From sequence record OL960577.1: a stretch of DNA of 64,000 nt; one strand, written 5' to 3'. The notes beneath the pieces are model-generated. The model was not told the origin of the DNA, did not search any database, and was given only the letters and a program-made list of their open reading frames with translations. The stretch is from Escherichia phage vB_EcoM_SA35RD. Below, one piece after another: positions 1 through 64,000 of this stretch. How positions within the stretch are numbered: position 1 is the stretch's first letter; the number at the start of each line of letters is the position of its first letter. A program made the translations under genes and the position numbers.

Positions 1-126
1 GCTTACAAGTTTCTTACGGTCTTTATCGGACAAATCATGAAATGAATGGGCCTTTTTATTTATAGCGGCTTCTAATTTACCTGCACTCACTCGAGCTTCA
101 GTAATAAATTCTTGATATGTTTTCAT
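1..126 (-). CDS. ipIII: internal protein, IPIII-like, N-terminal 42 codons only (3' end off-window)
   Basis: Minus-strand ATG at 126..124; translation MKTYQEFITEARVSAGKLEAAINKKAHSFHDLSDKDRKKLVS resembles T4 IPIII N-terminus as I recall it, with the capsid-targeting sequence MKTYQEFI.E. Confidence 0.6.
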   Translation of the reverse strand, partial: MKTYQEFITEARVSAGKLEAAINKKAHSFHDLSDKDRKKLVS

Positions 127-151
127 TTTGTTCCTATTGTTTTAATTTATG

Positions 152-466
152 TTATTCTTTAGGGAAGTTTTTAGAGTATGCATCATAAAGTTTATTACCA
201 ATACGGCGGAAGACTTTAGCTGCAAAACGGTTTTCAGGGTTTTTAATCATGATTTGCATCATGTAAGTTCCTGCATCCGAAAGAGCTTCTTCATAGTACC
301 CATTAATTTCTTTAAGAGTCCTACGTTTACCACCAGGACCATCAACAGTAATTTTCCATTTACCTGTAGAAGTGCGGCTCGGTGGCTCAACTTGTTCAAT
401 CCAAATATAACCACCTTCAACGCGTTGGTTGGCGGATTCTGCAATAAATTCTTTATACGTTTTCAT
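152..466 (-). CDS. internal-protein-like head protein (CTS-bearing), 104 aa
   Basis: ORF starts MKTYKEFIAE (IP capsid-targeting sequence, gp21-type cleavage after E10); SD AAGGAA upstream; early promoter at 497..526. Confidence 0.6.
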   Translation of the reverse strand: MKTYKEFIAESANQRVEGGYIWIEQVEPPSRTSTGKWKITVDGPGGKRRTLKEINGYYEEALSDAGTYMMQIMIKNPENRFAAKVFRRIGNKLYDAYSKNFPKE

Positions 467-496
467 TTTTGTTTCCTTGTTTGTTTTGATAGAGTA

Positions 497-526
497 ATTA
501 TACCATATTAATACTTAAGCGTAAAC
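497..526 (-). promoter_or_regulatory. early sigma70-type promoter (GTTTAC-18-TATAAT)
   Basis: Minus strand: -35 GTTTAC (521..526), -10 TATAAT (497..502). Confidence 0.55.
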
Positions 527-529
527 AAT

Positions 530-790
530 TTAAGCTTTACCGCCAGAAATAATTCCGAAGTTGTTAAAATCGTATCCAATATCGTCAACATCTACTTTAG
601 GACTTGCTGCAACATAAGCAATTTCACTACGTTTTGCATAGGTGTTGATTTCTTTACCATCGCCACCTAAGAAAGAATACCCATTACGTTTTAATGAGCC
701 AAAGTCTTCCGCATCACCAATGAAAGCTTTAACTTTAAATTTGGGGTCTTTGGCATCTGATTCAGCGATAAATTCTTGATACATTTTCAT
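530..790 (-). CDS. internal-protein-like head protein (CTS-bearing), 86 aa
   Basis: ORF starts MKMYQEFIAE; tightly packed between the previous IP gene and denV. Confidence 0.6.
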   Translation of the reverse strand: MKMYQEFIAESDAKDPKFKVKAFIGDAEDFGSLKRNGYSFLGGDGKEINTYAKRSEIAYVAASPKVDVDDIGYDFNNFGIISGGKA

Positions 791-796
791 TTTTCC

Positions 797-1222
797 TTAG
801 TAAATTGATTTACCATAGTATTTGTACCAAGTCGGACGTTGAGCAATTTTTTCATCTAAGCGTGCTTGACTTATCGCAATGGACGCTTCGGACGGGTCAT
901 AATTATTACGAAATTCGGCAGGGATGTCGGAAATATCCTGGACTGTCGTGTCCTTGATTTTGAAACCACGTTTCAAGCATTCAGCGATTAGCTCGATTTG
1001 ACGTAAACGTAAAAATTCGAGTTTGTCGTAAAAGAATGTTACGTGACCTGTGCCTAAGATAAATGTTGGAGAGATTTTAAAATCCTTTACACGTTTACCG
1101 TTTTGAACATGTTTACGGACTGCACCAAATACGCGTGGTAATTCACGATACTCAGCCATAAGATGTTGGTCGGACAGTTCAGAAACAAGTGTTAAATTGA
1201 TACGAGTCATAATTTCCTCCAA
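797..1222 (-). CDS. denV: endonuclease V, pyrimidine-dimer DNA glycosylase/AP lyase
   Basis: 141 aa; [12 protein letters not shown]...[16 protein letters not shown]...[22 protein letters not shown] is near-identical to T4 endonuclease V as recalled. Confidence 0.9.
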
Positions 1223-1237
1223 GTAGTTGATGAATGT

Positions 1238-1267
1238 ATAGTATCAAAACCCTTGGAGGAAGTAAAC
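1238..1267 (-). promoter_or_regulatory. early promoter cassette upstream of denV, inside a 9-bp inverted repeat
   Basis: -35 GTTTAC (1262..1267), 18 bp, -10 TACTAT (1238..1243); inverted-repeat arms 1215..1223 and 1252..1260. Confidence 0.5.
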
Positions 1268-1268
1268 A

Positions 1269-1550
1269 CTATTTTTCTGAAGCGCCTGAAATATATTTTT
1301 CAAGACGTTGTTTCATCAGCGAGCCGTTCTTAGCGATTTCTTCTGGTTTATCGCACATACGCAACAAGGCTTCAAGCTTAGCGATATCGCTGGTACGTTC
1401 AAATTTGCGAGTATCTATCTTACTAGCAAGTTCAGAAATACGTGCTAATAGACTTTCAGCTTCAACCAAAGCTGCACCTAGCTTAGTTGCAAATGTGTCA
1501 GTAGCTTCGTTAAGAATAGATTCTGATAAAAATTCACTATATGTTTTCAT
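1269..1550 (-). CDS. internal-protein-like (CTS-bearing), 93 aa
   Basis: Internal ATG at 1550 gives [10 protein letters not shown]; ATG overlaps the lysozyme stop (ATGA); the 1565 start adds a 5-aa extension not compatible with a CTS. Confidence 0.55.
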
Positions 1551-2035
1551 ATATACGCTTTCCAAGTTCCTGTTTTAAATGTTGAGATTACGCGTTTCGC
1601 GCGATTAGGTGTCTGACGATACCATTTAGATTGAGCTAGATTTACTGCCGCTTCATCCCAACGTTTCTGTTTAAGCATACGAAGAGAATTAGTAAAACCG
1701 GCGACTCCTGCTACACCCATTTGGAAGACCATATTGACCAATGCACACCGACGAACTGCATCTAAAGAATCATATACCGGTTTAAGTTTAGCATTACCCA
1801 AGATTCCGCGAACGGCTTTATCAACGTCTTCATTAAATAGCTTTTCAGCCTCATCAAGGGTAATTGTACCGTTGCATTTACGACCGATCATTCTGTCAAG
1901 TTCAGCTTTAGCTACGGCTAAAGACGGGTTCTTTGTTACCAAGTGGCCTATGCCAATCGTCCAAAAGCCTTCAGTGTCTTTGTATAAAGTCAGTCTAAGA
2001 CCTTCGTCATTACGAAGCATTTCAAATATATTCAT
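1547..2035 (-). CDS. e: lysozyme (endolysin), T4 gene e homolog
   Basis: [32 protein letters not shown]... aligns along full length with T4 lysozyme; ATG at 2035 with SD GGGAGG; the track's 2047 start is GTG. Confidence 0.95.
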
Positions 2036-2059
2036 AATACCTCCCACGTTTATAGGAGA

Positions 2060-2067
2060 TATTTATT
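2060..2067 (-). promoter_or_regulatory. possible variant late promoter (AATAAATA) at the gene e RBS hairpin
   Basis: Minus strand reads GTAATAAATATCTCCTATAAACGTGGGAGGTATTATG; one mismatch to TATAAATA; a transcript start here would fall inside the 5' arm of the SD-sequestering hairpin. Confidence 0.3.
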
Positions 2068-2069
2068 AC

Positions 2070-2528
2070 TTATAGGATAGTAGTGAGCACCTTATATAAT
2101 GATTTGCCCATCACATATTCCCATTGAGAAGGTTTAATTAAAGCGAACGCATCAAATTCAGGAATCTGTCGTCCGTCTGGGAATGTATGATAGGAATTAC
2201 AAGCACTGTTTCTGAATTGCTCGTGCTCTACAGGGATGGTATATAGGAACAGATGAATATTCTTATTGTCTGAGTAATGATGTTCACCTAGGTCTTTCAG
2301 GAAGGCAGGGTCATATTGTGTAAACCCAGTTTCTTCTTCGCATTCGCGAATAGCGGCTTCAATAGGAGATTCACCGGGCTCGACACGTCCTTTAGGAATA
2401 TCCCAGCGATGAGCTAAAGAACCTTTAGGACGAGAACCAGTTACACGCCCCATGAATAATTCTTTATCTTCGGTAAGGAAAATAATACCGGCTGATAGTT
2501 CTTTCACTTTATTTTTCTTACTCATCAT
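2070..2528 (-). CDS. nudE: Nudix hydrolase (NudE/e.1-like)
   Basis: 152 aa; Nudix box GRVEPGESPIEAAIRECEEETG; position immediately upstream of e as in T4. Confidence 0.85.
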   Translation of the reverse strand: MMSKKNKVKELSAGIIFLTEDKELFMGRVTGSRPKGSLAHRWDIPKGRVEPGESPIEAAIRECEEETGFTQYDPAFLKDLGEHHYSDNKNIHLFLYTIPVEHEQFRNSACNSYHTFPDGRQIPEFDAFALIKPSQWEYVMGKSLYKVLTTIL

Positions 2529-2754
2529 CTCGGTCCCATGATTTGGCCATTAATTCGGACATAAATTCTTCAATGCGCGTTTCTTTAGATGGACTTTCAC
2601 TATTAGAGACCGCAAGTTTGTAATCTGCAATAGGACAGAACATATCAAGATCCGTATTAAGGTCGTCTTTGATTTTTTCTTCTGACACATCTTTATCGTA
2701 TGTGTACAGATAACTATCACATGATTCTGATTTAATGTAAATTGCTATACTCAT
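2518..2754 (-). CDS. hypothetical small acidic protein
   Basis: ORF; start chosen at ATG 2754 (MSIAIY), which overlaps the stop of the upstream gene as ATGA. Confidence 0.5.
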   Translation of the reverse strand: MSIAIYIKSESCDSYLYTYDKDVSEEKIKDDLNTDLDMFCPIADYKLAVSNSESPSKETRIEEFMSELMAKSWDRDDE

Positions 2755-3242
2755 CTCAAATTCCTGCATTCAGTAATAAAACATTCAACTTCGTTATTCT
2801 TGGCCTTTATCTTGTCTTTACGTTCCTGTAAACTACTTTTAACAAGATTAATAATGATGCCTACAGTACCTCCACCAATTATACCGCCAATTATACTTAC
2901 GATAGCAGATGCTAATAAGATAGCAATAATATCAACAAAACCGAAAGAACTCACCTTAGTACTAAAAAACCATACCGACGGTACAAATATAATCCATCCT
3001 GTTATCCATTGGCACTTATTGAAAAACTTTTCAAGATCAGCTTGAGTTGTTCGTATTACTTCATCGATAGGTTGATATCCATTAATGTATCTGTTCACGA
3101 TAATACCTGCTGGTTTGTCGATTTTAAATTCTTGGCAAATACGTTTCACTAAGTAGGATGGACATCCTGTCCAATCCACTGAATAGTACGAAATACCTTC
3201 ATTGCCGTCGTCAATATTAGACCAATATGTTTTGTTAATCAT
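2751..3242 (-). CDS. small membrane protein, FIxECR-tail family
   Basis: 163 aa; hydrophobic segments WIIFVPSVWFF and IIAILLASAIVSIIGGIIGGGTVGIII; C-terminus ECFITECRNLR. Confidence 0.6.
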   Translation of the reverse strand: MINKTYWSNIDDGNEGISYYSVDWTGCPSYLVKRICQEFKIDKPAGIIVNRYINGYQPIDEVIRTTQADLEKFFNKCQWITGWIIFVPSVWFFSTKVSSFGFVDIIAILLASAIVSIIGGIIGGGTVGIIINLVKSSLQERKDKIKAKNNEVECFITECRNLR

Positions 3243-3928
3243 TACCAGCCTTCCATAGGGAATTCCAGATAAACTTGGGCATTGACGCGAATTTCATTGG
3301 TAATCTTTTTAACTCGGTCTGTATTACGAGATACACGTCCGAACCAACGCCATCCATTACTAATTGCACGAGAACCAGTGTGCCATGTTTGCCAATCAAA
3401 CTGAAGAAGAGTACGGTCTGGAGCTTCCCATTTCTCTAGTTCGCCTTTTTCGATTTTTTCGAGGACTTCTTTGTGCCACTGGCGATAGATAAGTTCGCCA
3501 TCAGGAATCTGACTGAACTCTGCAGTTCCTGTTGCAAAATGAGTAGGACACACATCAGCGTTAACAAGACCAAGAATATGTTCAGACAAATAGCGAGGAT
3601 TGTCATAGTCAGGTTGTCCTGCAGTAATAAAATGTTGACCAACCGGAATATCCGGGCGTGGTACGTCATCATGGTGATAACCTGGGATAGCAGGATACCA
3701 ACCAGGCATCAGCATGTGGACTCGTGAATCAAATACAACCTGGTCGGTGTTCCAATCATCTGGCAAGTTCATAATGAAAGAGCGAGTAATAGGACCGCCG
3801 TTATTATAAGCAAATTCTAAACTACAGTTGAAGAACATAGGCTCGTTCTTGATTTTATCATTAGAAATACCGCCGGCAAAACCACCTACTGCACGAGCTT
3901 GACTATTAAACACTTTAGAACTATTCAT
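3242..3928 (-). CDS. hypothetical protein, 228 aa
   Basis: Long ORF with SD GAGGAAAA; no confidently recognised domain. Confidence 0.6.
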   Translation of the reverse strand: MNSSKVFNSQARAVGGFAGGISNDKIKNEPMFFNCSLEFAYNNGGPITRSFIMNLPDDWNTDQVVFDSRVHMLMPGWYPAIPGYHHDDVPRPDIPVGQHFITAGQPDYDNPRYLSEHILGLVNADVCPTHFATGTAEFSQIPDGELIYRQWHKEVLEKIEKGELEKWEAPDRTLLQFDWQTWHTGSRAISNGWRWFGRVSRNTDRVKKITNEIRVNAQVYLEFPMEGW

Positions 3929-3929
3929 A

Positions 3930-4235
3930 TTATTTTCCTCGACATTCTTTAATGAAATTTTCTAGATTGGTAGATTCAATAGCTTTTTTACGAGCTTCTG
4001 CGTGTTCTTCTTCGGACAATTTACGTTTATAATTGACCCAGACATTATGGTCGAAACCAGTCGTGGCATATAATAACAATGCTCCAACGAATAGCAAAAA
4101 CGGCGATAAGAATACAAAACCAGGAACACCATCCATATCGTAAGCCTTTTGTAATACTGCAACAGAAAGAGTTGCGTAAAAAGGTGATGCAAGTATTGTT
4201 AAAAGACCAATTCGATTGGTTTCTGTTAATTTCAT
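3930..4235 (-). CDS. small membrane protein, FIxECR-tail family
   Basis: 101 aa; two hydrophobic helices; C-terminus ENFIKECRGK; SD GAGGAG; early promoter at 4267..4296. Confidence 0.6.
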   Translation of the reverse strand: MKLTETNRIGLLTILASPFYATLSVAVLQKAYDMDGVPGFVFLSPFLLFVGALLLYATTGFDHNVWVNYKRKLSEEEHAEARKKAIESTNLENFIKECRGK

Positions 4236-4266
4236 AATATTCTCCTCATGTTTTAATAGGACTACT

Positions 4267-4296
4267 ACTATAACATAGTCCTATCAGTTTGTACAC
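4267..4296 (-). promoter_or_regulatory. early promoter cassette with palindrome around the -10 (PeSL-like)
   Basis: -35 GTGTAC, 18 bp, -10 TATAGT; 8-bp inverted repeat ATAGGACT/AGTCCTAT (4257..4264 and 4278..4285). Confidence 0.5.
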
Positions 4297-4497
4297 TTAT
4301 TTTGACATTTCTTCGATGTCACGACGATACCCATCACGAACTTCACGAAGAGCTTCAAGGCCACACATAGGCTCGATACCAGTAATGTGAACTTGATTAA
4401 TCTGATACTCTACATCTTCTAACTGAGCGAAAACATAACGACGTTCTGCTGCACAACCAGGTTTAGCTTTACCGAAACGTTTATTCAAAGTAGTCAT
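4297..4497 (-). CDS. hypothetical small protein
   Basis: Start at ATG 4497 (MTTLNKRFGK) with SD GGAG, downstream of early promoter 4536..4565. Confidence 0.45.
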   Translation of the reverse strand: MTTLNKRFGKAKPGCAAERRYVFAQLEDVEYQINQVHITGIEPMCGLEALREVRDGYRRDIEEMSK

Positions 4498-4535
4498 TTT
4501 TATATCTCCATTCACTCATTTGTTTTGATAGGTCT

Positions 4536-4565
4536 ATAGTATCAACAACTACAGACCTTGTAAAC
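4536..4565 (-). promoter_or_regulatory. early promoter cassette (PeSL-like)
   Basis: -35 GTTTAC, 18 bp, -10 TACTAT; flanking inverted repeat AGGTCT/AGACCT. Confidence 0.5.
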
Positions 4566-4577
4566 TGTTTTGTGAAA

Positions 4578-5534
4578 TTATTTGAAAGGTTTTACCATAT
4601 GAAAGTTTTGTTTGAAACGCTTGACGTAATCGTCGTGTCCTAAGCTTTGGTACATACTTACTACTTTGCTATAATTTTCCCAAGCGAACTCACGGAACCA
4701 TCCTGATGTGATTGATGTACAGACCTTTTCAAGGGCCATCATAAAACTATCACGTGGATGGATTTTAAAGTCGTTAGGAATCTGAGAACGTTCTAATGCT
4801 AGTACACATGATTCTTCATATACACCGGCCAATTTGACCATTTCTGGTAATGATTCGAACTTCTCGCGTGAGGTCATGACTTCAGAACCATCTTTCATGT
4901 AAAATGTATAAGCCGGACGGTCTGTTAGTGCAATAGCTTCGTGAATAGTATCATGGTCATATGTATAGATGTCATCTTTAAAGAACGCACTTTTAGAAGT
5001 GTCAAGAACAGGGTGAGCATAGTTCAAGGTTTCTTTCTGGCGTTTCAGCATAATTTCAGTAAGTTCATCGTTCAGTTTAACACCTTTACCACGAAGATAC
5101 TGAATATGGTTCATAGTCTTTAAAAAGAATGGATTATTTTTCTTGAAACGATGAGACATCTTAATTGCAAGACATATCTCAGGAGTTGCCCAGTAAAACC
5201 CGTTCAAACGGTCTTTAGTCAAATTTTTCTTGGCGTATTTTAAAAGGTCATAAGAAGACGTGAAATCTTCAGGAGTGAGTTCACCGACTAATTCACGGAC
5301 ACTAGTGATTGCCGGAACAATATATGCTTCAAAATGAGTTTCGCGTCCATTATGGAAGCATTTGAAAACTTGGACATCAGGGTTATCTTGGTGAACATAT
5401 ACACCCATCATTTGATTTTTGAATGCATTCCAAGAACCTTGGTCCGCAATAAAGTCCCAATCACTATTTTTAATAGCGCTAGAATCAATAAGACCGTGAT
5501 AGTGAAGTGCACGAGAACCAATAACTAACATCAT
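4578..5534 (-). CDS. hypothetical protein, possible nucleotidyltransferase fold
   Basis: 318 aa; N-terminal LVIGSRALHYHG...DWDF resembles the GS...DxD motif of Pol-beta-type nucleotidyltransferases (ANT-like); fold call is tentative. Confidence 0.65.
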   Translation of the reverse strand: MMLVIGSRALHYHGLIDSSAIKNSDWDFIADQGSWNAFKNQMMGVYVHQDNPDVQVFKCFHNGRETHFEAYIVPAITSVRELVGELTPEDFTSSYDLLKYAKKNLTKDRLNGFYWATPEICLAIKMSHRFKKNNPFFLKTMNHIQYLRGKGVKLNDELTEIMLKRQKETLNYAHPVLDTSKSAFFKDDIYTYDHDTIHEAIALTDRPAYTFYMKDGSEVMTSREKFESLPEMVKLAGVYEESCVLALERSQIPNDFKIHPRDSFMMALEKVCTSITSGWFREFAWENYSKVVSMYQSLGHDDYVKRFKQNFHMVKPFK

Positions 5535-5562
5535 AATATTTTCCTCGGATTAATTCATTAAC

Positions 5563-5802
5563 TTAAATTTCACGACATGCGATATTATATTCATCCCAGA
5601 GGTCATCATGTGAAGCCTCTACCAATGGAACGATTGTACCGTTTATGTCTTCATTATAAGGGCAAATTGTACAGTGCGCATCTTCGAATCGGATGCCTTT
5701 GTGTTCAGATTTTTTATAACGCATATCGAATATCTTTGCAAACTTTTCACGAGTAATGGTTTTACCAACCACTTTGGTTCCGATACTTTCGTAATAAATC
5801 AT
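5563..5802 (-). CDS. hypothetical small protein
   Basis: Start at ATG 5802 (MIYYES), which has SD GGAG; ends ...NIACREI; early promoter at 5831..5860. Confidence 0.5.
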   Translation of the reverse strand: MIYYESIGTKVVGKTITREKFAKIFDMRYKKSEHKGIRFEDAHCTICPYNEDINGTIVPLVEASHDDLWDEYNIACREI

Positions 5803-5830
5803 TGTGGACTCCATTTGTTTTGATAGGACT

Positions 5831-5860
5831 ACTATAACATAGCCCTATCTTGTTGTAAAC
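5831..5860 (-). promoter_or_regulatory. early promoter cassette (PeSL-like)
   Basis: -35 GTTTAC, 18 bp, -10 TATAGT; inverted repeat GATAGGGCT/AGTCCTATC around the -10. Confidence 0.5.
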
Positions 5861-5864
5861 TGTT

Positions 5865-6062
5865 TTAGCAAGAATAACTAGATGATACCCAGCCTTGAAC
5901 AGTGATACTATTGTGGGATAATGAGATCGCGTCCTGGAGATTCAGACCTGCGTTATCTTCAATCCATAATGTAACTTCTTCGCGTTCTTCTGTTGCAATT
6001 TGGAACAGGTTTTCCAGAGCAGCTACTGCCGTACGTACAGCACAATCTAATTCACGAGACAT
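5865..6062 (-). CDS. small protein, GWVSSS..C-tail family
   Basis: 65 aa; C-terminus QGWVSSSYSC; SD AAGGAA. Confidence 0.55.
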   Translation of the reverse strand: MSRELDCAVRTAVAALENLFQIATEEREEVTLWIEDNAGLNLQDAISLSHNSITVQGWVSSSYSC

Positions 6063-6071
6063 ATTGTTTCC

Positions 6072-6344
6072 TTAGCAAGTGTGAGAAGATGCGACCCAAC
6101 CACCAGTTTCGAGGCTCAGGTTGTAGTCGTATTGGTAAACGTCAGCCCATTCAGCATAGCCATTTTTTGTACAACGTTCAAGATCGGCTTTAAGATGTCC
6201 GGGTGAATGATAGGTTCCACCCATACCGTAAGCTGGATACAAGTCGAATGTTGTGTTTTGTTTATCAGCAATTTCTTTGGCAGCCTCAATAGCTGCATAG
6301 ATTTTTGCTACAGCTTCAGCCAGTTCGGTTTGTTCTTTAGACAT
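6072..6344 (-). CDS. small protein, GWVSSS..C-tail family
   Basis: 90 aa; C-terminus GGWVASSHTC; shares KEIAD...YG.GGTYH core with the next paralog. Confidence 0.6.
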   Translation of the reverse strand: MSKEQTELAEAVAKIYAAIEAAKEIADKQNTTFDLYPAYGMGGTYHSPGHLKADLERCTKNGYAEWADVYQYDYNLSLETGGWVASSHTC

Positions 6345-6353
6345 AATGATTCC

Positions 6354-6659
6354 TTAGCACAACGCAGAAGACGAAACCCAAGCACCTTCAGTAATAACGT
6401 AACCATTACCTTCACGCTTAACATCGCCACCATTATTTTCAATTTCATCTTTCATCCACTGGGATACGATTTCACCCTTAGGATAATAAGTACGACCGCT
6501 ACCATAATCACCTACAGAAAATGATACGGCATATTGGTCTGCGATCTTTGTTGCTTCTTCTTCGATACGTTCAGCTTGATTCAGAAGTTTATAAATTGCA
6601 TCTGAAGCGGATTTGGCATTATTAAACTCTGGTACTTTAATTTCAATAATCTTACTCAT
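6354..6659 (-). CDS. small protein, GWVSSS..C-tail family
   Basis: 101 aa; C-terminus GAWVSSSALC; ATG overlaps the upstream stop (ATGA). Confidence 0.6.
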   Translation of the reverse strand: MSKIIEIKVPEFNNAKSASDAIYKLLNQAERIEEEATKIADQYAVSFSVGDYGSGRTYYPKGEIVSQWMKDEIENNGGDVKREGNGYVITEGAWVSSSALC

Positions 6660-7015
6660 TTTCTACATTCCTTAATAAAGTTTTCGATTGTTTCATTTTC
6701 ACGTCTAGCTAGGAGTTCATTATAACTAATCATTTGAGAAGCGTAAACCTTTTTATTTTTCTTGTTATGGTTTATAAAATCGTAGTAAAAATAGACTACA
6801 GTACAAAATGATGCGATGGATGCAAAGGCTTGGGTATACCGTAAGTCCTGCCATTGGTCTGTGAATCCACCAGTGTTCCCTATAAATCCTAACACAACGC
6901 CGTCAATAAGAAATCCAACTAATCCAAAGGCAAATCCCATGCCAATACTCATAATAAAAATTAGAATGTTCTCACCAAGAGAAGGCCATACGGTTAAGAG
7001 TTGAGGCTTTTGCAT
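6656..7015 (-). CDS. small membrane protein, FIxECR-tail family
   Basis: 119 aa; hydrophobic helices; C-terminus IENFIKECRK. Confidence 0.6.
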   Translation of the reverse strand: MQKPQLLTVWPSLGENILIFIMSIGMGFAFGLVGFLIDGVVLGFIGNTGGFTDQWQDLRYTQAFASIASFCTVVYFYYDFINHNKKNKKVYASQMISYNELLARRENETIENFIKECRK

Positions 7016-7389
7016 CTTATTTCCTTAACGAATTCCATAGCTTCTTCATATTCATACTTTTTAATAGCTTCATCATACTGAGCTTGGGCTTTTGCGCACT
7101 GAACTTTCCATTCTCTTAATCGGGCTCTGTGATGACGGCCTTGGTGCCAATATCCCACCCAATTAATAGGCATTAATAAAAACGGTACAATAAGTGGTGC
7201 GACGAACATTAATGAAAATGCTGCATCAGACGATATAACTTCACTAGAATCTAAAACAGCTCCTATAATCATAAAGATTAAAAATGCTAAAGCTAAAATA
7301 GGGCCAAATAGTACTTCATTTGGGATTAATTTACGCTTGTATTCATACGCCCAGGGCTTACTTGGCATGTATAGGGTTGGCTTTGACAT
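6994..7389 (-). CDS. small membrane protein, FIxECR-like tail
   Basis: Start at ATG 7389 (MSKPTLY) directly after the conserved GAATGTAGAGAAT junction motif; two hydrophobic helices; tail MEFVKEIRCK. Confidence 0.55.
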   Translation of the reverse strand: MSKPTLYMPSKPWAYEYKRKLIPNEVLFGPILALAFLIFMIIGAVLDSSEVISSDAAFSLMFVAPLIVPFLLMPINWVGYWHQGRHHRARLREWKVQCAKAQAQYDEAIKKYEYEEAMEFVKEIRCKSLNS

Positions 7390-7954
7390 ATTCTCTACAT
7401 TCCATAATAAATTGCTCAAGGATTAAATTGTTAGTGAAATTAGGACTAACAACCATAGTTTCATAAAGCGCATCAATAGCACTTAAAGCATCAACTCTTT
7501 TAAGCAAAGGCTTGCCTTCATACATAGTTTCAGAATCGACGATTAAAGTGAAGTAGTATTTTTTATTATTGGCCAGAACTTCTGTATCAATATAAAACAT
7601 GTTAGACCTTAAAAGCTTGTCTCTAAAGCCTACGTAATCATCTGAACGTTCACTGATATATTCCCATTCGGTGTTTAAACAACAAACAGACCACGTAGGA
7701 GCAACGAAATCAGTGAATCTAATATCATGGTCTGCAACTAGTTTAGCAATAGCTCCGATATCATGAATCATAATACCTGGGGCTAATAAAGATTTTCGGT
7801 TATTTGCATATTCAGTTGTCTCATAAGAAGACGACCAGTACCATTTACGTCCAGTTGCAACATATCGTAATGAATCAACTAAAGACGTAGGTGGATTTAC
7901 CTTATCTCGGAACTCTTCGAACATTGAGTCAATATCATTATTTTGGTTTCGCAT
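7358..7954 (-). CDS. hypothetical protein with FIxECR motif near C-terminus
   Basis: Start at ATG 7954 with SD AAGGAG; ...EQFIMECREYVKANPIHAK; 3' end overlaps the next gene by 32 nt. Confidence 0.6.
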   Translation of the reverse strand: MRNQNNDIDSMFEEFRDKVNPPTSLVDSLRYVATGRKWYWSSSYETTEYANNRKSLLAPGIMIHDIGAIAKLVADHDIRFTDFVAPTWSVCCLNTEWEYISERSDDYVGFRDKLLRSNMFYIDTEVLANNKKYYFTLIVDSETMYEGKPLLKRVDALSAIDALYETMVVSPNFTNNLILEQFIMECREYVKANPIHAK

Positions 7955-7973
7955 GTTAACTCCTTTATTATCC

Positions 7974-7995
7974 AAAAGGAGGACCGGGGTCCTCC
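7974..7995 (-). terminator. rho-independent terminator
   Basis: GGAGGAC-CGGG-GTCCTCC hairpin followed by TTTT on the minus strand, just after the stop of the 8004..8597 gene. Confidence 0.6.
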
Positions 7996-8003
7996 GTATT
8001 ATT

Positions 8004-8597
8004 TTATTTCAAAGAGTTAATATATTCTTGTACATCAGCAGAAGTGGTTTCGACACCTGCTGGAGTGCCATTGAACGTTTCAACCCGAGTCAGAGTGTCT
8101 TCGATATCAACCTTAGTCAGTGCAGCGATTTCAATTACATCATCGGCCGTAGAGATACCAAGGGCATTAGCTGCTCGAGTTTCACGAATGTATTCGAGTT
8201 TGATTGCCAGATTCTGACGAGCATCATCAAGTTCAACCACCTTACGAGCAATTTCAATTCGCATAGCGGCATACCCGTCAGCTTTTGTATTAAGTTGTTC
8301 GGCAGTTCGACGATACAGAAGACCAAGCTTAGCATGCATGGTAACATCTTGTCCTTCAGCCAGGAGCTTACGAATTTCACGTTCCTTAGAAGCGGCTTGC
8401 TTGTTCTTTTCAATAACAAGTTCGCGAATACGTTTTTCTTCATTAATAGATTTAACAGAAGCCGTTTTTAGTTCTTTGATTTGGGTAATCAACTTATCTG
8501 CAGCTGCGTTATACTGTTCTTCGACAGTCAGATTTTTAGCCATAGCAGTACCCAGTTTAGTGCGAATGAATTCAACAAGTTTCTTCAGTGTGTTCAT
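8004..8597 (-). CDS. coiled-coil protein, PspA/IM30-like (tentative)
   Basis: 197 aa; heptad-rich and Ala/Glu/Lys/Arg-rich; layout resembles PspA as recalled; early promoter at 8639..8668; terminator at 7974..7995. Confidence 0.6.
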
Positions 8598-8638
8598 ATT
8601 ATTACCTTTCAATTGGTGGTTTATTATCCAACGAGAGC

Positions 8639-8668
8639 ATTATACTCTGCTCTCAAGAGTTTGTACAC
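8639..8668 (-). promoter_or_regulatory. early promoter cassette (PeSL-like)
   Basis: -35 GTGTAC, 18 bp, -10 TATAAT; inverted repeat GAGAGC/GCTCTC (8633..8638 and 8649..8654). Confidence 0.55.
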
Positions 8669-8917
8669 TTATTTGTACGAATTAATAATCTCTTCCATTT
8701 TATCCAGAACATGGATATCGATTATACGAGGAAGTGCCGAAAGATTAGAACCGTCGAAAGATTTAAGGTCTTCCAAAATAATATTTTCAATGGCCTTTAA
8801 AGCTTCCGCAGATTCTGATGCAGAATTAAATTCAGGAATTTCTCCAAAAAGACGTAAGAATGAACCAAAGTATTCTGCGGCGATTTCTTTAGCTTGTTCG
8901 ATATCAGACTTAAACAT
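8669..8917 (-). CDS. hypothetical small acidic protein
   Basis: Start at ATG 8917 (MFKSDIEQ), chosen because the promoter -10 at 8946..8951 lies inside the longer ORF. Confidence 0.5.
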   Translation of the reverse strand: MFKSDIEQAKEIAAEYFGSFLRLFGEIPEFNSASESAEALKAIENIILEDLKSFDGSNLSALPRIIDIHVLDKMEEIINSYK

Positions 8918-8945
8918 TTTGTTTTCCTCATTTGTTGGTGGAGTA

Positions 8946-8975
8946 ATCATATCACCATCCTTGGCGTTTGTACAT
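8946..8975 (-). promoter_or_regulatory. early promoter candidate (weaker match)
   Basis: -35 ATGTAC, 18 bp, -10 TATGAT. Confidence 0.35.
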
Positions 8976-9202
8976 TATTTTTTAATCAAGTTGACATAAA
9001 ATTCTGCATCTTCAGGGTGCATGCCTTCGCAGTATTCTTCAACCATGAACTTCTTAACAGCTTCATAAGGACCACTCAGATTAAGCTCAGTTGTCCAGAA
9101 CTTGGAATCTTGGACTGAATCGATATGAACTTCAGGGTGTCGGTTGCGAATAACTTCTTCGGTGTATTCATAATCAACGACATCAATACTAACTTTAGCC
9201 AT
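8975..9202 (-). CDS. hypothetical small protein
   Basis: 75 aa ORF; SD GAGGAAAA; promoter at 9231..9260. Confidence 0.55.
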   Translation of the reverse strand: MAKVSIDVVDYEYTEEVIRNRHPEVHIDSVQDSKFWTTELNLSGPYEAVKKFMVEEYCEGMHPEDAEFYVNLIKK

Positions 9203-9230
9203 TTTATTTTCCTCTTGATTTGATGTGATT

Positions 9231-9260
9231 ACTATAACATAAACTTACTTAGATGTAAAT
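9231..9260 (-). promoter_or_regulatory. early promoter candidate
   Basis: -35 ATTTAC, 18 bp, -10 TATAGT. Confidence 0.4.
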
Positions 9261-9413
9261 TATTTCAACGTCACCTTTAGCTGCTTTATAACCTTCAGCC
9301 CAAGATACAACAGAGTTTTTATCCGAGGATTCAAATTCAGGCATTGGACTTTCACCAATATTCACACAGTATGTTTCTTCATTTTCATCGAACCAAATAA
9401 TTAAAGTAGTCAT
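9249..9413 (-). CDS. hypothetical small protein (54 aa, absent from the ORF track)
   Basis: Own translation MTTLIIWFDENEETYCVNIGESPMPEFESSDKNSVVSWAEGYKAAKGDVEIIYI; SD AGAGGAG; promoter at 9444..9473. Confidence 0.45.
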   Translation of the reverse strand: MTTLIIWFDENEETYCVNIGESPMPEFESSDKNSVVSWAEGYKAAKGDVEIIYI

Positions 9414-9443
9414 TTTGTTTACTCCTCTGTAGTTGATAAGTCT

Positions 9444-9473
9444 ATAGTATCACCATCCTTGGTGCTTGTACAT
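9444..9473 (-). promoter_or_regulatory. early promoter cassette, part of the 47-bp module shared with 45531..45577
   Basis: -35 ATGTAC, 18 bp, -10 TACTAT; block 9407..9453 is identical to 45531..45577. Confidence 0.5.
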
Positions 9474-9480
9474 CATTATT

Positions 9481-9786
9481 TTATTTTTTCCAACTCAACA
9501 ACTTGTAATGTCCTTCATTCGTACGTGGTTTATCCCAAGAAATACTAATATATGATTCGCTGTCAATAGAAGTCGCCGGGTTTTTCTCTACCGTAAGACC
9601 TTCACTTTCCAGCCATTCAATAGTATTTGCGCATAAATCGGAAGAACACCTCATCGGGAACCGGCAAGATTTTTCACCTTTAGATGCTGCATCGTACATC
9701 TTTTCCAAAATACGCTTTTGCACGTTTTTAAAAATAGTTTCAGCAGATTCTTCAGATTTTTTATTCAGTTCAGTGTAAAGACTCAT
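9481..9786 (-). CDS. hypothetical small protein
   Basis: 101 aa; promoter at 9815..9843; several Cys residues. Confidence 0.55.
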   Translation of the reverse strand: MSLYTELNKKSEESAETIFKNVQKRILEKMYDAASKGEKSCRFPMRCSSDLCANTIEWLESEGLTVEKNPATSIDSESYISISWDKPRTNEGHYKLLSWKK

Positions 9787-9814
9787 AACATTTTCCTCTA
9801 TGGTTGATAAGTCT

Positions 9815-9843
9815 ATAGTATCATGTCCTTAGAAGAAGTAAAC
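9815..9843 (-). promoter_or_regulatory. early promoter cassette
   Basis: -35 GTTTAC, 17 bp, -10 TACTAT; downstream TAGACTTATCAAC core shared with 9444 and 45568. Confidence 0.5.
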
Positions 9844-9876
9844 ATCTTTATGAAATATTTTTATGCCCTAGATACC

Positions 9877-9903
9877 AAAAGGCCCCAACCATAAGGAAGG
9901 GGC
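9877..9903 (-). terminator. rho-independent terminator
   Basis: GGCCCC/GGGGC stem followed by TTTT on the minus strand, after the 9910..10374 gene. Confidence 0.55.
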
Positions 9904-9909
9904 ATTCTA

Positions 9910-10374
9910 TTATTTAATTTGTTTAGCAGACCAGATACGGTCTTTAATAAGTTTTTGGATATCTTCAACATACTCAAGGCTATGAGCGTGAGGATTATCT
10001 TTGAAGCTATGTGCTCGTGCCAGTTTCTGGCCTTCTGTTTTGATTACTAAAAGCTCTTTAAGAATTGCTTCATACTTAGAAATAATTCCTTTGGCGATAT
10101 TTTTTTCTTGAGCTGCTTTAGGGTCTGTTTTTGGCGCAGGTGCTTTACCTGTAGCTTTCTGGAACAATTCACCTGATGCAGCTAGGCTTTTAAAAACTCG
10201 GCTAACAGTATTAGCATTAGTAAAACCTTCGGCTTTAAAATCTCTAATAAAACGGAAACGTTCTTCATCAGAGGCGTCTTTGTAAGAATATTTACCTGCT
10301 TGAATTGCTGCAATCGCAGCGGCTTTTACATCTGAACTAGATTGTTCAGTCAAAAATTCAGCGTATGATTTCAT
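9910..10374 (-). CDS. internal-protein-like (CTS-bearing) basic protein, 154 aa
   Basis: Starts MKSYAEFLTE (CTS-like); Lys/Ala-rich; flanked by rho-independent terminators at 9877..9903 and 10419..10447. Confidence 0.6.
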   Translation of the reverse strand: MKSYAEFLTEQSSSDVKAAAIAAIQAGKYSYKDASDEERFRFIRDFKAEGFTNANTVSRVFKSLAASGELFQKATGKAPAPKTDPKAAQEKNIAKGIISKYEAILKELLVIKTEGQKLARAHSFKDNPHAHSLEYVEDIQKLIKDRIWSAKQIK

Positions 10375-10418
10375 GTTGCTTTTCCTAAGTTAATTAACTT
10401 ATCTATTTATTATTATGC

Positions 10419-10447
10419 CAAAAAGCCCCGACCTTTCGGAAGGGGCT
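10419..10447 (-). terminator. rho-independent terminator closing the tRNA/structured-RNA transcription unit
   Basis: AGCCCC-loop-GGGGCT hairpin followed by TTTTT on the minus strand. Confidence 0.6.
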
Positions 10448-10454
10448 AAGCCTT

Positions 10455-10750
10455 GCGGCAACCTTGTCGGGGTTTCCACCTACTAAGGCAAGTGTTTGTA
10501 CGAAACGCCGGGATTCGAACCCGGTTATCAAGTAGTTGACGCTACTCAATATTTTTAAAAGGCCATATCTCGACCATATCCGAACGTTCCGTCAAAAACG
10601 CTACTCGGCTTACGGCAAAGATATTTCCTCGAATCGATAATTCGGTGCGCCGTTTCTGCTGTGATGTAAGGGGATATTAACAAATCGTAAAGATTTATTA
10701 AGACCAGTCCTTACTCAGGGAACATCAGTCCGACGACTTACCGGTAGCGA
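10455..10750 (-). ncRNA. candidate small stable RNA region (T4 rnaC/rnaD-like position), tRNA-like T-arm at 10508..10524
   Basis: About 300 bp without a credible ORF between the 10760 gene and the terminator at 10419..10447; contains CCGGG-TTCGAAT-CCCGG plus a 7-bp acceptor-like strand, but I could not complete a cloverleaf. Confidence 0.3.
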
Positions 10751-10759
10751 CCCGGCTTC

Positions 10760-11104
10760 TTATTTTGGCATATCATCAATTTGCTCTCGACGCCGACGCC
10801 ATAGATTAATCGCTTCATTAACACATTCGGCGTTTGGTATATGACGGCAATAATATAATGATTCGCGTTTCTGGAACCGATGTTGCAATGGAATTTCGTT
10901 TAAAAGGTCTTTACGGTCAAAGTATTCAAAACTAGTTAACCCAGAACGATTTTTAATGAACTTCCAATGTCCAAATTCATTTTGAACATAGATGTAATCG
11001 GCATGCTGATACAGCAAATTAATCAATCGATGAGAAATAACTGTATCATATTCGTTAAAATAAAACGTTAAATCATGAACTACCAGATAAATATTGCCTT
11101 TCAT
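10760..11104 (-). CDS. hypothetical protein between the tRNAs and the structured-RNA region
   Basis: Start at ATG 11104 (MKGNIYLVVHDL) with SD GAGGAAAA; the longer 11152 start would overlap tRNA-Arg. Confidence 0.45.
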   Translation of the reverse strand: MKGNIYLVVHDLTFYFNEYDTVISHRLINLLYQHADYIYVQNEFGHWKFIKNRSGLTSFEYFDRKDLLNEIPLQHRFQKRESLYYCRHIPNAECVNEAINLWRRRREQIDDMPK

Positions 11105-11122
11105 ATTTTCCTCACTTGAAGT

Positions 11123-11199
<77 letters not shown>

Positions 11200-11205
11200 A
11201 ATATA

Positions 11206-11279
11206 TGACCCAGACCAGATTCGAACTGGTAACCTTTCCCTTATGAGGGGACTGCTGCTAACCATTGAGCTACAGGGCC
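11206..11279 (-). tRNA. tRNA with anticodon CAU (Ile2 or Met type), no encoded CCA
   Basis: Manual fold: acceptor GGCCCTG/CTGGGTC (one U-U mismatch), anticodon loop CTCATAA, T-arm ACCAG-TTCGAAT-CTGGT; D-stem only 3 bp, so slightly irregular. Confidence 0.6.
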
Positions 11280-11341
11280 TAAATAACTTTCTATTATGAA
11301 AGGCACTTTAGAGCACCTTTGGTAATAGAGGGTATGAATTA

Positions 11342-11366
11342 ATAATATCACATTATTCTTAAAGCA
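11342..11366 (-). promoter_or_regulatory. candidate MotA-dependent middle promoter upstream of the tRNA genes
   Basis: Minus-strand MotA box TGCTTTA (11360..11366), 12 bp, -10 TATTAT. Confidence 0.35.
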
Positions 11367-11874
11367 AATCAATCATTTTAACAGTCGGCAAAACGATTTC
11401 TTCTTCAATATAAGCGAATTCAACACGTTCAACTACACGCAAGAAATCATAGTCGTAGTATTCAGAAGCATAGCCAAGAATATCAATAAGGCCTTTGGAT
11501 ACCTCATCACCTTTCACAAAGAACAGGTCGAATACACGGGCTTCGTCTTCTTCAGATTTATCGCCAAGGTCAACTTCAATACCAAAGACCTTTTTAATGA
11601 ATTCCGGCTGGAGCTGGTCAGAGAACAGTCCTTCAACCAGATATTCGTAGATAATAAGCGAGCAACGACCGAATGGCGTATTACCACAGTAACGTTCGGC
11701 TTTAGTGCTGGAATGACGACTCTTAAATTTCTTCAAGAGATATTTAAACTGTTGGAGCTCATGCTCTTCTACACCAAATAATGTTTTGGTTTTATAGTTG
11801 TCACCGTCATTTTCCCAAGTAGTGACATCAATTACGTAACCCTTAGGAATTGTACTGCCTAAACAAATATTCAT
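11359..11874 (-). CDS. hypothetical protein, 171 aa
   Basis: ORF upstream of the tRNA pair; acidic; no recognised motif. Confidence 0.6.
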   Translation of the reverse strand: MNICLGSTIPKGYVIDVTTWENDGDNYKTKTLFGVEEHELQQFKYLLKKFKSRHSSTKAERYCGNTPFGRCSLIIYEYLVEGLFSDQLQPEFIKKVFGIEVDLGDKSEEDEARVFDLFFVKGDEVSKGLIDILGYASEYYDYDFLRVVERVEFAYIEEEIVLPTVKMIDLL

Positions 11875-11878
11875 TTAC

Positions 11879-12169
11879 TCACCTTACCATATTAATGTAA
11901 TTATATTCAATGCAACGCAATTTCAAAGGATTCTTGAAAATATCATATTCAAGAGGGCCTTTTTCTGTTTCAATAAAGAAATCAAAGTTAACTGTGTTAA
12001 ATTTATCATCTTCACATAGTAATTTAACCTGTGAAGATGAACGGTCGATATAAACCTTTTCAACCTCAAAGTTAGTCAGAATACCGTAGTCATCGACTAG
12101 TGCTTTAGCTGCACGTTGATCGCTTTCATATCCATTCTCAATGGACGATACTTTAGCATAAAGAATCAT
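11879..12169 (-). CDS. hypothetical protein, 96 aa
   Basis: ORF tightly packed with neighbours. Confidence 0.55.
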   Translation of the reverse strand: MILYAKVSSIENGYESDQRAAKALVDDYGILTNFEVEKVYIDRSSSQVKLLCEDDKFNTVNFDFFIETEKGPLEYDIFKNPLKLRCIEYNYINMVR

Positions 12170-12528
12170 GAATGTTCCACCACTTCAAAAGTATGTGCAC
12201 TGACAATCTGGTACCAGTCAAAATTTTCTTCAGCATTTTTGTAGATTTCACGAAGAGCTTCAACAGTTTTTCCTGTAGCAACAAGGTCGTCAATACCACC
12301 AAGAGGATAACAGTCATAACCAGCAAACAGAAGGAAATTAATAGTTTCTGTAGGTTCTTGATGCAGTGTACCATTGTCATCGACTACTTCAAAGAACATA
12401 TAACCAGGCGATTTAGATTTAATCCAAGCCCATGCTTGAGCTGCTGAATCAAATGGTTTGCGTATCAAACGACAATCAGGATCTTTAGAAGGATTTGCTT
12501 CAAAATCCGCATATACGTGATATTTCAT
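12166..12528 (-). CDS. hypothetical protein, 120 aa
   Basis: Start at ATG 12528 (MKYHVYADFE), abutting the upstream stop. Confidence 0.5.
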   Translation of the reverse strand: MKYHVYADFEANPSKDPDCRLIRKPFDSAAQAWAWIKSKSPGYMFFEVVDDNGTLHQEPTETINFLLFAGYDCYPLGGIDDLVATGKTVEALREIYKNAEENFDWYQIVSAHTFEVVEHS

Positions 12529-12529
12529 T

Positions 12530-12736
12530 TTACTCACCTTTTGCAATTTTATCCATAACAATAGCGATTAAACCGATTAGAAATGCTACTACCAATGAGA
12601 TAGAATTTTCGGTTGTTGTCAGTAGTCCGCAAATGAATCCTACAAACATCGAAAAACTAAAAGCCATTGAAGCAATTACTACAGCAACATTACGAATCAG
12701 TTCAGCGCGTTTCATTTTATTTCTCCATTTACTCAT
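12530..12736 (-). CDS. small membrane protein, 68 aa
   Basis: Basic N-terminus then VAVVIASMAFSFSMFVGFICGLL and LVVAFLIGLIAIVM helices; promoter at 12754..12783. Confidence 0.55.
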   Translation of the reverse strand: MSKWRNKMKRAELIRNVAVVIASMAFSFSMFVGFICGLLTTTENSISLVVAFLIGLIAIVMDKIAKGE

Positions 12737-12753
12737 TTTGTTTTGATAGGACT

Positions 12754-12783
12754 ACTATAACATAGTCCTATCGTGTTGTAAAC
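12754..12783 (-). promoter_or_regulatory. early promoter cassette (PeSL-like)
   Basis: -35 GTTTAC, 18 bp, -10 TATAGT; inverted repeat GATAGGACT/AGTCCTATC (12745..12753 and 12764..12772). Confidence 0.5.
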
Positions 12784-12786
12784 TAC

Positions 12787-13074
12787 TTACAGAAGAGTTT
12801 TTGCAATAATTTTAAGCTGAGCTACAGAAATGTGCTTAGTTTTAAACAGTGCAGTCTCTTCAGCCGGAGAGATAACAATAGTAGCGCCATCTTTCTTAGC
12901 AGACCATCCATCCCCTAAGTAAACAGTACCTTTTACTTCTTCGCCGTCAACCAGACTAATCATTGGTTTACCCTCACGTCCTTTATTTGCTTTAATAACT
13001 TCGGAAGTAAGGGTTGCTTCGGTTAGAGTAGAAACGTTAGCATCAGGTGATATAAATTCTTTATAGGTTTTCAT
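12787..13074 (-). CDS. ipI: internal protein I-like (CTS-bearing), 95 aa
   Basis: Starts MKTYKEFIS; sits immediately downstream of 57B as ipI does in T4; promoter at 13109..13138. Confidence 0.6.
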   Translation of the reverse strand: MKTYKEFISPDANVSTLTEATLTSEVIKANKGREGKPMISLVDGEEVKGTVYLGDGWSAKKDGATIVISPAEETALFKTKHISVAQLKIIAKTLL

Positions 13075-13108
13075 TTTATTTCCTTGAGGTCGTTTATTTG
13101 ATAGGATG

Positions 13109-13138
13109 ATAGTAACACGTCATCATCCTTATGTAAAC
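13109..13138 (-). promoter_or_regulatory. early promoter cassette (PeSL-like) upstream of the ipI-like gene
   Basis: -35 GTTTAC, 18 bp, -10 TACTAT; inverted repeat GGATGAT/ATCATCC. Confidence 0.5.
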
Positions 13139-13151
13139 TGTTTTGTGAAAA

Positions 13152-13837
<686 letters not shown>

Positions 13838-13841
13838 TTTA

Positions 13842-14576
13842 TTACCTTAAGATTGTTTCAATTTTAGAATAAAGCTCTTCTAAAGAGCCGTCGTTTGTAA
13901 TAACTAAATCGCCTTCTTCAATAGGCAACCCAGCTTCTGTAATATGTTTATCGGTGGATTCCGTACCAGAGCGAACCACATGAATAACTGTAGCACCCAT
14001 CGCTCTAGCGGTTTCCATTTCATGGACTTGGCGTGTATCGGTTACAACATAGTAATCGAAATCACTTCCAATATAATCCATATAATTTAATGCAAAAAGT
14101 TTAACCCAATACATACGGTCAAATAAATTAACGACAACATCCGTACCGAGGGCTTGCATAAGACGGCGGATTGACCATGTGTCGTTGATATTATTTATAG
14201 CTTCACGCAGGGCTTCATATGGTTTAATATCTAGATATGAATATCCACCTTCTAAGGATGATAATACTTTAACATTATTAATTGGTAAATATTGACTTTG
14301 TAAATAAATTAGCGCTTCTTCCATTAATTCAATAACATCCAACTTATTGATATTTAATGGCGTTTCACGGTCGTATCCAACACCTTCAAAGTATTCATAT
14401 TTCAACTCAGTGAATACATCAGGGTTTTCAGCATGTTTACGTCCCCAGGCTATTGCTAGAGCGTCTTTAATCGGATATGCCAATTGGTATTTTACGGATT
14501 TAAAGTTTGAATTGATGTAATCAGCAGTAGTGTCTTTACCACTACGTTTGATGCCACTTAAAAAGATTAGCTCCAT
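13842..14576 (-). CDS. 1: deoxynucleoside monophosphate kinase
   Basis: 244 aa; IFLSGIKRSGKDTTADYI P-loop; ...RRLMQALGTD...RMYWVKLFAL...HEM..ARAMGATVIHVVR closely matches T4 gp1. Confidence 0.95.
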   Translation of the reverse strand: MELIFLSGIKRSGKDTTADYINSNFKSVKYQLAYPIKDALAIAWGRKHAENPDVFTELKYEYFEGVGYDRETPLNINKLDVIELMEEALIYLQSQYLPINNVKVLSSLEGGYSYLDIKPYEALREAINNINDTWSIRRLMQALGTDVVVNLFDRMYWVKLFALNYMDYIGSDFDYYVVTDTRQVHEMETARAMGATVIHVVRSGTESTDKHITEAGLPIEEGDLVITNDGSLEELYSKIETILR

Positions 14577-14629
14577 AGGTTTTCCTCATATAATTTATGA
14601 GTGATTATAACATACGGAGCTAGAAGCGA

Positions 14630-15214
14630 TTAACGCAAGGAAGGGTGTCTAGAAATGGATTTAGATTCGGCTGCCTGACGTGGTTGTTGAGATACAATGA
14701 CTTCACCATCTTTTTCTATCGTCATATACGCATAGTGAATAGTTGCTACGCACGTAACAGCAGGGTCAGAGTCTTCAGTGTAACTAAATTCAATTTCACT
14801 CAAATCAGAAATCCATGGTTTATAGAAATTTGCCGTCAAAACGACTTCAGTCTTATTGTTGTTTAAAATGTGCAAAGTAACAAACTCAGGACCATCGGAG
14901 TGGGCCGTATTATGTCCGGTTATATAGTTATTAGTGCTGAGCATCCATTTATACATGTTCATCCAGGACGTCATGTCTTCATCAACTATAAATCGTACAA
15001 CAAAAGGGTCATATTCAAATGTGGTGCCTGCACGCATTGCACGTCCTAACCCCATTGTGCCTGTCACAGTTTCAACAACAGGAATTCTCACACCTGGCAA
15101 TGGAGCCGTTTGGGCATTGAGCACAAAACCCGAAGTTCGTGTACTATCTGGGATATCCACAACAAAGTTTGTTATATTTGTTTGGTTAAAAATCTGTCTC
15201 GCTGGACGAGTCAT
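14630..15214 (-). CDS. 3: tail completion / sheath stabiliser gp3 (assigned by position)
   Basis: ATG at 15214 with SD GAGG (the track's 15220 start is GTG); lies between genes 1 and 2 as in T4. Confidence 0.65.
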   Translation of the reverse strand: MTRPARQIFNQTNITNFVVDIPDSTRTSGFVLNAQTAPLPGVRIPVVETVTGTMGLGRAMRAGTTFEYDPFVVRFIVDEDMTSWMNMYKWMLSTNNYITGHNTAHSDGPEFVTLHILNNNKTEVVLTANFYKPWISDLSEIEFSYTEDSDPAVTCVATIHYAYMTIEKDGEVIVSQQPRQAAESKSISRHPSLR

Positions 15215-15316
15215 AAGCACCTCAAAAACGCTTTAATAAAAATGCAGTATAATGGTTTTAGGTCTCTTCCATTAATCCGGTTCAACAGAATATCGGAAGA
15301 ACGGAAGAGAATAGAA

Positions 15317-16138
15317 TTAAGATTTCCAAACAGTATTCGCAGAGAAACGTTTTCCTTTTGACATAAACTGCTGAGTAGGTAACATGATTATGTTAGCCCA
15401 GTCTTTAGGAGCTATTTCTGTTATTGTTCCTCTAATGTGGCCTGGCAGGTATGCTTTAATCATTTTGTCAGCACCTTGAAATCCTTTCACCTTGCTCCAG
15501 TCTATCTTCAACTTTGTGTTATTAGTAATAGTAGTTGTGCTAGCATATTGCTTCAGCAATTCTTCAAGAAACTGTTGTCGTGCTTTAGGTGGGATATAGT
15601 GCAAGTTTAACCCATACATCAAATTATGTTTACCTAATCCTAAATAAATAATCAAAGGATATCTGTCCCAATATGGCAGAGTATCTTTATGTTTAGCATC
15701 ATACACGTAAGTATAAATTTTGCCTGGCGTAGGCTTGACTACTTTATGACCTTTTACACTTTTCTTAATTGTTTCAACAAACCACTTAGATGATTTGTTG
15801 TTTACTGCTGCGCCTTCATTTCTAATCTTTTCTCGTATTGAACTGCGAAACGAGTTTATCATCAGAAGTTGACGTTCTTGCTTATTGAGTTTATTTTTAG
15901 GTTTAGATTCAAGCGTTTCAATTTTCTGTGCAGTCTTAATAGATGATGCATATCTAGACATTGCAGATGTAAACGACGAGTATTTTATTCCTTTTGATTC
16001 TGCAAATGCTTTTGCAGTGATTCCTTTCTCTTTAGCTTTCTTGTATTCTAATCCTATCTCAATCCATTTTCTTTCATTCATAGACTGAGCAATCTTAGGG
16101 GCTTGTACGCCTTCAGATATAATTTGGAATATGCTCAT
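15317..16138 (-). CDS. 2: DNA end-protector protein gp2
   Basis: 273 aa; basic; length and position match T4 gp2. Confidence 0.85.
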
Positions 16139-16140
16139 AA

Positions 16141-16590
16141 TTACCCCTTGTATCCGAGTTTTCTAAGACCATCTTCGGTTAGAACTCGAAATTTTATATT
16201 TCTCTTTTCAGCAACAGCTGAGGCAGCTTTCCATTTGTCACAGTTCACAGACCATGTGTAGATTTCATTCATATAACGTTTCTTAGCCGCAGTTGTAAGA
16301 TTCACCGGTTTAATAGGTGGCTGAGTTTCTTTCTTTGGTTTTATTTCTACAAAAAACTCTTGACCTGATGCATCTTTCATCCATATGTCCATATAGTATC
16401 GACGTTTTTTACCTTCAGCATTACAAAAATATGGAATTACTGCTGTTTCACTACCCCATGCAATAATTTCTGGATTTTTATCCAACCATTCGAAAAAGAA
16501 TTTTTCCCAGTTTGAACGATACGTTATTTTGGTATGGTCTCCACGGTATTTTTTTAAATTTTTTGGGACCCATTTACCAGAGTAGGCCAT
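16141..16590 (-). CDS. 4: head completion protein gp4
   Basis: Start at ATG 16590: [18 protein letters not shown]...[21 protein letters not shown] matches T4 gp4; SD AAGGAGGA; the longer track ORF would overlap the late promoter. Confidence 0.9.
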
Positions 16591-16592
16591 GT

Positions 16593-16600
16593 TGTCCTCC
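16593..16600 (+). promoter_or_regulatory. late promoter TATAAATA for gene 53
   Basis: Exact TATAAATA 52 nt upstream of the gene 53 start. Confidence 0.6.
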
Positions 16601-16616
16601 TTATAAATAGTATTAT

Positions 16617-16624
16617 TATTTATA
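16617..16624 (-). promoter_or_regulatory. late promoter TATAAATA for gene 4
   Basis: Exact TATAAATA on the minus strand 27 nt upstream of the gene 4 ATG; back-to-back with the gene 53 promoter. Confidence 0.6.
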
Positions 16625-16651
16625 CCAATTTCATATTGGAAGGAGACTATC

Positions 16652-17227
16652 TTGTTATTTACATTCTTCGACCCAATAGGATATAGTGCTAAAACAGTTG
16701 ATAAGAATGCACCTACTATTCCTATGACAGACATATTTCGTAACTATAAAGAGTACTTTAAGCGTGTTGCTGCCAATTATAGATTACGTTCTTATTATAT
16801 TAAAGGCTCTCCGCGTCCTGAAGAACTAGCGAATATCATTTATGGCAACCCTCAATTATACTGGGTCATTTTGATGTGTAATGACAACTATGATCCGTAT
16901 TATGGTTGGATTACATCTCAGGAAGCCGCGTATCAAGCTTCCATTCAGAAATATGCTAATGCAGGCGGCGACCAAGTTCTTTATCATATTAATGAAAATC
17001 GTGAGAAATTTTACAATTTGGTTTCATATCCGGACGAGCCTTTAGTGTGGTACGATAAAGGTGATGAAGCTCGTAAGTATCCGCAATATAAAGGACCTTT
17101 AGCTGCAGTAGATACTTATGAAGCGGCAGTATTAGATAATGAAAAACTTCGTAAAATAAAAATTGTTGCAAAAGAAGATATAAACTCGTTTATCACAGAT
17201 TTGATTCGTGAGATGGAGATTGCATAA
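16652..17227 (+). CDS. 53: baseplate wedge protein gp53
   Basis: MLFTFFDPIGYSAKTV... matches T4 gp53 from residue 1; initiator appears to be TTG at 16652 with SD AGGAG 6 nt upstream. Confidence 0.9.
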   Translation: MLFTFFDPIGYSAKTVDKNAPTIPMTDIFRNYKEYFKRVAANYRLRSYYIKGSPRPEELANIIYGNPQLYWVILMCNDNYDPYYGWITSQEAAYQASIQKYANAGGDQVLYHINENREKFYNLVSYPDEPLVWYDKGDEARKYPQYKGPLAAVDTYEAAVLDNEKLRKIKIVAKEDINSFITDLIREMEIA

Positions 17228-18960
17228 TGGAAATGATTAGCAGTAGCCTTAATTGGTTCGTGGGTGTTGTCGAGGACAGAATGGACCCGTTAAAACAAGG
17301 GCGAGTTCGAGTTCGAGTCGTTGGTCTTCATCCGGCCCAGAGAGCACAAGGTGACGTACAAGGTATTCCTACAGAAAAACTTCCATGGATGACTGTTATT
17401 CAACCTATTACGTCTGCATCAATGTCAGGTATTGGCGGTTCTGTTACAGGTCCTGTTGAAGGAACTCGAGTATATGGTCATTTCTTAGACAAATGGAAAA
17501 CAAACGGGATTGTACTTGGTACATACGGCGGAATCGTACGTGAAAAGCCTAATAGACTTGAAGGTTTTTCAGACCCGACGGGCCAGTATCCGCGACGTTT
17601 AGGTAATGATACGAACGTATTAAACCAAGGTGGTGAAGCTGGTTATTATTCGAACTCTAACGTAATTCAAGATAACAACTTAGATTATGGTATAAACCCA
17701 GACGATACAGATTTAGCAAATATTCCAGAAGATGACGACCCTAATTTTACAATAACAGAAATGTTACGTCGTGACGAAGGTCTTCGTGATAAAGTGTATT
17801 GGGACCATCTCGGGTATCCTACAGTAGGTATTGGACACCTTATCGTAATGGAAAAGACCCGAGATATGTCTCGAATTAATAAATTGTTATCTGATCAAGT
17901 AGGGCGTGAAGTAACAGGAAATCCGGGAACTATTACATTAGAAGAAGCAACAGCGTTATTTGAGAAGGACCTTGCTAAGATGCAGAAAGACATTCGTTCT
18001 AATTCTAAAGTAGGTCCTGTTTATGCTAAAATGAACAGATCTCGCCAAATGGCATTAGAAAACATGTGCTTCCAAATGGGCGTTGGTGGTGTAGCAAAAT
18101 TCAATACTATGCTTAAAGCAATGGCCGAAGGTGATTGGAAAACTGCATACAAATCTGGGCGCGATTCATTATGGTTCCAACAGACTAAAGGACGCGCTTC
18201 ACGTGTAACAACAATTATTTTAACCGGTAACATGGAATCATACGGTGTTCCTGTTAAAACACCGCCTTCACCAGGAGTTGGTGCCGATTTAGTTACTAGA
18301 AATACCGATCCAGAAGACCCGGCTGGTCCTCCTGTTCCATTAGATTCACGCATCCTTTTTAAAGAACCTGAATCAAGTTATCGTGGTGAGTATCCATATG
18401 TTCATGCTATGGAAACAGAAAGCGGTCATATCCAAGAATTTGACGATACTCCAGGTAATGAACGTTATCGCTTAGTTCATCCAACAGGGTCATATGAGGA
18501 AGTTTCTCCTTCTGGGCGTCGTACTCGTAAAACTGTAGAAGACCTTTTTGACATCACTAATGGCGATGGGAACTTTTTGATTTCTGGCGATAAGCTTGTT
18601 AACGTTGGTGCTAATGAAATATATTATAACATGGCAGACCGCCTCCATCAAATAGACGGCAATGACACAATCTTTATTCGTGGTAACCAATCTAAAACTG
18701 TTGAAGGCGATGGAACTCTTTACGTTAAGGGTGATATCAAAATAGTTGTTGACGGAAATGCAGATATTCTTGTTAAAGGTGATGCTAAAACTCAGGTCGA
18801 AGGGAATCATGATTACACCGTCAACGGAAACGTTAAATGGACTGTTAATGGTAATGTTGATATGACTGTTGCCGGGGATTGGGCAGAAACAATGTCTACA
18901 ATGAGCTCAGTAGCTTCAGGACAATACACTGTTGACGGATCTCGTATTGATATTGGGTAA
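17227..18960 (+). CDS. 5: baseplate hub / tail-associated lysozyme gp5
   Basis: 577 aa; internal lysozyme domain TEMLRRDEGLRDKVYWDHLGYPTVGIGHL; C-terminal VxGxxxxx beta-helix repeats. Confidence 0.95.
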   Translation: MEMISSSLNWFVGVVEDRMDPLKQGRVRVRVVGLHPAQRAQGDVQGIPTEKLPWMTVIQPITSASMSGIGGSVTGPVEGTRVYGHFLDKWKTNGIVLGTYGGIVREKPNRLEGFSDPTGQYPRRLGNDTNVLNQGGEAGYYSNSNVIQDNNLDYGINPDDTDLANIPEDDDPNFTITEMLRRDEGLRDKVYWDHLGYPTVGIGHLIVMEKTRDMSRINKLLSDQVGREVTGNPGTITLEEATALFEKDLAKMQKDIRSNSKVGPVYAKMNRSRQMALENMCFQMGVGGVAKFNTMLKAMAEGDWKTAYKSGRDSLWFQQTKGRASRVTTIILTGNMESYGVPVKTPPSPGVGADLVTRNTDPEDPAGPPVPLDSRILFKEPESSYRGEYPYVHAMETESGHIQEFDDTPGNERYRLVHPTGSYEEVSPSGRRTRKTVEDLFDITNGDGNFLISGDKLVNVGANEIYYNMADRLHQIDGNDTIFIRGNQSKTVEGDGTLYVKGDIKIVVDGNADILVKGDAKTQVEGNHDYTVNGNVKWTVNGNVDMTVAGDWAETMSTMSSVASGQYTVDGSRIDIG

Positions 18961-18963
18961 TAT

Positions 18964-19479
18964 ATGGCACAAATACTTCCTTTAAATACCGACTTAGGAG
19001 AAGACATGGAAGGGGCGTCTATTGAGGTCCTTTTTACTCCACAGTTAGAAACAACCGAAACTTTAGTGTCAATAAATATAACAGATTATGAACCGACACA
19101 AGGCATTACGGTAGATGGTAATCGTTTATATGGAACATATGAAAGTGTGTTTAGCTTTTCTTCGGATGCATTGAAATACCGATTAAATGATGATTTTGAA
19201 ACCGCATCTTCATGGGATGATTTACCAAAAGATGAATCCACACAGTTATATTTGTGGAGAGCTCCTCAGAATCTTCGTAAAGTGTTTAGTTATACGGTTG
19301 AAATGATTTATAACCACCAAGAAGAAAGTTCATCAGGCGGTTCTAGAAGTGACTCTGGTACAGAACCTCCACCGGCTCCAGTACAAAAAACTCTTACTAA
19401 GGTTTATACAAAAACTATAGTAGGAAATTGGAGCAAATGGGCTCATCAATTACGAAACTATGTTTATGTGAGGCCGTGA
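18964..19479 (+). CDS. 5.1: gp5.1-like protein
   Basis: 171 aa ORF between genes 5 and 5.4. Confidence 0.65.
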
Positions 19480-19481
19480 AA

Positions 19482-19775
19482 ATGTCTGGCTTAAGTTACG
19501 ACAAGTGCGTTACAGCAGGTCATGAAGCATGGCCTCCTACTGTAATAAATGCTTCTCAATCTAAAGTGTTCACCGGCGGTATTCCTGTTCTTGTGGCAGG
19601 AGACCAAATAACACCTCATACAGAAATTAAAAAACCATACGAGACTCATGGAGGTGTTACTGAACCTCGTACATCTAAAGTATACGTCACCGGTAAAAAG
19701 GCCGTTCAAATGGCTGACCCAATTTCATGCGGGGATACTGTTTCTCAGGCCTCGTCAAAAGTCTTTATCAAATAG
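19482..19775 (+). CDS. 5.4: PAAR-repeat spike tip protein gp5.4
   Basis: [33 protein letters not shown]... near-identical to T4 gp5.4; ATG at 19482. Confidence 0.85.
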
Positions 19776-19783
19776 GAATTAAA

Positions 19784-21757
19784 ATGGCAAACACTCCTGT
19801 AAATTATCAATTAACCCGAACAGCGAATGCTATTCCCGAGATTTTTATCGGGGGCACATTTGCCGAAATCAAACAGAATATTATCGAATGGCTTAATGGG
19901 CAGAATGAATTTCTTGATTATGATTTTGAAGGTTCACGCTTAAACGTATTGTGCGACCTTTTAGCATATAACACTCTTTACATCCAACAGTTTAGTAATA
20001 GTGCAGTGTATGAAAGTTTTATGCGTACTGCAAACTTGCGTAGTTCTGTTGTACAAGCGGCTCAAGATAACGGATATCTGCCTTCATCTAAATCAGCAGC
20101 ACAAACAGAAATTATGCTCACATGTACGGATGCATTAAATAGAAACTATATCACCATTCCACGTGGCACTCGTTTCTTAGCATACGCTAAAGATACTTCT
20201 GTTAACCCGTATAACTTTGTTTCTACTGAAGATGTCATTGTAGTTAAAGACAAAAATAACCAATATTTTCCACGTCTTCGATTAGCTCAAGGACGTATTG
20301 TTCGCACTGAATTAACATTTGATAAATTAAAACCTATCATTATTCGTGATAAGAATATTGACCGTAATTTGGTTAAGTTGTATGTTGACGGAGCAGAATG
20401 GATTAACTGGACTCGTAAGTCGATGGTTCACGCTGGTTCTACGTCAACAATCTATTATATGCGTGAAACAGTTGACGGGAACACCGAATTTTATTTTGGT
20501 GAGGGCGAAATCTCTATTAACACATCAGAAGGTGCGTTAACATCTAACTATATTGGTGGCCTTAAACCTGTTCAGGGTTCTAAAATCGTAATTGAGTATA
20601 TTTCTACTAATGGTGCAGATGCTAACGGAGCTGTAGGATTTTCTTATGCTGATACATTAGCTAATATCACGGTAATCGATATTAACGAGAACCCTAGCAA
20701 TAACCCAGACTTTGTTGGGGCCGACGGTGGTGGTGACCCTGAAGATATTGAACGTATCCGCGAATTAGGCACAATTAAACGCGAAACTCAACAACGTTGT
20801 GTAACCGCTTCCGACTATGACACATTCGTCTCTGAGCGGTTTGGTTCTATTATTCAAGCGGTTCAAACATTCACAGATTCATCTAAACCCGGGTACGCAT
20901 ATATTGCTGCTAAGCCTAAATCTGGATTGTATTTGACTTCTGTCCAACGTGATGATATCAAAAACTATTTGAATGATTATAACTTAGGGACTATTACACC
21001 TGTTGTTATTTCGCCTGATTATTTGTTTATCAAAATGAATATCAAAGTTACATATGCTTTGAATAAGCTTCAAGAATCAGAGCAATACCTTGAAGGGCAG
21101 ATTATTAATAAAATAGACCGTTATTATATTGAAGATGTAGAAATTTTTAACTCATCGTTTGCAAAATCTAAAATGCTAACTTATGTCGATGATGCAGATA
21201 TTTCTATTATTGGTTCTTCAGCTACTATTCAAATGGTTCGCGAAGTACAAAACTTCTATAAAACGCCTGAGGCCGGTATTAAATACAATAATCAGATTAA
21301 AGATAGATCGATGGAATCTAATATATTCTCGTTTGATTCACACAGACCTAATCCAGAAAATGCAAATGAAACTATTAAATACGGTGTTCGCATAGTATCT
21401 TCTGACCGTAATGACCGTGGCATAGGTCAAGTTATTATTGGACCATTTGCAGACGGTGATGTTGTTGAAAACGAAAATATACAACCTTATACAGGTAATG
21501 ATTTTAATAAACTTACTGTTACTGACGGACGAAACAAATACTATTCAATTGGTGAAGTGAATTATCCTGCCGATTCGATTTATTGGAACATTGCTAAAAT
21601 TGACCTCACTTCGGATCGTTTTGAAGTTCAAACAATTGAACTTTATTCCGACCCTGCAGATGATATTATTTTTACAAAGGATGGTTCTTTAATCGTATTC
21701 GAAAATGACTTACGTCCTCAGTACTTAACTATAGATTTGGAGCCTATTTCACAATGA
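19784..21757 (+). CDS. 6: baseplate wedge protein gp6
   Basis: Start at 19784 (MANTPVNYQLTRTANAIPEIF...) matches the T4 gp6 N-terminus. Confidence 0.9.
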   Translation: MANTPVNYQLTRTANAIPEIFIGGTFAEIKQNIIEWLNGQNEFLDYDFEGSRLNVLCDLLAYNTLYIQQFSNSAVYESFMRTANLRSSVVQAAQDNGYLPSSKSAAQTEIMLTCTDALNRNYITIPRGTRFLAYAKDTSVNPYNFVSTEDVIVVKDKNNQYFPRLRLAQGRIVRTELTFDKLKPIIIRDKNIDRNLVKLYVDGAEWINWTRKSMVHAGSTSTIYYMRETVDGNTEFYFGEGEISINTSEGALTSNYIGGLKPVQGSKIVIEYISTNGADANGAVGFSYADTLANITVIDINENPSNNPDFVGADGGGDPEDIERIRELGTIKRETQQRCVTASDYDTFVSERFGSIIQAVQTFTDSSKPGYAYIAAKPKSGLYLTSVQRDDIKNYLNDYNLGTITPVVISPDYLFIKMNIKVTYALNKLQESEQYLEGQIINKIDRYYIEDVEIFNSSFAKSKMLTYVDDADISIIGSSATIQMVREVQNFYKTPEAGIKYNNQIKDRSMESNIFSFDSHRPNPENANETIKYGVRIVSSDRNDRGIGQVIIGPFADGDVVENENIQPYTGNDFNKLTVTDGRNKYYSIGEVNYPADSIYWNIAKIDLTSDRFEVQTIELYSDPADDIIFTKDGSLIVFENDLRPQYLTIDLEPISQ

Positions 21758-24700
21758 CAGTAAAAGCGCCAGCAGTCACAAGTCTCAGAATATCCAAGTT
21801 GTCCGCTAACCAAGTTCAAATACGCTGGGATGACGTTGGTGCTAATTTCTACTATTTCGTAGAAATCGCTGAGACTAAAACGGCAGACGGGGAAATAATT
21901 CCCCCTGCCAGCTACAGATGGATAAATTTAGGATATACTCCTGATAGCAACTGGTTCGAAAGTAGCTTAGACCCATTAACTTCTTATATTATTCGTGTAT
22001 CAACTGCCGCTGAAGGCTTTGAGAGATCTGATTGGGTATATACCGAAATATTTGAATCATTTCAGACTAACGCGTATACATTTCAACATATGATTGAAAT
22101 GCAATTGGCTAACACTTTTATTAGAGAAAAATTTACAAATAACAACATGGCTTATGTCGATTTTAATAACGACACTATAATGGCAGCTCTAATGAATGAA
22201 TCGTTCCAATTTAGCCCTGCTTATGCGGATATTTCATCTATTAAAAATTTCATTATTGGCGAAAATGAGTATCATGAAATTCAAGGTTCGATTCAACAGG
22301 TGTGTCATGATATAAACCGTGTTTATTTGATGGAATCCGAAGGAATTCTTTATTTGTTTGAACGGTATCAGCCTGTGGTTAAAGTCTCTAATGATAAGGG
22401 ACAAACCTGGAAATCGGTTAAATTGTTTAATGACCGTGTAGGGTACCCTGTATCAAGAACAGTGTATTACCAGACAGGTTATACCACGTATGTTCTTGGG
22501 TATGATAAATTATTTTACGGCCGTAAATCAACTGACGTTCGTTGGTCTGCTGATGATGTGAGATTTAGTTCTCAAGATATAACATTTGCTAAAATTGGTG
22601 ACCAGTTAAATTTAGGATTTGATGTAGAAATATTTGGTAACTATGCATCATTACCTGCTAACGTATCACGTATTGCAGAAGCTATCGTTTGCAATGACGA
22701 TTATGTATACGTTGCTGCTCGAGATAAAGTTCGTTTTATTAAAACTAGTAATGCCCCTATTGATTCAGACCCGTTATCTCCGACATATTCCGAACGTTTG
22801 TTTGAACAAGAAACATTTAACATCACAGGTAACCCTAAGGCAGTTTGCTATAAAATGGATTCTGTCGGTGGTAAAATATTTGCACTGATTATTGGTGAAG
22901 TTGTTAATCTTAATGACGACCCGAGGACCACTCCTATTGTCGATTCTGCTGATAAGGGTGTTTACGTTCTAGACCATGATGCTGGCACATTTAAACGTGT
23001 GTTTGGTAATACTGAAGAAGAACGCCGTCGTATTGAACCTGGGTACACCAGTATGTCTACTGATGGTGTTGAGTTATCTATTTCATCTAGTAATTTTAAA
23101 TTTCTAGAATCGGATATTGTTGATGACCCGAAAACACAAATCAAGTACGGTTTAATCGGTGCTGTTAAATATGAGTATCCTCGCGAATGGTTGGCTGATA
23201 AACATTATCATATGATGGCATTTATTTCAACTGAAGACTCTCAATGGGAATCGTTCACTCCTCAACCGATGGAATACTATGCTGAGCCATTCTTTAGTTA
23301 TTCTAGAAAGTCTGGTACTCGATGTTGGATTAATAACTCAGACAAGGCCGTTGTAATTTATTCTGATTTACTTTACACTAAGGTTATTGAGAATCATCCA
23401 CTTAGTTCTTCAGACCGTGAAGTTCATGAATATTGGAAGGACGGCGACTGTACAATAGTGATGCCTAACGTAGATTTCACCGGATTTAAAAAATATGCAT
23501 CTGGCATGATTTTCTATAAAGCATCAGGTGAGATTATTTCTTATTATGATTTTAGTTACCGTGTTAGAGATAATGTTTCTATAATTTGGAAGCCTACTAA
23601 TATATTCTTAACAGCATCGTTACAAAACCAAGAAAAAGATACCACATGGACTCCTGTAGAAGAGAACGGTATTGCAGACCCAGATTTACGACCATTGCTC
23701 ACTACAATGATGCCAGAGTCTTATCTTTTAGATAATACAAACTTCGAAGCATTCTGCGAGGCTTATATTCAGTATCTTTCTGACGGTTATGGGACCCATT
23801 ATAACAACCTTTTGAATCTTATTAAAAATCAGTATCCGCGCGAAGAACATGCGTGGGAATATTTATGGTCTGAGATTTATAAACGAAACATTTACTTAAA
23901 CGCCGAAAAACGCGATTTAGTGTCTCGTTTCTTTGAATCAAGAAGTTATGACTTCTATTCAACTAAAGGAACTGAAGCATCGTATAAATTCTTGTTTAAA
24001 GTGCTTTATAACGAAGATGTTGAAATTGAAATTGAATCTAGTTCCGGGACCGAATATGATATCATCATTGAATCTGATTCGTTGACAGAAGATTTGGTCG
24101 GACAAACCATATACACCGCGACAGGACGTTGTAATGTGACGTATATCGAGAGAAGTTACTCTAAAGGTAAATTACAATGGACTGTAACAATTCACAACCT
24201 CTTAGGTCGTTTAATCCAAGGACAGGAAGTTAAAGCTGAAAGACTCCCTGGTTTTGAAGGTGAAATTGTTCGTGGTATTAAAGGTAAAGAGCTTTCTCAG
24301 AACAACATCGATTACATAAATCGTGGTAGAGCATACTACGTAATGAAGATTAAATCTAAACTTCCATCATCTCGTTGGAAATCAGACGTATTACGTTTTG
24401 TTCATCCGGTTGGATTTGGATTTATCGCAATTACCCTTCTCACAATGTTTATTAACACCGGATTAACACTTAAACATGTTGAAACCATTATTAATAAATA
24501 CAAAAACTATAAGTGGGATTCTGGATTACCGACTAAATATGCAGACCGAGTGGCTAAATTAGACCCACAAGGAAATGTTGAGTTTGACCCTATTACAGGT
24601 AAAGCGATATATGAAATAGGCCCTATGGCTGGTCAAGATTATCCATTGCCTGAAGATTATAATGCTGAAAACAATAACTCCATATTTCAAGGTCAACTTC

Positions 24701-24852
24701 CATCGGAACGACGTAAACTGATGAGCCCATTATTTGATGCGTCCGGAACAACATTCTCTAGATTTAGAGATTTGGTTGAACAACGGTTAATCGATAATGT
24801 AGGAAATCCAAGAGACCCCGTGAATCCACCACAGGTTAAATTAGATGAATGA
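21754..24852 (+). CDS. 7: baseplate wedge initiator gp7
   Basis: 1032 aa, the same length as T4 gp7; ATGA overlap with gene 6. Confidence 0.9.
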   Translation: MTVKAPAVTSLRISKLSANQVQIRWDDVGANFYYFVEIAETKTADGEIIPPASYRWINLGYTPDSNWFESSLDPLTSYIIRVSTAAEGFERSDWVYTEIFESFQTNAYTFQHMIEMQLANTFIREKFTNNNMAYVDFNNDTIMAALMNESFQFSPAYADISSIKNFIIGENEYHEIQGSIQQVCHDINRVYLMESEGILYLFERYQPVVKVSNDKGQTWKSVKLFNDRVGYPVSRTVYYQTGYTTYVLGYDKLFYGRKSTDVRWSADDVRFSSQDITFAKIGDQLNLGFDVEIFGNYASLPANVSRIAEAIVCNDDYVYVAARDKVRFIKTSNAPIDSDPLSPTYSERLFEQETFNITGNPKAVCYKMDSVGGKIFALIIGEVVNLNDDPRTTPIVDSADKGVYVLDHDAGTFKRVFGNTEEERRRIEPGYTSMSTDGVELSISSSNFKFLESDIVDDPKTQIKYGLIGAVKYEYPREWLADKHYHMMAFISTEDSQWESFTPQPMEYYAEPFFSYSRKSGTRCWINNSDKAVVIYSDLLYTKVIENHPLSSSDREVHEYWKDGDCTIVMPNVDFTGFKKYASGMIFYKASGEIISYYDFSYRVRDNVSIIWKPTNIFLTASLQNQEKDTTWTPVEENGIADPDLRPLLTTMMPESYLLDNTNFEAFCEAYIQYLSDGYGTHYNNLLNLIKNQYPREEHAWEYLWSEIYKRNIYLNAEKRDLVSRFFESRSYDFYSTKGTEASYKFLFKVLYNEDVEIEIESSSGTEYDIIIESDSLTEDLVGQTIYTATGRCNVTYIERSYSKGKLQWTVTIHNLLGRLIQGQEVKAERLPGFEGEIVRGIKGKELSQNNIDYINRGRAYYVMKIKSKLPSSRWKSDVLRFVHPVGFGFIAITLLTMFINTGLTLKHVETIINKYKNYKWDSGLPTKYADRVAKLDPQGNVEFDPITGKAIYEIGPMAGQDYPLPEDYNAENNNSIFQGQLPSERRKLMSPLFDASGTTFSRFRDLVEQRLIDNVGNPRDPVNPPQVKLDE

Positions 24853-25849
24853 TTCAAGTGTTATCTATCGTGCAATAGTTACATCAAAATTTAGAACAGA
24901 GAAAATGCTGAATTTTTATAATTCAGTTGGGGATGGAGATGATAAGAACTCCATTTATATTACGTTTGGACGTTCAGAGCCTTGGGCGTCAAATGAAAAT
25001 GAGGTGGGCTTCGCCCCACCTTATCCTACAGATTCTGTTCTTGGTGTTACCGATATGTGGACCCATATGATGGGTACCGTTAAAGTTTTACCTTCAATGT
25101 TAGATTCTGTTATTCCTAGACGTGATTGGGGAGATGTACGATATCCAGACCCTTACACGTTTAGAATTAACGATATAGTCGCATGTAATACTGCTCCGTA
25201 CAACGCGACAGAAGTTGGAGCCGGTTGGTTAATTTACCGTTGTTTAGATGTCCCTGACGTAGGGCTCTGTTCAATAGAATCTTTAGATAATAAAGATGAA
25301 TGTCTTAAATTAGGTGGTAAATGGACTCCGTCTGTTCGTTCTATGTCTCCTCCTGAAGGCAGAGGCGATGCTAATGGGGTTATCGAAACCGGTGATGGAT
25401 ATATTTGGGAATATCTTTATGAGATTCCTGCCGATGTGTCAATTAACCGTTGCACTAATGAATATCTTGTAGTTCCATGGCCGGAAGAAATTAAAGAAGA
25501 CCCCACCCGTTGGGGATATGAAAATAACTTAACTTGGCAACAAGACGACTACGGCTTGATTTATCGTGTTAAAGCTAATACAATGCGGTTTAAAGCATAT
25601 TTTGATTCTGTTTATTTCCCTGAGGCAGCTTTGCCAGGTAACAAGGGTTTTAGACAGATATCAATTATCGCAAACCCATTAGAAGCTAAGAAAAATCCAA
25701 ATGACCCTAATGTTAAAGCAGAAAAGGATTATTACGACCCTAGAGACCTGCAACGTCATTCTGGTGAAATGATTTATATGGAAAACCGACCACCTGTTAT
25801 TATGGCAATGGACCAAACAGAAGAAATTAACATTTTGTTTATGTTTTAA
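24845..25849 (+). CDS. 8: baseplate wedge protein gp8
   Basis: 334 aa as in T4 gp8; followed by terminator 25852..25876. Confidence 0.9.
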   Translation: MNDSSVIYRAIVTSKFRTEKMLNFYNSVGDGDDKNSIYITFGRSEPWASNENEVGFAPPYPTDSVLGVTDMWTHMMGTVKVLPSMLDSVIPRRDWGDVRYPDPYTFRINDIVACNTAPYNATEVGAGWLIYRCLDVPDVGLCSIESLDNKDECLKLGGKWTPSVRSMSPPEGRGDANGVIETGDGYIWEYLYEIPADVSINRCTNEYLVVPWPEEIKEDPTRWGYENNLTWQQDDYGLIYRVKANTMRFKAYFDSVYFPEAALPGNKGFRQISIIANPLEAKKNPNDPNVKAEKDYYDPRDLQRHSGEMIYMENRPPVIMAMDQTEEINILFMF

Positions 25850-25851
25850 TT

Positions 25852-25876
25852 AGGGAGCCTTCGGGCTCCCATTTTT
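25852..25876 (+). terminator. rho-independent terminator after gene 8
   Basis: GGGAGCC-TTCG-GGCTCCC hairpin followed by ATTTTTG. Confidence 0.7.
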
Positions 25877-25880
25877 GTAT

Positions 25881-25888
25881 CTATAAAT
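25881..25888 (+). promoter_or_regulatory. late promoter TATAAATA for gene 9
   Basis: Exact match directly after the gene 8 terminator, 34 nt upstream of the ATG. Confidence 0.7.
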
Positions 25889-25921
25889 AGAATATAATAT
25901 CGGACAACAAAAGGCAGAATT

Positions 25922-26794
25922 ATGGCATTTTTTAAGCAAACTCCTAAACAATTAATCGATACCGGCGAAATTGGTAATGCCTCAACAGGTGATATCTTAT
26001 TCGACGGTGGTAATAAAATAAATGACGATATCAACGCTATTTACAATGCATTTGGCGATCAACGTAAAATGGCTGTAGCAGATGGAACCGGACCTACAGG
26101 TCAAACTATTCATGCCACAGGTTATTATCAAAAAGGAAAGGCGGCCGATTATCAAACTCCTATTAAACCAGGCACCATGCATGATATTGATGCTTCTGAT
26201 GGTGGTGTGATTGTTATTATTGACCGTCCTGAATTAGGTGACTCTGTAGAATTCATAAACTCTAATGGGTCTATTTCTGTTAACAATCCTTTAAGTATCC
26301 AAGTAACCGATGGTTCGATTAAAGGTGTTCTTAATAATCTTGTTATTTCCACCCCTTATACCCATGTTGTTCTTCGTTGTGTTGAACTTAATGGGCCAAC
26401 TTCAGTATGGAATTATTCTACTGATAGCATGTTTGGGCAGAAAGAATCTCCTGTTGATGGGACTTGGAGTCTTACAGGAAACACAGTTTCTATTCCTCTG
26501 TTTTATCGCACAGATTATAACATGGCTAAATTGCTTGTTACATGTCAATCCGCCGACGGTAGAAAAATAAAAACATGCGAAATAAATATTCTAATAGATA
26601 CAATTAACTCAGAAGTTCTTTCTACCGAATTTGCAGTAATGCGAGTTGGTAATGTAGATGAAACCGACGAGATTGCTAATATTAGCTTTAGTATTATTAA
26701 CAACTTTGCTACTATGACGATTACATCCGATATTATTGGATTACGTTCGGCAGTTAAAATTATCTCAACTCAGAAAATTGGGGTCGCTCAATAA
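25922..26794 (+). CDS. 9: baseplate wedge / long-tail-fibre socket gp9
   Basis: 290 aa; LIDTGEIGNASTGDILFDGGNKIN...KLLVTCQS.DGRKIKT.EINIL matches T4 gp9; late promoter upstream. Confidence 0.9.
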   Translation: MAFFKQTPKQLIDTGEIGNASTGDILFDGGNKINDDINAIYNAFGDQRKMAVADGTGPTGQTIHATGYYQKGKAADYQTPIKPGTMHDIDASDGGVIVIIDRPELGDSVEFINSNGSISVNNPLSIQVTDGSIKGVLNNLVISTPYTHVVLRCVELNGPTSVWNYSTDSMFGQKESPVDGTWSLTGNTVSIPLFYRTDYNMAKLLVTCQSADGRKIKTCEINILIDTINSEVLSTEFAVMRVGNVDETDEIANISFSIINNFATMTITSDIIGLRSAVKIISTQKIGVAQ

Positions 26795-28599
26795 TGAAAC
26801 AAAATATTAAAATTGGTAACGTCGTTGATGACGGACAAGGCGATTACCTTCGTCGAGGTGGTGAAAAAATAAATGAGAACTTTGACGAAATCTATTATGA
26901 ATTAGGTGATGGTGAAGTTCCTTATGCAGCTGGTGCATGGAAGACTTATGATGCGGCTGATGGTCTTAATCTTAAGGCTGCTTGGGGTAAATCTTATGCA
27001 ATTAATACTACTTCTGGGCGAGTTTCGGTAAATCTTCCTAAAGGGACAATTGCAGACTATAATAAAGTTATTCGTGCTCGTGACGTATTTGCAACTTGGA
27101 ACATTAACCCTGTTACTTTAATTCCGGCAAACGGAGATACGATTAAAGGTTCTTCATCTCCGGTAGAAATTAACGTTCAGTTCTCTGATTTAGAATTAGT
27201 TTATTGTGCTCCTGGACGTTGGGAATACATCAAGAACAAACAAATTGATAAAATAGTTAGCTCTGACATTAGTAATGTTGCTCGTAGAGAATATCTGGTT
27301 GAAACCCAAGGTCAGACCGATTTCATGGATGTTTTTAACGGTACCTCTTATAACATTAACAACATTCGCGTAAAACATCGTGGCAACGAATTGTATTATG
27401 GTGATGTATTCAGTGATAATAGTGATTTTGGTTCTCCAGGCGCTAATCCTGGTGAACTGGTTGCACTCGATGGATTTAATATTAGATTACGCCAACCATG
27501 TAATGTTGGGGACACTGTACAAATTGAGACATTCCTAGACGGTGTTTCTCAGTGGCGTAGTTCATATACTCGTCGCCAAGTTCGCATTTTAGATAGTAAA
27601 TTGACTGCTAAAAAGTCTATTGACGGAAGTATTTACGTCACTGATTTGAGTACATTCAGGTCTATTCCATTTACAGCATTTGGTATTAATCCTACAGAAC
27701 CACCTAACCCGAATTCATTAGAAGTTCGCTTCAATGGTATTCTCCAAGAATTAGCGGGTACTGTTGGAACTCCTATTTTCCGTTGTGAAGGTGTGGATGC
27801 TGATTCTGAAGAGTCATGCGCTAATCTCGGTGGGACATGGACTCAATCGTATACAGATTATGCGATTGAATATACTGATAATATCCCTAGCGCAATTCTG
27901 TTTGACCGTCAATTTGAAGACCAAGACATTATTACCATCACATGGTTTAATAACGATTTAGGAACTCTTCTTGAAATGGAAGAAATCCTTGATGCCACTG
28001 ACGAGAAATATGTTTCTCAAGGGTCTAACATTGAAATTACTGGCGATGTTGCATTAACCGATTTTGATAAAATCGGCTGGCCTAATGTAGAACCTGTTCC
28101 TACATATGAACGTGAATTCTCGACTATTTCAGCAATATTTGACACAATTTATCCTGTTGGGACTATTTACGAAAATGCTGTTAACCCTAATAATCCGGCC
28201 ACTTATTTAGGTTTTGGTTCGTGGAAAATTTGGGGACAAGGCAAAGTATTAGCAGGTTGGAATGACGACGCATCCGATCCTAATTTTGCATTAAATAATA
28301 ATGACCTTGACGTCAATGGTAACCCTACTCATACCGCGGGTGGTACCGTTGGTGTAACAACCATCACATTAGAAAATGCTGATTTACCGGCTACACAAAC
28401 CGATGAAAAGGTTCTTATTTCTGATGATAATGGTACAGTAATTATAGGCGGTTGCCAATATGACCCGGATGAAGAAGGTCCTATTTACACTAAATATCGT
28501 GAAGACCATGCAAAGACTAATGGATCTCATGTTCCAGCGCGTTCTATAACTAATATTCAGCCATCTATAACTGTATACCGTTGGGTAAGGATTGCATAA
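26794..28599 (+). CDS. 10: baseplate wedge protein gp10
   Basis: 601 aa (T4 gp10 about 602); TAATG junction with gene 9. Confidence 0.9.
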
Positions 28600-29258
28600 T
28601 GACTGTACTTAATACAAAGGCGGGAGTTATTTCCCGTCATGCTGATTTTTTGAATTACAGAAAAAATCCAGATCAAATTGATGTTTTAAACAACCAAGCT
28701 GTAGGTTCCGTGACTATTTCTCAGTTAGCTCGCGGTTTTTATGATGCTAACGTAGAATCTGCAATAAATGATGTCCATAATATGGCACGAGCTGATATTG
28801 GTACTGTTGTCACAAACACTTCAGGCGTATCGCCTGAAGGTACAGCACAAGTTGATTATTGGACTTTTTCTGGTGATGTTCTCGACGATACTTTGGCCCC
28901 TGGAACGCCGGTCGTTATTAACGTATTTGGACTTGCGGTTAAAGCAACAATCGGTATGACTGATAACGAATTAACGGCACAAGTTCGTATAGCTTTACAA
29001 GAAGCCATTGCTAATCAAATCGCTATTTCTTCTTATAAAGACCATCCGTCAGAAGGTAATAAACTTCAGGTGACATATTTAGATAACCAACGTCATGTGT
29101 TGCCAACATATGCTTCGTTTGGTGTAACAATTTCGCAAGAAATTTTGTCTGAAGCAAAATCCGGATACGGAACATGGAATTTACTGGGTGCCCAAACGGT
29201 TACTCTTGATAACCATAATACTCCTACCGTTTTCTACCACTTTGTGAGAGCCTCATGA
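28599..29258 (+). CDS. 11: baseplate wedge / short-tail-fibre anchor gp11
   Basis: Start at ATG 28599 ([12 protein letters not shown]...), 219 aa as in T4 gp11. Confidence 0.9.
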
Positions 29259-30838
29259 GTAATAACAATACATACCAACACGTTTCAAACGAATCCATTT
29301 ACGTTGAATTCGACCCTACGGGGTCGAATTTTCCAGATACAGTCACTAATGTCCAAGCCGCATTAGCTGCTATTTCTCCTTCAGGTGTTAATGGTGTACC
29401 GGAAGCGACAACTACTACATCAGGAATTATTCAAATAGCTACTCCACAAGAAGTTATTGATGGATTAGATAATAGTAAAGCTGTTACTCCGGCATCACTG
29501 AATGCTCGTCTACAATATCCTAATGCAACTGAAACTCAATATGGCTTAACTCGTTATGCTACTGAAGATGAAGCAGTAACAGGAACTATTGACGATGCAT
29601 CAATTACTCCGCTTAAATTGAATCAAAAAATAGACAATGTATTTCAGACAAAAGTGTCAACAGAAGCAACAAATGGTGTAATTAAAATTTCAACTTCTGC
29701 TGCGGCATTAGCTGGCTCTGACGATACAACGGCAATGACCCCGTTAAAAACGCAACAATTAGCAATTAAACTTATTTCGCAAATTGCTCCAAATAATAGT
29801 GACGCCACCGAATCTATTACCGGTGTTGTTCGTTTGGCTACAGTTGCTCAAGCACAACAAGGCACCCTGCGTGAAGGCTATGCAATTTCACCTTATACCT
29901 TTATGAATTCAGTAGCATCAGAAACTAATAAAGGTGTCGTTAAACTAGGGACACAGACTGAAGTAAATAGTAACAACTCTTCAGCTGTAGTGACCGGCGC
30001 AACATTAAACGGACGTGGTGCTACAACTTCTTTACGTGGAGTTGTTCGTTTAACTACACAAGCGGGTAGTCAATCAGGTGGTGATGGTTCTTCTGCCCTT
30101 GCTTGGAATGCTGATGTTATCCACCAACGAGGTGGACAAACTATTAATGGCACGCTTCGCATTAATAATACGTTGACGGTTGGTTCTGGTGGTGCTAATA
30201 TAACGGGTAATGTCAATATGACCGGCGGTTATATTCAAGGCAATCGTATTGTGACTCAAAATGAATTAGACCGAATTCTTCCAGTTGGCGCTATTACAAT
30301 GTGGGCTGCAGATAGTTTACCGAGTTCTGATTGGCGCTTCTGTCACGGTGGGACCGTTTCTGCTTCAGAATGTCCGGTATATGCTTCCAGAATTGGGACA
30401 CGATATGGTGGTAGTTCTTCTAACCCAGGCTTGCCTGATATGCGTGGATTATTTGTTCGTGGCTCAGGTCGTGGCTCTCACTTAACAAATCCAAATGTTA
30501 ATGGTAATGACCAGTTTGGTAAGCCTAGATTAGGTGTAGGTTGTACTGGTGGATATGTTGGTGAAGTACAGAAACAACAGATGTCTTATCATAAACACGC
30601 TGGCGGATTTGGTGAGCATGATGATTCTGGAGCATTCGGTAATACCCGTAGATCAAATTTCGTTGGTACACGTAAAGGACTTGACTGGGATAACCGTTCA
30701 TACTTCACCAATGACGGATATGAAATCGACCCGGCATCACAACGAAATTCCAAATATACATTAAATCGTCCTGAATTAATTGGAAATGAAACACGTCCAT
30801 GGAACATTTCTTTAAACTATATCATTAAGGTAAAATAA
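29255..30838 (+). CDS. 12: short tail fibre gp12
   Basis: 527 aa as in T4 gp12; Ser/Thr/Gly-rich repeats. Confidence 0.9.
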
Positions 30839-32286
30839 TGGCTGATATAACTCTGGTAGATTTACCATATGTTGACGGCCCGCCAGACGCGGGTCAGAGT
30901 CGTATTGAATGGATTAAAAACGATGAAGAAATAACAGGTGCTGACACAAAATACGGTTCTGAAGGTGTAATGAACCGTCCTATTGTTGAAGTTCAACGTA
31001 ACGTAGAAGCGTTAGATGTTAATATTAAAACTATAGCATCTTCTTTGAATACGGCCAATGAAGATATAAAAGTTATTCAAGGTATTTTAGATGTTTCTGG
31101 GGATGTTGATGCTCTTGCACAGATAGGCCAGAACACCCAAGATATTGATGTCATTAAAGTCACAGTTCAAACCCATGCTAGTGAATTGAATGATTTGAAT
31201 GAACGTATTGATGCGAATACTGATGATATTGGTGTTTATAATCAGGAAACAGATTCAGTTTATAGAACGGTTCGTAACGACCTGCTTTGGATTAAAAATG
31301 AATTAGGACAATATACTGGTCAAGATATTAATGGGGTTCCTACTCCAGGAAATGATAGCACTGGTATGAAACGCCGTATTATGACTAATAGCTCCGTAAT
31401 TGTTGACCATGGCGTTCGATTAACTGATTTAGAAACTAAATTTGCTGATTCTGACGTCGGCTCTTTAACTATTGAAGTCGAACACTTGCGCGAAGAAATG
31501 GGACCTCGCACTTCTTTCACTACTCCAGTGTTTAGTCGTCTTTCCGGTATTGATTTAACTTTGTCGCGTCAAAATGCTGACTTGGATGGCATTAAACAGT
31601 CTATTGGGTATCCTAATACGACTTCTATTATTACTACAACTAATGCGAATAGTTCAGCAATAAACGACATTAATCTTGAGCTCAATAAATCAGGTGGTAT
31701 TAAACCTCGTTTGACTACAGTAGAAACTGTCATTGGCGCTGATGATTTGCCTACTACAATCCAAGGACGTATTAAACTCAATACTGATGCTATCGGAGCA
31801 TTGAACACTGTTGTCGGCTCTGATTCTTCGTCAGGATTGCGTTTTAATGTGTCATGGTTAAATAACGTAGTCGGTGTTGACGCTTCAGGTGGGAAACCGG
31901 AACCAGCCGGCTCTTTGCTTTATCGTACTCGAGAGCTTGAAGGAACTATCAGTGGGATGAGTAATGACATTCAGAACATTCAAACTGATGTTGGGACTAA
32001 TACCACAGGAATTAAGGGTTCTGTAAACACATTAAATACTCTTATAAATGGCACCAACCCAAATGGTTCGACTGTTGAAGAACGCGGTATATTGCCTACA
32101 GTTAAAAGTCACGATACGACAATTAATAGTTTAACTTCTAGAATTGCTACTCTTGAAACTGATTTGGCCGCTGCAGAAGCTGAAATCCAAACTCTTAAGG
32201 AAGCTGGATATATTGAAGATGCTCCTTCAGACGGTAAATTCTATGTTCGCAAAGATGGCGCATGGGTTGAACTTCCTACAGCTTAA
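30838..32286 (+). CDS. wac: fibritin (whisker, neck)
   Basis: 482 aa coiled coil; C-terminal foldon-like GYIEDAPSDGKFYVRKDGAWVEL. Confidence 0.9.
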   Translation: MADITLVDLPYVDGPPDAGQSRIEWIKNDEEITGADTKYGSEGVMNRPIVEVQRNVEALDVNIKTIASSLNTANEDIKVIQGILDVSGDVDALAQIGQNTQDIDVIKVTVQTHASELNDLNERIDANTDDIGVYNQETDSVYRTVRNDLLWIKNELGQYTGQDINGVPTPGNDSTGMKRRIMTNSSVIVDHGVRLTDLETKFADSDVGSLTIEVEHLREEMGPRTSFTTPVFSRLSGIDLTLSRQNADLDGIKQSIGYPNTTSIITTTNANSSAINDINLELNKSGGIKPRLTTVETVIGADDLPTTIQGRIKLNTDAIGALNTVVGSDSSSGLRFNVSWLNNVVGVDASGGKPEPAGSLLYRTRELEGTISGMSNDIQNIQTDVGTNTTGIKGSVNTLNTLINGTNPNGSTVEERGILPTVKSHDTTINSLTSRIATLETDLAAAEAEIQTLKEAGYIEDAPSDGKFYVRKDGAWVELPTA

Positions 32287-32292
32287 TGAAAA

Positions 32293-32310
32293 GGGCCTTC
32301 GGGCCCTAAA
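32293..32310 (+). terminator. stem-loop after wac (weak terminator)
   Basis: GGGCC-TTCG-GGCCC hairpin; the downstream U-tract is poor. Confidence 0.35.
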
Positions 32311-32318
32311 GGATTTAT

Positions 32319-33245
32319 ATGTCAGGTTATAATGCACAAAACCCTAAAGAATTAAAGGATGTAATATTACGTCGTTTAGGCGCTCCTATTGTAAATGTTG
32401 AATTAACTACGGACCAAATTTATGATTGTATTTCACGAGCGTTAGAACTTTATGGCGAATACCATTTTGACGGGTTGAATAAAGGTTTCCATGTATTTTT
32501 TGTTGATGACGAAGAAAAATACCGTCATGGCGTATTTGATATGCGTGGTTCTAACGTATTTGCCGTAACAAGAATTATAAGAACAAATGTTGGCTCTATT
32601 ACTTCAATGGATGGTAATGCAACTTATCCATGGTTCACTGATTTCCTTTTAGGAATGGCTGGTGTTTCAGGTGGTATGGGTAGTAATTGTGGTAAATTCT
32701 ACGGCCCTAACGCTTTTGGCGCTGATCTCGGGTATTATTCTCAATTAGTATCTTATATGGGTATGCTTCAAGATATGATTGCTCCTCTCCCAGATTTTTG
32801 GTTTAACTCTGCAAACGAGCAATTAAAAGTAATGGGTAACTTTAGACAGAAAGATGTCATTATCGTTGAATCATATGTTCGCTCTTATATCGAGACCCAT
32901 AAGATGGTAGGAAATACAGTAGGGTACGGACAGGTCGGTCCTCGTGATTCATGGTCTATTTCTGAGCGGTATGACAACCCGGACCATAATTTGGTCGGAC
33001 GTCGAGTTGGTGAAGATCCTGCAACTAAACAAGGCGCATATAACAACCGCTGGGTTAAAGATTACGCAACTGCATTAGCTAAAGAGCTTAATGGGCAAAT
33101 TCTTGCTAAACATCAAGGTATGATGTTACCGGGTGGCGTCACTGTTGATGGTGTTCGATTAATTGAAGAAGCTCGTTTAGAGAAAGAAGCTTTACGAGAA
33201 GAGTTATATTTACTGGACCCTCCTGCAGGTATTTTGGTAGGTTAA
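32319..33245 (+). CDS. 13: neck protein gp13
   Basis: 308 aa; position and length as T4 gp13. Confidence 0.85.
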
Positions 33246-33246
33246 T

Positions 33247-34011
33247 ATGGCAACTTATGATAAAAATCTTTTCGCCAAGCTAGAAAATCGTGGCGGGTAT
33301 TCTCAGACAAATGAAACCGAAATCCTCAATCCATTTGTCAATTTTAATAATTATGAGAATAGTCAGACCTTAGCCGATGTTCTAGTGGCAGAAAGCATAC
33401 AGATGCGCGGTATTGAATGTTTTTATGTTCCACGTGAATATGTTGCAGTGGACCTTATCTTTGGTGAGGACCTTAAAAATAAATTTACTAAAGCATGGAA
33501 ATTTGCTGCATATCTGAACTCTTTTGAAGGTTATGAAGGAGCGAAATCGTTCTTCAGCAACTTCGGAATGCAAGTTCAAGACGAAGTTACATTATCTATT
33601 AACCCAGGTCTTTTCAAACACCAGGTCAACAATCAGGAGCCTAAGGAAGGTGATTTAATATACTTCCCAATGGACAACAGTTTGTTTGAGATTAACTGGG
33701 TTGAACCATATGACCCATTCTATCAAGTAGGTAAAAATGCTATTCGTAAAATTACTGCAGGCAAGTTTATTTACTCTGGCGAAGAAATCAATCCGGTGCT
33801 TCAGAAAAATGAAGGTATCAATATACCTGAATTTAGTGACTTGGAACTTAACCCTGTTAGAAATCTTGACGGTATCCATGACATTAATATCGATGAATAT
33901 TCTGAAGTTGAGCAAATCAATTCAGAGGCAAGTGAATACGTTGAGCCGTATGTAGTAGTTAACAACCGTGGTAGACAAAATTCACCATTTGACGATGGGT
34001 TTATGAATTAA
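33247..34011 (+). CDS. 14: neck protein gp14
   Basis: 254 aa; position and length as T4 gp14. Confidence 0.85.
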
Positions 34012-34063
34012 TAAATAGATAAGATAAAGCAAACACCGGTCGAAAGGCCGGTTAGGAGAAATG

Positions 34064-34885
34064 ATGTTTGGCTATTTTTACAACTCGTCGTTCAGGCGAT
34101 ATATCACAATGATGGGCGATTTGTTTTCAAATATCCAAGTTAACCGTCAATTGTCTACAGGCAATAAATTAATTAGAGTTCCTATCACGTATGCATCTAA
34201 AGAGCACTTTATGATGAAACTTAATAAATGGACCTCTATAAACTCACAAGAAGATGTGGCTAAAGTCGAAACTATTCTACCACGTATAAATCTCCAAATG
34301 GTAGATTTCGTTTATAACCCAACGTTTAAAACGAATATATTGAATAACTCTCTTTTGAGTAAATCGACTAAGGATATTGTAGACCAATACAACCCATCAC
34401 CAATTAAAATGATTTTTGAACTGAGCATCTTTACTCGTTATGAAGATGATATGTTCCAAATCGTTGAGCAAATTATTCCATATTTTCAGCCGCATTTTAA
34501 TACGACTATGATTGAGCAATACGGACAGGATATTCCATTTGAAAGGGATATTAAAGTCGTATGGATGGCAGCAGCAATGGATGAACAAATAGACGGTGAT
34601 AATTTATCTCGTCGACGTTTAGAGTGGTCATTAACATTTGAAGTAAATGGATGGATGTATCCTCCGGTAGGCGCAGCTGAAGGCCTTATTAAAACGACTT
34701 ATCTTGATTTTCATGCTAATGAACGAGACCTTCAAACAGCCGCCAGTGTTTTTGAATCAGTTGATACAGAAATTAAACCGAGAGACGTTGAAGCACAAGA
34801 TTGGAATGGTGAAGTTGAACAAACTTATACTCATGATATTCCAATCCCGACTCCACCAACCCCTCCTGGTCCTAGAAAACAATAA
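34064..34885 (+). CDS. 15: tail sheath stabiliser / tail completion gp15
   Basis: MFGYFYNSSFRRY... matches the T4 gp15 N-terminus; start at the second ATG. Confidence 0.85.
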   Translation: MFGYFYNSSFRRYITMMGDLFSNIQVNRQLSTGNKLIRVPITYASKEHFMMKLNKWTSINSQEDVAKVETILPRINLQMVDFVYNPTFKTNILNNSLLSKSTKDIVDQYNPSPIKMIFELSIFTRYEDDMFQIVEQIIPYFQPHFNTTMIEQYGQDIPFERDIKVVWMAAAMDEQIDGDNLSRRRLEWSLTFEVNGWMYPPVGAAEGLIKTTYLDFHANERDLQTAASVFESVDTEIKPRDVEAQDWNGEVEQTYTHDIPIPTPPTPPGPRKQ

Positions 34886-34894
34886 GAGGTAAAT

Positions 34895-37211
<2,317 letters not shown>

Positions 37212-37238
37212 AAATAAAGCAAATTAAGAGGAATTAAA

Positions 37239-39221
37239 ATGGCACTTCTCTCTCCGGGCGTTGAGCTCAAAGAAACTACCGTACAGAGTACTGTAGTTAA
37301 TAACTCCACTGGTACTGCTGCCCTGGCTGGAAAATTCCAATGGGGACCTGCATTCCAGATTAAACAAATCACTGATGAAGTTGCGTTAGTTGATATGTTT
37401 GGTACTCCTAATACGGATACAGCAGATTATTTCATGTCTGCTATGAACTTCCTTCAATATGGTAATGACCTTCGTGTTGTACGCGCAGTTGACCGTGATA
37501 CTGCTAAGAACTCATCTCCTGTAGCAGGCAATATTGAATTCACAATCTCTGCTGCTGGTAGTAACTATGCAGTTGGTGATAAAATTATCGTTAAGTATTT
37601 GACCGAAACTGTTGAAGCAGATGGTTATGTCACTTCAGTTGATGTCGATGGTAAAATTCTTAACATTTATATCCCAACCGGTAAAATTATTGCTCGTGCA
37701 AAAGAAATTAATGAATATCCGGCATTGGGTTCTAACTGGACCGCCGAAGTTGCCAGTTCTTCTTCTGGACTTTCTGGCGTTATTACAATTGGTTCTATCG
37801 TAACCGATTCGGGTATTCTGTTAACTGAAGTTGAAACTTCTGAAGAAGCTATTACTTCTCTAACTTTCCAAGAATCTATTAAAAAATATGGTGTCCCAGG
37901 CGTAGTTGCTCTTTATCCTGGTGAACTTGGCGACCAGCTCGAAATTGAAATCGTATCTAAAGCAGACTACGACAAAGGTGCTTCAGCCCAGTTAAAAATT
38001 TATCCTGATGGTGGTACTCGTGCATCTACTGCTAAAGCAATCTTTGGGTATGGCCCACAAACTGATGACCAATATGCAATTATCGTTCGTCGTAACGATG
38101 CTGTAGTTCAGAGCGTAATTCTTTCTACTAAACGTGGTGAACGCGATATTTATGGTAGTAATATCTTTATTGATGATTTCTTTGCTAAAGGTGCAAGCAA
38201 TTATATTTTCGCTACTGCACAAGGTTGGCCAAAAGGTTTCTCTGGTGTAATCAAACTGGGTGGTGGCTTATCATCTAATGAAACGGTTGACGCTGGTGAT
38301 TTAATGGAAGCTTGGGATTTGTTTGCTGACCGCGAATCTGTTAATGCGCAGTTGTTTATTGCAGGTTCTTGTGCAGGTGAATCTTTAGAAGTTGCTTCTA
38401 CAGTTCAGAAACATGTTGTAGCAATTGGTGATTCTCGCCAAGATTGCTTGGTTCTTTGCTCACCACCACGTGCAACTATAGTCGGTATTCCTGTTAATCG
38501 TGCAGTTGATAATCTGGTTGATTGGCGTACTGCGTCAGGAACTTACACTGATAATAACTTTAATGTAAGTTCTACTTATGCCGCTATTGACGGTAACTAT
38601 AAATATCAATACGATAAATATAATGATGTGAATCGTTGGGTTCCATTAGCTGCTGATATCGCCGGTCTTTGTGCTCGCACAGACAATATTTCTCAGCCTT
38701 GGATGTCTCCTGCTGGTTATAATCGTGGACAAATTCTTAACGTTATTAAGCTTGCAATTGAAACTCGTCAACCACAGCGTGATCGTTTGTATCAGGAAGC
38801 TATTAACCCTGTTACTGGTACCGGTGGTGATGGGTATGTTCTGTACGGTGATAAAACTGCCACTTCTGTTCCTTCACCATTTGACCGTATTAACGTTCGT
38901 CGTTTGTTCAATATGGTTAAAACGAACATTGGTTCAGCATCCAAATATCGCCTGTTTGAATTGAACAACGCATTTACCCGTTCTTCTTTCCGTACAGAGA
39001 CTTCTCAATATCTACAGGGTATTAAAGCTCTCGGTGGTGTATATAACTTTAAAGTTGTTTGTGATACTACCAATAACACCCCAGCAGTTATCGACCGTAA
39101 TGAATTTGTAGCTACTTTCTACTTACAACCTGCCCGCTCGATAAATTATATTACGTTGAACTTTGTAGCAACAGCAACTGGTGCCGATTTCGACGAACTG
39201 ATTGGTGCTGTAGGTGGTTAA
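37239..39221 (+). CDS. 18: tail sheath protein gp18
   Basis: 660 aa; late promoter TATAAATA 28 nt upstream. Confidence 0.95.
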   Translation: MALLSPGVELKETTVQSTVVNNSTGTAALAGKFQWGPAFQIKQITDEVALVDMFGTPNTDTADYFMSAMNFLQYGNDLRVVRAVDRDTAKNSSPVAGNIEFTISAAGSNYAVGDKIIVKYLTETVEADGYVTSVDVDGKILNIYIPTGKIIARAKEINEYPALGSNWTAEVASSSSGLSGVITIGSIVTDSGILLTEVETSEEAITSLTFQESIKKYGVPGVVALYPGELGDQLEIEIVSKADYDKGASAQLKIYPDGGTRASTAKAIFGYGPQTDDQYAIIVRRNDAVVQSVILSTKRGERDIYGSNIFIDDFFAKGASNYIFATAQGWPKGFSGVIKLGGGLSSNETVDAGDLMEAWDLFADRESVNAQLFIAGSCAGESLEVASTVQKHVVAIGDSRQDCLVLCSPPRATIVGIPVNRAVDNLVDWRTASGTYTDNNFNVSSTYAAIDGNYKYQYDKYNDVNRWVPLAADIAGLCARTDNISQPWMSPAGYNRGQILNVIKLAIETRQPQRDRLYQEAINPVTGTGGDGYVLYGDKTATSVPSPFDRINVRRLFNMVKTNIGSASKYRLFELNNAFTRSSFRTETSQYLQGIKALGGVYNFKVVCDTTNNTPAVIDRNEFVATFYLQPARSINYITLNFVATATGADFDELIGAVGG

Positions 39222-39253
39222 TAAGACGCCTGATGGGCTATTTCGGTAGCCCA

Positions 39254-39261
39254 TATAAATA
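39254..39261 (+). promoter_or_regulatory. late promoter TATAAATA for gene 19
   Basis: Exact match (CCATATAAATATA) after a hairpin, 73 nt upstream of the ATG. Confidence 0.55.
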
Positions 39262-39333
39262 TACTATATCGTTTAAAAATTAATTCTATGGGCATCAGGT
39301 TAATCCTAAGCCCATATTACTACAGAGGCTAAT

Positions 39334-39825
39334 ATGTTTGTAGATGACGTAACTCGTGCCTTCGAATCAGGTGATTTCGCTCGCCCTAACCTATTCGAAG
39401 TAGAAATTTCTTATCTTGGGCAAAACTTTAGCTTCCAGTGTCGTGCTACGGCTCTTCCTGCTGCGATCGTTGAAAAGGTTCCTGTTTCTTATATGAACCG
39501 TAAAATTAACGTGGCCGGTGATCGTACATTCGATGATTGGACTATTACAGTAATGAACGATGATGCTCATAGCATTCGTCAGAAATTTGTTGATTGGCAA
39601 GGTATTGCAGCAGGACAAGGTAATGAAATTACCGGTGGTAAACCTGCTGAATATAAAAAGACTGCTATCGTTCGTCAATTTGCTCGTGATGCTAAAACGG
39701 TCACTAAAGAAGTTGAAATTGTCGGCTTGTGGCCTACTAACGTTGGTGAAGTATCTCTTGATTGGGATTCGAATAACGAGATTGAAACGTTCGAAGTAAC
39801 TCTTGCTCTTGATTGGTGGGAATAA
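39334..39825 (+). CDS. 19: tail tube protein gp19
   Basis: 163 aa as T4 gp19. Confidence 0.9.
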   Translation: MFVDDVTRAFESGDFARPNLFEVEISYLGQNFSFQCRATALPAAIVEKVPVSYMNRKINVAGDRTFDDWTITVMNDDAHSIRQKFVDWQGIAAGQGNEITGGKPAEYKKTAIVRQFARDAKTVTKEVEIVGLWPTNVGEVSLDWDSNNEIETFEVTLALDWWE

Positions 39826-39873
39826 TCTGGTTGGGGAGAAATCCCCAGCTTCCCGTGATGACGGAGAAGTCCA

Positions 39874-39881
39874 TATAAATA
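39874..39881 (+). promoter_or_regulatory. late promoter TATAAATA for gene 20
   Basis: Exact match (CCATATAAATATA), 29 nt upstream of the ATG. Confidence 0.7.
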
Positions 39882-39909
39882 TAACTATAATTCCCATTCG
39901 GAGAATACA

Positions 39910-41481
39910 ATGAAATTTAATATCTTAAGTTTGTTTGCTCCATGGGCAAAAATGGACGAACGTGATTACAAAGACCAAGAAAAAGAAAATTTAGAATCTA
40001 TCACCACACCAAAATTAGACGATGGTGCTAAAGAATACGAAGTATCTGAAAATGAAGCACAGCAAACATATAATGCTATGTTTCAGAGAATGTTTGGTAG
40101 TCAAGAACCAGGGCTCAAATCAACCCGTGAATTAATCGATACGTATCGAAATTTGATGACGAACTATGAAGTGGATAATGCAGTCTCTGAAATAGTTTCC
40201 GATGCTATCGTATATGAAGATGATACAGAAGTCGTTTCTATAAATTTAGACAACACAAAATTTAGTCCAAATATAAAATCAATGATGTTGGATGAATTTA
40301 ACGAAGTGTTGAATCATTTATCTTTCCAACGTAAAGGTTCAGACCATTTTAGGCGTTGGTATGTGGATTCTCGAATTTTCTTCCATAAAATTATTGACCC
40401 TAAACGCCCTAAAGAAGGTATTAAAGAGCTTCGTCGTTTAGACCCGCGTCAAGTTCAATATGTCCGTGAAGTTATTACAACCACTGAAGCCGGTGTTAAA
40501 ATAGTCAAGGGTTATAAAGAATATTTCATTTATGACACATCACACGAATCTTATGCTTGTGATGGCCGCATATATGAAGCTGGCACAAAAATAAAAATCC
40601 CTAAAGCCGCGATTGTTTACGCCCATTCTGGTTTAGTTGATTGTTGTGGTAAAAATATCATTGGTTATTTGCATCGGGCTATTAAGCCAGCGAACCAATT
40701 AAAACTTCTTGAAGATGCCGTCGTAATTTATCGTATTACTCGTGCTCCCGATCGTCGTGTATGGTATGTTGATACAGGTAATATGCCTTCAAGAAAAGCA
40801 GCAGAACATATGCAACATGTTATGAATACGATGAAAAACCGTATTGCATATGATGCTACTACAGGCAAGATTAAAAACCAGCAGCATATTATGTCGATGA
40901 CCGAAGATTATTGGTTACAACGACGTGATGGTAAAGCAGTAACAGAAGTTGATACATTACCAGGTGCAGATAATACTGGAAATATGGAAGATGTACGTTG
41001 GTTCCGTAATGCACTTTATATGGCTTTACGTATTCCTATTACCCGTATTCCAAGTGACCAAGGTGGTATACAGTTTGATGCTGGTACTTCTATTACACGA
41101 GATGAATTATCATTTGGTAAATTTATTCGTGAGCTGCAACATAAATTTGAAGAGATATTCCTAGACCCGCTTAAAACTAATTTAATTCTTAAAGGAATTA
41201 TTACAGAAGATGAGTGGAATGATGAAATAAATAATATTAAGATAAAATTTCATCGGGATAGTTATTTCTCGGAATTAAAGGATGCTGAGATTCTGGAGCG
41301 TCGCATTAATATGCTTCAGATGGCCGAACCATTTATTGGTAAATATATTTCTCACAGAACAGCTATGAAAGATATTCTTCAGATGTCTGACGAGGAAATT
41401 GAACAAGAGGCTAAGCAAATTGAAGAAGAGTCGAAAGAGGCTCGTTTCCAAGACCCCGACCAAGAACAAGAGGATTTTTAA
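39910..41481 (+). CDS. 20: portal vertex protein gp20
   Basis: 523 aa; late promoter at 39874. Confidence 0.9.
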
Positions 41482-41717
41482 TGGACGATTTAATTCAAGC
41501 TATTAAATCAAACGACCTCGTTGCTACTCGAAAGTTTTTTGAAAGTGCAATGGCAGAAAAAACGGTTCGTTTGATTGAAGCACGCAAAGCAGAAATCGCT
41601 TCTCAATTTTTGATTGAAGGCGAAGAACCTGAAGAAGAAAAGAAAGCTAAAGCTTCGGAAGACGACGCTGATGAAGGCGATGACGACGAAGACGAAGATG
41701 ATGAGGACGATGAATAA
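41481..41717 (+). CDS. 67: prohead core protein gp67
   Basis: 78 aa with extremely acidic C-terminus [18 protein letters not shown]. Confidence 0.8.
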
Positions 41718-42142
41718 TGTATCTTATCCCTGAATCTTATGAATTGGTACTCGAAAATGTCGAAGCACTTATTCCTGAAGCACAGGGCCGAATCGATGCA
41801 TTGTCTTCTGCTCTCGATATTGACGATATAAATACTATTATCGAGAACATGCTTGAAACTGAAACGGATTTAGCTGTTGCAATGGCTTCCATTATTAATG
41901 AAGAACAGTTAAATGAGTTTATCGTTAAACATGTTTCTTCTCGTGGTGAAGTCACCCGCACTAAAGACCGTAAAACTCGTGAACGTAACGCGTTCCAAAC
42001 CACCGGTCTTTCTAAAGCAAAACGTAGACAAATCGCTCGTAAGGTCGTTAAAGCTAAAAAAGCTAACCCTTCAGGCCAAGTTAAAGGCTTGCGTAAGCGT
42101 AAAAAGGCTCTTAAACGTCGTAAAGCATTAGGATTAAGCTAA
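41717..42142 (+). CDS. 68: prohead core protein gp68
   Basis: 141 aa; basic C-terminus; position as in T4. Confidence 0.8.
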
Positions 42143-42783
42143 TGAATAAACCCGAGTTACTTATTGAAACTTGGGGTCAACCCGGTGAGATTATTGATGG
42201 CGTTCCAATGTTGGAATCTCATGATGGAAAAGATTCTGGCTTAAAACCAGGGCTTTATATAGAAGGTATTTTTCTTCAGGCAGAGGTTGTTAACCGAAAT
42301 AAACGTTTATATCCTAAACGCGTTTTGGAAAAAGCAGTAAGTGACTATATTAAAGAACAAGTCGCAACCAAACAAGCCCTTGGAGAATTAAACCATCCAC
42401 CTCGTGCAAATGTTGACCCTATGCAAGCCGCTATCATTATTGAAGATATGTGGTGGAAAGGAAACGATGTATATGGACGTGCTAGAATTATTGAAGGCGA
42501 CCATGGTCCCGGCGATAAATTAGCTGCTAATATACGAGCTGGTTGGATTCCAGGTGTTTCCTCTCGTGGTCTTGGTTCTTTAACCGACACCAATAAAGGG
42601 TACCGTATCGTGAACGAAGGATTTAAATTAACCGTCGGCGTAGATGCCGTATGGGGACCTTCTGCTCCAGATGCTTGGGTTACTCCTAAACAAATATCAG
42701 AATCAGAAAATTCGGTGGAAACCACCAAAAACAGTGCTGATGAAGCATTTAAAGCTCTCGCAGAGAGTTTAAAAGCATTATAA
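42142..42783 (+). CDS. 21: prohead core protease gp21
   Basis: 213 aa; position and length as T4 gp21. Confidence 0.9.
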   Translation: MNKPELLIETWGQPGEIIDGVPMLESHDGKDSGLKPGLYIEGIFLQAEVVNRNKRLYPKRVLEKAVSDYIKEQVATKQALGELNHPPRANVDPMQAAIIIEDMWWKGNDVYGRARIIEGDHGPGDKLAANIRAGWIPGVSSRGLGSLTDTNKGYRIVNEGFKLTVGVDAVWGPSAPDAWVTPKQISESENSVETTKNSADEAFKALAESLKAL

Positions 42784-42786
42784 ATA
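42779..42786 (+). promoter_or_regulatory. late promoter TATAAATA for gene 22
   Basis: Exact match spanning the gene 21 stop, 31 nt upstream of the gene 22 ATG. Confidence 0.65.
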
Positions 42787-42816
42787 ATAATGTAATCTAA
42801 ACCACAGGACACTAAA

Positions 42817-43629
42817 ATGATCAAAGAACAACTTTTGAAAGAAGCTCAGAACATCGAGACTTCAGTTGCTCTTAATAGTGTTTTCGAATCAGTAGAACTG
42901 TCTCCGGACGTTAAAGCTAATTTCAGCACTGTATTCGAAGCCACCGTTAAGCAGGAAGCAGTCAAACTGGCTGAATCTCATATCAAAGCCATCGCCGAAA
43001 AGGCCGAAGAAGAAGTTGAAAAGGCTAAAGAAGATGCTGAAGAGAAAGCTGATAAAAAATTGGCTGAACAAGCTTCTAAATTCCTAGACCATCTTGCAAA
43101 AGAATGGCTCGCAGAAAACCAAATCGCAGTTGATAAAGGCATTAAAGCTGATTTGTTCGAATCCATGCTTGGTGGTCTGAAAGAACTGTTTGTTGAACAT
43201 AACGTTGTTGTTCCAGAAGAATCTGTAGATGTTGTAGCAGAAATGGAAGAAGAGCTGGCCGAACATAAAGAAGAAACCGCTCGTTTGTTCGAAGAAGTTA
43301 CCAAACGTGATGCATATATCAATTACGTTCAGCGTGAAACCGCTATTAATGAAAGCGTAAAAGACCTGACTGAATCTCAGAAAGAAAAAGTTATTGGCCT
43401 GGTTGAAGGTATGGATTATTCTGACGCATTTGGTACTAAGTTAACTGCTATTGTAGAAATGGTTAAAGGTTCTACTAAAGAAGAAGCCGCTATTACCGAA
43501 AGTATAAATACAGTTGACAATGACGCTGCCGGTCTTAATTTTGTTGCCGAAGCAGTTGACACTACCACAACTCAGGTAGAACAGAATTCTAATGTAAGTT
43601 TATATGCGAAAGTCGCATCTCGTTTCTAA
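42817..43629 (+). CDS. 22: prohead core scaffold protein gp22
   Basis: 270 aa, acidic coiled coil; late promoter at 42779. Confidence 0.9.
   Translation: MIKEQLLKEAQNIETSVALNSVFESVELSPDVKANFSTVFEATVKQEAVKLAESHIKAIAEKAEEEVEKAKEDAEEKADKKLAEQASKFLDHLAKEWLAENQIAVDKGIKADLFESMLGGLKELFVEHNVVVPEESVDVVAEMEEELAEHKEETARLFEEVTKRDAYINYVQRETAINESVKDLTESQKEKVIGLVEGMDYSDAFGTKLTAIVEMVKGSTKEEAAITESINTVDNDAAGLNFVAEAVDTTTTQVEQNSNVSLYAKVASRF
43503..43510 (+). promoter_or_regulatory. possible late promoter for gene 23, inside the gene 22 coding sequence
   Basis: Exact TATAAATA 137 nt upstream of the gene 23 ATG; no closer match found. Confidence 0.35.
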
Positions 43630-43646
43630 TTTAAAGGTTAACACAA

Positions 43647-45215
43647 ATGACTACTATCAAAACTAAAGCTCAGCTCGTAGACAAATGGAAAGAACTGCTG
43701 GAAGGTGAAGGCCTGCCGGAAATCGCTAATAGCAAGCAGGCTATTATCGCTAAAATCTTCGAAAACCAGGAAAAAGATTTCGAAGTATCCCCTGAATATA
43801 AAGACGAGAAAATCGCTCAGGCATTTGGTTCTTTCTTGACCGAAGCTGAAATTGGTGGTGACCACGGTTATAATGCTCAAAACATCGCAGCAGGTCAAAC
43901 CTCTGGTGCAGTAACCCAAATTGGGCCGGCAGTTATGGGTATGGTTCGTCGTGCTATTCCTAATCTGATCGCTTTTGATATTTGTGGTGTTCAGCCTATG
44001 AACAGCCCGACCGGTCAGGTATTTGCTCTCCGTGCAGTATATGGTAAAGACCCTATCGCTGCTGGTGCTAAAGAAGCTTTCCATCCGATGTATGCCCCAG
44101 ACGCGATGTTCTCTGGTCAGGGTGCTGCTAAGAAATTCCCAGCTCTGGCTGCTGACACTACTACTGTTGTAGGTGATATCTATACTCACTTCTTCCAAGA
44201 AACTGGTACTGTATATCTGCAAGCTTCTGCTATCGTAACACTTGATTCTGGTGCAACTGATGCAGCTAAATTAGATGCAGAAGTTAAGAAACAAATGGAA
44301 GCTGGTGCACTGGTAGAAATCGCTGAAGGTATGGCTACTTCTATCGCTGAACTCCAGGAAGGTTTCAACGGTTCTACCGATAACCCATGGAATGAAATGG
44401 GCTTCCGTATCGATAAACAAGTTATCGAAGCTAAATCTCGCCAGCTGAAAGCTGCTTACTCTATCGAATTGGCACAAGACCTCCGTGCAGTACACGGTAT
44501 GGATGCTGATGCTGAACTGAGCGGTATTCTGGCTACAGAAATTATGCTAGAAATCAACCGTGAAGTTGTTGATTGGATTAACTACTCAGCACAGGTTGGT
44601 AAATCTGGTATGACCCTGACTCCGGGTTCTAAAGCTGGTGTATTTGACTTCCAGGACCCGATTGATATCCGTGGTGCTCGTTGGGCCGGTGAAAGCTTTA
44701 AATCTCTGTTGTTCCAGATTGATAAAGAAGCAGTTGAAATTGCTCGTCAAACCGGTCGTGGTGAAGGTAACTTCATTATCGCTTCCCGTAACGTAGTTAA
44801 CGTACTGGCTTCAGTTGATACTGGTATTTCTTACGCTGCACAGGGTCTGGCTTCTGGTTTTAATACCGACACTACTAAGTCTGTATTTGCCGGTGTACTT
44901 GGTGGTAAATACCGCGTGTACATCGACCAGTATGCTAAACAGGATTACTTCACCGTTGGTTACAAAGGCGCTAACGAAATGGATGCAGGTATTTACTATG
45001 CTCCTTACGTTGCACTTACCCCACTGCGTGGTTCCGATCCTAAGAACTTCCAGCCGGTAATGGGCTTTAAAACTCGTTACGGTATCGGTGTTAACCCGTT
45101 TGCTGAAAGTTCCCTGCAGGCTCCAGGTGCTCGCATCCAGTCCGGTATGCCGTCTATCCTGAACAGCCTTGGTAAGAACGCTTACTTCCGCCGTGTATAT
45201 GTAAAAGGCATCTAA
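43647..45215 (+). CDS. 23: major capsid protein gp23
   Basis: 522 aa; strong codon bias; strong terminator follows. Confidence 0.95.
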   Translation: MTTIKTKAQLVDKWKELLEGEGLPEIANSKQAIIAKIFENQEKDFEVSPEYKDEKIAQAFGSFLTEAEIGGDHGYNAQNIAAGQTSGAVTQIGPAVMGMVRRAIPNLIAFDICGVQPMNSPTGQVFALRAVYGKDPIAAGAKEAFHPMYAPDAMFSGQGAAKKFPALAADTTTVVGDIYTHFFQETGTVYLQASAIVTLDSGATDAAKLDAEVKKQMEAGALVEIAEGMATSIAELQEGFNGSTDNPWNEMGFRIDKQVIEAKSRQLKAAYSIELAQDLRAVHGMDADAELSGILATEIMLEINREVVDWINYSAQVGKSGMTLTPGSKAGVFDFQDPIDIRGARWAGESFKSLLFQIDKEAVEIARQTGRGEGNFIIASRNVVNVLASVDTGISYAAQGLASGFNTDTTKSVFAGVLGGKYRVYIDQYAKQDYFTVGYKGANEMDAGIYYAPYVALTPLRGSDPKNFQPVMGFKTRYGIGVNPFAESSLQAPGARIQSGMPSILNSLGKNAYFRRVYVKGI

Positions 45216-45239
45216 TCTTAATTGATTAAATCTTATTTT

Positions 45240-45264
45240 GGGAGACTTCGGTCTCCCATTTTTG
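45240..45264 (+). terminator. rho-independent terminator after gene 23
   Basis: GGGAGAC-TTCG-GTCTCCC hairpin followed by ATTTTTGGTTTT. Confidence 0.75.
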
Positions 45265-45267
45265 GTT

Positions 45268-45537
45268 TTATTTCTGTGCAATTTTGATGTAAGTTTTCAA
45301 AATATTTTGCCAATTAGGCATACCTTCTTGGACATACGCTGGAGAACCGTCTTTGTTTTTGAATGATGCAAGTTTATCAGTGGCCCAATAACCTTTAGCT
45401 CGAGCTTCAGAATCAACTTTCATCCATACTTTGTTGAAGGCATTACCATTAACTTTTGCACCATATTTTTCTACTAACTTAACTGCTTCAGCTTCTAGAA
45501 CTTTTAAAGTATCTCGTAAGAAACGTGCTTTAGTCAT
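45268..45537 (-). CDS. hypothetical small basic protein in the gene 23-24 intergenic slot
   Basis: 89 aa (MTKARFLRDTLK...); own early-promoter cassette at 45568..45597; opposite strand to the flanking late genes. Confidence 0.55.
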   Translation of the reverse strand: MTKARFLRDTLKVLEAEAVKLVEKYGAKVNGNAFNKVWMKVDSEARAKGYWATDKLASFKNKDGSPAYVQEGMPNWQNILKTYIKIAQK

Positions 45538-45567
45538 TTTGTTTACTCCTCTGTAGTTGATAAGTCT

Positions 45568-45597
45568 ATAGTATCACATACCAAATACGTTGTAAAC
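45568..45597 (-). promoter_or_regulatory. early promoter cassette within the late-gene block
   Basis: -35 GTTTAC (45592..45597), 18 bp, -10 TACTAT (45568..45573). Confidence 0.5.
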
Positions 45598-45603
45598 AAT
45601 CTT

Positions 45604-45611
45604 TATAAATA
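45604..45611 (+). promoter_or_regulatory. late promoter TATAAATA for gene 24
   Basis: Exact match 28 nt upstream of the ATG. Confidence 0.7.
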
Positions 45612-45638
45612 ATCTATATCACATAAGGAAAAAATGCA

Positions 45639-46922
45639 ATGAGTAAAATCCAAAAATTATTGCGTGAATCTACAACGTCTACTAGCAACTCAATTGGTCG
45701 CCCAAATCTCGTTGCTTTGACTCGCGCTACGACTAAATTAATATATTCTGACATTGTAGCAACACAAAGAACTAATCAACCTGTTGCTGCTTTTTATGGT
45801 ATCAAATATCTTAACCCAGATAACGAATTCACATTTAAAACTGGTGCTACTTATGCAGGCGAAGCTGGATATGTAGACCGAGAAAAAATTACTGAGCTCA
45901 CAGAAGAATCAAAAGTCACACTAAATAAAGGTGATTTTTTCAAATATAATAATATCGTCTATAAAGTGTTAGAAGATACACCATTTGCAGATATTCAAGA
46001 AAGTGATCTAGAATTAGCTCTTCAGATTGCAGTCGTTCATTTAAAGGTACGGTTATTTTCAGATGCAGCGGTAACAAACAAATTTGAAAGCTCTGATAGC
46101 GAAATTTCTGATGCAAGATTCCAGATTAATAAATGGCAAACTTCAGTCAAATCTCGTAAACTTAAAACTGGCCTAACGGTCGAATTAGCGCAAGATTTAG
46201 AAGCGAATGGATTTGATGCCCCTAACTTCTTAGAAGATTTGCTTGCTACTGAAATGGCAGATGAAATTAATAAAGATATTCTTCAGTCTTTAATTACTGT
46301 ATCGAAACGTTATAAAGTTACTGGAATTACTGACACCGGATTTATTGACTTGAGTTATGCATCAGCTCCAGAAGCAGGTCGTTCATTATATCGAATGGTG
46401 TGTGAAATGGTATCACACATTCAAAAAGAAACAACTTATACTGCAACGTTTTGTGTAGCCTCAGCCCGTGCAGCTGCTATTCTTGCTGCTTCTGGTTGGT
46501 TAAAACATAAGCCAGAAGATGACAAGTATCTTTCACAAAATGCTTATGGATTCTTGGCAAATGGATTACCTCTTTACTGCGATACCAACAGCCCGTTAGA
46601 TTATGTTATTGTGGGTGTTGTAGAAAATCTCGGCGAAAAAGAAATTGTAGGGTCCATCTTTTATGCTCCATACACTGAAGGAATAGATTTAGATGACCCG
46701 GAACATGTCGGTGCATTTAAAGTTGTAGTTGATCCAGAAAGCTTGCAACCGTCTATCGGATTATTGGTTAGATATGCGTTATCAGCAAATCCTTACACAG
46801 TAGCAAAAGATGAAAAAGAAGCGAGAATAATTGATGGCGGGGACATGGATAAAATGGCAGGACGTTCAGACTTGTCTGTTTTATTAGGTGTTAAACTACC
46901 AAAAATTATCATCGATGAATAA
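45639..46922 (+). CDS. 24: capsid vertex protein gp24
   Basis: 427 aa as T4 gp24; late promoter at 45604; bidirectional terminator follows. Confidence 0.9.
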   Translation: MSKIQKLLRESTTSTSNSIGRPNLVALTRATTKLIYSDIVATQRTNQPVAAFYGIKYLNPDNEFTFKTGATYAGEAGYVDREKITELTEESKVTLNKGDFFKYNNIVYKVLEDTPFADIQESDLELALQIAVVHLKVRLFSDAAVTNKFESSDSEISDARFQINKWQTSVKSRKLKTGLTVELAQDLEANGFDAPNFLEDLLATEMADEINKDILQSLITVSKRYKVTGITDTGFIDLSYASAPEAGRSLYRMVCEMVSHIQKETTYTATFCVASARAAAILAASGWLKHKPEDDKYLSQNAYGFLANGLPLYCDTNSPLDYVIVGVVENLGEKEIVGSIFYAPYTEGIDLDDPEHVGAFKVVVDPESLQPSIGLLVRYALSANPYTVAKDEKEARIIDGGDMDKMAGRSDLSVLLGVKLPKIIIDE

Positions 46923-46929
46923 AACAAAA

Positions 46930-46952
46930 GGGACCTTACGGTCCCTTTTTTT
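46930..46952. terminator. bidirectional rho-independent terminator between gene 24 and rnlB
   Basis: GGGACC-TTAC-GGTCCC hairpin with TTTTTTT on plus and TTTTGTTTT on minus. Confidence 0.75.
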
Positions 46953-46954
46953 CG

Positions 46955-47953
46955 TTATGATACTAATTCAATCCATGCAGGACGCAGAACATCTTGCACC
47001 ATTCGGACTAATTCTTTCTTAACAAGATTCGGATTATCAGATGATGTTAATACAATACCTTCACGAGAAGTTTCTTCCAGAATATCTTGAACAGTCAATC
47101 CCATCACTTTGCCAAAATCTTTTGGCGTTACAGTCCCAATCTTAGAAATCACATTATTAATACGATTTAATGTAACATAACAAGCTAGAACATCAAGCAA
47201 GTTTTTGTCAGTTTCGGTTAATGGAACCTGAGTTTTAATAGGCTTATCAGACTTTTTCTTTTCACTGAATTTAGAGTTCTTGCACTTAATAGCTACACGA
47301 GTACCGTTTGGCAGCCATTTAGGGAAACAGGGCTTCAGAACATAACCTTCTGCCGTATTATCACCAATAACATTAGCATCAAATACACAATTATTTGCTT
47401 CGACAAGGTCTTCTGACGCAGTAGCATTATAAGCGGCTAAGACGGAATCAAGGTCATTTGGAATCATGATAAGAGAATCAAATGTTCCACGACCAAGCAT
47501 TGGTGCCATTTTAAAACCGAATTCATTACAGAAATCTTGCATTTCATAATCGGTCAAATACGTATTATCACCACTTTCTGTATTGATAAGGATATCGAAC
47601 ACATAAAAATCTTTTTCACCGTAGTCAACACCTTTCTGGATTCCACCACCGGCGAATTCACCGAATACTTGATATGATACAGCTCGAGCTGTGTACATGA
47701 ATTCCTGAACGGCTTTAATAGCTTTATCATACTTCTTGAGTACGATTTCATAACCATAAAAATCTTCTGCTGGAAGAATAGGGCCTGTGCGCTTGGCGCA
47801 TGTGACGTTGTCACGTTCAATTATTAACGAGAAGTTGGTCCCATGGATTTTCTCACGTGCTACCCAAACACCGGTAGTCAAACCATTAGTGTAGAGTTTT
47901 TCAATAAACTTAGAGTTGTAGTGGTTTTCAAGACTGCTGTATTTCTTAAACAT
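46955..47953 (-). CDS. rnlB: RNA ligase 2
   Basis: 332 aa; [21 protein letters not shown]...[14 protein letters not shown] (KxHG adenylation motif) near-identical to T4 Rnl2. Confidence 0.95.
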
Positions 47954-47963
47954 AAATCACCAT

Positions 47964-47971
47964 TATAAATA
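47964..47971 (+). promoter_or_regulatory. orphan plus-strand TATAAATA directed antisense into the 24.2/24.3/hoc genes
   Basis: Exact late-promoter octamer 11 bp from the rnlB start codon on the opposite strand; no plus-strand ORF downstream. Confidence 0.3.
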
Positions 47972-48044
47972 ATAATATCAAAATAATTAGCAGAGACTCT
48001 GTCTCCGACCAGATGTTTAATTTGAATGGATAGAACCTAGATTC

Positions 48045-48070
48045 ATTATACCATCAAAAAATGTAAAGCA
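48045..48070 (-). promoter_or_regulatory. candidate middle promoter for rnlB
   Basis: Minus-strand MotA box TGCTTTA (48064..48070), 13 bp, -10 TATAAT (48045..48050). Confidence 0.4.
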
Positions 48071-48072
48071 TA

Positions 48073-48324
48073 TTAGAACTTGATTTCTATCCAATGACCA
48101 TCACGCTGGTCGTGATTAATTTTATACTGAAAGCCATTATCACGTAACCACTGCCCGACTTGCTCAGTGATAGTTAAATCGTTCTTTGACGGGTAGTACG
48201 TGAATTGTGTCTGGCCTTTATCAGCGGCTTTCTCTGCCATCACAGAGAAGTTAGTAATAAAATCACTCAACAAATTAGCTTTAGTGGCCAGTGCCCTTTC
48301 TCTTAATTCCTGTGCAAAACTCAT
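48073..48324 (-). CDS. hypothetical protein (24.2 position)
   Basis: 83 aa ORF between rnlB and hoc. Confidence 0.5.
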   Translation of the reverse strand: MSFAQELRERALATKANLLSDFITNFSVMAEKAADKGQTQFTYYPSKNDLTITEQVGQWLRDNGFQYKINHDQRDGHWIEIKF

Positions 48325-48521
48325 TTCTTCACCTTTTTGTTAATCAAACGTTTACGGTATACAACTTTTTCTTTTGCTTTAAACTTTGACCGAGCTGTCT
48401 CGGCTTTAGTCCATAGTAATCCAACTTCTTTAGGTTGTAAACCAATTTTTTGAGCAATTTCTACGAATGAAAATCCCGCCTCATGTAATGTATAAACTTC
48501 AACTTCAGCTCTCATAATCAA
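48321..48521 (-). CDS. hypothetical small basic protein (24.3 position)
   Basis: 66 aa ORF with Lys-rich C-terminus. Confidence 0.45.
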   Translation of the reverse strand: MIMRAEVEVYTLHEAGFSFVEIAQKIGLQPKEVGLLWTKAETARSKFKAKEKVVYRKRLINKKVKK

Positions 48522-48584
48522 TCCAGTATTATTTGGTTTGTGCCATTATATACATCAATCTCAAGATGTGTTTTGTATGCTTTA

Positions 48585-48610
48585 AAAACGAAGAAAGGGG
48601 CCGAAGCCCC
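48585..48610 (-). terminator. terminator after hoc
   Basis: GGGGC-CGAA-GCCCC hairpin followed by TTTCTTCGTTTTT on the minus strand. Confidence 0.5.
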
Positions 48611-48616
48611 TTACGA

Positions 48617-49747
48617 TTATGGATATGTATAGATGATACCAGTTTCCAAAGCAGTTTTATGGATGATGTATCCATTACGTGATTCTTGAACATCAACTTC
48701 CGGATAGTCTTTCATCATCTTCTGAAGAGTGTAACGATGCAGGTAGTATTTACTATCTGGATCTTCAGTTTTCCAATCTTTACCTTCTTCAGTCATTTTT
48801 TGGATTTCATCCATAACCCACCATCCGCACCAGATGTAAGCTGAAGTACGATGTGGAAGAGGATGAACATAAGGTAGTTCACCTTCTGGTTCTGGAGCAA
48901 CTTTATCAGTTACCTGAACTTGACCTTCTGCTGTAATAGTTTTTCTATCGTAATCAGTTGCAGTAATAGTTGCAGTAACTTCAATAGTTTGACTTCCAAT
49001 AGACGAGGTATCAACGGTATATACATTAGTTGACCCTTCTACAGGAGAAGAATCTTTCTTCCATGAATAAGTAATTTGTGCTTCTGGTGGTGCATCAGTG
49101 ACATTAGCAGTAAATGTGGCTGAAGCGTCTTGCTGAACATTAATAGAAGGAGGGGTCAACGTAACCTGTGGATTCATTGTCTTCTTATTAACCGTTAATG
49201 ATACTTCATTCGAAGTAACTTCCTTTGCATCATAATCTGTCGCAGTTACTTGGGCTACACATTTAATTCTTTTTACTCCATTTGTAGTTGGAGTATAATT
49301 AAATGTAGAGTTAGTTTCTCCACTAACTTGAGAACCGTCAACATACCATTGGTACGTAGCAGATGCACCTGATGGCTTCGAAGCCAAAGCAGCGGTAAAT
49401 TTAACAGCTGTTCCAATTACTCCTGCTGGAGGACTATTGGGAGTTACAGCTAAGGTAGTCGTTTGTGTCTTGTTTTGAACTGTGATGGTTGTAGAAGCTT
49501 CTGCTGTTTCAGCTTCAGCTTCTGGAACTGTATTTGTTGCAACTACTTTAATAGTCTTTTGACCGGCAGGTCCTTTTAGTACATAACTAAAAGTTGCTTC
49601 AGCTCCATCTTGCGGAACATCATCTACAGTCCAAGCATATGTAATAGTTCCACCTCCAGTTTCACCACTGGGAGTAGCAGTAAACTGCTTAGTCTCATCT
49701 ATAACTCCAGTAGGTGTTTTAGGAGTTATATCAACTGTAAAAGCCAT
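48617..49747 (-). CDS. hoc: highly immunogenic outer capsid protein Hoc
   Basis: 376 aa (same as T4 Hoc); repeated Ig-like T/V-rich modules. Confidence 0.85.
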   Translation of the reverse strand: MAFTVDITPKTPTGVIDETKQFTATPSGETGGGTITYAWTVDDVPQDGAEATFSYVLKGPAGQKTIKVVATNTVPEAEAETAEASTTITVQNKTQTTTLAVTPNSPPAGVIGTAVKFTAALASKPSGASATYQWYVDGSQVSGETNSTFNYTPTTNGVKRIKCVAQVTATDYDAKEVTSNEVSLTVNKKTMNPQVTLTPPSINVQQDASATFTANVTDAPPEAQITYSWKKDSSPVEGSTNVYTVDTSSIGSQTIEVTATITATDYDRKTITAEGQVQVTDKVAPEPEGELPYVHPLPHRTSAYIWCGWWVMDEIQKMTEEGKDWKTEDPDSKYYLHRYTLQKMMKDYPEVDVQESRNGYIIHKTALETGIIYTYP

Positions 49748-49756
49748 AAGTTATCC

Positions 49757-50425
49757 TTATTTTAATGTTACGAAAGAAGAATTACGAGTTTCACGAATTA
49801 GAACTGATCCATCGCGATTAATATAATAAATTAAGCTAAATAATGTTTGGTGAGCAGAAGCGTGCACAAAACTGGTTGGACGAGATTTCCAATCTGGGGT
49901 TTCGGCTATCCATTGATAAATCCACCAAGGAACAGTAACATATCCTGGGGCTTTGCCTAATTTAATGAGTGTAGGACTAAAATTTTCAGGCAGAACAAAA
50001 TTTACTTCTTTATTTACTTCTGGCTCAGGCTCTTTTTCAGATTCAACAACCTGAGTAATTGCTTCTTCGAATTTATCATGGTCGAATTCTTTTTCTTGTT
50101 CGACAACTTCTAATACTTCAACTTGTTCTGTTGGAGAATCAAACAACAGAATAGCTTCTTCTTTAACTTCTTCGTTGGTGAAATTAACACCGTCCACATC
50201 ATCTGCGGCAGTAATTAAATCGGTGATAGATAATCCATCAGTTTCAGGTAATGGTTCATCAGCCAGTGCGTTAAGAGCTTCTTCGATATCAATAACAATA
50301 TTATCGAATGATTTTGTTTTCTTAACACTAATGCCAAATTGTTCCGCATATTCAAACAGTTTAGCTTTGGCTTCCTTTTTATCAGAAAGAGCACGTAACT
50401 CTTCAATATAGTCTTTATCGATCAT
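49757..50425 (-). CDS. inh: inhibitor of prohead protease (Inh-like)
   Basis: 222 aa acidic protein in the hoc-uvsW slot. Confidence 0.6.
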   Translation of the reverse strand: MIDKDYIEELRALSDKKEAKAKLFEYAEQFGISVKKTKSFDNIVIDIEEALNALADEPLPETDGLSITDLITAADDVDGVNFTNEEVKEEAILLFDSPTEQVEVLEVVEQEKEFDHDKFEEAITQVVESEKEPEPEVNKEVNFVLPENFSPTLIKLGKAPGYVTVPWWIYQWIAETPDWKSRPTSFVHASAHQTLFSLIYYINRDGSVLIRETRNSSFVTLK

Positions 50426-50438
50426 GATATTTCCTCAT

Positions 50439-50446
50439 TATAAATA
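50439..50446 (+). promoter_or_regulatory. late promoter TATAAATA for uvsW
   Basis: Exact match 30 nt upstream of the uvsW ATG. Confidence 0.65.
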
Positions 50447-50475
50447 TAGTTATATTTATTACATGGTAATTTGAC

Positions 50476-51990
50476 ATGACTGACATTAAAGTACATTTTT
50501 ATGATTTTAGTCACGTGCGCATTGAATGCGACGAAAGTACGTTTTACGAACTTCGTGACTTTTTTAGCTTTGAAGCTGACGGGTATAAATTTAACCCAAA
50601 ATATCGCTATGGGAACTGGGATGGTAGAATTCGTCTTTTAGATTACAACCGTTTGTTACCATATGGACTTGTAGGACAAATAAAAAAGTTCTGTAACAAT
50701 ATGAGTTATTCTGTATGGATTGACCCTAAAATCTTTGAGACTGAAGACCTTACCAGGGAAGATTTTGACTCATGGCTTTCTAAACAAGAAATTTATTCAG
50801 GCAACGCCAAAATCGAACCACATTGGTATCAAAAAGATGCAGTATACGAAGGACTAGTTAATCGTCGTCGAATTTTAAACCTTCCGACATCAGCAGGTAA
50901 ATCACTAATCCAAGCACTTTTAGCTCGGTATTATCTAGAGAACTATGAAGGTAAAATTCTCATTATCGTCCCTACAACAGCATTGACAACCCAGATGGCT
51001 AATGATTTTGTTGATTATCGCTTGTTTAGTCATTCGATGATTAAGAAAATTGGCGGTGGTGCTGATAAAGCGGACAAATCTAAAAACGACGCTCCAATTA
51101 TTGTTGGCACCTGGCAAACGGTAGTTAAGCAGCCTAAAGAATGGTTCTCTCAGTTCGGTATGATGATGAACGATGAATGCCACTTAGCAACAGGCAAAAG
51201 TATTTCTTCAATCATCTCAGGATTAAATAATTGCATGTTTAAATTCGGTTTATCCGGCTCATTAAGAGACGGAAAAGCCAATGTAATGCAGTACGTAGGT
51301 ATGTTCGGCGAAATCTTCCGTCCTGTTAGCACGTCTAAATTAATGGAAGACGGACAGGTAACTGAGCTTAAGATTAATAGTATTTTCCTTCGTTATCCGG
51401 ACGAATTCACTGTTAAATTAAAAGGTAAAACATACCAAGAAGAAGTTAAAATTATTACCGGACTAAAACGTCGTACAAAGTGGATTGCTCAACTTTCAGT
51501 CAAATTGGCTAAGAAAGACGAGAACGCCTTTGTAATGTTTAAACACGTTACACACGGTAAAGAAATATTTGAAGCTATTAAAGAGCTTGGATACGAAAAA
51601 GTTTATTACGTATCAGGTGAAGTTGATACTGAAACACGTAATGCGCTTAAAGTCATGGCAGAAAATGGTAAAGGCATTATTATTGTCGCATCATATGGAG
51701 TATTCTCTACTGGTATTTCAGTCAAGAATCTTCATCATGTTATTTTTGCCCATGGTGTTAAATCAAAAATTATCGTACTTCAAACCGTAGGTCGTGTGCT
51801 TCGTAAGCACGGTTCTAAAGCTGTTGCTACAGTTTGGGATCTCATAGATGACGCAGGTGTAAAACCTAAATCATTAAATACTAAAAAGAAGTATACTCAT
51901 CTTAATTACTTGTTAAAACACGGTATTGATCGTATCCAACGTTACGCTGATGAGAAATTTAACTATGTAATGAAAACAATTAATTTATAA
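50476..51990 (+). CDS. uvsW: UvsW RNA-DNA / DNA helicase
   Basis: 504 aa; Walker A PTSAGKS and DECH box; near-identical to T4 UvsW. Confidence 0.95.
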   Translation: MTDIKVHFYDFSHVRIECDESTFYELRDFFSFEADGYKFNPKYRYGNWDGRIRLLDYNRLLPYGLVGQIKKFCNNMSYSVWIDPKIFETEDLTREDFDSWLSKQEIYSGNAKIEPHWYQKDAVYEGLVNRRRILNLPTSAGKSLIQALLARYYLENYEGKILIIVPTTALTTQMANDFVDYRLFSHSMIKKIGGGADKADKSKNDAPIIVGTWQTVVKQPKEWFSQFGMMMNDECHLATGKSISSIISGLNNCMFKFGLSGSLRDGKANVMQYVGMFGEIFRPVSTSKLMEDGQVTELKINSIFLRYPDEFTVKLKGKTYQEEVKIITGLKRRTKWIAQLSVKLAKKDENAFVMFKHVTHGKEIFEAIKELGYEKVYYVSGEVDTETRNALKVMAENGKGIIIVASYGVFSTGISVKNLHHVIFAHGVKSKIIVLQTVGRVLRKHGSKAVATVWDLIDDAGVKPKSLNTKKKYTHLNYLLKHGIDRIQRYADEKFNYVMKTINL

Positions 51991-52002
51991 GGGCTTCGGC
52001 CC
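51991..52002 (+). other. GGGC-UUCG-GCCC tetraloop hairpin between uvsW and uvsW.1
   Basis: Short hairpin directly ahead of the uvsW.1 SD; no U-tract. Confidence 0.3.
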
Positions 52003-52015
52003 TTAGGAGATAAAA

Positions 52016-52246
52016 ATGGTACTTGAATTTAAACAATTTTTATACGAAGCATCTATTGACGAATTCATGGGTAAAATTGCTAGTTGTCATACCTTAGAAG
52101 GGCTTGAAGAATTGGAAGCTTATTATAAGAAACGTATAAAAGAAACGGAATTAAAAGATACAGATGATATTTCTGTCAGGGATGCCTTAGCAGGTAAGCG
52201 TGCCGAACTTGAAGGCGATGATGAGGATGTGGAAGAAGACTTCTAA
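52016..52246 (+). CDS. uvsW.1: UvsW.1 small acidic protein
   Basis: 76 aa ORF directly after uvsW with SD GGAGA. Confidence 0.7.
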   Translation: MVLEFKQFLYEASIDEFMGKIASCHTLEGLEELEAYYKKRIKETELKDTDDISVRDALAGKRAELEGDDEDVEEDF

Positions 52247-52248
52247 TT

Positions 52249-52278
52249 AAAAAAAGGCCCGACCTTTTTGGAAGGGCC
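52249..52278 (-). terminator. rho-independent terminator
   Basis: GGCCC-13 nt-GGGCC hairpin followed by TTTTTTT on the minus strand. Confidence 0.45.
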
Positions 52279-52304
52279 AAAAACCATAGGCAAAAAAGGT
52301 AACA

Positions 52305-52472
52305 CTATAGTAAAAGTTGGGTTTCGTTCAATTGCTCTTCTGAACTTTCTGAAACCGGCAATTGTTGGACATAATTATAACAAGGACCAGGATGTGCTGG
52401 ACCTTTGTCTGTTTCAACAACCAATGCAGAATCGATTGGAGTTTTACAGACAACACAAATCTTATCTGACAT
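52305..52472 (-). CDS. hypothetical small Cys-containing protein (55 aa)
   Basis: Own translation MSDKICVVCKTPIDSALVVETDKGPAHPGPCYNY...; SD GGAGG; terminator at 52249..52278; the plus-strand track ORF 52268..52474 is its antisense. Confidence 0.4.
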   Translation of the reverse strand: MSDKICVVCKTPIDSALVVETDKGPAHPGPCYNYVQQLPVSESSEEQLNETQLLL

Positions 52473-52504
52473 GATTGCCTCCTAAGTTGAAATTACATAT
52501 CTAT

Positions 52505-52729
52505 TTATACCACTCGCATGCACATATCGATACCCATATCTTTTGTATAAAAATACTCGTCGATGTACCCGGCAAACTTCCCTTTAATATAAAGGACGTC
52601 TTCGCCACAAGGATGGTCTGCCAGGATACGAATATCCTGACGTCGTAGACGATACTTTTCCATTAAGAATTTAATTTCTGTTTCAAATTCTTCATCATTA
52701 TTAAAGGCATCTTCAATTGAATAACGCAT
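52505..52729 (-). CDS. hypothetical protein upstream of uvsY
   Basis: 74 aa ORF abutting the uvsY stop. Confidence 0.5.
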   Translation of the reverse strand: MRYSIEDAFNNDEEFETEIKFLMEKYRLRRQDIRILADHPCGEDVLYIKGKFAGYIDEYFYTKDMGIDMCMRVV

Positions 52730-53142
52730 TATTGCCCCGCTTCAAATTCTCGCATATCCTGGATATGTTTAAGTGCAAAACTACGAGACTTAACTGCATC
52801 AAGTGCACCACTACAGAACTCAAGTAAAATTCCCCAGTATTGTAAAGTAGTCTCTATTTTAAGCACATCTTTATCAGCAGCCAGGACAGTTTTCATTTCA
52901 GATTTCTCGTATCGGTCCATACTGAATTCATCACCGTCACCTCGTCCCGAGTAGTAGTCTAATCTCGCTTTTAGAGCAGTTTTCTTCTGAGTCTCTATAC
53001 GCAACATTTCTTTACGAATAAATGAGTGCTTACGTAGCCATTTGCTGTATAACTTAACATTATTCGCTGTCTCATATTGCAACTTTGTCGTATCAATAGC
53101 TAAGTCTGTGTCTAACTCTTCCTGTAAATCTTCCAGCTTCAT
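52729..53142 (-). CDS. uvsY: recombination mediator UvsY
   Basis: Start at ATG 53142 (MKLEDLQEEL...), 137 aa; ...LDYYSGRGDGDEFSMDRYEKSEMKTV... matches T4 UvsY; the longer track ORF is a 5' extension. Confidence 0.9.
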   Translation of the reverse strand: MKLEDLQEELDTDLAIDTTKLQYETANNVKLYSKWLRKHSFIRKEMLRIETQKKTALKARLDYYSGRGDGDEFSMDRYEKSEMKTVLAADKDVLKIETTLQYWGILLEFCSGALDAVKSRSFALKHIQDMREFEAGQ

Positions 53143-53197
53143 AATATTCTCTCTTTTAACTAATAATCTCCCGGCTGTATCGGAAGGACCTAAAACC

Positions 53198-53222
53198 ATT
53201 ATACATAGGTTGCCTTGAAGCA
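53198..53222 (-). promoter_or_regulatory. candidate middle promoter for uvsY
   Basis: Minus-strand MotA box TGCTTCA (53216..53222), 12 bp, -10 TATAAT (53198..53203), about 50 nt upstream of the uvsY ATG. Confidence 0.45.
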
Positions 53223-53621
53223 TTACACTCTATTGCTTGACGCTAACTGAAGTTTGATTTGTTCGATATCATCAGGGTTATCTACGACCGAAAATCTAAT
53301 CTCTACTATAACTGTATAGTCATCATATACTGGCGTTACACTTACAGAAAGTTTGTCGATGCGCGGCTCATAGTTACGGACGGCTGCCTGGATATTACGC
53401 TCAATCGTATCGGCTGTAAGTGGTGTCATGTTCTCGAAAAGTTCATCAACCAAATCGCATCCAAATTCAGGGTCGAAGGGGCGTGAGCCTTTTCTAGTTG
53501 TCACTATGCCAAGAAGACTATTTTTAATAGAACGAAGTCCTACAGAACGAGCAACGTCCTTGTTCCAATCCATACGCATTTCTGGGTCGATATCTGAATA
53601 AAGTTTATTGATATTAGACAT
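53223..53621 (-). CDS. 25: baseplate wedge protein gp25
   Basis: 132 aa as T4 gp25. Confidence 0.85.
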   Translation of the reverse strand: MSNINKLYSDIDPEMRMDWNKDVARSVGLRSIKNSLLGIVTTRKGSRPFDPEFGCDLVDELFENMTPLTADTIERNIQAAVRNYEPRIDKLSVSVTPVYDDYTVIVEIRFSVVDNPDDIEQIKLQLASSNRV

Positions 53622-54247
53622 TATAGTAACTCAAAGAATTCTTTGAGGCCTCGTATTGTGTGAACGTGTGACGCCCCACATTTGGGACATTTAATAGGGG
53701 TTGCCAGATAAATTGATGGCGATACCAAAAGATTTTTAATATTGATCATGTCATCTTCTGTTATAAGGCCGTAAAGGTCGTTTATTTCTGCTTCAGTTAA
53801 ATCTTCAACAGGGATGGACTCTCCATTGACAAAAACAGCCTCAATACATGAAGCAATCATTAATGCGATATTTTTATCGTCAAATAATTTAGGTTGACGG
53901 AACTTAATTTTAATACCACTGAACGAATACCAGGGATCGGCCTGTTCATCTAATTGAGTGTGCAATAAATTCATATAGACTTGAAATGAATGCCCACAGG
54001 AACAATTCCAGGTGTGTTCTTGATTCACTTCACCTAATGAATGTGCCCACAGATTTACCAACAATAACTCGGCTTCTTGTTTAGACAAGTTTTTAGCGTT
54101 AGAGCAATTAGTGATAATATTGTTCACTGCTGATTCAATAGTACCGGTAGCCCGCGCACCTATGAGTCCTAAATATTCTTTTAAAGTAAAGGCTCTACAA
54201 TTCACTTCTTTATCGCCTAAACGTACGGTAAACGTATATTTGTACAT
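53621..54247 (-). CDS. 26: baseplate hub protein gp26
   Basis: 208 aa as T4 gp26; late promoter on minus strand at 54266..54273. Confidence 0.85.
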   Translation of the reverse strand: MYKYTFTVRLGDKEVNCRAFTLKEYLGLIGARATGTIESAVNNIITNCSNAKNLSKQEAELLLVNLWAHSLGEVNQEHTWNCSCGHSFQVYMNLLHTQLDEQADPWYSFSGIKIKFRQPKLFDDKNIALMIASCIEAVFVNGESIPVEDLTEAEINDLYGLITEDDMINIKNLLVSPSIYLATPIKCPKCGASHVHTIRGLKEFFELL

Positions 54248-54265
54248 GTTAACTCCTTTATTGTG

Positions 54266-54277
54266 TATTTATAAATA
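54266..54277. promoter_or_regulatory. overlapping divergent late promoters for genes 26 and 51 (palindrome TATTTATAAATA)
   Basis: Plus TATAAATA at 54270..54277, 18 nt upstream of gene 51; minus TATAAATA at 54273..54266, 19 nt upstream of gene 26. Confidence 0.65.
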
Positions 54278-54294
54278 ATAGAAAAGGAGTAATT

Positions 54295-55047
54295 ATGGCT
54301 AATATAATTCGTTGTAAATTACCGGATGGTGTTCATCGTTTTAAGCCGTTCACTGTGGCGGATTATAGAGACTTTTTACTAGTTAGAAATGATATCGAAC
54401 ATCGTTCGCCGCAAGAACAAAAAGAAATAATTGCCGATCTGATTGATGATTATTTTGGCGAGTACCCTAAAACATGGCAACCATTTATATTCCTGCAAGT
54501 TTTTGCAGGCTCTATAGGCAAAACAAAAGTTCCTGTTATTTTCACTTGCCCTAAATGCTCTAAAGAAAAAACTGCACCATTTGAGATATATCAAAAAGAA
54601 CTAGTCGAACCTGAACTTGATGTTGCTGGTATAAAAATACGTTTTTCTTTCCCTGAAAAGTTTTATGACAACAAGGCATTAATGATAAGTGAAAACATAA
54701 AAGAAATATACTATAATGATGAATGGTACCCATGGAATGATTTGACTGAAGAGAACCAAATCCAAGTAATAGAAGCAATAGACATTGACTCGCTCGAGAA
54801 GGTTATTGCTTCTATGAATCCTATTAATTTGACCCTTAGATTAGGTTGTTGTGAACGACATGTTAAAACATATACTGATATCTTAGAGGTTTTTAAATTG
54901 TTAGTTAACCCTGATGAGATTTTTACATTCTATCAGATAAACCATTCACTGGTAAAGAGTCAATACACATTGGATTCTATTATGCAAATGATTCCTGTTG
55001 AACGTGGTATTGCTTTAACATTAGTAGAAAAGGACCATAAAAAATGA
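54295..55047 (+). CDS. 51: baseplate hub assembly catalyst gp51
   Basis: 250 aa; late promoter at 54270. Confidence 0.85.
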
Positions 55048-56216
55048 AAGTATTCCAACGTCCAGGATATCCTAACTTAAGCGTTAAATTATACCAAGAT
55101 TATTCGGCTTGGCAAGAAAATAGATACGTTGAACTCGCAGCAACAATAACAACTTTAACCATGCGAGATTCGTTATATGGAAGAAATGAAGGGATTCTTC
55201 AATTTTATGACACTAAAAACATCCACACTAAAATGGACGGTAGACAGATAGTTCAAATCTCTGTTTCAAATTCAAACACGCCTCTCCAAGTTAGAACTCG
55301 AATTTATGGATGCAAACATTATTCTGTGTCTGTGGACTCAAAAGGTGACAATATTATTGCAATTGAGCTTGGAACAATACATTCTATAGAGAACCTTAAA
55401 TTTGGGCGACCATTCTTCCCGGACGCAGGCGAATCTATACGTGAAATGTTAGGTGTCATATACAAAGACCGTGCGTTAATTACTCCGCCAATAAACACTA
55501 TTAATGCTTATGTTCCTGATATCCCTTGGACAAGCACATTTGATGATTATTTGGCATATGTCAGAGAATTAGGACTTGCTACAGCGAGTGATAAGTTCGT
55601 ATTCGTATGGCAAGATATTTTAGGCGTAAACATGATTGACTATGATACTCTTATTGGTCAGGAAGGCATTAAGATGATTGTAGGCGAGCCAAATACCGTA
55701 GGTCAGTATATTCAAGAGCTTGAGTATCCATTAGTATGGGATTTCACCTGGATGACTAAAGCTAACCAATTTACAAGAGACCCTATTAAAAACGCCACGA
55801 TATTCGCTCATTCATTTTTAGATACATCTATTCCGGTTATTGTTACAGGCGATGGTGATAATGCTATTGTTGTGTCAAGATCCGGTGGATATTCCGAAAT
55901 GACCTATCGTAATGGATTTGAAGAAGCAAGTCGTCTTCAGACAATGGCTCAATATGACGGATATGCTAAATGCACTACTACAGGTAATTTTAACATAACT
56001 CCTGCTACTAAAATTATATTTGTTGACCAAAAGAACCAATTCAAATCCGAATTTTACGTAGATGAAGTTATTCATGAGTTATCAAATAACAACTCACAAA
56101 CTCATCTGTACATGTTTACCAACTCAATGGTGTTAGAACCTGTTAACCCAGTTAAGGTTAAAAATGAACTTAAATCTGATTCTACCTCTAAAGAAAATAA
56201 TTCTACCACAGTCTAA
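55044..56216 (+). CDS. 27: baseplate hub protein gp27
   Basis: 390 aa (T4 gp27 about 391). Confidence 0.85.
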
Positions 56217-56697
56217 TAAAAAGGTAATGATTCCTAAATTAGGGCTCAAACATTATAATCTTTTAAAGGACGTTAAAGGTCCTGACGAAAACATGAAAAT
56301 CTTAGCTGATTCTATTTGTAAAAATATGAGTCCTGCAGATTTTGATTTTGCATGTCTACACATATTGGAATTTAATAACAAACTTAAGTCTGAAGTTGAA
56401 AAAGACGGATTCACGTATAAACTAGATGACGTCTATGTATGCCAACGAACAGAATTCCAATTCCAAGGCAATACTTTTTATTTTAGACCTCCAGGCAAAT
56501 TTGAACAATTCGCTACAATCAGTGAAATGCTATCAAATTGCTTAATAAAAGTTAATGACGAAGAGAAAGAAATTTCTTTCCTTGAGATGCCTGCTTTTGT
56601 AATCAAATGGGCAGAAGACCTTTCGACAACTATTGCTATTCCAGGCCCTAATGGCCCTATTAAGGGTATAGCAGAAATTATTGGATTGCTTGAATGA
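56164..56697 (+). CDS. 28: baseplate hub distal protein gp28
   Basis: 177 aa as T4 gp28; overlaps the end of gene 27. Confidence 0.8.
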
Positions 56698-58466
56698 AAC
56701 CTGAAGAAATGAAATCCATGCGTAGAAATAAGGTCATTGCCGATAATAAACCACAAAAAGTAGCTGCAACAGCAGCTACCGATTCATTAGAAGCATTGAA
56801 TGACATTTCATCAAAACTAGACGATGTCCAAGCCGCGTCTGAACTCACATCACAAAGTGTAGAAGATAAAGGCAATGGAATTATTGAATCAATTGGAGAC
56901 TTAAAGAATTCGACAGATAATACTGCTGAAGGCACAGAGCTTATCGCAGAAGTTATTGAAAAACAAACTGAAGTCACTAAAAGTATAAACGAAGTTTCTA
57001 GTGCAATAAGCTCTAAGTTAGACCGATTAGCTACATTATTAGAGCAAAAATTACAAACATCTACCGCTATTCAAAATACAGGAGGCACCTCTCTTGAAGT
57101 AATTGAGAACGCAATACCTGTTAAAGTGGTTGAGAATGAAACTTCTGATGAGTTGTTTAAAGCATTACCTACACCTGAAAAGATTGATAATAAGCCAGAC
57201 GAAGATTTCTTCCCAGCCCCGGTTCAAGAAAGTGCTAATTCTACTTCCGATTCTAAAGGCGGAATTAGCTTTAAATTGAGCGATAAAATTGCAATGCTCA
57301 CCAAAACAGTTCAAACCGGGTTTAATAAATCAATATCAATTTCGGACAGAATTGCTGGAATGCTTTTCAAATACACTATAACGGCCGCTATTGAAGCAGC
57401 AAAAATGGCCGCACTTATTCTTGGTATTGTTATCGGTATTGATTTATTGATAGTCCATTTCAAATATTGGACAGACAAGTTCACTTCTGCTTGGGATTTA
57501 TTTGATGAAAACTTTACTAAATTCTCTGATGAAGCTAAAGAGTGGGGTAAATTCTTAAGTGATATATTCACTTCTATTGACTCGATAAAACAATTGTGGG
57601 AAGCTGGAGACTGGGGCGGTTTAACCGTTGCTATTGTCAAAGGTGTAGGAACGGCATTAATGAACTTAGGTGAACTAATTCAATTAGGAATGGCTAAACT
57701 CTCCGCGTCTATATTGCGTGCTATAGGTTTTGGTGATACTGCGGACGAAATAGAAGGACGTGCTTTGGAAGGATTCCAAGAAACTACTGGGAATAAATTA
57801 AAGAAAGAAGACCAAGAGAAAGTCGCTAAATATCAAATGAAGCGTGACGATGGGGAATTAGGAACCGTTTCTAAAGGTCTTGATATGTTACAACGCGGCA
57901 AAACATTCGTTACTAACTGGGTTCGTGGTAATGACAATAAAGAAGAGTTTAGTACAAGCGATGAGCGTGCTGCGGAATCAGCAAAATTAAAAGAGTTACC
58001 TGAAGAGGAGCGTAAAGAGGCATACATAAAAGCGAATGAAACTCGTGCGGCACTGGTTAGATTTGAGGATTATATCGATAAAATCGATATGACTAATCCG
58101 GAAAATGCTAAAAACGTTGAGAAGTCTTATGCTGATTTAAGTAAACTTATTAAAGACCCTGAACTTAATAAAACTCCTGTTGTTAAAAAGGAATTAGATG
58201 CTAGATTTGAAAAGCTAAATAATAAAATGGCTGAAGCCAAAAAGGCTCAGACCACAGTTAAGCCTGAATCTTCGTCTAAATCTCCGGAAGCAAAACAAGT
58301 TCAGTCAATAGAGAAAGGACGTGCTTCTGAATCTAAACAACAGCAACCGGTAGCGGCGATTAGTAACACAAATAATGTCGTCAAAAAGAATACCGTAGTC
58401 CAGAATATGGCCCCTGTAACAAGTACAACGGCTCCTGGAATTTTCCATGCCACCGGTGTTAATTAA
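56694..58466 (+). CDS. 29: tail tape-measure / baseplate hub protein gp29
   Basis: 590 aa as T4 gp29. Confidence 0.85.
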   Translation: MKPEEMKSMRRNKVIADNKPQKVAATAATDSLEALNDISSKLDDVQAASELTSQSVEDKGNGIIESIGDLKNSTDNTAEGTELIAEVIEKQTEVTKSINEVSSAISSKLDRLATLLEQKLQTSTAIQNTGGTSLEVIENAIPVKVVENETSDELFKALPTPEKIDNKPDEDFFPAPVQESANSTSDSKGGISFKLSDKIAMLTKTVQTGFNKSISISDRIAGMLFKYTITAAIEAAKMAALILGIVIGIDLLIVHFKYWTDKFTSAWDLFDENFTKFSDEAKEWGKFLSDIFTSIDSIKQLWEAGDWGGLTVAIVKGVGTALMNLGELIQLGMAKLSASILRAIGFGDTADEIEGRALEGFQETTGNKLKKEDQEKVAKYQMKRDDGELGTVSKGLDMLQRGKTFVTNWVRGNDNKEEFSTSDERAAESAKLKELPEEERKEAYIKANETRAALVRFEDYIDKIDMTNPENAKNVEKSYADLSKLIKDPELNKTPVVKKELDARFEKLNNKMAEAKKAQTTVKPESSSKSPEAKQVQSIEKGRASESKQQQPVAAISNTNNVVKKNTVVQNMAPVTSTTAPGIFHATGVN

Positions 58467-58474
58467 GGATTATT

Positions 58475-59584
58475 ATGATTAGTGTAAAAGAAATAGTAGT
58501 AGATGCAAAGGATTTAAATAAAGCAATCCCAGTCTCAGAAAGTGCTGGGCAAAGCACTAAAACCGAAACAACTACTAAAACTTATGTTGCTCAATTTCCT
58601 ACAGGAAGAGCAGCCGGAAATGACTCCACAGGAGACTTCCAGGTAACAGACCTTTATAAGAACGGATTATTATTTACCGCGTACAATATGTCTGCACGCG
58701 ATTCAGGATCCCTCAGGAATTTACGTCCGGCGTATGCCGGAACTTCATCTAATGGTATCATATCAGATTTAACTGATAATGTGAAAGATGCAGTGACTAA
58801 ATTCTCTAATGGGTTGCTTCCTGCCGGAGCTAATAAATCTACTATAAATAAAACTCCTGTTGCCAATATCCTTTTGCCACGTTCCAAATCTGACGTTGAT
58901 ACAACTTCACATCGTTTTAATGATATCGGTGATAGCCTTATTACTAAAGGTGGAGGTACTGCTACGGGTGTTTTAAGTAACATTGCTTCTACTGCAGTTT
59001 TTGGTGCATTAGATTCTATTACTCAAGGGCTTATGGCTGATAATAACGAACAGATTTATACGACTTCTCGTAGTATGTATGGCGGTGCTGAGAACCGTAC
59101 TAAAGTCTTTACATGGGATTTAACTCCACGTTCAACTGAAGACCTTATGGCTATTATAAACATTTACCAGTATTTTAACTATTTCTCATATGGTGAGACC
59201 GGTAAATCACAGTACGCCCAAGAGATTAAAAGTTATTTAGACGAATGGTATCGTTCAACGTTTATTGAGCCTATGACGCCAGATGATGCAGTAAAAAATA
59301 AGACATTGTTTGAAAAGATTACTGCGTCATTAACAAACGTATTAGTTGTAAGCAACCCTACAATTTGGATGGTTAAAAACTTTGGTTATACATCTAAATT
59401 TGATGGATTAACTGACGTATTTGGCCCATGTCAAATTCAAAGTGTACGTTTTGATAAAACTCCAAATGGACAATTTAATGGTCTCGCTGTTGCTCCTAAC
59501 TTACCATCAACATTTACGTTAGAGATAACAATGCGAGAAATTATTACATTAAACCGTTCTTCACTTTATGCGGGGACTTTCTAA
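58475..59584 (+). CDS. 48: baseplate-tail tube junction protein gp48
   Basis: 369 aa; position as T4 gp48. Confidence 0.85.
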   Translation: MISVKEIVVDAKDLNKAIPVSESAGQSTKTETTTKTYVAQFPTGRAAGNDSTGDFQVTDLYKNGLLFTAYNMSARDSGSLRNLRPAYAGTSSNGIISDLTDNVKDAVTKFSNGLLPAGANKSTINKTPVANILLPRSKSDVDTTSHRFNDIGDSLITKGGGTATGVLSNIASTAVFGALDSITQGLMADNNEQIYTTSRSMYGGAENRTKVFTWDLTPRSTEDLMAIINIYQYFNYFSYGETGKSQYAQEIKSYLDEWYRSTFIEPMTPDDAVKNKTLFEKITASLTNVLVVSNPTIWMVKNFGYTSKFDGLTDVFGPCQIQSVRFDKTPNGQFNGLAVAPNLPSTFTLEITMREIITLNRSSLYAGTF

Positions 59585-60546
59585 TGTACTCTTTAGAAGA
59601 ATTTAATAACCACGCTATAAATGCGGATTTCCAACGAAACAATATGTTTAGTTGTGTATTTGCTACTACCCCATCGACCAAATCATCTTCACTAATTTCG
59701 TCAATTGGTAGTTTTGCTTATAATAACTTAGGGTTGGATTCAGATTGGCTAGGATTGTCTCAAGGTGATATCAATCAGGGCGTAACAACCCTGATTACAG
59801 CAGGAACACAGAAATTAATTCGAAAATCGGGTGCAAGTAAATATCTGATTGGAGCAATGAGTCAACGTACGGTACAAAGCTTGTTAGGTGAGTTCACAGT
59901 AGGAACTTATCTGATAGACTTCTTCAATATGGCATATAATAATACAGGTTTAATGATTTATTCTGTAAAAATGCCTGAGAACCGATTATCTTATGAAACG
60001 GATTTCAACTATAACTCCCCGAACATCCGAATTACCGGTCGTGAAATGGACCCGTTAGTAATAAGCTTTAGAATGGATTCCGAAGCATCTAACTTTAGAG
60101 CAATGCAAGACTGGGTAAACTCAGTCCAAGACCCTGTAACAGGTCTTCGTGCTTTACCACAAGACGTCGAAGCAGATATTCAGGTTAATTTACACGCACG
60201 AAATGGTTTACCGCATACCGCTGTCATGTTCACCGGATGTATTCCTGTTAGTGTCTCTTCTCCTGAGTTAACGTATGATGGTGATAATCAGATAACAGTT
60301 TTTGATGTAACATTTGCTTATCGCGTTATGCAATCAGGTGCTGTAAATAGACAGGCTGCTTTAGAATGGTTGGAATCAGGACTTATTAGTAGTGTTTCAG
60401 GAATGTTTGGAAATAATCAGAATGATTCTGGACTAGGAAGTGCAGTATCAAGACTTTCTAGATTAGGTGGGACTGCTGGTGGTGTGTCTAATATAAACAC
60501 ATTGACAGGTGTTGTGAATTCTGCGTCAAGAGTTTTAGGACTATAA
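59584..60546 (+). CDS. 54: baseplate-tail tube initiator gp54
   Basis: 320 aa as T4 gp54; terminator follows. Confidence 0.85.
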   Translation: MYSLEEFNNHAINADFQRNNMFSCVFATTPSTKSSSLISSIGSFAYNNLGLDSDWLGLSQGDINQGVTTLITAGTQKLIRKSGASKYLIGAMSQRTVQSLLGEFTVGTYLIDFFNMAYNNTGLMIYSVKMPENRLSYETDFNYNSPNIRITGREMDPLVISFRMDSEASNFRAMQDWVNSVQDPVTGLRALPQDVEADIQVNLHARNGLPHTAVMFTGCIPVSVSSPELTYDGDNQITVFDVTFAYRVMQSGAVNRQAALEWLESGLISSVSGMFGNNQNDSGLGSAVSRLSRLGGTAGGVSNINTLTGVVNSASRVLGL

Positions 60547-60552
60547 GAAAAA

Positions 60553-60580
60553 GGGAGACGTTGTCTCCCTTTAGGGGTTT
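60553..60580. terminator. bidirectional terminator after gene 54
   Basis: GGGAGAC-GTT-GTCTCCC hairpin; TTTAGGGGTTTATTT on plus and TTTTT on minus. Confidence 0.65.
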
Positions 60581-60872
60581 ATTTACGGAATGAAAGGAAT
60601 GCTGGTGCTCGGAATGGAGTATCATCTTTAGAGTATTTAACTAATACGACCATTGGTACCTCTGTTTCTAAATGACCTGTCACTACACCGATAAAAATTT
60701 GATCAGTGTGCTCAGGGTCACGAAAGTTTTTAAGAGGTTCCATAGCAATATGGAATGCACCTGGGAATACTCGATTCAATTCGTCAATCACAGCTTCGTT
60801 AAAAACATCATCCGCTGGGATAGCATCTTCAACTACTAGTTCTTGACCATTAAAGCGAAGCATAGATTTCAT
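60579..60872 (-). CDS. hypothetical protein downstream of alt
   Basis: Start at ATG 60872 (MKSMLRFNGQ), SD GAGGAAAA; early-promoter cassette at 60902..60931 lies inside the longer track ORF. Confidence 0.5.
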   Translation of the reverse strand: MKSMLRFNGQELVVEDAIPADDVFNEAVIDELNRVFPGAFHIAMEPLKNFRDPEHTDQIFIGVVTGHLETEVPMVVLVKYSKDDTPFRAPAFLSFRK

Positions 60873-60901
60873 AACGTTTTCCTCATGTTGTTGATGGGAT
60901 G

Positions 60902-60931
60902 ATAGTATCACACATCCATGTGTTTGTAAAC
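60902..60931 (-). promoter_or_regulatory. early promoter cassette
   Basis: -35 GTTTAC, 18 bp, -10 TACTAT; overlaps the alt stop codon. Confidence 0.45.
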
Positions 60932-63018
60932 TATCCTTGGACAAATTTAAACGGAACTGATTCTAAATCCATTAAAGATGCTAACAATTTCAAACCTTTA
61001 GGTGCACTAGTTTTTTCTACAAATGAAGCAAAAGATACCGGCTCATCTGATTCGATTTCACCCGTCATAGCAACCACATCGCCTGTTTCCATGAGAACAT
61101 CGCCATCGTAAATGACAGCTTCGTCCAACTGGTCCGAGGACATGACTTCAGCTTGAATAAATTTAAGGTTGGATTCTAAACCTGCACCAGTATCAGATGA
61201 CGCATCTGTAATTTTATTTATCTGCAAGAGGATGCCTCTAGGCAAAATAATTTCTTGCTCATTAGGGTGATTACTCAACTGTCCTGGATAAATCACGTTA
61301 ACTTTATGGGCACCATCAATAGCCCATCCGACGTTAACACGGATTTGTTCTGGTGCATGTATAGCTGTTCTTACTTGACTAGGAGAAATAGTAACACCTT
61401 CGTCATTATTGTCAATGTTAAGCTCTTTGCGAACTTCTTCAGGAGCAAGTCCAAGGGCAACGTTCTCTTTAAACCCACCGAAAATAATAGGAGCTAGTGA
61501 AGTGGAAACATAGTTTCTGAAGTAGAATACCTTATTTTTAACCATTGCTTCGTAAATAGGCATTCTGATAGACTGAGCTCTATATAACGTTAGTCCTTCA
61601 GGTAAACGGTCTCCATTTAAAAACGCCGAATCAAGACCATCAATAGCGCGTTTAACTTCATCTTCATCCGCAACATCGTAAAAATCTGGTTTATAACGAC
61701 CTAACAACATGTTATTGATATCGGTATACGCAGAAGAGGCGTATTCACGAATAGCTCGTTTTTCAGCAACAGAGTATTGTTTAGGGTCCCGATTCATTGT
61801 TATATTAAAGGTGCCTCTAGCCGATTCTCGTGCATAAGTATACATCACATTAGACAAGAACGCTGATTTACGTTGTTTCCAAGTTCTTTCAGATACTTCA
61901 GCTAAAACGTCATCAGGCAGTTGGAAATTATCACGTCTAAAATCTTCAAACCATTCGTCTTTAATAGAGTCTGCAATTTCATTTGCAGCTTCAACAAAAG
62001 CAGCTAATGCTTTAACAGATGTTGTTTTTTCGGTTTTAATTTTCTTAGCAAACTTTTCTAAAGTCGGCTTAATAACACTACCATAAGAAACTTCATCGGC
62101 AAATTTAAAGGATTCATCAATACGATTATAAATCTTATTTTCGATATCAGCAACTAAAGTGCCTTTTGCTGTGGACGATGCTTGGGCTAGTACGATTTCA
62201 TATGCTTCAGGAAGTAATTCGGCTGTAGCCGGGCCACTAACTTCTTTAGCAGAATTTTCGTATTTCTGGAATAACTCACCTTCTTGGCGGTCAGCTTCTA
62301 AAGATTGACTTGCTGCAATAGCACGACGAGAAATTTTAGTACGAGCAATAACAGGCTTATCTTTACGTTTTTCTTCTACAGCAGCAATAGAACCAGCGAT
62401 AGCCGTTTCTTTGGTGACCTTTTCGCCGGTCTTTTTACTCACATAAACTTCGCCAACATCAGAATCTACTTTCGTGTACAACTCTGTGTTAATGTTAGGG
62501 ATGCCTTTAATATCTTCAATGTTGGCATTTTTACGAACCATCATCACATAGGTGTGTTTACCTGTGAATTGATACATTGCCGACAATACTTTAAAACGAC
62601 CACCGGTTTTAGTAGAAACTAAACGAGCAAGAAGAGTTTGAAGCTGTTGTCCACGTCCTTTCAATTTCTTGGTAGGGAACCGGAACAGAACTGCATCCAT
62701 ACGAAGAGCTTTAACCTGTTCATATACTGTATTGAAAATAGTGTTGATTGCATCAATAGGAGCAGGGCCAAGGCCATTTTTCAATTCAGCGAGATTACCC
62801 TTTTCAGATAGACTCATAATAACAACATGAGCGTATTTGTCGCCAAGTTTAACTTGTTTTACTGCGTCGCCTTCAGAAAGGTAAGAGAATAAGCGAACTA
62901 CGATGTTTGTATCGATATCACCAATTTTCCAGACTTGTGGAACTTTAGCTTTAGGGTTCAAATTGACGACAGGAAGACTGCCTTCAGATTCAAACACTTC
63001 ATTTAATTGTTCAGACAT
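60931..63018 (-). CDS. alt: Alt ADP-ribosyltransferase (head-packaged, modifies host RNA polymerase)
   Basis: 695 aa; ...GLTLYRAQSI...FYFRNYVSTSL...EIILPRG (R/STS/E ART-like triad); position next to gene 54. Confidence 0.8.
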   Translation of the reverse strand: MSEQLNEVFESEGSLPVVNLNPKAKVPQVWKIGDIDTNIVVRLFSYLSEGDAVKQVKLGDKYAHVVIMSLSEKGNLAELKNGLGPAPIDAINTIFNTVYEQVKALRMDAVLFRFPTKKLKGRGQQLQTLLARLVSTKTGGRFKVLSAMYQFTGKHTYVMMVRKNANIEDIKGIPNINTELYTKVDSDVGEVYVSKKTGEKVTKETAIAGSIAAVEEKRKDKPVIARTKISRRAIAASQSLEADRQEGELFQKYENSAKEVSGPATAELLPEAYEIVLAQASSTAKGTLVADIENKIYNRIDESFKFADEVSYGSVIKPTLEKFAKKIKTEKTTSVKALAAFVEAANEIADSIKDEWFEDFRRDNFQLPDDVLAEVSERTWKQRKSAFLSNVMYTYARESARGTFNITMNRDPKQYSVAEKRAIREYASSAYTDINNMLLGRYKPDFYDVADEDEVKRAIDGLDSAFLNGDRLPEGLTLYRAQSIRMPIYEAMVKNKVFYFRNYVSTSLAPIIFGGFKENVALGLAPEEVRKELNIDNNDEGVTISPSQVRTAIHAPEQIRVNVGWAIDGAHKVNVIYPGQLSNHPNEQEIILPRGILLQINKITDASSDTGAGLESNLKFIQAEVMSSDQLDEAVIYDGDVLMETGDVVAMTGEIESDEPVSFASFVEKTSAPKGLKLLASLMDLESVPFKFVQG

Positions 63019-63054
63019 AGTGTTTTCCTTTTAGTAATAATTTATATTTATGCC

Positions 63055-63074
63055 AAAAAGAGCCCGAAGGCTCT
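63055..63074 (-). terminator. terminator between the small ORF and alt
   Basis: GAGCC-CGAA-GGCTC hairpin followed by TTTTTGG on the minus strand. Confidence 0.5.
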
Positions 63075-63262
63075 TAATCCACAATCGGAAGCAAAGTACG
63101 ATAAACTTCAAAATTAGAGCCTTTTTCGTACTTATCGAAATTGTCCATAAAAATATGATAGGAATCGTTATTAGGAAAATCTAATATAATCTGAGAGCAA
63201 GAGGTGGAAACATCTCCACCATCCTTCTTAGCTACAATAACTGTTTCTAAATAAGCTTTCAT
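63074..63262 (-). CDS. hypothetical small protein between gene 30 and alt
   Basis: Start at ATG 63262 (MKAYLETV...), TAATG junction with the gene 30 stop. Confidence 0.4.
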   Translation of the reverse strand: MKAYLETVIVAKKDGGDVSTSCSQIILDFPNNDSYHIFMDNFDKYEKGSNFEVYRTLLPIVD

Positions 63263-64000
63263 TATAAACCTGTCTGGGACCACGGTCCAAATACGTCTTC
63301 AAATGAATCCGCTTCTGTTTTATCAAAACGGAACCCTTTAATAATTGGAAGGAAAATACCTACAGTGCCTTCACGGCCTTTAGAATGAACCCAACCATTG
63401 CATTCACAATCAGCAATACGTCCAATCAATTTACCTTCACGAGCTTCGGTCATTAATCGTTCACGGTCTAAATCATGACGCTCGTCTAAAGGAATAAGAA
63501 CCTTTACACCGTCAACTGTTTTATGAGTTGTATCTTTAAAACCTGAACCACAATCAGTTGTAATACGACGACAACGTGATACGAGTTCGACACCACCTAA
63601 TTTGTTAGGGTCTTTAGAGTGTTCATAGTATCCTACAACTTCTAAAGCGATATCAATAACTTCTTTAAATTTAATTAGGTTCTTAGAGCGTTTGTTTTCC
63701 CAATATGAATCACGGTTTTTAAGGATAATACCTTCAAGACCTTGGTCAACATATTTTTTATAAACCACTTTAGCTTCGTCAAGATTACGAACTAACTGAT
63801 TTTCAATTGGCTCAATTCGCTTAAAGCCTTCAGCCATATTTTCAAGAGCAGCAAAACGAACATCGTATTTCTGACCTTTAATTTTGCCGTCAGAATAGAC
63901 TTCATCTAAAGGAACATAGTCCCAGGCTTGAAGAACCATACCTTCCGCTTCTTTAGGAGAAATAGTCCCTTGAAGAGATTTATTTGCTAAACCGTTTGAA
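63262..64000 (-). CDS. 30: DNA ligase gp30, C-terminal part (5' end off-window)
   Basis: Reading frame open to the window edge; ...GWVHSKGREGTVGIFLPIIKGFRFDKTEADSFEDVFG matches the T4 DNA ligase C-terminus. Confidence 0.9.
   Translation of the reverse strand, partial: SNGLANKSLQGTISPKEAEGMVLQAWDYVPLDEVYSDGKIKGQKYDVRFAALENMAEGFKRIEPIENQLVRNLDEAKVVYKKYVDQGLEGIILKNRDSYWENKRSKNLIKFKEVIDIALEVVGYYEHSKDPNKLGGVELVSRCRRITTDCGSGFKDTTHKTVDGVKVLIPLDERHDLDRERLMTEAREGKLIGRIADCECNGWVHSKGREGTVGIFLPIIKGFRFDKTEADSFEDVFGPWSQTGL

Follow-up and report, generated by a model that had tools for sequence, protein, structure and literature searches.

The first 1,565 nt of the analysed stretch of Escherichia phage vB_EcoM_SA35RD (64,000 nt in all, hereafter the window) probably represent the ipII/ipIII-type variable internal protein (IP) locus of a Mosigvirus, in which four independent cassettes around denV code for proteins that would be packaged, injected, and probably block host nucleases. 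We give this reading a probability of about 0.65. In such a scenario, an N-terminal capsid-targeting sequence (CTS) of ~10 residues would take each protein into the gp22 scaffolding core of the prohead, cleavage by gp21 after Glu10 (in IPa possibly also after Glu15) would leave mature proteins of 76-94 residues in the head with the DNA, and these would be ejected together with it at infection. Their targets would most likely be type IV (modification-dependent) nucleases of the GmrSD/BrxU family or McrBC, which they would bind and block, and which if left unblocked would cut the arabinosylated-cytosine DNA of the phage; the different mature regions would imply different nuclease targets. The gene order, which is not that of T4, would have arisen through cassette exchange by homologous recombination, with junctions in the conserved 30-nt CTS-coding sequence and in early-promoter/stem-loop elements.

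Capsid-targeting leaders and locus layout

Directly downstream of e, positions 1-1565 contain four minus-strand ORFs, interleaved with denV, that start with M-K-x-Y-x-E-F-[IL]-x-E. A scan of the six-frame translation of the whole window for MK.[YF].[ED]F returned six matches, 6/6 on the minus strand and at the first ATG of an ORF; mononucleotide shuffles gave a mean of 0.025 matches, so these are not due to chance. The roles of the CTS residues in targeting (Tyr4, Phe7) and processing ([IL]8, Glu10) were set experimentally on T4 IPIII (PMC9026906). Tyr4 and Phe7, as well as M1 and K2, are present in all four leaders and in those of IPe and the IPI orthologue (see below), and the processing motif [L/I]-x-E occupies residues 8-10 in all four (ITE, IAE, IAE, LSE). 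All-against-all BLASTP paired the four proteins with one another over the first ~11 residues only, and since the alignments stop there, the mature regions are unrelated among them.

The window also codes for the enzyme expected to cut off the CTS, the gp21 prohead protease (42142..42783, plus strand; Pfam Peptidase_S77, E 2.8e-107), and for the presumed CTS-binding structure, the gp22 scaffolding core protein (42817..43629, plus strand; Pfam T4_CASP, E 1.5e-89). By every sequence criterion that could be tested (CTS, locus, and gp21 and gp22 in the window), the four genes of 1-1565 are IP genes.

Starting from e (2035..1547), the order in the window is IPa, denV (1210..797), IPb, IPc, and an IPII orthologue, whereas that of T4 is e-ipIII-ipII-denV-vs.8. 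The four IP genes nevertheless sit between e and a vs.8 homologue, as they do in T4, RB69, PP01, and T2. The motif scan and the BLASTP comparison thus bear out the original prediction of four minus-strand CTS genes with unrelated mature regions in an order unlike that of T4. The gene that it called IPIII-like is instead an IPII orthologue, its 42 visible residues being 90% identical to T4 IPII, and it is the only one, rather than one of four IPII/IPIII orthologues in the T4 order. As to the novelty of the rearrangement and expansion, which the prediction implied, the same e-IP-denV-IP-IP-IP layout is present in the RB69 record, ST0, AlbertHofmann, APCEc01, and more than 100 deposited genomes.

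Several features are shared with the T4 internal proteins: a leader with the experimentally defined residues, the neighbourhoods e ... denV ... vs.8 and 57B-trna.4, small non-conserved mature regions, the presence of gp21 and gp22, and a true IPII orthologue, with an IPI orthologue elsewhere in the window. Differently from T4, the window lacks an IPIII gene, the mature regions of IPa, IPb, and Ip10 are unrelated to those of IPI, IPII, and IPIII, and IPII lies downstream of denV, while in T4 it lies upstream.

The individual cassettes and their evolution

The upstream boundary of the locus is e, coding for a T4-type lysozyme (1547..2035, minus strand; annotated as endolysin e in ST0, AlbertHofmann, and RB69), whose ribosome-binding site lies within a T4-like hairpin (-13.7 kcal/mol, z -4.1). 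Its stop codon overlaps the ATG of IPa (ATGA), an Ip5-like gene of 93 aa (1269..1550, minus strand) matching PHROG 3499 'internal head protein' (E 2e-46), with a second L-x-E (L-N-E) at residues 13-15, after the leader. IPa is homologous over its whole length to Ip5 of T2 and Bas37 (Bas37_0261; 48% identity) and of PP01 (51%), with alignments of 84 aa and E-values of 1e-21 to 4e-23, and both belong to PHROG 3499. Ip5 is found at the ipI locus in Tequatroviruses, whereas IPa adjoins e.

The two IP slots are divided by denV (797..1210, minus strand), which codes for endonuclease V, a pyrimidine-dimer glycosylase 91% identical to T4 DenV over 137 aa, and is not itself an IP gene. On its other side lies IPb (530..790, minus strand; 86 aa), a member of the RB69 gp125 family with the leader MKMYQEFIAE and a predicted mature region of 76 aa. 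It is 94% identical to RB69p125 'internal head protein' and matches PHROG 2667 'internal head protein' (E 1.8e-20). The following gene, IPc (152..466, minus strand; 104 aa, leader MKTYKEFIAE, predicted mature region 94 aa), corresponds to Ip10, a named T-even IP variant of PP01, SP18, and the VR phages: it is 96% identical to PP01 'ip10' and 72% to SP18 Ip10, belongs to PHROG 3966, and is present in 188 phage records. An exhaustive HMMER search of 1.84 billion representatives with mature Ip10 recovered one genuine relative (97 aa, 53% identity). Six other matches, to giant repeat proteins (FG-GAP, RTX, CBM6, Calx-beta, filamin), were rejected as compositional, reflecting a Gly-rich strand motif and not homology.

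The last gene is the 5' part of the IPII orthologue (1..126, minus strand; 42 codons, leader MKTYQEFITE), cut by the start of the window. The full-length ST0 gp259 (100 aa) is 93% identical to T4 IPII, and this ST0 homologue matches PHROG 7857 'internal virion protein' (E 4.5e-55). Likeness of the IPII orthologue to IPIII is restricted to the leader, and no ORF of the window aligns with the mature region of IPIII (183 aa) past the first ~17-38 residues, which are mostly the shared leader. Similarly, the four ORFs of 1-1565 show no likeness past the leader to T4 IPI*, the inhibitor of the CT596 GmrSD. The RB69 region (RB69p127, denV, RB69p125, ORF124c, ORF123c) has the same order of e, IPa, denV, IPb, and Ip10, with 94-99% identity.

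The mature regions of IPa, IPb, and Ip10 match no known anti-defence protein, Pfam family, or solved structure: comparison of the three proteins with PDB gave only noise (E >= 0.09), Pfam nothing above threshold, and NCBIfam and PADLOC no match. AlphaFold2 models were unusable (mean pLDDT of 46.9 for Ip10 with a 3-sequence alignment, and of 40.1 for IPb with a 5-sequence alignment).

We found strong purifying selection on IPa (pN/pS 0.03) and on Ip10, which shows zero nonsynonymous changes in four Mosigvirus comparisons (pN/pS 0.00), indicating that both are functional genes. The evolution of IPb appears instead to be relaxed or diversifying, with a pN/pS of 0.59 against 0.00-0.10 in its neighbours, a ratio drawn from 1-7 changes per comparison, with the window sequence common to all comparisons. 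This value would suit a decaying passenger without current function, carried along by CTS recombination, as IPb and possibly other cassettes might be, and the same could be said of the truncated or internally deleted IPb alleles of P0007, P0014, and PhAPEC2 and of the ST0 annotation, which begins at the second Met. However, a raised pN/pS is also expected of an arms-race protein, the small counts share one sequence, and IPb, present in 216 phage records, is kept at full length in 209 records of Mosigvirus, Dhakavirus-like, and Salmonella phages, with 65-96% identity. We thus regard decay as distinctly unlikely.

In their predicted mature forms, Ip10 and IPII are basic (pI 9.6 for Ip10, 9.6-9.7 for the two), like T4 IPII and IPIII, and each T4 IP is present at ~300 copies per head and binds DNA at low salt, while IPIII mutants are slower at head assembly (PMC9026906). 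Packaged IPs could therefore be imagined to act on their own head, as DNA-associated counter-ions or assembly helpers and not as defence inhibitors, an idea formerly put forward for the basic T4 IPs. We consider this quite improbable, as the mature forms of IPa (pI 6.3) and IPb (pI 5.2) are neutral to acidic, T4 can do without its IPs on laboratory hosts and each of the three has a specific nuclease target, and the rapid turnover of cassettes in near-identical phages described below is more easily reconciled with an arms race than with a structural role. No virion proteomics for a Mosigvirus turned up in a literature search.

Cassette exchange and regulatory elements around denV

The window belongs to a Mosigvirus (RB69-like T-even) and is 98% identical to AV110, AlbertHofmann, and ST0, and 111 phage records cover at least 80% of bases 1-2100. 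Judging from these sequences, this genome shows no special rearrangement of the IP locus, whose order is standard for the phage group. Across 36 related contigs, the slots on the two sides of denV are filled by 0-3 CTS genes drawn from ~15 unrelated mature-region families (the 74 CTS ORFs form 17 BLAST clusters, from which one false positive and the IPe reference, which belongs to another locus, were subtracted), so that the order in the window is one combination among many. IPII and IPIII are found on either side of denV in these contigs.

IPII takes the last slot in the window, ST0, AlbertHofmann, and AV110, but in RB69 and APCEc01 this slot has an unrelated CTS gene of the ORF123c type, and two IMG/VR Mosigvirus contigs have IPIII directly after IPb, in the slot taken by Ip10 in the window. 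Compared with APCEc01, the window keeps ~99% identity as far as a point within the CTS codons of the last gene and diverges thereafter; the exchange junction maps inside the 30-nt CTS-coding sequence. On the other side, identity between ST0 and APCEc01 resumes ~35 nt before vs.8. Exchange with more distant phages is indicated by a patch over IPa that is 98-100% identical in a Tequatrovirus-type contig, with flanks at 60-80%, and by the nucleotides of Ip10 and IPII, 88-93% identical to Tequatrovirus copies versus ~71% for nudE-e.

Promoter-like elements accompany these cassettes. Upstream of denV, we read from the sequence an early promoter and stem-loop (1214..1267, minus strand) with a -35 GTTTAC (1267..1262), a -10 TACTAT (1243..1238), an 18-nt spacing, and stem arms at 1261..1252 and 1223..1214 (10 bp), the 3' arm including the denV Shine-Dalgarno sequence; the predicted RNA fold has -19.3 kcal/mol (z -3.5). 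This promoter and stem-loop design is shared with the regions upstream of T4 denV, ipII, ipIII, and ipI, all of which also have a GTTTAC-type element. Upstream of Ip10 lies a T4 early-type promoter-like site (497..525, minus strand; GTTTACG, 17 nt, TGgTATAAT) with 10/12 consensus matches and an extended -10, and the spacer there shows a clear promoter but no long stem. No canonical TATAAATA late promoter was found directly upstream of IPb, Ip10, or IPII, the sole copy within 1-2100 being inside the IPII coding sequence; late supply of these three proteins would thus depend on protein made early or on read-through from e.

The arrangement recalls the shuffling of modules by promoter-early-stem-loop (PeSL) elements in T4-type phages (Arbiol et al., 2010, PMC2839356), where an early promoter and a stem-loop likewise flank cassettes and whole cassettes are replaced between close genomes. 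One difference is that the junction mapped in the window lies inside the coding CTS and not in an intergenic element. Moreover, the T-even elements are based on T4 early promoters and have AT-rich stems, which makes them analogues and not homologues of the RB49/phi1 PeSLs (PMC2839356). Promoter/stem-loop elements at IP loci are noted in that study. Repoila et al. (1994) noted the PeSL analogues there and, as PMC2839356 and PMC12373910 cite them, also described how plastic the IP loci are. The locus, its gene families, and its variability were already known, and annotations as internal head proteins exist for several of the genes (Ip10, Ip5-like).

Further CTS genes and candidate targets

Two more CTS genes lie in the window outside 1-1565. 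The IPI orthologue (13074..12787, minus strand; 95 aa) is directly downstream of 57B, at the classical ipI locus, and aligns with T4 IPI through the mature region; four residue differences have been reported between RB69 IPI and T4 IPI (PMC6024577). The second, IPe (10374..9910, minus strand; 154 aa, leader MKSYAEFLTE), was found by the motif scan outside the two classical IP loci, between e.8-like genes and tRNAs, and is preceded by a terminator and a AATAAATA box. Its homologues occur in 510 phage records, the N-terminus is conserved across the family, and among the 30 matches listed all annotated features are 'hypothetical protein'. Distant kinship of IPe with IPII (39% identity over 43 aa including the leader) was rejected, because the mature regions, when compared profile to profile, reached a probability of 0.3%. 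Tentatively, IPe and its relatives could constitute a third IP locus, which if true would be at odds with the published restriction of IP genes to two loci.

Concerning the targets, the GmrSD type IV nucleases inhibited by T4 Ip1, Ip2, and Ip3 differ from one IP to the next, and inhibition of the GmrSD of ECOR21, a GmrSD/BrxU-type nuclease, has been shown for T4 Ip2 only (PMC12373910). Ip2 is the T4 IPII with which the orthologue in the window and its ST0 homologue share 90-93% identity. Another CTS protein, Bas37_0260 of phage Bas37, inhibits McrBC (bioRxiv 10.1101/2025.11.20.689424). On these grounds an anti-defence role is a reasonable reading of the IPs in the window. The original prediction of injected anti-defence candidates agrees with this published evidence; it is also already the view of the field. 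Homology of the IPs to Bas37_0260 was discarded, since BLASTP and TBLASTN searches with this protein against the IPs and the whole window matched the first 10-20 residues only.

Mosigvirus DNA is arabinosylated, and is cut by BrxU and GmrSD enzymes. As the phage of the window carries arabinosylated cytosine instead of the glucosyl-hmC of T4, the relevant host nucleases may differ from those of T4. When ip4-10 were screened against 15 GmrSD groups, no inhibition was reproducible (PMC12373910); the 'ip10' of that screen may not be IPc. This result would be compatible with IPa, IPb, and/or Ip10 being injected effectors that hit a target other than type IV nucleases, either an early-acting defence or a host takeover function. 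The sharing of only the leader with the McrBC inhibitor points the same way, as does Alt, a packaged ADP-ribosyltransferase, which represents CTS-type packaging for non-restriction functions, and so does the 4-fold depletion of insertions in Bas37 Ip5 on CFT073 relative to K-12 (HIDEN-SEQ supplementary data). However, CFT073 carries a GmrSD homologue (c5421), the negative screen used glucosyl-hmC T-even phages and a limited enzyme panel, without arabinosylated Mosigvirus DNA (PMC12373910), and the IPs whose targets are known (Ip1, Ip2, Ip3, Bas37_0260) are all inhibitors of type IV nucleases. A different kind of target is thus unlikely, and we favour type IV nucleases as the probable targets of IPa, IPb, and Ip10. 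As tentative as a third locus is the suggestion that these three could inhibit nucleases specific for arabinosylated cytosine, or other defence systems; such targets, if real, would have escaped the published GmrSD panel, run with glucosyl-hmC phages.

IPs are one of the few classes of phage counter-defence delivered as pre-made protein with the DNA, and therefore act before any phage gene expression. All four with known targets block type IV nucleases, which decide whether T-even therapeutic phages infect wild E. coli. Because the locus, its families, and its variability are already documented, the value of the present analysis is that of a parts list and not of a discovery: it gives the full IP set of one Mosigvirus (IPI, IPII, Ip5-like, Ip10, the gp125 family, and IPe), as candidates to be matched with host nucleases that cut arabinosylated DNA.

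Leaders and identity of the internal-protein genes

Bases 1-2100 carry minus-strand genes only, read in the order nudE (2528..2070), lysozyme e (2035..1547), the internal-protein (IP) gene IPa (1550..1269, 93 aa), denV (1210..797), IPb (790..530, 86 aa, leader MKMYQEFIAE), IPc (466..152, 104 aa, leader MKTYKEFIAE) and a last IP gene that starts at 126 and is cut by the window start. The resulting order, e - IPa - denV - IPb - IPc - IPII - (vs.8), departs as originally predicted from that of T4 (e - ipIII - ipII - denV - vs.8). Translated in six frames, the entire 64-kb window contains six matches to the pattern MK.[YF].[ED]F, a loose form of the capsid-targeting sequence (CTS), where shuffles would give 0.025, and each match coincides with the first ATG of a minus-strand ORF. 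Four belong to the minus-strand genes in 1-1565, and the other two to an orthologue of IPI (13074..12787) and to an ORF of 154 aa that we name IPe (10374..9910). In all-against-all BLASTP the four proteins of 1-1565 align with each other over the first ~11 residues only, their mature regions being mutually unrelated. The motif excess together with this leader-only similarity indicates that the observation is real and not due to chance.

The first ten residues of IPIII suffice for head incorporation, targeting depends on CTS residues 4 and 7 and processing on residues 8 and 10, with cleavage by gp21 after L/I-x-E (PMC9026906, a review of Black's work). All four ORFs of 1-1565 have Y4, F7, [IL]8 and E10, and both gp21 (Peptidase_S77, E 2.8e-107) and gp22 are encoded in the window. 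IPa carries a second L-x-E at residues 13-15; T2 Ip5 differs in lacking E10, its sole such site being an I-T-E at the position of this second L-x-E. The IPI orthologue (12787-13074, minus strand; 95 aa), directly downstream of 57B, has a leader of the longer IPI type with a cleavage site, L-T-E, at residues 17-19.

The closest named relatives of IPa are the Ip5 proteins of T2, PP01 and Bas37 (48-51% identity over 84 aa; PHROG 3499, 'internal head protein'; 495 phage records), and that of IPb is RB69p125, 'internal head protein' (94%; PHROG 2667; 216 phage records). IPc corresponds to 'ip10' of PP01 (96%) and Ip10 of Shigella phage SP18 (72%), and falls in PHROG 3966, 'unknown function' (188 phage records). 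The last gene (126..1), with leader MKTYQEFITE, had been called IPIII-like. This label is incorrect: its 42 visible residues are 90% identical to T4 IPII (PHROG 7857, 'internal virion protein'), and the full-length homologue in phage ST0 is 93% identical to T4 IPII and, at 100 aa, agrees with it in length, IPIII having 193 aa. The original prediction is otherwise confirmed in what it observed. We found no match to the mature regions of these proteins in Pfam, NCBIfam, PADLOC or PDB sequences. An exhaustive HMMER search with mature Ip10 gave a single true relative, the remaining matches being mixed giant repeat proteins that we regard as compositional. For Ip10 and IPb, the confidence of the AlphaFold2 models was too low for use.

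Elsewhere on the minus strand, five ORFs in 2751-7975 have the motif F-[IV]-x-E-[CI]-R at the C-terminus (...CFITECRNLR, ...NFIKECRGK, ...NFIKECRK, ...FVKEIRCKS..., ...QFIMECREY...), and several of them resemble membrane proteins. Three tandem small ORFs (5865..6062, 6072..6344 and 6354..6659, minus strand) all end in W-V-[SA]-S-S-x-x-C and are apparently paralogues, forming a small family in which a C-terminal Cys is conserved.

Probable cassette exchange between e and vs.8

Bases 1-2100 match 512 phage records, of which 111 span 80% or more of the query. Three members of genus Mosigvirus, the Escherichia phages AV110, AlbertHofmann (Bas47) and ST0, share 98.0-98.4% identity with this stretch. 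RB69, the type of that genus, has the layout of the window (e, RB69p127 for IPa, denV, RB69p125 for IPb, ORF124c for IPc, ORF123c, vs.8) and differs in the last slot alone, where ORF123c takes the place of IPII. The non-T4 order is thus normal for Mosigvirus, and has long been public.

We catalogued the CTS ORFs of 36 T4-like contigs retrieved around denV. The e-denV slot holds 0-2 CTS genes and the denV-vs.8 slot 0-3, representing ~15 families whose mature regions are mutually unrelated. Each of IPII and IPIII lies before denV in some phages and after it in others (e.g. e-IPII-denV-IPIII, e-IPa-denV-IPb-IPIII), and some phages, such as Bas37, have no IP at this locus. T2 and PP01 have no denV there (e-ip4-vs.8 and e-ip10-ipIV-vs.8, respectively), so that denV itself, like the IP genes, acts as an optional cassette.

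Between the window and APCEc01, identity stays at ~99% from Ip10 through the spacer and over the CTS codons (~30 nt) that open the following gene, then collapses, this gene being IPII in the window and of ORF123c type in APCEc01; between ST0 and APCEc01, identity returns ~35 nt before vs.8 begins. Nucleotide identity to Tequatrovirus copies is 88% for Ip10 and 93% for IPII, against ~71% for nudE-e. We also compared 2185-3870 of contig IMGVR_UViG_2974787500_000001, of Tequatrovirus-type background, with window 845-2520. Over a patch of ~480 bp (window ~1650..1170), which runs from the 3' part of e through IPa and the spacer into the 5' part of denV, identity to the window is 96-100%, or 98-100% in the narrower estimate, whereas the flanks reach just 60-80%. 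This suggests that an IP cassette has recently passed between genera with different DNA modifications. Junction mapping supports cassette exchange by homologous recombination as the probable origin of the non-T4 order. More than 30 IP variants were known by 2010, and promoter/stem-loop elements, seen by Repoila et al. 1994 at both variable IP loci, may drive IP shuffling (Arbiol et al. 2010, PMC2839356). The rearrangement is therefore an instance of a described process, to which our analysis adds a single detail, an exchange junction placed by these alignments inside the CTS-coding sequence.

Expression and selection

T4 has an early promoter and stem-loop upstream of ipIII, ipII, denV and ipI; in the window, such elements precede denV and IPI, and Ip10 has its own early-type promoter without the long stem. 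The denV element (1214-1267, minus strand) forms a 10-bp stem, TTCCTCCAAG / CTTGGAGGAA (-19.3 kcal/mol, z -3.5), with the denV Shine-Dalgarno in its 3' arm and an early-type promoter (-35 GTTTAC, -10 TACTAT) within it. In this design, shared with T4 denV, the ribosome-binding site should be masked in read-through transcripts only, and free in those initiated in the loop. The IPa ATG overlaps the e stop codon (ATGA, 1547-1550, minus strand) without a separate promoter, which suggests that IPa, an internal protein, is translationally coupled to e; in e, the ribosome-binding site is still covered by a hairpin like that of T4. The gap between the denV stop codon and the start of IPb is 6 nt. For the T4 late-promoter box TATAAATA, 7.8 copies would be expected in the window and 19 are present, most of them plus-strand copies among the late structural genes (37204-58850). 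No canonical box precedes IPb, Ip10 or IPII, and the single copy in 1-2100 is inside the IPII coding sequence.

In six Mosigvirus comparisons, IPa (pN/pS 0.03) and Ip10 (0.00) are under strong purifying selection; the values for e, nudE and denV are 0.06-0.10. IPb (530-790, minus strand) has 0.59 against 0.00-0.10 in its neighbours, and some alleles in relatives are truncated or internally deleted, indicating either diversifying selection or decay.

Likely function and a possible third locus

T4 IPI* inhibits the CT596 GmrSD nuclease. Ip2 inhibits the GmrSD/BrxU-type enzyme of ECOR21 and Ip3 a two-gene GmrSD of ECOR17, without cross-protection, and IP loci have been proposed as hotspots of type IV restriction inhibitors; ip4-10 gave no reproducible inhibition against 15 GmrSD groups (Silas et al. 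2025, PMC12373910). Bas37_0260, a CTS protein of the ipI locus with no relative of its mature region in the window, inhibits McrBC (bioRxiv 10.1101/2025.11.20.689424). In Mosigvirus DNA the cytosine is arabinosylated, and BrxU as well as the CT596 and UTI89 GmrSD enzymes cleave this DNA. On the best-supported reading, the window IPII would have the role of T4 Ip2, and IPa, IPb and Ip10 would be injected as inhibitors, presumably of other modification-dependent nucleases. The proposal that these genes encode injected anti-defence effectors is hence reasonable and fits the known nuclease inhibitors, although as an idea it is already consensus. A weak lead comes from the HIDEN-SEQ supplementary tables, where insertions in the Bas37 Ip5 gene show a 4-fold depletion on CFT073 compared with K-12 (reported adjusted p, 0); CFT073 carries a GmrSD homologue, c5421.

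IPe (9910-10374, minus strand; leader MKSYAEFLTE) lies between e.8-like genes and tRNA-Arg/Met, outside both classical IP loci, and is preceded by an intrinsic terminator and a AATAAATA late-promoter-like box. Its CTS-like leader is conserved across the family, which has homologues in 510 phage records and a PHROG of 'unknown function'; all annotated features among the 30 matches listed are 'hypothetical protein'. The corresponding position in Bas37 is occupied by two CTS ORFs, bas37_0243 and bas37_0244. Since the literature confines IP genes to two loci (PMC2839356), IPe is the least documented item of the window. The denV locus, its gene families and their variability being already known, the remaining value of the finding lies in a list of candidate IPs from a phage whose DNA is arabinosylated and in a possible third IP locus.

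Follow-up and report, generated by a model that had tools for sequence, protein, structure and literature searches.

Genes at the denV locus

The denV gene occupies positions 797..1210 on the minus strand of the analysed window, which is a stretch of 64,000 nucleotides from Escherichia phage vB_EcoM_SA35RD (OL960577.1). It starts with an ATG at 1210..1208, has its stop codon at 797, and encodes 137 amino acids. The product matches the Pfam family PF03013 (Pyr_excise, 4.8e-14) and is annotated as endonuclease V, a pyrimidine-dimer DNA glycosylase, in relatives. Immediately upstream in the direction of transcription is a gene for a 93 amino acid internal head protein (1269..1550, minus strand; PHROG 3499, 2e-46), which carries the N-terminal capsid-targeting motif MKTYSEF. 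Further upstream are the lysozyme gene e (1547..2035, minus strand; Pfam PF00959, Phage_lysozyme) and the Nudix gene e.1. Downstream of denV, a second internal head protein gene (530..790, minus strand; PHROG 2667) begins 6 nucleotides past the denV stop codon. This gene has no promoter of its own, and therefore its transcripts must cross denV.

The DNA of this locus is 98.6-100% identical to that of Escherichia phage APCEc01 (Mosigvirus, Tevenvirinae), whose record carries no annotation of regulatory features here. The gene order is e-IP-denV-IP, compared with e-ipIII-ipII-denV in T4. Small genes with starts at 1550, 790, 466, 126 and 13074 (all minus strand) encode products that begin with MKTY(x)EF, the motif for capsid targeting in T4 internal proteins, and denV is embedded in the internal-protein locus formed by window positions 1-1550. 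At 1547-1550 the TGA stop codon of e overlaps the ATG of the internal-protein gene as ATGA, which suggests translational coupling of these two late products.

In T4, denV is classed as early-RNA/early-protein, and ipII, ipIII and e are classed as early-RNA/late-protein (PMC9697503 supplements). The T4 middle promoter PipIII has been mapped inside e and points towards denV (PMC2988021). By analogy, the genes 5' of denV appear to be heavily transcribed at stages without DenV synthesis. A consensus scan predicted no terminator on the minus strand between the upstream gene and denV. Given this result and the nearby upstream stop codon, read-through into denV is plausible, and the 93 amino acid internal-protein gene is the likely carrier of such transcripts. 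No copy of the late box TATAAATA with at most one mismatch was found on the minus strand between 1210 and 2029. The same box occurs 19 times in the whole window (7.8 +/- 2.6 expected); most copies are on the plus strand at 37-59 kb, and this concentration marks a late-gene block.

An inverted repeat that spans a predicted early promoter and the ribosome-binding site

The first-pass annotation of this DNA had described a pair of complementary 9-mers in front of denV, TCCTCCAAG at 1215-1223 and CTTGGAGGA at 1252-1260, and both the positions and the perfect complementarity are exact. The repeat is real, but its stem is one pair longer than the 9 bp that had been proposed (10 bp, 1214-1223 / 1252-1261). 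A repeat search extends it imperfectly to 19 nucleotides at 79% (1205-1223 / 1252-1270, with 28 nucleotides between the arms), and folding predicts four further inner pairs. The hairpin forms on the minus strand, which is the denV-coding strand. Read as mRNA, the intergenic region runs from AAAAAUAG through UGUUUAC, UUCCUCCAAG and GGUUUUGAUACUAUACAUUCAUCAACUA to CUUGGAGGAA, followed by AUU and the AUG start codon.

The 5' arm UUCCUCCAAG (1252..1261, minus strand) is the anti-SD arm and corresponds to positions -30 to -21 of the promoter spacer. The 28-nucleotide loop (1224..1251, minus strand) holds the extended -10 element, the predicted transcription start and a conserved initial motif. The 3' arm CUUGGAGGAA (1214..1223, minus strand) contains the Shine-Dalgarno (SD) sequence GGAGG at 1220..1216, 5 nucleotides ahead of the AUG, in agreement with the earlier placement of the SD in the ATG-proximal arm. 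The TAG stop codon of the 93 amino acid internal-protein gene (1271..1269) is located some 7-8 nucleotides ahead of the 5' arm.

There are eight perfect 10-bp inverted repeats with loops of at most 40 nucleotides in the window, compared with 2.7 +/- 1.8 expected from Markov shuffles, and a perfect 10-bp repeat by itself is unremarkable in 64 kb. The only match to the covariance models of Rfam was a chance-level lncRNA hit (17.4 bits against a gathering score of 60, E 0.67). The element does not look like an intrinsic terminator, which has a G+C-rich stem and a short loop with a U run directly after it, since here the loop has 28 nucleotides and the stem is followed by AAAUUAUG; the terminator scan does not report one.

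The putative denV promoter is of the T4 early type. Its -35 element GTTTAC (1262..1267, minus strand; TTTACT at 1266..1261 in the sigma-70 register) directly adjoins the hairpin's 5' arm. The A-rich sequence AAAAAT and the TAG stop codon of the upstream gene precede this element, and a 17-nucleotide spacer in the sigma-70 register follows it. The -10 element had been placed in the loop, and the predicted hexamer TACTAT is indeed found there at 1243..1238, with a TG at 1246..1245. Transcription is predicted to start at about 1231, and the conserved initial motif ATCAAC lies just after this position. A generic sigma-70 scan does not list this promoter because it scores 8/12 against a threshold of 9, and a T4-type pattern was therefore used instead. 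The pattern GTTTAC-N16-19-TAnnnT has 14 sites in the window, compared with 3.9 +/- 2.1 expected, and 12 of these are on the minus strand, which is the early-gene strand. The T4-type early consensus seen at denV is common to 10 other promoters in the window, and the same consensus has been published for T4 and RB69 (PMC1524935, PMC2988021).

Since the 5' arm is promoter spacer and the -10 element is part of the loop, RNA initiated at this promoter would lack the 5' arm. Judged from the letters of the DNA, the promoter is placed so that its transcripts should bypass this arm. The GenBank and RefSeq records of T4 carry CDS features alone at denV, with neither a promoter nor a stem-loop annotated, and a literature search found no genome-wide dataset of T4 transcription start sites. 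The abstract of a 1986 study of the T4 denV region by Valerie reportedly mentions potential stem-loops before ipIII, ipII and denV.

Folding of read-through and promoter-initiated RNAs

The hairpin segment alone folds with -19.1 kcal/mol (z -5.94), and none of 200 shuffled sequences folds as well. All five SD nucleotides are paired in this hairpin. A 101-nucleotide read-through RNA folds with -23.4 kcal/mol (z -3.2) and also has the SD within the stem, and the hairpin is kept when folding is carried out in a 441-nucleotide context that includes the whole upstream gene. RNA initiated at the promoter (from 1232) folds with only -4.0 kcal/mol (z +1.9), a structure weaker than those of its shuffles.

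The accessibility of the start site was expressed as an opening energy, which is the cost of making positions -15..+3 single-stranded. Sequestration of the SD in read-through RNA had been proposed earlier, and in the long RNA opening the SD and AUG is predicted to cost 11.4 kcal/mol. The companion proposal, that the SD is free in RNA from the promoter, also holds in the model, wherein opening costs 3.0 kcal/mol for a leader that lacks the upstream arm when counted from the predicted start. Thus, the folding of both transcript forms that had been suggested as a check gives an SD that is locked in the long RNA and free in the short one. For comparison, the classical hairpin at gene e of this phage has an opening energy of 14.3 kcal/mol by the same measure. 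The median over 84 gene starts in the window is 5.75 kcal/mol, and denV falls at about the 90th percentile without being an extreme outlier.

Ten genes in the window lie close behind an early promoter. Among them, denV has the largest difference between long and short RNA, at 8.5 kcal/mol, and seven have differences of only -0.4 to 2.3 kcal/mol. Because these seven similar promoters show no such effect, the difference at denV is not a by-product of the promoter consensus. The SD serves as the 3' arm in just three of the 10 early-promoter cassettes.

Conservation and covariation among denV loci

We gathered 80 denV loci, of which about 30 are T4-like and the others include loci from jumbo phages. 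Each of the approximately 30 T4-like loci carries a promoter of the GTTTAC type 55-60 nucleotides after the stop codon of the upstream gene, and all exhibit a long-minus-short opening difference, ranging from 6.8 to 20.8 kcal/mol. The jumbo-phage loci, which have a terminator-promoter arrangement, give differences of about 0-3 kcal/mol. The upstream stop codon itself is located 55-60 nucleotides ahead of the denV ATG in most lineages. The gene 5' of denV almost always encodes either an internal protein with the MKTYxEF motif or lysozyme e. T4 has the same layout in the same place with a different stem (GTTTACA-UCUCCUGUAG...CUACAGGAGA). Minimum-energy folding pairs the SD in each of the 22 distinct denV sequences.

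There are two architectures among these elements. In this window, in T4, and in the groups represented by L009 and L030, the promoter spacer (-30..-13) provides the anti-SD arm. CHI14-like and TG1-like phages, among other lineages, instead have the arm over the -10 element and discriminator (-13..+3), and there it pairs with the stretch from the SD through the AUG. In both architectures the arm is essentially 5' of the transcription start.

When upstream halves were swapped among 16 lineages, opening the SD was predicted to cost 14.9 kcal/mol with the cognate half and 8.1 kcal/mol with non-cognate halves (permutation p = 5e-5). Compensatory changes are evident in the pairs on the loop side of the stem, wherein position 1 is A-U, U-A or G-C and position 2 is A-U, G-C or U-A. 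A MAFFT alignment of the upstream regions left the 3' arms misaligned and was of no use for counting pairs, and a covariance model was used for this reason. Built from the T4 group, the model retrieved the remaining spacer-type elements, which yielded an alignment of 17 sequences. Both sides have changed in seven of the 10 stem pairs of this alignment. Paired cells amount to 95.8%, compared with 73.5% in shuffles, although the alignment is structure-fitted and this inflates the paired percentage. The covariation score in the same structure-fitted alignment of 17 elements is 0.568, compared with 0.165 in shuffles (0/500 as high) and 0.07-0.14 in slid controls.

One denV cassette, from a metagenomic T4-like phage (L017, 1444-1506), is nearly identical in sequence to the T4 ipIII promoter cassette (L001, 3941-4001) with the denV SD grafted onto it. 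Shuffling of cassettes of the published promoter-early stem-loop (PeSL) type within the internal-protein locus could account for this likeness.

Relationship to known regulatory systems

The closest precedents are the T4 genes e, soc, 49 and I-TevI, in which a late promoter lies inside a hairpin and early read-through RNA is silenced (PMC3014915). As in these genes, the denV SD and AUG are predicted to be locked in RNA that starts upstream, and an internal promoter is predicted to yield RNA without the upstream arm. The known members have a late gp55 promoter with the box TATAAATA and are late genes, whereas the denV promoter is of the early sigma-70 type and denV is an early gene. Another difference is that the anti-SD arm of denV is itself part of the promoter spacer, and silencing would affect middle and late read-through. 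A late promoter and a late gene are therefore features that denV does not share with the e class, but these features describe the known members and not the mechanism. The likeness to T4 lysozyme that had been drawn earlier is accordingly correct as to mechanism, namely an SD hairpin with an internal promoter, but the timing is reversed because the internal promoter is early. On this basis denV appears to join the e/soc/49/I-TevI class as a new member, one whose internal promoter is early instead of late. It is not among the cases known to the 2010 review, in which the word 'denV' does not occur (PMC3014915).

The classical e hairpin is conserved in the window at 2036-2074 (minus strand), with 12 bp, arms at 2063..2052 / 2047..2036, an ATG at 2035 and a z-score of -2.65. 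The late-promoter boxes of e deviate from TATAAATA, and read AATAAATA (2067..2060), TATAAGTA (2074..2067) and, in the loop, TATAAACG.

The element also corresponds closely to the PeSL cassettes published for T4-type phages (PMC2839356, PMC4122927). In these, an AT-rich region with a stop codon is followed by a sigma-70-like early promoter (TTTACW-N17-TAYWAT in the T4/PST group), an SD and an ATG, and a stem-loop either occupies the interval from -35 to -10 or covers the -10. Analogous elements at T-even internal-protein loci are attributed to Repoila 1994, as cited in these two papers. At denV the corresponding layout is AAAAATAG-TGTTTACT-N17-TACTAT...GGAGG-N5-ATG. Its TTTACT-N17-TACTAT fits the PeSL consensus, the spacer contains the 5' arm and the loop contains the -10. 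Also as in the hyperplastic regions in which PeSL elements occur, the cassette is flanked by internal head protein genes that vary between lineages. The published stem-loops are read as terminators or attenuators and recombination sites, whereas the denV stem lacks a U tract and has the SD as its 3' arm. A translational role is not discussed for PeSL in PMC2839356, in which the words 'translation' and 'ribosome' do not occur.

The same design is found at T4 regB (L001 236-300, minus strand), where GTTTAC is followed in the spacer by UUUUCCUCUUGAC, which pairs with GUUAAGAGGAG at the SD through 12 pairs, including two G-U pairs. Unlike denV, regB is a different gene whose published control consists of an early promoter and self-cleavage of its SD by RegB, and the hairpin is not mentioned in the account of regB control in the 2010 review (PMC3014915). 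Finally, hairpins of the homing endonuclease genes mobE (Aeh1) and segB (T4) similarly sequester the RBS and leave read-through RNA untranslated (PMC3014915). These differ from denV in being genes of mobile elements with late internal promoters or none.

A proposed translational insulator and its alternatives

Based on the anatomy of the sequence, the gap in folding energetics that separates the long RNA from the short one, and the conservation and covariation of the pairing, all of which were computed here, we consider it likely that the hairpin is a translational insulator built into the early promoter cassette of denV. The transcription start site, the occurrence in this phage of RNA that reads through into denV, and the effect on translation are the parts that we infer. 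Host RNA polymerase would start at about 1231 and produce an unstructured leader of 21 nucleotides that leaves the SD GGAGG and the AUG accessible, and for this reason DenV could be made right after infection. RNA that enters from upstream, either as early or middle read-through or as late mRNA from the lysozyme late promoters via e and the internal-protein gene, would carry the promoter spacer. In such RNA, UUCCUCCAAG would pair with CUUGGAGGAA, lock the SD (about -19 kcal/mol) and block access of the 30S subunit to denV, while polymerase would still pass on to the internal-protein gene 3' of denV. If only RNA from its own promoter is translated, then DenV synthesis would track the activity of the early promoter and not the amount of RNA that covers denV. 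Since transcripts must cross denV at this locus, a translational block that lets polymerase through fits better than a terminator. The core of this reading, an SD hidden in read-through RNA and free in RNA from the internal promoter, was advanced in the first-pass annotation and is supported by computation and comparison, and each of its computable steps holds at the level of sequence analysis. Several points count against it. The opening energy in the long RNA is only near the 90th percentile of gene starts, the covariation was scored on a structure-fitted alignment, and a stem-loop in an analogous RB49 cassette has terminator activity. The loop is large (28 nucleotides) and the hairpin must fold before ribosomes load during transcription. 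In addition, a ribosome terminating at the nearby upstream stop codon could melt the first one to three pairs and allow some coupled initiation.

A different reading of the same architecture is that the element is simply a PeSL cassette, whose stem-loop terminates or attenuates upstream transcription and acts as a recombination linker for internal-protein genes, such that its overlap with the SD is incidental. The published PeSL layout is indeed matched at denV (PMC2839356, PMC4122927). One RB49 PeSL stem-loop cut lacZ expression like a strong terminator, TransTerm predicts terminators upstream of denV in RB43 and 44RR, the resemblance of the L017 denV promoter to the T4 ipIII promoter accords with cassette shuffling, and palindromes at other early promoters in the window surround the -10 but stay clear of the SD. 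However, the denV stem is followed by AAAUUAUGACU without a U tract, the terminator scan is empty on this strand, and T4 and other lineages likewise lack a U tract or a predicted terminator. Moreover, the SD forms the 3' arm in all of the approximately 22 distinct denV sequences despite their different arm sequences and positions. Because this overlap is constant at denV, yet occurs in only a minority of the window's early-promoter cassettes, it does not appear incidental. Termination here would also be costly, since the internal-protein gene downstream lacks its own promoter. We therefore judge the terminator reading unlikely; the recombination role that it includes is compatible with a translational role and does not replace it. 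A smaller chance is given to translational coupling, in which denV would be switched on only when ribosomes finishing the upstream gene arrive at its stop codon and melt the 5' arm. DenV output from read-through RNA would then be proportional to upstream translation and not silenced. The stop codon at 1271..1269 lies 7 nucleotides from the 5' arm, within the footprint of a terminating ribosome, and its distance from the denV ATG is maintained at 55-60 nucleotides in most lineages. Nevertheless, a ribosome at this position covers at most one to three of the 10-14 pairs, and the arm that lies over the -10 in the second architecture, some 30 nucleotides further downstream and out of reach, is equally conserved. 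In addition, DenV is an early protein in T4 and the products of ipII, ipIII and e are late, which is the opposite of what coupling predicts.

The hairpin might instead be an element for RNA stability or processing that shields the 3' end of the upstream internal-protein mRNA against exonucleases or marks a processing site, with the SD in a secondary role. It is intergenic and lies right after a stop codon, and stem-loops can shield RNA, as when RegB is inhibited by secondary structure (PMC1702504). This would leave the constant location of the 3' arm at the SD or SD-AUG unexplained, a stem of 10-14 bp is too short for RNase III, and the RegB resistance of the T4 denV GGAG is due to its 3' sequence and not to structure. 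We accordingly find this option quite improbable. Least credible of all is a chance palindrome without function, even though 64 kb should contain about three perfect 10-bp inverted repeats with short loops by chance alone. This is effectively refuted by the comparative data, given the exact placement on the SD, a z-score of -5.9 and compensatory changes across genera. It is this placement and conservation, and not the repeat alone, that lead us to reject chance.

Protection from RegB was considered separately as the purpose of the hairpin and was rejected, since the T4 denV GGAG is RegB-resistant by virtue of its 3' context. The RegB study treated denV mRNA as unstructured and attributed its resistance to sequence (PMC1702504).

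Other cassettes in the window

A cassette with the same design as that of denV is located at 9781-9845 (minus strand), where the -35 element GTTTAC (9843..9838) is followed by the spacer arm UUCUUCUA (9837..9830), which pairs with the SD region UAGAGGAA (9800..9793). The gene it precedes (ATG at 9786; PHROG 18312) encodes a protein of 101 amino acids of unknown function, and the opening difference is 6.6 kcal/mol. With the covariance model derived from denV, this cassette scores 47.5 bits, which is above the score of the denV element itself. A weaker example is found at 45532-45599 (minus strand), wherein GUAAAC (45546..45541), located after the SD and before the ATG at 45537, is the pairing partner of the -35 element GUUUAC (45597..45592). 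Its gene encodes 89 amino acids of unknown function (PHROG 6003), and the opening difference is 7.2 kcal/mol with a fold z-score of only -0.85.

Palindromes that flank the -10 without reaching the SD are present at 12745-12772 and at the promoters at 5860, 13138, 4565 and 60931 (minus strand). An example is the perfect 10-bp repeat GATAGGACTA/TAGTCCTATC around TATAGT, and these palindromes resemble the published PeSL stem-loops.

We suggest tentatively that a subset of T4-type PeSL cassettes may be translational insulators and not terminators, with an anti-SD arm placed in the promoter spacer or the -10 region, the gene translated solely from its own promoter, and polymerase at liberty to continue into downstream genes, although we hold the general case to be somewhat less likely than not to be correct. 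In that event denV would be the best-conserved example, and T4 regB and the genes with start codons at 9786 and 45537 would be further ones. PeSL stem-loops would then be reinterpreted, some promoter/stem-loop cassettes that have so far been seen as terminators or recombination linkers would acquire a testable function, and an 'early-only' counterpart to the 'late-only' control of lysozyme would be defined. The insulator proposed for denV itself, if real, would extend the textbook T4 control of lysozyme, soc, 49 and I-TevI to the opposite temporal direction. For the phage, an early repair gene could be tolerated amid late-transcribed head-protein and lysis genes without late over-production, and transcription would still reach the internal-protein gene downstream of denV. 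Protein output of denV and similar genes would not be predictable from RNA-seq coverage, and engineered T4-like phages with cargo behind such cassettes would inherit the insulation.

Three further perfect 10-bp repeats in the window, at 29307-29330, 46926-46949 and 60550-60572, have loops of 3-4 nucleotides and A/T flanks (for example AAAAGGGACC...GGTCCCTTTT). They probably serve as intrinsic terminators in both directions.

Follow-up and report, generated by a model that had tools for sequence, protein, structure and literature searches.

The leader of the lysozyme gene e in the stretch of DNA analysed here (64,000 nucleotides, hereafter the window) is in all likelihood the Mosigvirus ortholog of the T4 e translational switch, operated by a single late promoter, AATAAATA, that starts transcription near 2054. 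From the leader sequence, its predicted fold, its homology, its conservation and the presence of the same octamer variant at other late genes we infer promoter activity, a start site and a translational block at e. Before replication, transcripts from an early promoter some 2 kb upstream would run through nudE into e, and a 12-bp hairpin in this early RNA would hide the Shine-Dalgarno (SD) sequence up to the AUG, so that no lysozyme is made. After replication, RNA polymerase carrying gp55, gp33 and gp45 would recognise AATAAATA (2067-2060), the 3' half of which belongs to the hairpin's 5' arm, and initiation about 6 nt 3' of the octamer, near 2054, would give an mRNA that lacks that arm and exposes its ribosome site far better. 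Without the second perfect loop promoter of T4, in place of which TATAAACG is found, e would probably depend on this one late promoter.

In T4, early read-through e RNA adopts an inhibitory structure and yields about 100-fold less lysozyme, and either of two late promoters close to the ribosome site gives rise to transcripts that lack the 5' part and are translated. These findings (McPheeters et al. 1986), including the mapped 5' ends, are taken from the summary in PMC3014915, where the structure and the translational block in vivo are presented as demonstrated for T4 only. The same summary states that close relatives have similar e leaders and that in "each" of them the DNA encoding the 5' strand includes a T4-type late promoter, and RB69 stands in none of the lists of its Fig. 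5A legend (leader identical to T4, no structure, no gene e). The combination of e hairpin and late promoter in related phages is hence, on the account of that summary, already published.

Gene order and the start of e

By sequence identity the window is a segment of a Mosigvirus (RB69 group) genome, since 1.1 kb around the e leader matches Escherichia phage EP32B at 99.1% identity and RB69 at 97.7%, and nudE and e are annotated within the matched region. The features discussed below are collected in Table 1.

Table 1. Features of the e region on the minus strand of the window
Feature	Coordinates	Strand	Basis or remark
Internal-head-protein-like ORF (MKTYSEF...; RB69ORF127c)	1269..1550	-	ATG 1550-1548
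Gene e (T4-type lysozyme/endolysin)	1547..2035	-	162 codons + stop; ATG 2035-2033
Hairpin 3' arm GUGGGAGGUAUU, contains SD GGGAGG (2045-2040)	2036..2047	-	Folding
TATAAACG, 6/8 match, at the T4 proximal e promoter position	2047..2054	-	Alignment
Tetraloop AAAC	2048..2051	-	Folding
Hairpin 5' arm AAUAUCUCCUAU, contains anti-SD CUCC	2052..2063	-	Folding
Predicted late transcription start, +1 = 2054	2053..2055	-	Octamer at -13..-6
AATAAATA, predicted gp55-type late promoter element, A for T at -13	2060..2067	-	Position, homology, conservation
TATAAGTA, 7/8 match overlapping the nudE stop	2067..2074	-	Sequence
nudE	2070..2528	-	Early-region gene 5' of e; stop TAA 2072-2070
Sigma-70-like promoter TGTACA-17-TATAGT, preceded by TG	4267..4295	-	Consensus scan only

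The start codon of e is homologous to that of T4, where the protein begins MNIFEML. In the RB69 record (GenBank AY303349) e is annotated from an internal ATG at 65673 instead of 65688 (2020 instead of 2035 in the window). This start is misplaced by 15 nt, being downstream of the T4-homologous one, and it is the upstream ATG that fits the SD GGGAGG and the hairpin.

At its 3' end e overlaps the internal-head-protein-like ORF by the tetranucleotide ATGA, in which the e stop TGA (1549-1547) shares bases with the following ATG, whereas 87 nt separate e from ipIII in T4. This overlap suggests translational coupling, and because of it the ORF is probably served by the e late promoter as well and co-expressed from the same late transcript. 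Small ORFs opening with MK(T/M/S)Y.EF..E are found on the minus strand at 152-466, 530-790, 1269-1550 and from about 10375, and these openings resemble the capsid-targeting sequence of T4 internal proteins. The ORF 3' of 10411 has an AATAAATA of its own, 29 nt 5' of its ATG.

Upstream, nudE is the predicted route by which read-through transcripts reach e. Mapped by an approximate coordinate offset, the sigma-70-like site at 4295-4267 falls at the location of the early promoter Pe:67959, which Nolan et al. predicted in RB69, and a consensus scan of the minus strand found no terminator-like site between it and e; by prediction, this site is a likely source of hairpin-containing early RNA.

A predicted hairpin over the Shine-Dalgarno sequence

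The initial annotation described a retained SD-sequestering hairpin upstream of the e ATG, and the minus-strand string on which this was based, GTAATAAATATCTCCTATAAACGTGGGAGGTATTATG, corresponds exactly to 2069..2033. It had given the stem as 6 bp, ATCTCC with GGAGGT (2060-2055 with 2044-2039, one G-U), and this pairing is indeed predicted, but it is only a part of a 12-bp stem with three G-U pairs that takes up the SD and ends one base before the AUG. The minimum free energy of a 71-nt segment is -14.8 kcal/mol (z = -2.72, with 2 of 200 dinucleotide shuffles folding equally well), and the 37-nt leader by itself folds at -13.7 kcal/mol (z = -5.3, 300 mononucleotide shuffles). In modelled read-through RNAs with 5' ends at 2135 or 2085 the predicted probability of the SD being unpaired is 0.000-0.002, and by this prediction a stable stem would bury the SD as far as the AUG, as in a hairpin of the T4 e type. 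A search of Rfam with 1900-2300 returned no family at E <= 1.

The leader differs from that of RB69 by a single C-to-T change at 2059 (T on the minus strand, C in RB69), which turns a C-G pair of the stem into U-G and brings its energy from -16.3 to -13.7 kcal/mol, and which at the same time makes promoter position -5 an A/T base. This T is rare, the exact 91-nt leader being common only to the window and EP32B among the records searched. T4 has an 11-bp stem with an 8-nt loop (-13.3 kcal/mol), as compared with the 12 bp and tetraloop of the window (-13.7 kcal/mol), and typical Mosigvirus leaders are at -16.3 kcal/mol more stable than that of T4.

Late-promoter-like octamers in the e leader

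The T4 late promoter spans -13 to -6 (PMC1524935), and three of its bases, at -12, -9 and -8, are taken up into pockets of gp55 (PMC7892883). A list of 50 T4 late promoters contains 32 perfect ones; nearly all have at most one deviation (Geiduschek and Kassavetis), and the commonest natural deviation is A(-13), found in 9. Transcription from variant promoters occurs in vitro, and some of them have been linked to RNA 5' ends in vivo (PMC2988020). In most of five T4-like genomes, RB69 included, T(-13) is furthermore poorly conserved, with A or T being common (Nolan et al., PMC1524935).

Against this background AATAAATA matches the consensus TATAAATA at seven of eight positions, deviates only at -13 and retains A at -12, -9 and -8. 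It lies on the coding strand 24 nt from the e ATG, a T4-like placement, and its last four bases (AAUA in the RNA) double as the outer four bases of the hairpin 5' arm. The octamer is followed by the GC-rich anti-SD instead of the usual AT-rich segment, that is by TCTCC with 2/5 A/T. This is however no argument against function, since the functional distal e promoter of T4 is followed by CCTTC, likewise 2/5 A/T, and the AT-rich segment 3' of late promoter boxes is a tendency rather than a strict criterion.

The initial annotation held this to be the only late-promoter-like octamer of the leader, which is incorrect in so far as TATAAGTA (7/8) and TATAAACG (6/8) are also present. TATAAGTA is probably not a promoter, because one of the gp55 pocket positions, -8, is G in it (PMC7892883). 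TATAAACG deserves closer consideration, since it occupies the position of the T4 proximal promoter, retains A at all three pocket positions (PMC7892883) and is unchanged in 137 of 139 Mosigvirus-type records, so that it might still serve as a second late promoter like its T4 counterpart. We regard this as very improbable: the two mismatches at -7 and -6 compare with at most one in nearly all listed T4 late promoters (PMC2988020), and as 2 nt are missing relative to T4 between octamer and SD, a transcript would begin at 2041, within GGGAGG, and retain just GG of the SD. The conservation of TATAAACG is moreover explained by its role in forming the inner stem and loop of the hairpin, and outgroup genera have merely a TAT(A/C)A-type loop sequence at this place. 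On account of its mismatches and of a start that would cut the SD, TATAAACG is probably inactive as a promoter, and e probably has one late promoter only.

An exact TATAAATA further upstream within nudE had been named in advance as an observation that would speak against AATAAATA, but a string search found none on either strand between 64 and 14192, and hence none in nudE. In the window as a whole TATAAATA is enriched (19 copies against 7.8 expected).

The predicted late start

The convention that the octamer spans -13 to -6 (PMC1524935) would place the late start near 2054, in good agreement with the earlier proposal of initiation near 2055 within the 5' arm. A start anywhere in 2053-2055 would remove 9-11 of the 12 bases of this arm and leave at most three, and the proposal of a one-mismatch late promoter so placed that transcription starts inside the arm thus holds up by geometry and, as set out below, by conservation. 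When the correspondingly truncated RNAs are folded, the probability of the SD being unpaired rises to 0.15-0.22, and for T4 the same folding gives 0.000 in read-through RNA and 0.32 in the distal late transcript. Even in the late RNA so predicted, some pairing of the SD remains, with coding sequence as the partner (probability of being unpaired about 0.2), and T4 is similar in this respect.

Conservation of the leader among T4-like phages

A comparison of the e leader across T-even genomes had been proposed as a check, and for this purpose e loci were collected from IMG/VR and from named GenBank phages, with e protein identities down to 61%. Seventeen distinct leaders were extracted, representing at least eight named genera (Mosig-, Tequatro-, Dhaka-, Karam-, Gapriver-, Marfa-, Muldoon- and Jiaodavirus). 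More distant e homologs (at most 62% protein identity, including those of rV5-like phages) have no comparable leader and were omitted.

The heptamer ATAAATA, which abuts the anti-SD arm, is invariant in all 17 leaders at a mean column identity of 73%. At position -13, 12 leaders have A, three have G and two have T (T4/T2 and JS10). All 17 also fold with the SD paired, at -7.5 to -16.6 kcal/mol and with z-scores of -2.7 to -7.2, and in every one the partner of the SD core is located 2-3 nt past the heptamer. Pairing alone cannot explain the conservation of ATAAATA, since it persists unchanged in Karam-, Marfa- and Jiaodavirus, in which AAUA is outside the stem. Compensatory changes are few, namely CCCC/GGGG in Gaprivervirus as against CCUCC/GGAGG elsewhere and UGA/UUA in Muldoonvirus as against UAU/AUA, and the stem shows little covariation, its 3' arm being under constraint as SD. 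The pairs were tabulated from per-sequence folds anchored on the SD and not from the MAFFT alignment, in which the 5' arms of ACTCC-type and ACCTCC-type leaders are out of register.

The exact 45-nt RB69-type leader with AATAAATA is present in 137 of 139 Mosigvirus-type records, and the same leader with TATAAATA in none of the 139. A second perfect box in the loop is restricted to Tequatrovirus among the 17 leaders, the others having TATAAT, TATCAA or similar. By parsimony this suggests that the proximal e promoter of T4 is a lineage-specific gain and that TATAAACG need not be a decayed copy of it.

These comparisons also bear on whether octamer and hairpin might both have arisen by chance in AT-rich intergenic DNA. 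Judged by its frequency alone AATAAATA is not enriched, with nine copies in the window against 10.0 expected, and its significance at e rests on position and conservation rather than on frequency. A chance origin is however scarcely credible in view of the z-scores of the hairpin (-2.7 and -5.3), the orthology of the leader to an experimentally characterised T4 element, and a heptamer that is invariant and kept in register with the anti-SD in 17 leaders, and on these sequence comparisons it is effectively refuted.

The same octamer at other late genes

We scored octamers by a positional test, in which a site has to lie 8-70 nt 5' of an SD and an ATG that opens a same-strand ORF of 60 codons or more. 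AATAAATA passes at four of its nine sites in the window against a background of 5.0% of positions (binomial p = 6.5e-4), these being the sites before e, the internal-head-protein-like ORF (10411), gene 15 (34010) and inh (50460), and the consensus TATAAATA passes at eight of 19. Other single-mismatch variants fail, save by-products that overlap real sites and CATAAATA at alt. The latter, at 63045-63052 (-), is 26 nt 5' of the alt start codon (63018) with an SD in between, and may possibly represent a C(-13) late promoter variant for alt, the gene of a virion-packaged protein.

At orthologous sites T4 and the window agree in having AATAAATA before genes 10, 15, 67 and inh, at equal distances in the two phages for 10, 67 and inh, and in having TATAAATA before 4, 53, 9, 18, 19, 20, 22, 23, 24, 26, 51 and uvsY.-2. 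Among the orthologous sites compared, e is the only locus at which T4 and the window differ at -13. The A(-13) variant promoters of T4 have the very octamer that the window has at e, where T4 itself has T(-13).

Some late promoter boxes of the window are divergent and stand back to back or overlap, at 16602-16624 (53/4), 54266-54277 (51/26) and 50439-50460. Between 51 and 26 there is TATAAATA on both strands with a 4-bp overlap, and at 50439-50460 a TATAAATA on the uvsW side is combined with the AATAAATA on the inh side. A GC-rich hairpin, accggtcgaaaggccggt, lies at 34018-34060 (+) between the AATAAATA and the SD of gene 15, and could be a terminator or RNA-stability element of gene 14 within the gene 15 leader.

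The e site is missing from the list of 31 RB69 late promoters that Nolan et al. obtained with a hidden Markov model (HMM), which has nothing at e and nothing between 58753 and 72830, and the three AATAAATA sites of this region in that list score only 6.3-8.8 (PMC1524935). We infer that the e site likely fell below their threshold by virtue of the GC-rich (C/T)CTCC that follows it in place of the usual AT-rich segment. The GenBank and RefSeq records of T4 likewise have no promoter features annotated in the e region.

The absence from the published RB69 list (PMC1524935), together with the GC-rich segment directly 3' of the octamer and the lack of an exact consensus anywhere near, could be taken to mean that AATAAATA is inactive and that late lysozyme is made from read-through RNA, the hairpin being opened by ribosomes terminating at the nudE stop or by endonucleolytic processing in the stem. 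The nudE stop is indeed just 7 nt 5' of the 5' arm, and a terminating ribosome could reach the outer stem. This account is nevertheless improbable, since the same variant precedes other late genes in T4 and in the window, and since the invariance of ATAAATA over at least eight genera in an otherwise variable leader is hard to explain without promoter function. Opening of the hairpin by translational coupling to nudE is in itself unlikely, because T4 has nearly the same geometry (37 nt from nudE stop to ATG, 34 nt here) and its early RNA still gives, by the summary in PMC3014915, about 100-fold less lysozyme.

Relation to T4 and to other systems

AATAAATA at e is thus the ortholog of the distal e late promoter of T4, with T changed to A at -13. 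The T4 leader reads TATAAATA-CCTTC-TATAAATA-CTTAGGAGGTATTATG with TT in front, and that of RB69 and the window AATAAATA-(C/T)CTCC-TATAAACG-TGGGAGGTATTATG, with GT in front in RB69, and the two are orthologous by sequence and position. They have in common the nudE-e intergenic locus, the sequence GGAGGTATTATG from SD to ATG, the position of the distal promoter, whose 3' end supplies the outer 5' arm (AAUA/UAUU), and the logic by which a late start takes away this arm. They differ in that T4 has two perfect TATAAATA boxes, whereas the window has an A(-13) distal box and TATAAACG in the proximal position, and judged from the sequences two late promoters at e are a peculiarity of T4 and not a trait that defines the family.

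Hairpins that sequester the ribosome binding site and are relieved in transcripts from late promoters are also described in PMC3014915 for T4 I-TevI (td intron), soc, gene 49 and Aeh1 mobE. The principle, sequestration of the ribosome site in read-through RNA made early or in the middle period, is the same as at e in the window, but the genes are different and the sequences non-homologous, and these systems are functional analogues only.

As to how e is expressed, the initial annotation had left it open whether the phage tolerates a variant late promoter or expresses e differently from T4. The former is supported, A(-13) being common both in T4 and across e leaders, and the latter finds no support except that the proximal promoter of T4 is not intact here. 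AATAAATA is a normal and widely used form of the late promoter and no peculiarity of this phage.

Implications

There is little new biology in the e switch of the window, the biology being already known and AATAAATA being the majority state at the e leader. A textbook device, in which an early mRNA is masked by a hairpin that has a late promoter inside it, is conserved in many T4-like genera, and it is the double perfect e promoter of T4 that is the exception; the window departs from T4 only modestly, by having one promoter instead of two and a longer stem with a tetraloop. HMM-based lists of late promoters can miss the e site, as illustrated by its absence from the published RB69 list, and in the annotation of these phages AATAAATA should be accepted as a late promoter.

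It is also conceivable, with somewhat less than even confidence on our part, that the ancestral and usual e switch of the Tevenvirinae and allied genera has just one A/G(-13) promoter, joined to the anti-SD arm, that the twin perfect promoters of T4 are a Tequatrovirus-specific elaboration, and that the Mosigvirus TATAAACG is an intermediate or precursor recruited into a longer stem. If this single-promoter design is indeed ancestral, phages of the RB69 type would block e more tightly in the early phase than T4 does and make lysozyme more weakly or later, and the timing of lysis could shift.

Follow-up and report, generated by a model that had tools for sequence, protein, structure and literature searches.

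The interval between nudE and the ipI-like gene, positions 2518-12736 of the window (the whole 64-kb stretch of DNA analysed), is very probably the RB69-type (Mosigvirus) version of the hyperplastic region that separates the same two genes in T4. The array is real but ordinary, a known variable accessory region in which repeated promoter cassettes are the sites of gain, loss, and exchange of small early genes. As an array it is not novel; RB69 (2003) has nearly the same one.

Gene content of the array

All coding in the interval lies on the minus strand and comprises 24 protein genes, numbered g1 to g24 in the order of transcription, from 12736 down to 2518. This agrees with an earlier note on this DNA, which had counted about 25 small genes, almost all encoding fewer than 230 aa: the products range from 54 to 318 aa and 23 of the 24 fall below that size, the exception being g19. 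Four RNA genes that the note did not mention also lie inside the span. Two of these, rnaC and rnaD, are homologues of the T4 stable RNAs species 1 and species 2, and no Rfam family matched them. The genes and their neighbours are as follows.

13152-13607, neighbour of the array: Acb1 (PF23474)
12787-13074, flank: ipI (PF11634, E 6e-50)
12530-12715, minus: g1 (trna.4), 61 aa, two TM-like segments
12166-12528, minus: g2 (trna.3)
11879-12169, minus: g3 (trna.2)
11359-11874, minus: g4, 171-aa acidic protein, RB69ORF151c family; missing from PTE-Eco05 and RPN187
11206-11279, minus: tRNA-Met(CAU)
11123-11199, minus: tRNA-Arg(UCU)
10760-11104, minus: g5, 114 aa, between tRNA-Arg and rnaD
10644-10763, minus: rnaD, 106/119 identical to T4
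10499-10637, minus: rnaC, 137/139 identical to T4
9910-10374, minus: g6, 154-aa basic protein; module replaced in RB69, HX01, LH01, and JQD51
9481-9786, minus: g7, 101 aa; longer 167-aa allele in some relatives
9249-9480, minus: g8 (ORF 9249-9413, 54 aa) with cassette; missing from LH01 and JQD51
8975-9266, minus: g9 (ORF 8975-9202), frd.3 homologue with promoter cassette; Pfam Phage_FRD3, 60% to T4 frd.3
8669-8974, minus: g10 (ORF 8669-8917, 82 aa) and its promoter (8918-8974), together a rare inserted module with the direct repeat GTACAAAC at its borders
8004-8597, minus: g11 (e.6), 197 aa
7358-7954, minus: g12 (e.5)
6994-7389, minus: g13 (e.4)
6656-7015, minus: g14 (e.3)
5865-6659, minus: tandem trio of paralogues, g17 (65 aa), g16 (90 aa), and g15 (101 aa), each with the C terminus G-x-W-x-S-S-x-x-C; phrog_899/phrog_4882
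5563-5802, minus: g18, 79 aa; second in-frame ATG, with a GGAG SD, taken as the start; phrog_3723 matches residues 5-83
4578-5534, minus: g19, 318-aa predicted nucleotidyltransferase, Pfam DUF7277 and DUF7275, RB69ORF134c family
4297-4497, minus: g20, 66 aa; single-gene module missing from RB69, HX01, and PTE-Eco05
3930-4235, minus: g21, 101-aa two-TM membrane protein; C terminus ...NFIKECRGK
3242-3928, minus: g22, 228-aa predicted Fe(II)/2-oxoglutarate dioxygenase, RB69ORF132c family
2751-3242, minus: g23 (RB69 "e.2"), 163-aa membrane protein, two TM-like segments, phrog_2203; C terminus ...FITECRNLR
2518-2754, minus: g24, 78-aa acidic protein, RB69ORF130c family, phrog_2900; 11-nt overlap with the nudE start
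2070-2528, flank: nudE (NUDIX)

Genes g14, g13, and g12 (6656-7954) overlap and are translationally linked. The NUDIX and PF11634 matches bear out the two flanks named in the earlier note, and its description of the ORFs as unrecognisable is broadly true. Pfam matched only g9 and g19, and a PHROG search with all 24 proteins assigned no function, 23 of the families being of "unknown function" and that of g23 simply "membrane protein." A scan of 10 genes against NCBIfam found no match, and PADLOC, likewise run on 10 genes, returned one marginal match only (g5, PDC-S64, E 0.008). Five of the products are small membrane proteins.

Relationship to T4 and RB69

The array shares with the T4 e.2-e.8/tRNA/trna.2-4 region (NC_000866, 67.0-73.9 kb) its position between nudE and ipI, its strand, and homologues of e.3-e.6, trna.2-4, rnaC, rnaD, and tRNA-Arg. 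Nevertheless, tblastn of the 24 proteins against 127 kb of T4 (1-77 kb and 119-169 kb) found homologues for only 9 (e.3-e.6, part of e.2, trna.2-4, and frd.3) and none for the other 15, so that most of the ORFs are not one-to-one counterparts of T4 e.2-e.8. The earlier note had called those T4 genes characterised, but in T4 they are annotated as hypothetical. Identity of the syntenic e genes to T4 is 88% for e.6, 47% for e.5, 54% for e.4, and 35% for e.3; the N-terminal 53 aa of g23 are 37% identical to e.2. T4 carries eight tRNAs, segB, e.7, and e.8, whereas the array has two tRNAs and no counterpart of the other three, and it has ten genes where T4 has e.2 only. Furthermore, tRNA-Arg and rnaD, adjacent in T4, are separated here by g5, and the frd.3 homologue is displaced, T4 frd.3 lying at 146.6 kb beside frd.

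The closest known interval is nudE-ipI of RB69 (NC_004928, RB69p130-p154), and likewise that of APCEc01, HX01, and O157 typing phage 3. The likeness to RB69 extends to gene order, the tRNA-Arg/tRNA-Met pair, the flanks, and 88 to 100% protein identity for 20 of the 24 genes. At the DNA level the array is 96.9% identical to Mosigvirus APCEc01 over 97% of its length, and in 111 to 117 database phage records the coverage of the array reaches 80% or more. It differs from RB69 in having g20 and g6, as well as g10, which is also absent from APCEc01 and four others; g15 is intact here but split in the RB69 record, and RB69 has e.8 and ORF148c/149c, which the array lacks. The exact combination of genes was not found in any single database phage examined.

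Among seven Mosigvirus genomes, g4, g6, g8, g10, g16, and g20 vary by presence or absence and g2, g7, g14, g15, and g24 by allele, and seven genomes (six Mosigviruses and RPN187) have seven different gene sets. This variation within the genus, together with the small number of T4 homologues, identifies the architecture as that of a T4-type hyperplastic region, as the earlier note had proposed. At the same time, about half of the genes form a stable genus backbone: about 13 of the 24 are at least 88% identical in all six compared Mosigviruses, and plasticity is thus concentrated in a few hot spots.

Putative early promoters, terminators, and PeSL-like cassettes

The minus strand of 2518-13151 was searched with the T4-early pattern T[TG]TAC[AT]-N16-18-TAYWNT, using 300 dinucleotide shuffles as control. 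Nine matches were observed against 0.24 +/- 0.5 in shuffles, which substantiates the many early-promoter cassettes described before; the entire window holds 16, including these nine. All nine are on the coding strand, immediately 5' of an ORF with an SD. Together with a near-match at g10 (TGTACA-N17-TATGAT), ten cassettes precede g1, g7, g8, g9, g10, g11, g18, g20, and g21 (9 of the 24 genes) and ipI. They include repeat families with 61 to 93% identity. Terminators between genes, also claimed earlier, are represented by three intergenic hairpin-plus-T-run sites on the coding strand (7978-7995, 9872-9903, and 10415-10446), though a generic terminator scan was overall not above chance (8 found versus 6.2 +/- 2.6). 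Promoter and terminator function is assigned from consensus and position and is to be read as putative in the following list.

12716-12786, minus: g1 early promoter cassette, TTTACA-N17-TATAGT, -10 enclosed by a perfect 10-bp stem; z -7.7; breakpoint 12783
11340-11368, minus: middle promoter candidate of MotA-box type, TGCTTTAA-N12-TATTAT, 5' of the tRNA genes; pattern match only
10415-10446, minus: terminator hairpin after rnaC
9481-9909, minus: g7 unit, comprising g7, its promoter (-35 at 9842), and an upstream terminator hairpin (9872-9903); classical PeSL stem-loop-then-promoter layout
8598-8668, minus: e.6 (g11) early promoter cassette, TGTACA-N17-TATAAT, hairpin; z -3.9; breakpoint 8674
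7978-7995, minus: terminator-like hairpin, GGAGGACCCCGGTCCTCC + TTTT, between e.6 and e.5
5803-5864, minus: g18 early promoter cassette, 90-93% identical to the g1 cassette (repeat families D1/D2); z -6.0
4498-4572, minus: g20 early promoter cassette, TTTACA-N17-TACTAT, hairpin; z -5.1; breakpoint 4559
4236-4296, minus: g21 early promoter cassette, TGTACA-N17-TATAGT, -10 within a 12-bp hairpin, then SD and ATG; z -5.3; deletion breakpoint 4296

These elements resemble the promoter-early stem-loop (PeSL) cassettes known from T4-type hyperplastic regions (Arbiol et al. 2010, PMC2839356; Comeau et al. 2014, PMC4122927). Like those, they are repeated intergenic units in which a sigma-70-like early promoter is combined with an SD and an ATG, they are concentrated in a variable region, and they are found at indel junctions. 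The -35 and -10 forms fit the published PST/T4-type consensus TTTACW-N17-TAYWAT (PMC4122927), and the stem arms, being of the AGNA...TCNT type, agree with the published description as well. There is one difference. The stem in 6 of the 10 cassettes lacks a T-run and surrounds the -10 hexamer, and thus is not an upstream terminator; the published figure legends put the stem-loop upstream of the promoter, an order seen here only in the g7 cassette.

Module exchange

Comparison with other Mosigvirus genomes delimited four modules. That of g10 is bounded by GTACAAAC -35 boxes, and that of g20 is enclosed by the -35 boxes at 4296 and 4559. The g6 module is flanked by 81% identical copies of a terminator (9872-9903 and 10415-10446), and LH01 shows a swap of g16 whose junctions, at 6079 and 6350, are repeats of the C-terminus-plus-RBS type. 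Of the 24 breakpoints in all, 9 map to repeated cassettes or terminators, which make up 6.9% of the sequence (p about 2e-5), but this value makes a special role in recombination look better supported than it is, since promoters are the sole conserved sequence flanking non-homologous genes and aligned breakpoints will tend to fall there whatever the mechanism.

Conceivably, the array might instead be an essentially stable, vertically inherited RB69-lineage block, its cassettes alike through constraint on strong early promoters and its differences the product of ordinary homologous recombination, at any point in flanking conserved genes, when relatives infect the same cell. The stable backbone described above would fit, as would the conservation of g19 and g22 far outside the genus and the occurrence of the same consensus in T4 early promoters elsewhere. 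However, the g10 and g20 junctions lie exactly inside -35 boxes and those of g6 inside duplicated terminators, and no two of the seven genomes share a gene set. Moreover, g10 occurs at 97% identity or above in six E. coli phages only; about 140 other T4-like phages, mostly of Klebsiella/Enterobacter, carry relatives below 60% identity (about 50% among the matches listed), implying acquisition as a module. We therefore regard a stable block as improbable.

Even less credit is due to the idea that homing endonucleases of the seg/mob type, rather than promoter cassettes, mainly drive the variation, as at the T4 segB/tRNA locus. T4 does have segB within the homologous tRNA cluster, homing or HNH endonucleases are annotated in this region of some relatives, and in PTE-Eco05 an additional ORF separates tRNA-Arg from tRNA-Met. 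Yet no ORF in 2518-12736 matches endonuclease families in Pfam or PHROGs, and the junctions that could be mapped fall on repeats of promoters or terminators.

We thus favor exchange at the cassettes. The array is very probably a leftward-transcribed pre-replicative set of 24 small protein genes, two tRNAs, rnaC, and rnaD, in which at least nine strong early promoters of the T4 type may serve host sigma-70 RNA polymerase as start sites, with one MotA-type middle promoter ahead of the tRNAs and three hairpin terminators dividing the array into blocks. Each promoter cassette spans roughly 60 to 75 nt; its -35 (GTTTACA or GTGTACA) is separated by 17 nt from an extended -10, and a conserved leader with SD and ATG follows. 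To judge from the comparison, single promoter-plus-ORF modules are inserted, deleted, or exchanged via recombination in cassettes, terminator copies, and gene-end/RBS junctions, each carrying its own expression signals and leaving its neighbours undisturbed. This corresponds to the modular-shuffling mechanism described for PeSLs by Arbiol, Comeau, and Krisch. In RB49 and phi1, inverse PCR has detected mini-circles bounded by cassettes.

Predicted functions

The earlier note had also seen in the array a site where host-takeover and anti-defence genes accumulate. That part was borne out for none of the genes in the array; the known anti-defence proteins here are its neighbours, ipI and Acb1. For the genes other than the two predicted enzymes and the five small membrane proteins, the context suggests accessory functions, in host takeover, exclusion, or counter-defence, as the most likely.

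The remote-homology and structure predictions advised in that note pointed to enzyme folds for two products. The fold and the conserved catalytic residues of g19 predict a MenT/ANT-like nucleotidyltransferase, with only 8 to 13% sequence identity to minimal nucleotidyltransferases of the MenT, AbiEii (DUF1814), and ANT types and no match to the Pfam NTase families. Unlike these, g19 has a distinct C-terminal domain (DUF7275), all-helical and highly conserved, and it is an early gene of a phage, for which no antitoxin partner is evident.

On similar grounds, g22 is a predicted Fe(II)/2-oxoglutarate dioxygenase of a family that lacks a Pfam model. No Pfam, NCBIfam, or PDB sequence match was obtained, even with a 60-sequence profile. 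Its AF2 model has a pLDDT of 94.2, every top PDB match in Foldseek is an Fe/2OG dioxygenase, and H85, D87, H183, R194, and R198 are invariant among 60 diverse homologues. Like the PhyH-like dioxygenases (proline hydroxylase H11, GriE, EvdO2, HygX, and EctD), it would have a double-stranded beta-helix fold in which the H-x-D...H triad is invariant and an Arg is placed to act as a 2OG ligand, although TM-scores are only 0.3 to 0.4 and identity 10 to 20%. The g22 family is essentially phage- and prophage-borne, and both g19 and g22 are widespread in phages. The predicted nucleotidyltransferase and dioxygenase constitute new annotation.

Position and gene content of the array

The array between nudE and ipI is already known from a well-sampled phage genus, and the mechanism by which it varies has been published. 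All of its coding lies on the minus strand, and we number its protein genes g1 to g24 in transcription order, from position 12736 down to 2518. The features needed most often are the following.

2518-12736, minus: the array, between nudE and ipI
3242-3928, minus: g22, 228 aa, a predicted Fe(II)/2OG dioxygenase
4578-5534, minus: g19, 318 aa, a predicted nucleotidyltransferase
5865-6659, minus: g17, g16 and g15, tandem paralogues of 65-101 aa
13152-13607, minus: Acb1, the gene next past ipI

The array is 96.9% identical, across 97% of its length, to APCEc01, a Mosigvirus of the RB69 group. At least 80% of it is covered by 111-117 phage records, and some part is common to about 850. The RB69 reference genome has almost the same set of genes, in unchanged order, in this interval:

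RB69: RB69ORF130c, e.2, ORF132c-139c, e.3-e.6, frd.3, ORF145c-150c, tRNA-Arg, tRNA-Met, ORF151c, tRNA.2-4, ipI
T4 counterpart (67.0-73.9 kb): nudE, e.2-e.8, rnaC, rnaD, eight tRNAs, segB, trna.2-4, ipI

Its genome position is fixed as in T4 and RB69, among conserved core or near-core genes, with e and nudE (NUDIX) on one side and ipI (PF11634), 57B (Acb1), 57A and gene 1 on the other. Acb1 is an anti-CBASS nuclease (PF23474, E 2e-58) and the homologue of T4 57B, whose homologues many records still label "RNA ligase" or hypothetical. From these neighbours, ipI and Acb1, we infer that array genes may serve host takeover or anti-defence.

The 24 protein genes, whose starts were set by Shine-Dalgarno (SD) sites and annotated relatives, encode 54-318 aa; g19 alone exceeds 230 aa. 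Every protein has a PHROG match, 23 to families of "unknown function" and g23 to a family labelled "membrane protein" and nothing more. The only Pfam families in the array are FRD3 and, both in g19, DUF7277 and DUF7275. An NCBIfam scan of 10 array proteins gave zero matches, and the single marginal PADLOC match (g5, E 0.008) was disregarded. Segments resembling TMDs occur in g1, g13, g14, g21, and g23. The array is thus a dense run of small ORFs mostly without assigned function, as the earlier note had described it: 23 of the 24 are under 230 aa, and none has a PHROG-assigned function. That note missed four RNA genes, namely, tRNA-Met, tRNA-Arg, rnaC, and rnaD. The last two, which match their T4 counterparts at 137/139 and 106/119 positions, respectively, occupy an apparent 385-nt gap at 10375-10759; they came from alignment to T4, and an Rfam gathering scan of positions 1-16 kb returned the two tRNAs and nothing else.

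Relation to T4

When the 24 proteins were compared by tblastn with T4 1-77 kb and 119-169 kb, a homologue was present for 9 and absent for 15. Syntenic homologues were found for g1 (trna.4, 83%), g2 (trna.3, 41%), g3 (trna.2, 85%), g11 (e.6, 88%), g12 (e.5, 47%), g13 (e.4, 54%), and g14 (e.3, 35%), while T4 e.2 matches residues 1-53 of g23. The ninth, g9, matches frd.3 (Pfam Phage_FRD3), which in T4 sits at 146.6 kb. T4 e.7, e.8, and segB have no counterpart in the array. Most ORFs are therefore not conserved one to one with T4 e.2-e.8: e.3-e.6 are represented in full and e.2 only in part.

We also considered whether g15-g17 are paralogues of e.2 and rejected this, since tblastn places e.2 at the N terminus of g23. 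On the minus strand of T4 (L002), at about 67472-67640 between e.2 and nudE, there is an ORF without annotation, 53 codons long or longer, directly before nudE; it ends in NFITECRKLK and corresponds to the C-terminal end of g23, the RB69-type e.2 protein. In T4, e.2 may represent a longer, g23-type gene that is split.

Variation within Mosigvirus

Comparison with six Mosigviruses (APCEc01, PTE-Eco05, LH01, HX01, JQD51, and RB69) and with RPN187 separated a stable from a variable set. All six share 13 genes at 88% identity or more, RPN187 being excluded from this count, and 11 of the 24 vary among the six; RPN187 differs again. Six of the variable genes (g4, g6, g8, g10, g16, and g20) are present or absent, and five (g2, g7, g14, g15, and g24) have alleles that are divergent, truncated, or split in some genomes. 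Between 2 and 10 tRNA genes are present, depending on the genome. The gene g10 is missing from all six Mosigviruses; only six E. coli phages carry it at 97% identity or above, and about 140 other T4-like phages, chiefly of Klebsiella and Enterobacter, have it at below 60% identity (about 50% among the matches listed). Gene content hence differs between close relatives, and strongly so between genera. With T4 homologues for only 9 of 24 proteins and 11 of 24 genes variable within Mosigvirus, the earlier reading of the array as a T4-type plastic region is supported.

The tRNA block forms a hot spot for insertions of its own, as with segB in T4. The gene g5 (10760-11104; see also L006 10978-11463) lies between tRNA-Arg and rnaD, which are neighbors in T4; in PTE-Eco05, another extra ORF separates tRNA-Arg from tRNA-Met; and RPN187 carries a 10-tRNA cluster at this place.

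Promoter cassettes and sites of exchange

A repeated cassette is common to the upstream regions of g1, g7, g8, g9, g10, g11, g18, g20, g21, and ipI. In order, its elements are GTTTACA or GTGTACA, a 17-nt spacer, TGnTATAGT/TACTAT/TATAAT, a conserved leader (ATCAAAACAAATGAGT.AATGGAGA..), an SD site, and ATG; together they make up a sigma-70-like early promoter whose 3' end carries SD and ATG. A regular expression for T4 early promoters matched the coding strand of the region 9 times, against 0.24 +/- 0.5 expected from dinucleotide shuffles, and the entire 64-kb window just 16 times, so that the promoter cassettes claimed previously for many ORFs are real by this measure. As for terminators between genes, three intergenic sites on the coding strand (7978-7995, 9872-9903, and 10415-10446) combine a hairpin with a T-run. 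A generic terminator scan was overall not above chance; the hairpins at 9872-9903 and 10415-10446, however, are copies of each other, 81% identical, on either side of g6 (repeat family D15).

The late motif TATAAATA was not found in the region. A candidate middle promoter of the MotA-box type, the sole such pattern match in the region, lies at 11340-11368 on the minus strand (TGCTTTAA, 12 nt, TATTAT); it shares bases with the end of g4 and lies immediately ahead of tRNA-Met. Further copies of the early cassette occur in other parts of the window, at 45568-45596 (minus), 1238-1266, 48413-48441, and 60902-60930. At 45596, the -10 box and leader are identical (GATACTATAGACTTATCAACTACAGAGGAGTAAACAAAATG) to those of the g8 cassette, 36 kb away.

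Several exchanged modules end in these repeated elements. One edge of the g10 module is the -35 box of its own promoter, GTACAAAC, and the other is that octamer in the e.6 promoter; the edges of the g20 module are the -35 boxes at 4296 and 4559, and those of the g6 module are the two terminator copies. In LH01, one copy of the g15-g17 set is exchanged for a divergent allele; the edges of this g16 swap are repeated "...GWVxSSxxC-stop-RBS-ATG" junctions (repeat family D8). Altogether, 9 of 24 breakpoints fall in cassettes and terminators, which make up 6.9% of the region (binomial p 2e-5), although the test errs on the generous side, since alignments between otherwise unrelated modules have to end at conserved promoters. 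The cassettes are thus associated with indel and replacement junctions, a pattern as described for modular shuffling in hyperplastic regions mediated by promoter-early stem-loops (PeSLs) (Arbiol et al. 2010, PMC2839356; Comeau et al. 2014, PMC4122927), in which neighboring cassettes recombine and mini-circles are excised (PMC2839356). The promoter form likewise fits the PST/T4-type PeSL consensus.

A hairpin around the -10 box

In 6 of 10 cassettes, the -10 hexamer is enclosed by a 7- to 12-bp stem (z -2.9 to -7.7 versus shuffles), and four unrelated stem sequences occur among the six. In T4, 13 of 42 early-promoter pattern matches have a hairpin at the -10 box. In both sets, the -10 box occupies the loop or the 3' arm of a strong hairpin (z down to -8.6), and the stems have no sequence relation to one another.

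Hairpin cassettes in the window: 13137, 12782, 8667, 5859, 4564, 4295
Examples in T4: 73938, 20611, 57989, 146142, 133330

The transcript of a cassette starts within the 3' arm, so the hairpin can form only in read-through RNA or in DNA. In the PeSL papers (PMC2839356, PMC4122927), the stem-loop is placed "just upstream" of the promoter, whereas here that order holds for the g7 cassette only (hairpin 9872-9903, -35 box at 9842); in six others, the hairpin spans the -10 box and lacks a T-run, and three have no hairpin. The stem arms, AGGA...TCCT, nevertheless fit the published AGNA-loop-TCNT consensus of PST/T4-type PeSLs, and the -10-enclosing hairpin and the PeSL stem-loop may be the same element described differently. 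The Hinton review of T4 early promoters describes extra conserved positions, and a search of it by terms brought up nothing on dyad symmetry; neither there nor in the PeSL papers did we find a role stated for a hairpin enclosing the -10 box.

Small paralogues and shared C termini

The paralogues g15-g17 (see also L007 4303-4830) share an invariant extreme C terminus, G-x-W-x-S-S-x-x-C. Their family comprises 51 clusters only, every one of them short and from a T4-like or jumbo phage contig.

A second C-terminal motif, FIxECR, is found in g12, g14, g21, and g23 and, loosely, in g13. In the wider form (N/E)F(I/V)xEC(R/K), it ends g12 (7358), g13 (6994), g14 (6656), g21 (3930), and g23 (2751), and T4 e.5 as well; four of these five array proteins are small membrane proteins. 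The motif might have been a by-product of the SD site of the next gene. We rejected this explanation: in g14, g21, and g23, the SD coincides with different codons of the motif, and conservation is thus at the protein level. The shared end suggests either distant paralogy or a common C-terminal interaction peptide.

Two predicted enzymes

The g19 family is widespread, with 2,241 homologue clusters and 732 phage records from many families. Residues G6, S7, D25, D27, and E69 are invariant in 40 diverse members, as are many residues of the helical C-terminal half, the DUF7275 domain. The AlphaFold model (pLDDT 91.9) has a Pol-beta-like nucleotidyltransferase fold with G[GS], [DE]x[DE], and a third carboxylate, and we read g19 as a predicted minimal nucleotidyltransferase, similar in fold to MenT and ANT enzymes. 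Enzymes of the MenT/AbiEii type are toxins with a cognate antitoxin that nucleotidylate tRNA acceptor ends. No antitoxin partner was identified for g19, and the genes around it vary between phages.

For g22, the family comprises 1,290 clusters (626 representatives at the 50% level) and 471 phage records, with H85, D87, H183, R194, and R198 invariant in 60 diverse members. Its model (pLDDT 94.2) shows a DSBH fold with the HxD/E...H iron triad and a basic residue for the 2OG C5 carboxylate. The best PDB matches are all Fe(II)/2OG dioxygenases, including proline hydroxylase H11, GriE, EvdO2, HygX, and EctD, and on this model we read g22 as a probable member of that class. Sequence libraries (Pfam, NCBIfam, and PDB) do not recognize it, nor did a 60-sequence profile find anything in the PDB. 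Pfam scans of every g19 and g22 alignment member at E up to 1 gave no nucleotidyltransferase, HD, or 2OG family, and phmmer searches of the PDB sequences with g19, g22, g4, and g12 had no match below E 0.06.

An Aeromonas T4-like phage keeps the order of g19 and g22, with variable small genes in between. Strict coupling of the two was rejected: homologues of g22 stand alone in prophage-like contigs, and the phage distributions of the families differ. A functional link is only a possibility. We consider it unlikely, if conceivable, that the two genes, in the same order from Escherichia to Aeromonas T4-likes, would encode two steps of one undescribed early-infection pathway that modifies or repairs RNA, tRNA, or a nucleotide and might, for instance, counter a host defense targeting tRNA or nucleotides. 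The study of RB69 DNA hypermodification assigns no gene of the nudE-ipI interval to its pathway (PMC13326640).

Significance

As a discovery, the array matters little: the literature on hyperplastic regions and promoter cassettes in T4-type phages goes back to 2007-2014, and GenBank has contained this particular array from the RB69 genome onward. We contribute fold-level annotations of two proteins, a map of the mobile modules, and some minor curiosities of sequence. The annotations concern two widespread phage families that are "hypothetical" in public records, the DUF7277/DUF7275 protein as a predicted nucleotidyltransferase and a Pfam-less protein as a predicted Fe/2OG dioxygenase. The map separates a genus-wide backbone from mobile single-gene modules (g4, g6, g8, g10, g16, and g20), and these modules are sensible first targets for host-range or anti-defense screens.
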